From: Candidatus Babeliales bacterium
GTDB lineage: Bacteria > Babelota > Babeliae > Babelales > Vermiphilaceae
Length of the DNA stretch: 10,257 nt
Reading direction: 5' to 3'
NCBI GenBank assembly: GCA_044451405.1
Contig: JBIOKB010000030.1
Coordinates: 1-10,257, forward strand
Positions 1-10,257 of the stretch are shown here, piece after piece (position 1 is the stretch's first letter; every line of letters begins with the position of its first letter). The notes beneath the pieces are model-generated. The model was not told the DNA's origin. It saw nothing but the letters and a program-made list of their open reading frames with translations, and did not search any database. The position numbers and the translations under genes are program-made.

Positions 1-138
1 CGGGATTTTATTGGACAAGGGTTTACCTTGTGTCGCGATGCGGCAGAGAAGCGGCACGTGTTGGAACGCATGGGATTATCTGCACAACACATAGATAACA
101 TTATTGCTGAATCTCATGCCGTGTGTAAGTTAGAGTAG
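1..138 (+). CDS. 3' end of an unidentified protein entering from the left edge (…RDFIGQGFTLCRDAAEKRHVLERMGLSAQHIDNIIAESHAVCKLE*)
   Basis: Frame +1 is open from base 1 to TAG at 136-138 and reads as plausible helical protein. It overlaps the 3' end of the convergent ORF 114-1178 by 25 nt. No family recognised. Confidence 0.5.
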   Translation, partial: RDFIGQGFTLCRDAAEKRHVLERMGLSAQHIDNIIAESHAVCKLE

Positions 139-1178
139 AATAATTTTGCCCAGGGTAACCCAAGTGTTGCTGCTAAGCTTGCAAAAGCAAGACGCGTACA
201 ACATTGTTTTCTGCGATTTGCAGCTGTTCGTTCTTGTTTAATTTCAGCTAAATCATACATGTTTTGTAGGTTCACCCGCATACTCGTAGGCAATGATTTA
301 TGAGTTCTGAATTGTTCTGGAGTAAGATGTATTTCTGCAGTGTTGCGTTCTGCAAGATTACGTGCTCGTGTATGATACAAGTTTGTTATGTATTTAAGTT
401 GTTTATCAGATAACTTTTCAAGTTCTGCAAATTTTGCATCATGAACTTTAAACAGCGTAGTACCATTTGAGTAGTAAAGCGCATAAAATTGGTTACGTGA
501 TGATAAAAAATGCATTGGTTGTCGCTGTGTAGAAAGTAGAGGGGTTAGCTGAACATCTGTTCCTGTATTTCGGTGACCATTAACAACTGAATACATAAAT
601 CTGATGAAGGGAGCACCTTCATAACTAATTCTACGTTCTCCTTCCCAATATGATGAACCCATATAATAGAGTTTATCAGCTAACGCAATAGTAGCTGGAA
701 GTTCGCCAGTAGCTACCCATAACTCTCTGAGCCGATGAATCTCATCAAGTGTTACTCTGTTTATTTTCATCTGTGCTATACGATCGAAAATTAATCCATC
801 GTCTACCCACTCAATAACTGCAGGAATAAGTTGCTCCATATTCATTCCCACAAATCGTTTTTTGCGATTCTCTTCATCTGCAAAACTCCAAATGTGCTCT
901 TGAACATTGGTAGGTAATAAAGCTGCTGCTGTGCGAGCTCCTTCTAAAGAACCTGTATTTTTTGCAACTGCATGCGCTATAATTTCTTCACTCTGTTCTG
1001 CTATCGCATCGCGCGCAGCTATAACATCCAAATCTTCTTTCAATTCTTCATCTGTAGCGAATGCACTTCGCTCCATTTTTGTTTTTCGCTCTTTTTGAAA
1101 TTGAGCGTCTTCATCCATGGCATATAATCCCGGGATAAAAATAAATAGACCAAGCATTAATTTAAATAAAAATTTCAT
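114..1178 (-). CDS. Hypothetical exported protein (354 aa): signal peptide, F-box-like motif, C-terminal hydrophobic anchor; putative host-directed effector
   Basis: Long ORF. Sec-like N-terminus MKFLFKLMLGLFIFIPGLYA|MD, motif LLPTNVQEHIWSF (aa 87-99) and hydrophobic tail LAFASLAATLGLPW. Its start overlaps the upstream gene's stop (ATGA, 1175-1178). Confidence 0.85.
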   Translation of the reverse strand: MKFLFKLMLGLFIFIPGLYAMDEDAQFQKERKTKMERSAFATDEELKEDLDVIAARDAIAEQSEEIIAHAVAKNTGSLEGARTAAALLPTNVQEHIWSFADEENRKKRFVGMNMEQLIPAVIEWVDDGLIFDRIAQMKINRVTLDEIHRLRELWVATGELPATIALADKLYYMGSSYWEGERRISYEGAPFIRFMYSVVNGHRNTGTDVQLTPLLSTQRQPMHFLSSRNQFYALYYSNGTTLFKVHDAKFAELEKLSDKQLKYITNLYHTRARNLAERNTAEIHLTPEQFRTHKSLPTSMRVNLQNMYDLAEIKQERTAANRRKQCCTRLAFASLAATLGLPWAKLFYSNLHTA

Positions 1179-2065
1179 GATAATTTTCCCTGTTGACGTA
1201 ATTGGTCAAATAACCATTTAAATTCGGTAAATAGCTCATCAAGTCTAGGACCATGGATATATGCAACTACAAGATCATCTACACCTCGAGTAAACGCATC
1301 TGAACGATGTGCAACAAGAGCTTGCTTTATGCGTTTACGATGTTCATCAAAGGCAAGAAGCATCATGCATGCGCAAGCACGCTTGTCATCGCTAGAATGT
1401 TCCAGATTACGTAGGGATCTATCGTAAAGTGCATCAAGGCATGTCTGTCCATGTGAACTCGGTCCCGGGAAATTACGGATAGCACAATCAGCGCCACGTT
1501 CTAATAGCAAGAGCACAAAATCTTTAGGCGATGTTTTAGGACGCGATTCCATAAGACGATGGAGTGGTGTATCACCGCATCCATCTTGAGCATTAACATC
1601 CGCTCCATGGTCAAGCAATAAACGAAAGCTTGGTATGCTTATTTTTTCCTGGTCAACCAAACTACAATACAAATGAAGAATAGTTCTTTTATCAAAATCG
1701 AAACTATTTATATTCGCTTTACTATCAAGTAATAATTTTAGAATGGCAGGATCAAAAGCATAGCGTATTGCTGTTCCACCGTACGATGTTCGTGCATTCA
1801 CATCAGCTTTTGCAACTAATAATTCCTGCACTTTTTCAATATCTTTATCGTCCACCATTGCTCGTCTGAGCTTATCTGCTTGCTCCGTTTGTTCTGGACT
1901 CTGTTTTATTAATTGACTTCTTGCCGCATTAACAGTATCTATTCTCTCATTTTGTTGCGCACTTCGCGCTCTTTTAGTTTCTTGCTCTTTATCAAATTGT
2001 TTGTCCATGGCATACAGCCCGGGGGTCAGAAGTAATCCGAGTATTAATTTACCTATAATTTTCAT
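1175..2065 (-). CDS. Ankyrin-repeat protein with N-terminal signal peptide (296 aa)
   Basis: About 4-5 ankyrin repeats: LLVAKADVNARTSYGGTAI, LLLDSKANINSFDFDKRTILH, LLLDHGADVNAQDGCGDTPLH, LLLERGAD…GQTCLD. Signal-like MKIIGKLILGLLLTPGLYA|MD. AGGAGG Shine-Dalgarno just upstream. Confidence 0.92.
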   Translation of the reverse strand: MKIIGKLILGLLLTPGLYAMDKQFDKEQETKRARSAQQNERIDTVNAARSQLIKQSPEQTEQADKLRRAMVDDKDIEKVQELLVAKADVNARTSYGGTAIRYAFDPAILKLLLDSKANINSFDFDKRTILHLYCSLVDQEKISIPSFRLLLDHGADVNAQDGCGDTPLHRLMESRPKTSPKDFVLLLLERGADCAIRNFPGPSSHGQTCLDALYDRSLRNLEHSSDDKRACACMMLLAFDEHRKRIKQALVAHRSDAFTRGVDDLVVAYIHGPRLDELFTEFKWLFDQLRQQGKLS

Positions 2066-2069
2066 ATAT

Positions 2070-2075
2070 CCTCCT
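2070..2075 (-). promoter_or_regulatory. Shine-Dalgarno AGGAGG for the ankyrin gene
   Basis: cctcct on + strand = AGGAGG on - strand, 4 nt before the ATG at 2065. Confidence 0.75.
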
Positions 2076-2111
2076 AAGATATAAATATCCTAATTAAACC
2101 TATATTTTACC

Positions 2112-2140
2112 ATTATATTTCTTATTTGTAATAATGTAAA
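2112..2140 (-). promoter_or_regulatory. Sigma70-like promoter for the ankyrin/hypothetical operon
   Basis: On the - strand: TTTACA (2140-2135), 17 bp spacer, TATAAT (2117-2112). Near-consensus and 46 nt upstream of the start codon. Confidence 0.65.
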
Positions 2141-2170
2141 ATGGTGGACCAAGCCACCCCCTCCTACCAC

Positions 2171-2198
2171 TTGCAGAAATTCAATTAGGCATTACTAT
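2171..2198 (+). promoter_or_regulatory. Possible sigma70-like promoter for ORF 2263-3336
   Basis: TTGCAG (2171-2176), 16 bp spacer, TACTAT (2193-2198). SD-like AGAGGT at 2251-2256. Confidence 0.45.
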
Positions 2199-2262
2199 TA
2201 GAAATAGATAGGTATAAAAGCCCTTTTTGGGGCAAATTACTCATAAATGAAGAGGTTATATC

Positions 2263-3336
2263 ATGAAATGTAAAACTATTGCTCTCCTCGTAGCAGGTAT
2301 CCAACTTTTCCAGCCACTTACATCACAGGCTATGCATACCGATAATCCCTATAAAACACTCGCTCATCTTGGTTTTATTGGAACAAGCCTTGGGGTTTTA
2401 GGCTCTTTCCTGGGTTTGCGCTATTACCAAAGTCAGCAGGCTGGCAAACAAGCAGCAGACGAGGTTAGGGATCAGTTACCTGGCGATGTACGCGGCATTA
2501 TAGGGTCATTTTTAGTAGGGGATGCTCCTCTTGCCCATGATGAAAAGCTTCAATTTTTACCCGCTATTTTACCTATCAACAAGAAGACCGTTGATACAGC
2601 TCTCCAAAAAACTATTGATGCAAATAAAAAGCGCATAGCCGCACTCAGATCAGAACTTGAAGCGCTACACGATCTTCTTGAAGGATTACAAACAAAATAC
2701 ACAGAACCTGTAGCTATTCCCCTGTATGCTCATGTACTTTCATCACGCATTGATCGCAATACACGAGAAATAGATCTTGCTGATATTCAGCGTAAAAATA
2801 TCCATGCGCAACTATTTATCAAAGATCAAACACCATTGCATACCATTCTTGGAGAACCGTTATTTCCCGGAGAAGTAGCGTTTATCGGTTACTCTGATGG
2901 CAGCGTTGACATCGAATTAACTGATGCAGACACTCAAATCATCAAAAATTTATCTGAAAAAGAACGTACCATGTTACGTACATTCTATGTACCACGCATT
3001 GATCACGGCATGACTGTATATCAAAAAACGTTAACGCGTAGAGAATGGTCTGCATTTCAAAGAGTTTTTAATGATGAAAAAAAGAGAACCTGTGTTAATC
3101 GGTATTACAATTTTCAAGTAGAAGGCGGTCAACATATTCCTAGATGGAAAGCTGCAATGTTTGGAGCAGTAGGGATAGCAATGTATTTGGGAGGTATAGC
3201 TATAATAACTAACTTCAGATGGCGGATAAAAATGCATAGAAAATATCCTGATTTTTATAAAATGCCTTCATGTACCTGGCTTGATGTCCCGATTCTAGAA
3301 ATATACAAACTCTTATCTGGGACATACCAAAAATAA
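2263..3336 (+). CDS. Hypothetical exported/membrane protein (357 aa): signal peptide, TM helix, F-box-like motif, coiled segment, C-terminal TM; distant paralog of 114-1178
   Basis: Signal-like MKCKTIALLVAGIQLFQPLTSQA|MH. Hydrophobic aa ~33-52 and ~295-316. LPGDVRGIIGSFL (aa 72-84). Ungapped similarity to the C-terminal domain of 114-1178. Confidence 0.85.
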   Translation: MKCKTIALLVAGIQLFQPLTSQAMHTDNPYKTLAHLGFIGTSLGVLGSFLGLRYYQSQQAGKQAADEVRDQLPGDVRGIIGSFLVGDAPLAHDEKLQFLPAILPINKKTVDTALQKTIDANKKRIAALRSELEALHDLLEGLQTKYTEPVAIPLYAHVLSSRIDRNTREIDLADIQRKNIHAQLFIKDQTPLHTILGEPLFPGEVAFIGYSDGSVDIELTDADTQIIKNLSEKERTMLRTFYVPRIDHGMTVYQKTLTRREWSAFQRVFNDEKKRTCVNRYYNFQVEGGQHIPRWKAAMFGAVGIAMYLGGIAIITNFRWRIKMHRKYPDFYKMPSCTWLDVPILEIYKLLSGTYQK

Positions 3337-3370
3337 ACATAAACACCTATAAATTTTCTTGAACTATGTA

Positions 3371-3399
3371 TTCTCACAATCCTAATATCTCGGTACACT
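3371..3399 (+). promoter_or_regulatory. Possible promoter for rodA
   Basis: TTCTCA (3371-3376), 17 bp spacer, TACACT (3394-3399). Confidence 0.3.
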
Positions 3400-3433
3400 A
3401 ACGAGGTCTCCAAACCCCTTTAAGCTAAAAACC

Positions 3434-4543
3434 ATGTTTCTATTAGACCGCCGTTACCTTGCCTCCTTTGACTGGATGAGCCTACTCATCAGCATCACCC
3501 TTGCAAGTATTGGCGTTATTTTTGTTTTTAGTGCTACGTATACACAAGAAGAACCCTATTCAATTTTTTTCAAAAAACAGCTTTTTGGCGTCCTCTCTGG
3601 GCTTATTATTTATGGCATTTTTTGCTTTACCGATTTTAGAACGCTCACGCGCTGGGGGTACTTTGCCTACTACGGCGTTATTCTTCTCCTCATTTTTACG
3701 ATTATTAAAGGCAGTATTGGCATGGGTGGACAGCGGTGGATTAATCTTGGATTTATGAAATTTCAACCATCTGAGTTAGCAAAATTATTATTCCCTGCAT
3801 ACACCATCTATTATCTGTACACCGGAAACAATCATCAGCGCCTTACCATGCATGATTTTACTCCCGTGCTTATTATGCTTGGCATCAGCTTTATTCTTAT
3901 CAGAAAGCAACCTGATTTAGGAACCGCACTTCTTTTATTATTTTCAGCCATTATTTTGTTGTGGCTTGCGGGGATTAATCGTGCTTTTTTTATTATAACC
4001 ATGAGCATTGGGTGTATTGGTGCACCTATTTTGTGGAGCAGTTTAAAAGAGTATCAAAAGCAGCGCATCTTGGTATTTTTGGGGCACGGCGACGTGCGCA
4101 AAGAGCGCTACCAGCTTGAACAATCAAAAATTGCTATCGGTTCCGGTGGATTATGGGGCAAAGGATTTTTACAAGGCACCCAAAACAAATTACAATTTTT
4201 GCCCGAAAGCCGCACTGATTTTATTTTTTCTGTCATTGCAGAAGAGATGGGGTTGTGTGGCACGCTCTGCATTTTAGTGCTCTACATTTTATTGTTTGTG
4301 CGCTTACTCACGATTATCGCCACCATTCGCTCGCTGAGCATTCAGTTACTTGCACTCGGTGTTGTCCTTCATATTATGCTATCAACATTAATTAACATCG
4401 GCATGGTTATCGGCTTGCTCCCCATTGTTGGCATACCGCTACCATTTATTAGTTATGGATTGAGCAACTTGTGGATCACCTTTGCAAGCCTTGGCTGGTT
4501 TAATAGCATTGCCATGAGGCGTTTTTATATTAATAATACGTAA
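3434..4543 (+). CDS. rodA: Rod shape-determining protein RodA (SEDS-family peptidoglycan glycosyltransferase)
   Basis: SEDS motifs GGQRWINLG, FQPSELAK, QPDLGTA, YQLEQSKIAIGSGG, FLPESRTDFIFSVIAEEMG, GIPLPFISYG, with many TM helices. YQKQRI…FL and GTQ..LQFLPE are RodA-like rather than FtsW-like. Confidence 0.9.
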   Translation: MFLLDRRYLASFDWMSLLISITLASIGVIFVFSATYTQEEPYSIFFKKQLFGVLSGLIIYGIFCFTDFRTLTRWGYFAYYGVILLLIFTIIKGSIGMGGQRWINLGFMKFQPSELAKLLFPAYTIYYLYTGNNHQRLTMHDFTPVLIMLGISFILIRKQPDLGTALLLLFSAIILLWLAGINRAFFIITMSIGCIGAPILWSSLKEYQKQRILVFLGHGDVRKERYQLEQSKIAIGSGGLWGKGFLQGTQNKLQFLPESRTDFIFSVIAEEMGLCGTLCILVLYILLFVRLLTIIATIRSLSIQLLALGVVLHIMLSTLINIGMVIGLLPIVGIPLPFISYGLSNLWITFASLGWFNSIAMRRFYINNT

Positions 4544-4556
4544 TTCATCATAACCC

Positions 4557-4589
4557 TTGTTTAAGCGTACCAATTTTGATACGTTTAAA
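4557..4589 (+). promoter_or_regulatory. Toxin-antitoxin promoter overlapped by a palindromic operator
   Basis: TTGTTT (4557-4562), 17 bp spacer, TACGTT (4580-4585) with extended TG at 4577-4578. Inverted repeat TTTAAGCGTACCAA-tt-TTGATACGTTTAAA (4560-4589), 12 of 14 positions paired. Confidence 0.7.
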
Positions 4590-4607
4590 ATAAATTAAAG
4601 GGTAAGC

Positions 4608-4973
4608 ATGGCTGAATATAATATTAAGAAAATCCTTGAAGTAATCTTTTATGCCGAACTTTCTGGAAATGAACCAGTACGCGAATGGTTGAAAGAACTA
4701 AAAGTAGAGGATAGAAAAAAAATTGGGAATGACATTATGGTTGTTGAATACAATTGGCCAGTTGGCATGCCATTAGTAAAGCCGCTAACTAAAGGATTAC
4801 GGGAAGTCAGAACTACTTTGGACAATAGAATTGCACGAGTAATTTTTTTGATAAAAAACAAGAACATGGTACTTCTTCATGGATTTATCAAAAAAACAGA
4901 ACAAACTCCTATACAAGACCTAAGGCTAGCAGAAAAAAGAGCTTCTCTATTTTTAAATAAAAGAAAGAGATAA
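4608..4973 (+). CDS. Type II toxin, RelE/ParE superfamily (HigB / phage Gp49-like)
   Basis: Family-typical FY…SGNEPVREWL, WPVGMPLVKPL..GLREVR, IARVIF, MVLLHGFIKKTEQTP..DL.LA. Sits directly upstream of an HTH gene. Confidence 0.9.
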   Translation: MAEYNIKKILEVIFYAELSGNEPVREWLKELKVEDRKKIGNDIMVVEYNWPVGMPLVKPLTKGLREVRTTLDNRIARVIFLIKNKNMVLLHGFIKKTEQTPIQDLRLAEKRASLFLNKRKR

Positions 4974-4975
4974 AA

Positions 4976-5266
4976 ATGAAAAAGAAAAAAAATCCACATT
5001 TAGGTTCAACTTTCGAATCATTTCTCAAAGAAGAAGGTATCTTTGATGAAGTACGAGCAGGTGCAATGAAACAAATTATTGCACAGCGAATTTTAGCGGA
5101 AATGGAAAAGAAACATATTACCCAAACTGATCTTGCAAAACTCATGAAAACAAGTCGAGCCGCTATAAAACGACTTTTAGATCCTAAAAATGTCTCAGTA
5201 ACATTGCTTACATTAAACAAAGCAGCTGCAGCCCTTGGCAGAGAAATAGAAATAAAAATTAAATAG
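4976..5266 (+). CDS. XRE-family HTH antitoxin (HigA-like)
   Basis: NPHLGSTFESFLKEEG N-terminus and HTH ITQTDLAKLMKTSRAAIKRLLDP…VTLLTLNKAAAALG. Starts 2 nt after the toxin stop. Confidence 0.9.
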   Translation: MKKKKNPHLGSTFESFLKEEGIFDEVRAGAMKQIIAQRILAEMEKKHITQTDLAKLMKTSRAAIKRLLDPKNVSVTLLTLNKAAAALGREIEIKIK

Positions 5267-5282
5267 CATAAGAAAGTCCATC

Positions 5283-6305
5283 ATGGATGAAATGCAAAGC
5301 CTTGGCGCCTTATCGTTACACGAAACCGTTGAAGAGCGCTCGCACGATTTTTGTCCAAAAACCTTTGATGACTATTTAGGACAAAAAGAACTTAAAGAAA
5401 AACTACACGTCTACACACAAGCAGCAAAAATGCGCAACGAGCCGTTAGATCACTTGCTCCTTTTTGGCCCTCCTGGACTTGGCAAAACAACGTTATCGCA
5501 AATTATGGCGCACGTTATGGGTGTTGGCATTAAAATTTGCAGCGGCCCCATGATGGAACGCACCGGCGATTTAGTTGCAATTCTTTCCAGCCTTGAACCA
5601 AAAGATATATTATTCATTGATGAAATTCATCGCATGCCCGCCACCGTAGAAGAAGTGCTGTATAGCGCTATGGAACATTTTCGTGTCGATGTCATCATCG
5701 GCCAGGGCGCTGGCGCAAAATCAATTAATTTGCCGATTAATCCATTTACACTTGTTGGTGCAACCACAAAAAGCGGCTCTATCTCTGCACCCTTACGCTC
5801 CCGTTTTGGCATTAGTGAGCGGCTAGAATTTTATAATGATGAAGATTTACAGGCCATTATTTTACAGAGCGCCCGCTTTCTTGAACTACCCTTAGCTGAT
5901 GAACCAGCACTGACTATTGCACGCTGTGCACGGGGCACGCCACGTATTGCAAAAAAATTACTCCGCCGCGTACGTGATTTTGCACAAGTTACCAATAAGA
6001 ATATTGCTGATTTAGCCCTGGTGCAGGAAGCACTCCAGTTTTTAGGTATTAACAACGAAGGGCTTACCAAAATTGATATCATGCTCCTGCGCACCATCGT
6101 TGAACAATTTAACGGCGGCCCAGTCGGACTTGAAACGTTAGCGTCAGTCATCGGGGAAGATAAAGATACTATTGAAGCGGTCTATGAACCCTTTTTACTC
6201 CAGAAGGGCTATCTTGAAAAAACAGCACGCGGGCGGCAGATACCCTATAAGAGATTGCCTCTCTTAAAGCAGCAGTTCCTAGGGCAAGGGCATTTGCCTA
6301 CTTAA
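5283..6305 (+). CDS. ruvB: Holliday junction branch migration helicase RuvB
   Basis: LDHLLLFGPPGLGKTTL (Walker A), ILFIDEIHR (Walker B), PFTLVGATT, PLRSRFG, RGTPRIA..LLRRVRD, GGPVGL, YEPFLLQ.G…TARGR. Confidence 0.98.
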   Translation: MDEMQSLGALSLHETVEERSHDFCPKTFDDYLGQKELKEKLHVYTQAAKMRNEPLDHLLLFGPPGLGKTTLSQIMAHVMGVGIKICSGPMMERTGDLVAILSSLEPKDILFIDEIHRMPATVEEVLYSAMEHFRVDVIIGQGAGAKSINLPINPFTLVGATTKSGSISAPLRSRFGISERLEFYNDEDLQAIILQSARFLELPLADEPALTIARCARGTPRIAKKLLRRVRDFAQVTNKNIADLALVQEALQFLGINNEGLTKIDIMLLRTIVEQFNGGPVGLETLASVIGEDKDTIEAVYEPFLLQKGYLEKTARGRQIPYKRLPLLKQQFLGQGHLPT

Positions 6306-6322
6306 TCCATTATGGGTACTAT
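6294..6322 (+). promoter_or_regulatory. Sigma70-like promoter for the 106-aa orphan, overlapping the ruvB 3' end
   Basis: TTGCCT (6294-6299), 17 bp spacer, TACTAT (6317-6322). Confidence 0.55.

Positions 6323-10257: not shown

Follow-up and report, generated by a model that had tools for sequence, protein, structure and literature searches.

The window, a stretch of 10,257 nucleotides from a Candidatus Babeliales bacterium, contains a two-gene operon on the reverse strand in which gene B precedes gene A (Table 1). Overlaps of 4 nt, like the ATGA between B and A, also join three genes on contig C4. The promoter-like site is located upstream of B only, not of A; it is a consensus match only, and such sites number 11 in the region against 8.6 expected. 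For nt 100-2300, neither public sequencing runs nor RNA holders are on record.

Table 1. Coordinates of the genes and sequence features at the locus.
Feature	Position	Strand	Description
Gene A	114..1178	(-)	ORF, 354 aa; downstream gene of the operon
C-terminal hydrophobic segment of A	135..197	(-)	residues ~328-348, preceded by RRK; conserved in homologs; putative membrane anchor
A leader	984..1178	(-)	65 aa: signal peptide, motif helix, following helix
A motif copy, AQFQKERKTKMERSA	1062..1106	(-)	residues 25-39; motif-only model E 8.4e-4
A signal peptide	1119..1178	(-)	residues 1-20, ending PGLYA before Met-Asp; predicted cleavage site
ATGA	1175..1178	(-)	B stop overlapping A start; putative translational coupling
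Gene B	1175..2065	(-)	ORF, 296 aa; ankyrin-repeat protein, predicted to be exported; first gene of the operon
B leader	1892..2065	(-)	58 aa in the original prediction; homology probably to ~residue 77 (nt ~1835)
B motif copy, QFDKEQETKRARSA	1958..1999	(-)	residues 23-36; motif-only model E 5.4e-5 (six-frame genome)
B signal peptide	2009..2065	(-)	residues 1-19, ending PGLYA before Met-Asp; predicted cleavage site
Promoter-like TTTACA-17-TATAAT	2112..2140	(-)	47 nt upstream of B start; 11/12 consensus matches
Gene C	2263..3336	(+)	divergent from B; distant member of the A superfamily without the motif

The body of B is composed of ankyrin repeats, with matches to five Pfam Ank families (E 4e-14 to 8e-6). 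The scores exceed the curated cut-offs, given in parentheses, for Ank_4 at 52.9 bits (22.7), Ank_2 at 49.9 (27.3), Ank at 47.4 (21.1) and Ank_5 at 41 (27). Along its full length B shares 52% identity with its ortholog P0012, and its paralogs Ank1 and Ank2 are found on contig C4. A, on the other side of the overlap, yields no Pfam match at E <= 0.1. Gene C matches P0033, itself a superfamily match, by BLASTP (E 3e-23), and its hhalign match to the close A family is weak; its own E of 2e-44 with the A9 model is not independent because the A9 training alignment included gene C.

The leader and the family of A

A and B resemble each other only in their first 58-65 residues. BLASTP aligns residues 16-65 of A with residues 15-58 of B (24/51 identical, E 7e-7) as the sole significant segment, the next best having E 31. 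With 1039 crudely called genes compared all against all over their first 70 residues, the pair is matched with E 4.4e-11 and the bodies are unmatched. The 65-aa leader of A, searched against the whole 1.02-Mb genome, gives two matches from four candidates, namely A and B (E 2.5e-7). At the DNA level the likeness begins at the ATG, with none upstream, where the sequence preceding A is the 3' end of B.

These data confirm the original prediction that two unrelated proteins have a common N-terminal leader extending beyond the signal peptide: the reading frames and leaders are as claimed, and the proposed consensus is essentially right. Since the body of B is made of ankyrin repeats, A is without a Pfam match and the bodies are unlike, A and B are not full-length homologs; full-length homology had been named as one of the outcomes that would overturn the prediction. 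The likeness had also been said to stop at residues 65 and 58. It does so in that the bodies are unlike, but the stretch in B probably reaches ~residue 77 when longer relatives of A are aligned; leader model positions 1-91 match nt 1829-2065, and positions 8-88 of the superfamily model match residues 1-65 of B.

In order, the leader comprises a signal peptide of the Sec type, the helical motif QFxKEQE[ST]K and another short segment. The signal peptides carry K2 and K6, followed by LMLGLFIFI in A and LILGLLLT in B and then by PG, and both pass a crude n/h/c-region heuristic, a liberal one that 356 of the 1039 genes pass. The signal peptide presumably sends A and B through Sec. The predicted cleavage site has Ala at -1 and Leu at -3, a residue that is tolerated but not typical at this position of signal peptidase sites. 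In the AF2 model of A, the leader forms helices at residues 3-11, 23-37 and 43-75, with pLDDT of 50-77 there.

A belongs to a superfamily without Pfam assignment, characterized by a signal peptide and a C-terminal hydrophobic helix, that comprises 45 proteins at E <= 1e-3 among 1.84 billion representatives searched. The leader is present in all four close homologs of A, and superfamily members with bodies just 21-32% identical to A keep the motif together with a similar signal peptide; of the ankyrin proteins, B and its ortholog P0012 are the only ones with the motif. Because of this distribution, we conclude from the sequences that the leader is the native N-terminus of the A family.

The motif appears in 17 of 47 proteins, starting 1-50 residues past the predicted cut, although this count is largely circular because 16 of the 17 were chosen by eye and used in the model, only P0027 being independent. 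Between motif-bearing members, body identity is 14-49%, and within the MKSxIK-type subgroup signal-peptide identity is 50-90%. A short conserved motif thus lies no more than ~50 residues past the signal peptide, as in elements of the RxLR, CRN or PEXEL type. Such elements would also be expected on many unrelated bodies across the secretome; here we find two clear and two weak body types in 7 of 1039 genes. The motif would be an autonomous element with a role in sorting, second-step export or on the host side, rather than a part of either fold.

The AF2 model of A obtained with a 32-row alignment has a pLDDT of 82.9 and places the C-terminal hydrophobic segment within a helix at residues 311-353, while a 6-row alignment gave an unusable model (pLDDT 46). 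For the 32-row model, Foldseek found nothing in the PDB at E <= 0.001. A wide VIA-align search gave a best Z of 4.8 with helical hairpins only and no PDB fold match, and the protein atlas gave no usable feature match (TM <= 0.28). The segment LPTxIQExIWSFA of A resembles an F-box by eye only; no F-box family of Pfam matches A or 32 superfamily members at E <= 5. The A-family alignment retrieved only a spurious 34-residue Pseudomonas match from public genome contigs, and profile scans of metagenome contigs with A5 and P0004 retrieved nothing.

Proposed leader exchange and its alternatives

Contig C4 carries a second ankyrin+A operon with its own locus-specific leader. The leaders of A and B share 23/37 residues; in the C4 operon, A_C4 has 30/40 in common with Ank1_C4 and 21/40 with Ank2_C4. 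Between body homologs on different contigs, the leaders share 13/34 for A and A_C4 (bodies 34% identical) and 16/37 for B and Ank1_C4 (bodies 35% identical). By these sequence comparisons, leaders follow the locus and not the body.

The replacement of a leader can be seen directly in A_C4, whose first ~56 residues appear overwritten by ankyrin-gene 5' ends, whereas its ~95% identical ortholog P0007 keeps the A-type motif. The two are ~95% identical from residue 57 of A_C4 and residue 46 of P0007 onward, and unlike before. Their signal peptides match at only 11/21 positions, against 18/21 for A_C4 and Ank1_C4 and 19/21 for P0007 and Ank2_C4, and the 5' ends of Ank1 and Ank2 together make up a mosaic in the 5' DNA of A_C4. 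P0004 and P0005, encoded on one 7721-nt contig, are 73% identical in their N-terminal parts (102 aligned residues) and 38% in their bodies. Breakpoints are placed at the protein level for P0007, P0012, P0004 and P0005, and at the DNA level within G000, the genome studied. Signs of recombination are therefore found, with leader and body relationships at odds and mosaic tracts, as is one leader on non-homologous bodies, A and B being unlike past the leader. A shared cassette reaching into the promoter or ribosome-binding site, like the 'upstream homology box' of Erp genes, is not seen here, the likeness running from the ATG. An artefact of the 89-contig assembly is disfavoured because DNA identity among the leader copies is only 70-90%; moreover, independent orthologs exist.

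Synonymous divergence follows the same pattern. In the C4 operon, dS is 0.43-0.62 for leaders and ~1.4 for bodies, and in a zinc-finger operon on contig C25 it is 0.53-0.72 for leaders and 0.9-1.7 for bodies, although codon constraints in signal-peptide DNA could lower dS without recombination. The leaders of A and B have dS of 0.96-1.17, dN of 0.24-0.33 and dN/dS of 0.25-0.28, the dN/dS and dS figures covering only 28-57 codons. Computing dN/dS had been suggested as a check on the original prediction, and the value of ~0.25 argues that the leader is under purifying selection. Since dS is ~1 and the 52% identical ortholog P0012 also has the leader, the graft in B is old, as judged from sequence divergence.

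We propose that the leader common to A and B probably came about by repeated 5' exchange between neighbouring genes and was then kept by selection. It would be one homologous module of ~60-75 residues, made up of the signal peptide (cut predicted after PGLYA), the helical motif and a short conserved segment, and would be native to the A family, a lineage-restricted superfamily. B, directly upstream of A, would have gained the module by recombination between the 5' ends of the neighbours (gene conversion or unequal exchange), losing an ankyrin-type leader in its place; the distribution of the motif suggests this direction of transfer. The exchange would be old, purifying selection would since have kept the module in B too, and such exchanges would recur in the lineage in both directions. 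Part of the pattern in which leaders follow the locus could also arise from strong constraint on a specific leader at the protein level, but this leaves the swap between A_C4 and P0007 unexplained. The earlier suggestion of a 5' duplication that captured a new body is borne out in so far as 5' ends are exchanged between operon neighbours (the C4 operon and the A_C4/P0007 pair), but the leader is no inert scar, having a dN/dS of ~0.25 and being kept in P0012.

Alternatively, the leader may be a portable two-part tag for export or host targeting, placed on different effector-like bodies and acting in Sec translocation first and then at a further stage, for example type II secretion, vesicle sorting or host entry, with recombination as the mere means of its spreading. 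We regard this as rather unlikely on the sequence data, although several observations favour it. Conservation of the motif far exceeds that of the bodies, two organisms retain it on an unrelated ankyrin body with dN/dS ~0.25, and it lies at a variable short distance past the predicted cut, like the host-targeting motifs of oomycete effectors. The superfamily model, built with no ankyrin, WD40 or GNAT input, finds exactly five leader-only matches in the 1039 genes: B (7.8e-8), a GNAT protein (1.4e-4), a WD40 protein (6.9e-4), Ank2 (1.5e-3) and Ank1 (3.2e-3). Two secretins are present, and neither VirB4 (type IV) nor FHIPEP (type III) has a match in the genome. Since no type III/IV core protein was found and two secretins are present, Sec-dependent delivery of host-directed proteins is expected. 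ATP/ADP translocase genes are present too, and by its traits the organism most likely belongs to Dependentiae (TM6). According to the available text of the respective reports, all TM6 genomes have two gspD copies (PMC4776705), and in one Dependentiae species 44% of CDS and 78% of ankyrin proteins bear signal peptides (PMC6561590).

Against a tag, the leader occurs in just 7 of 1039 genes, compared with ~350 that have signal-peptide-like N-termini, and the C4 ankyrin leaders are without the motif proper. The WD40 protein is not significant on the motif alone (E 3.5), and with the full leader it scores 28.3 bits, on a par with the 28.1 bits of signal-peptide-only matches in other genomes. Furthermore, the full leader was not found in the 260 other genomes of the phylum that were searched, the phylum-level and order-level searches covering the same 261 genomes. 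In G093, G102, G248, G014 and G185, the matches that reach the motif region are signal peptides, and the charged or polar stretch behind them lacks the motif. Word-indexed searches with residues 1-66 of B and residues 1-62 of P0030 returned only the query, and orthologs of the WD40 protein were not detected in 79 family genomes at E <= 1e-10. The portable bipartite export tag of the original prediction survives in part. A leader HMM search with a count of downstream domains, as had been recommended, supports a module that is separable from its body, carries a conserved motif past the predicted cut and occurs on two or more unrelated bodies, with WD40 and GNAT as two weak additional ones, but in this genome it is limited to 7 of 1039 genes. 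The accompanying premise that a conserved signal peptide can only be explained by a tag is wrong, since much of the conservation is accounted for by recombination.

It is highly improbable, in our view, that matched leaders are needed since the operon products cooperate, the helical segments of A and B pairing with each other or sharing one partner. Two separate ankyrin+A operons do each have leaders specific to the locus, both keep the ankyrin+A pairing and the ATGA coupling, and the leader segments are predicted to be helical (AF2). However, synonymous sites too are more alike in leaders than in bodies, which points to shared recent ancestry and not to protein-level selection alone, and past the signal peptide the leader of P0007 is unlike those of Ank1 and Ank2 of G000.

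That the leader is a neutral remnant of a single partial duplication, or a chance likeness of two signal peptides, is barely credible: strong matches within the genome are confined to A and B, and signal peptides of the lineage are generally alike (51 of 261 genomes have signal-peptide-level matches), but E values of 7e-7 to 4e-11 are well beyond chance, the likeness extends beyond the hydrophobic core by ~40 residues, A and B reach 62.9 and 60.2 bits where no match outside G000 in the 261 genomes exceeds 28.1 bits, dN/dS is ~0.25, and the leader is conserved in P0012 and across the A family. A leader restricted to these two genes and free of purifying selection, the other outcome that would have undone the original prediction, is likewise contradicted by its dN/dS and by its occurrence in A homologs, in P0012 and, weakly, in the WD40 and GNAT proteins.

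Relation to known leader reassortment

The locus is a variant of known leader reassortment. Its nearest parallels come from bacteria and oomycetes. In the Erp proteins (OspE/OspF/Elp) of Borrelia burgdorferi, one leader with the first mature residues is likewise found on bodies of independent origin, encoded in small operons with frequent recombination (PMC10016077). The Borrelia cassette includes the promoter/operator, encodes a lipoprotein leader with a sorting sequence and resides on prophage plasmids (PMC10016077), whereas here the homology starts from the ATG, a lipobox cysteine is absent, the genes are apparently chromosomal, and a ~15-residue motif plus linker is common to the proteins.

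Oomycete CRN and RxLR effectors similarly combine a signal peptide, a short conserved motif soon after it and a variable body (PMC3726527, PMC3820680), and in oomycetes like N-termini occur on unrelated C-termini because of recombination (PMC3726527). Those are proteins of eukaryotic pathogens with hundreds of members, HVLVVVP breakpoints and experimentally supported host delivery (PMC3726527); the present case comprises a handful of bacterial genes known from sequence alone, with no defined breakpoint motif. By analogy, the signal peptide and the QFxKEQE[ST]K helix might together form a modular host-targeting or second-step leader that exposes a fixed Met-Asp/Glu N-terminus when signal peptidase cuts it and has moved among effector-like genes (ankyrin, WD40, GNAT and A-family) by 5' recombination, as a bacterial counterpart of RxLR/CRN and of the Plasmodium PEXEL; we consider this generalization distinctly unlikely. 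In the terminal reassortment of type III effectors (Stavrinides, Ma and Guttman 2006, as described in PMC3726527), bacterial N-terminal secretion signals are recombined onto new C-terminal effector domains. Those are type III signals and not cleaved Sec signals, and this genome gives no FHIPEP or VirB4 match.

B also fits what is described for the signal-peptide ankyrin proteins of Dependentiae (PMC6561590, PMC4776705): it combines ankyrin repeats with a Sec-type leader, and its ~1-Mb genome encodes ATP/ADP translocases and two secretins. The accessible portions of these two papers make no mention of leaders common to unrelated neighbours or of a conserved post-cleavage motif. The locus bears on the route by which the many ankyrin, WD40 and orphan proteins of Dependentiae reach the host: a whole N-terminal module, extending beyond the signal peptide, would have been exchanged between unrelated neighbours and then selected, and the motif offers a concrete, short candidate for a sorting or targeting element. 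For annotation, the likeness of leaders in such genomes would reflect recombination and not kinship of the mature proteins.

The leader of A and B and the superfamily of A

The window is one complete contig (C30, 10,257 nt) of the 1.02-Mb genome G000, which comprises 89 contigs with a completeness estimate of 95.7%. The stop of gene B and the start of gene A share an ATGA overlap, and a promoter-like TTTACA-17-TATAAT sequence, a consensus match in a region with 11 such sites against 8.6 expected, lies 47 nt 5' of B only. In BLASTP, residues 16-65 of A align with residues 15-58 of B (24/51 identical, E 7e-7), and apart from this leader segment the two proteins give no match below E 31. The body of B consists of ankyrin repeats according to Pfam, in which A has no match. 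When the 65-residue leader of A was searched against the whole genome, two of four candidates matched, A itself and B (E 2.5e-7). When the N-terminal 70 residues of 1039 crudely called genes are compared all against all, the A-B pair reaches E 4.4e-11 and the bodies give no match; the DNA likeness (~70%) starts at the ATG. The ORFs of A and B agree with the original description, and the original prediction that two otherwise unrelated proteins share a leader is confirmed.

Positions of the genes and operons under discussion
Feature	Position	Strand	Description
Gene A	114-1178	minus	ORF, 354 aa
Gene B	1175-2065	minus	ORF, 296 aa, ankyrin body
Gene C	2263-3336	plus	distant superfamily member; BLASTP to P0033, E 3e-23
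Two small adjacent ORFs	4608-4973, 4976-5266	plus	121 aa, 96 aa; low-GC stretch (GC 0.31)
Two orphan ORFs	8430-9002, 6365-6685	minus, plus	signal-peptide-like or hydrophobic N-termini; no Pfam family
Ankyrin-ankyrin-A operon, L010	G000:C4:31486-34788; genes 2462-3301, 1827-2465, 706-1830	minus	4-nt overlaps, own shared leader
Zinc-finger operon, L061	G000:C25:1-3400; genes 1-284 (cut by contig end), 281-1435, 1432-2493, 2490-3332	minus	tandem, ATGA-coupled
GNAT acetyltransferase, L059	G000:C62, 3163-3744	plus	leader-only weak match, E 1.4e-4; signal peptide
WD40 protein, L058	G000:C39, 5023-6603	plus	leader-only weak match, E 6.9e-4; signal peptide

Among 5.8 billion clustered proteins A has four close homologs (P0002-P0005, 29-56% identical), whose N-termini all show its signal peptide plus charged stretch. 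A profile searched against 1.84 billion representatives retrieves 45 proteins at E <= 1e-3; in most of them the C-terminal domain of A occurs together with a signal-peptide-like N-terminus and a hydrophobic segment at the C-terminus. No consistent Pfam family match was found for the 12 tested or the 32 aligned members. The AF2 model of A (32-row alignment, pLDDT 82.9) contains a helix at residues 23-37, spanning the motif of the leader; searches of the model with Foldseek and VIA-align gave no known fold. An F-box reading of LPTxIQExIWSFA in A finds no support from sequence or fold. Gene C, divergent from B, differs at its N-terminus, where two hydrophobic segments occur and the motif is absent. 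Since C falls in the superfamily of A, three of the first four genes of the window belong to an effector-like set.

Anatomy and portability of the leader

The aligned N-termini comprise three elements: the signal peptide; the motif QFxKEQE[ST]K, 1-50 residues after it, with small or basic residues next; and a short segment with the pattern hydrophobic-hydrophobic-x-A-A/F-x-x-L. Of the 47 proteins compared, 17 carry the motif according to a model of the motif alone; 16 of these were chosen by eye and used in model building, P0027 being the sole independent match. Fifteen are A-superfamily proteins, with bodies 21-32% identical to A, and two are ankyrin proteins, B and its ortholog P0012. The distribution of the motif marks the leader as native to the family of A.

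A superfamily model that includes no ankyrin, WD40 or GNAT sequence matches eight of the 1039 genes at E <= 0.01. Three are family members (A, C and A_C4, the A-type gene of the L010 operon), and five are leader-only: B (E 7.8e-8), the L010 ankyrin genes Ank2 (E 1.5e-3) and Ank1 (E 3.2e-3), and the GNAT and WD40 genes. The WD40 alignment takes in the signal peptide, a motif-like stretch and the segment after it; scored by the motif alone, this protein falls short of significance (E 3.5, rank 3 among 9439 six-frame segments). Across 261 genomes, the whole phylum in the collection (an order-level search gave the identical set), 51 have leader matches at E <= 1e-3. The best match outside G000 scores 28.1 bits, versus 62.9 bits (A) and 60.2 bits (B); almost all non-G000 matches are confined to signal-peptide positions, and the motif is absent from the few that extend further. 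The A-family proper occurs in 1 of 80 family genomes, in addition to two weak matches limited to the C-terminal part. Taken together, the model matches and these genome searches imply that the module is real and separable, but rare. The GNAT gene is preceded by a gene (C62, 2029-3144) that carries, after its signal peptide, an MDEPFMCKVPR stretch common to a C38 gene.

Probable exchange of 5' ends between operon neighbours

P0012 is 52% identical to B over the full length and also has the leader. For the A/B leader pair, dS is 0.96-1.17 and dN 0.24-0.33; the ratio, proposed earlier as a check on the leader, is 0.25-0.28 (Nei-Gojobori; a small sample of 37-57 codons). The stretch QSPEQTEQADKL, preceding the first ankyrin repeat of B, is a piece of a longer A-type linker (compare P0003-P0005), while other ankyrin paralogs have a different charged stretch and then directly the first repeat. 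The leader of B is an old graft that has been kept.

A richer leader model reveals the second operon, L010, in which two ankyrin genes and A_C4 have a common locus-specific leader. Leader identity tracks the locus and not the body.

Identity of leaders and bodies within and between loci
Pair	Leader identity	Body
A - B (C30)	23/37	unrelated
A_C4 - Ank1_C4	30/40	unrelated
A_C4 - Ank2_C4	21/40	unrelated
A - A_C4 (different loci)	13/34	34% identical
B - Ank1_C4 (different loci)	16/37	35% identical

P0007, a partial ortholog of A_C4, is ~95% identical to it from residue 57 (A_C4) or 46 (P0007) onwards and unlike it before. P0007 has the A-type motif, whereas A_C4 instead has an ankyrin-type stretch and the first ankyrin helix of its neighbours. 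The signal peptide of A_C4 is identical to that of Ank1 at 18/21 positions and to that of P0007 at 11/21, and P0007 matches Ank2 at 19/21; in the DNA, the first ~165 nt of A_C4 are a mosaic of the Ank1 and Ank2 5' ends. P0004 and P0005, encoded on the same 7.7-kb contig, show 73% identity over their N-terminal parts, against 38% over the bodies.

The dS of leaders is 0.43-0.62 on C4, versus ~1.4 for bodies, and 0.53-0.72 in the zinc-finger operon, versus 0.9-1.7; part of the low leader values could reflect a codon constraint specific to DNA that encodes signal peptides. The latter operon encodes four proteins with C2H2 zinc fingers (Pfam E from 1e-15 to 1e-30), signal peptides and a common leader ending SSAMEEA, three of them sharing an EDGNL C-terminal end; its products appear to be exported proteins akin to transcription factors. 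In relatives, tandem arrays of small exported or WD40 proteins (L006, G026:C2; L008, G008:C3; L057, G185:C17) have nearly identical leaders inside each array, suggesting that the leaders of such arrays are commonly homogenised in this group.

The best reading, which we consider probable, is a grafted N-terminal module, passed between operon neighbours by repeated 5' recombination and kept by selection. The original interpretation is upheld in part; a dedicated targeting function of the motif is possible but seems unlikely.

Known systems and the export context

Borrelia Erp genes are described as placing a single promoter, leader and sorting cassette on bodies of many origins via recombination (PMC10016077), and leader sharing by recombination is reported for oomycete CRN and RxLR effectors (PMC3726527, PMC3820680) and, as 'terminal reassortment', for type III effectors (PMC3726527). 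The A/B case differs from these in a predicted Sec-based export in a bacterium with no type III/IV core found, in a shared part that excludes upstream DNA, in concerning neighbours that are probably coupled in translation and in a new motif. Full-text literature searches yielded no account of such a leader in Dependentiae.

G000 has ATP/ADP translocase genes and two secretins, and VirB4 and FHIPEP gave no match in this 95.7% complete genome. According to PMC4776705, every TM6 genome studied carries gspD in two copies along with components of type II secretion. By a liberal heuristic, 356 of 1039 genes (about a third) have signal-peptide-like N-termini; for Chromulinavorax, PMC6561590 gives signal peptides on 44% of CDS and 78% of ankyrin proteins. 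By its traits, the organism of G000 is most likely a member of Dependentiae (TM6). An [AGSC]-Met-[DEQN] ending occurs in 40/356 such N-termini of G000, versus 19/683 other proteins in the same residue window and 3/331 in a control window (Fisher p 1e-7); it occupies residues 20-22 in A and 19-21 in B. It might serve to define the N-terminus taken into the host.

The two small adjacent ORFs of the window might represent a toxin-antitoxin-type pair, the first having a weak paralog on C15. An [LV]xx[IV]VxEYxxG segment recurs near the C-terminus of the ankyrin proteins (B residues ~258-270, Ank1 and Ank2) and, in several relatives, immediately ahead of the WD40 repeats (L057, G185:C17); it might be an F-box-like adaptor segment.
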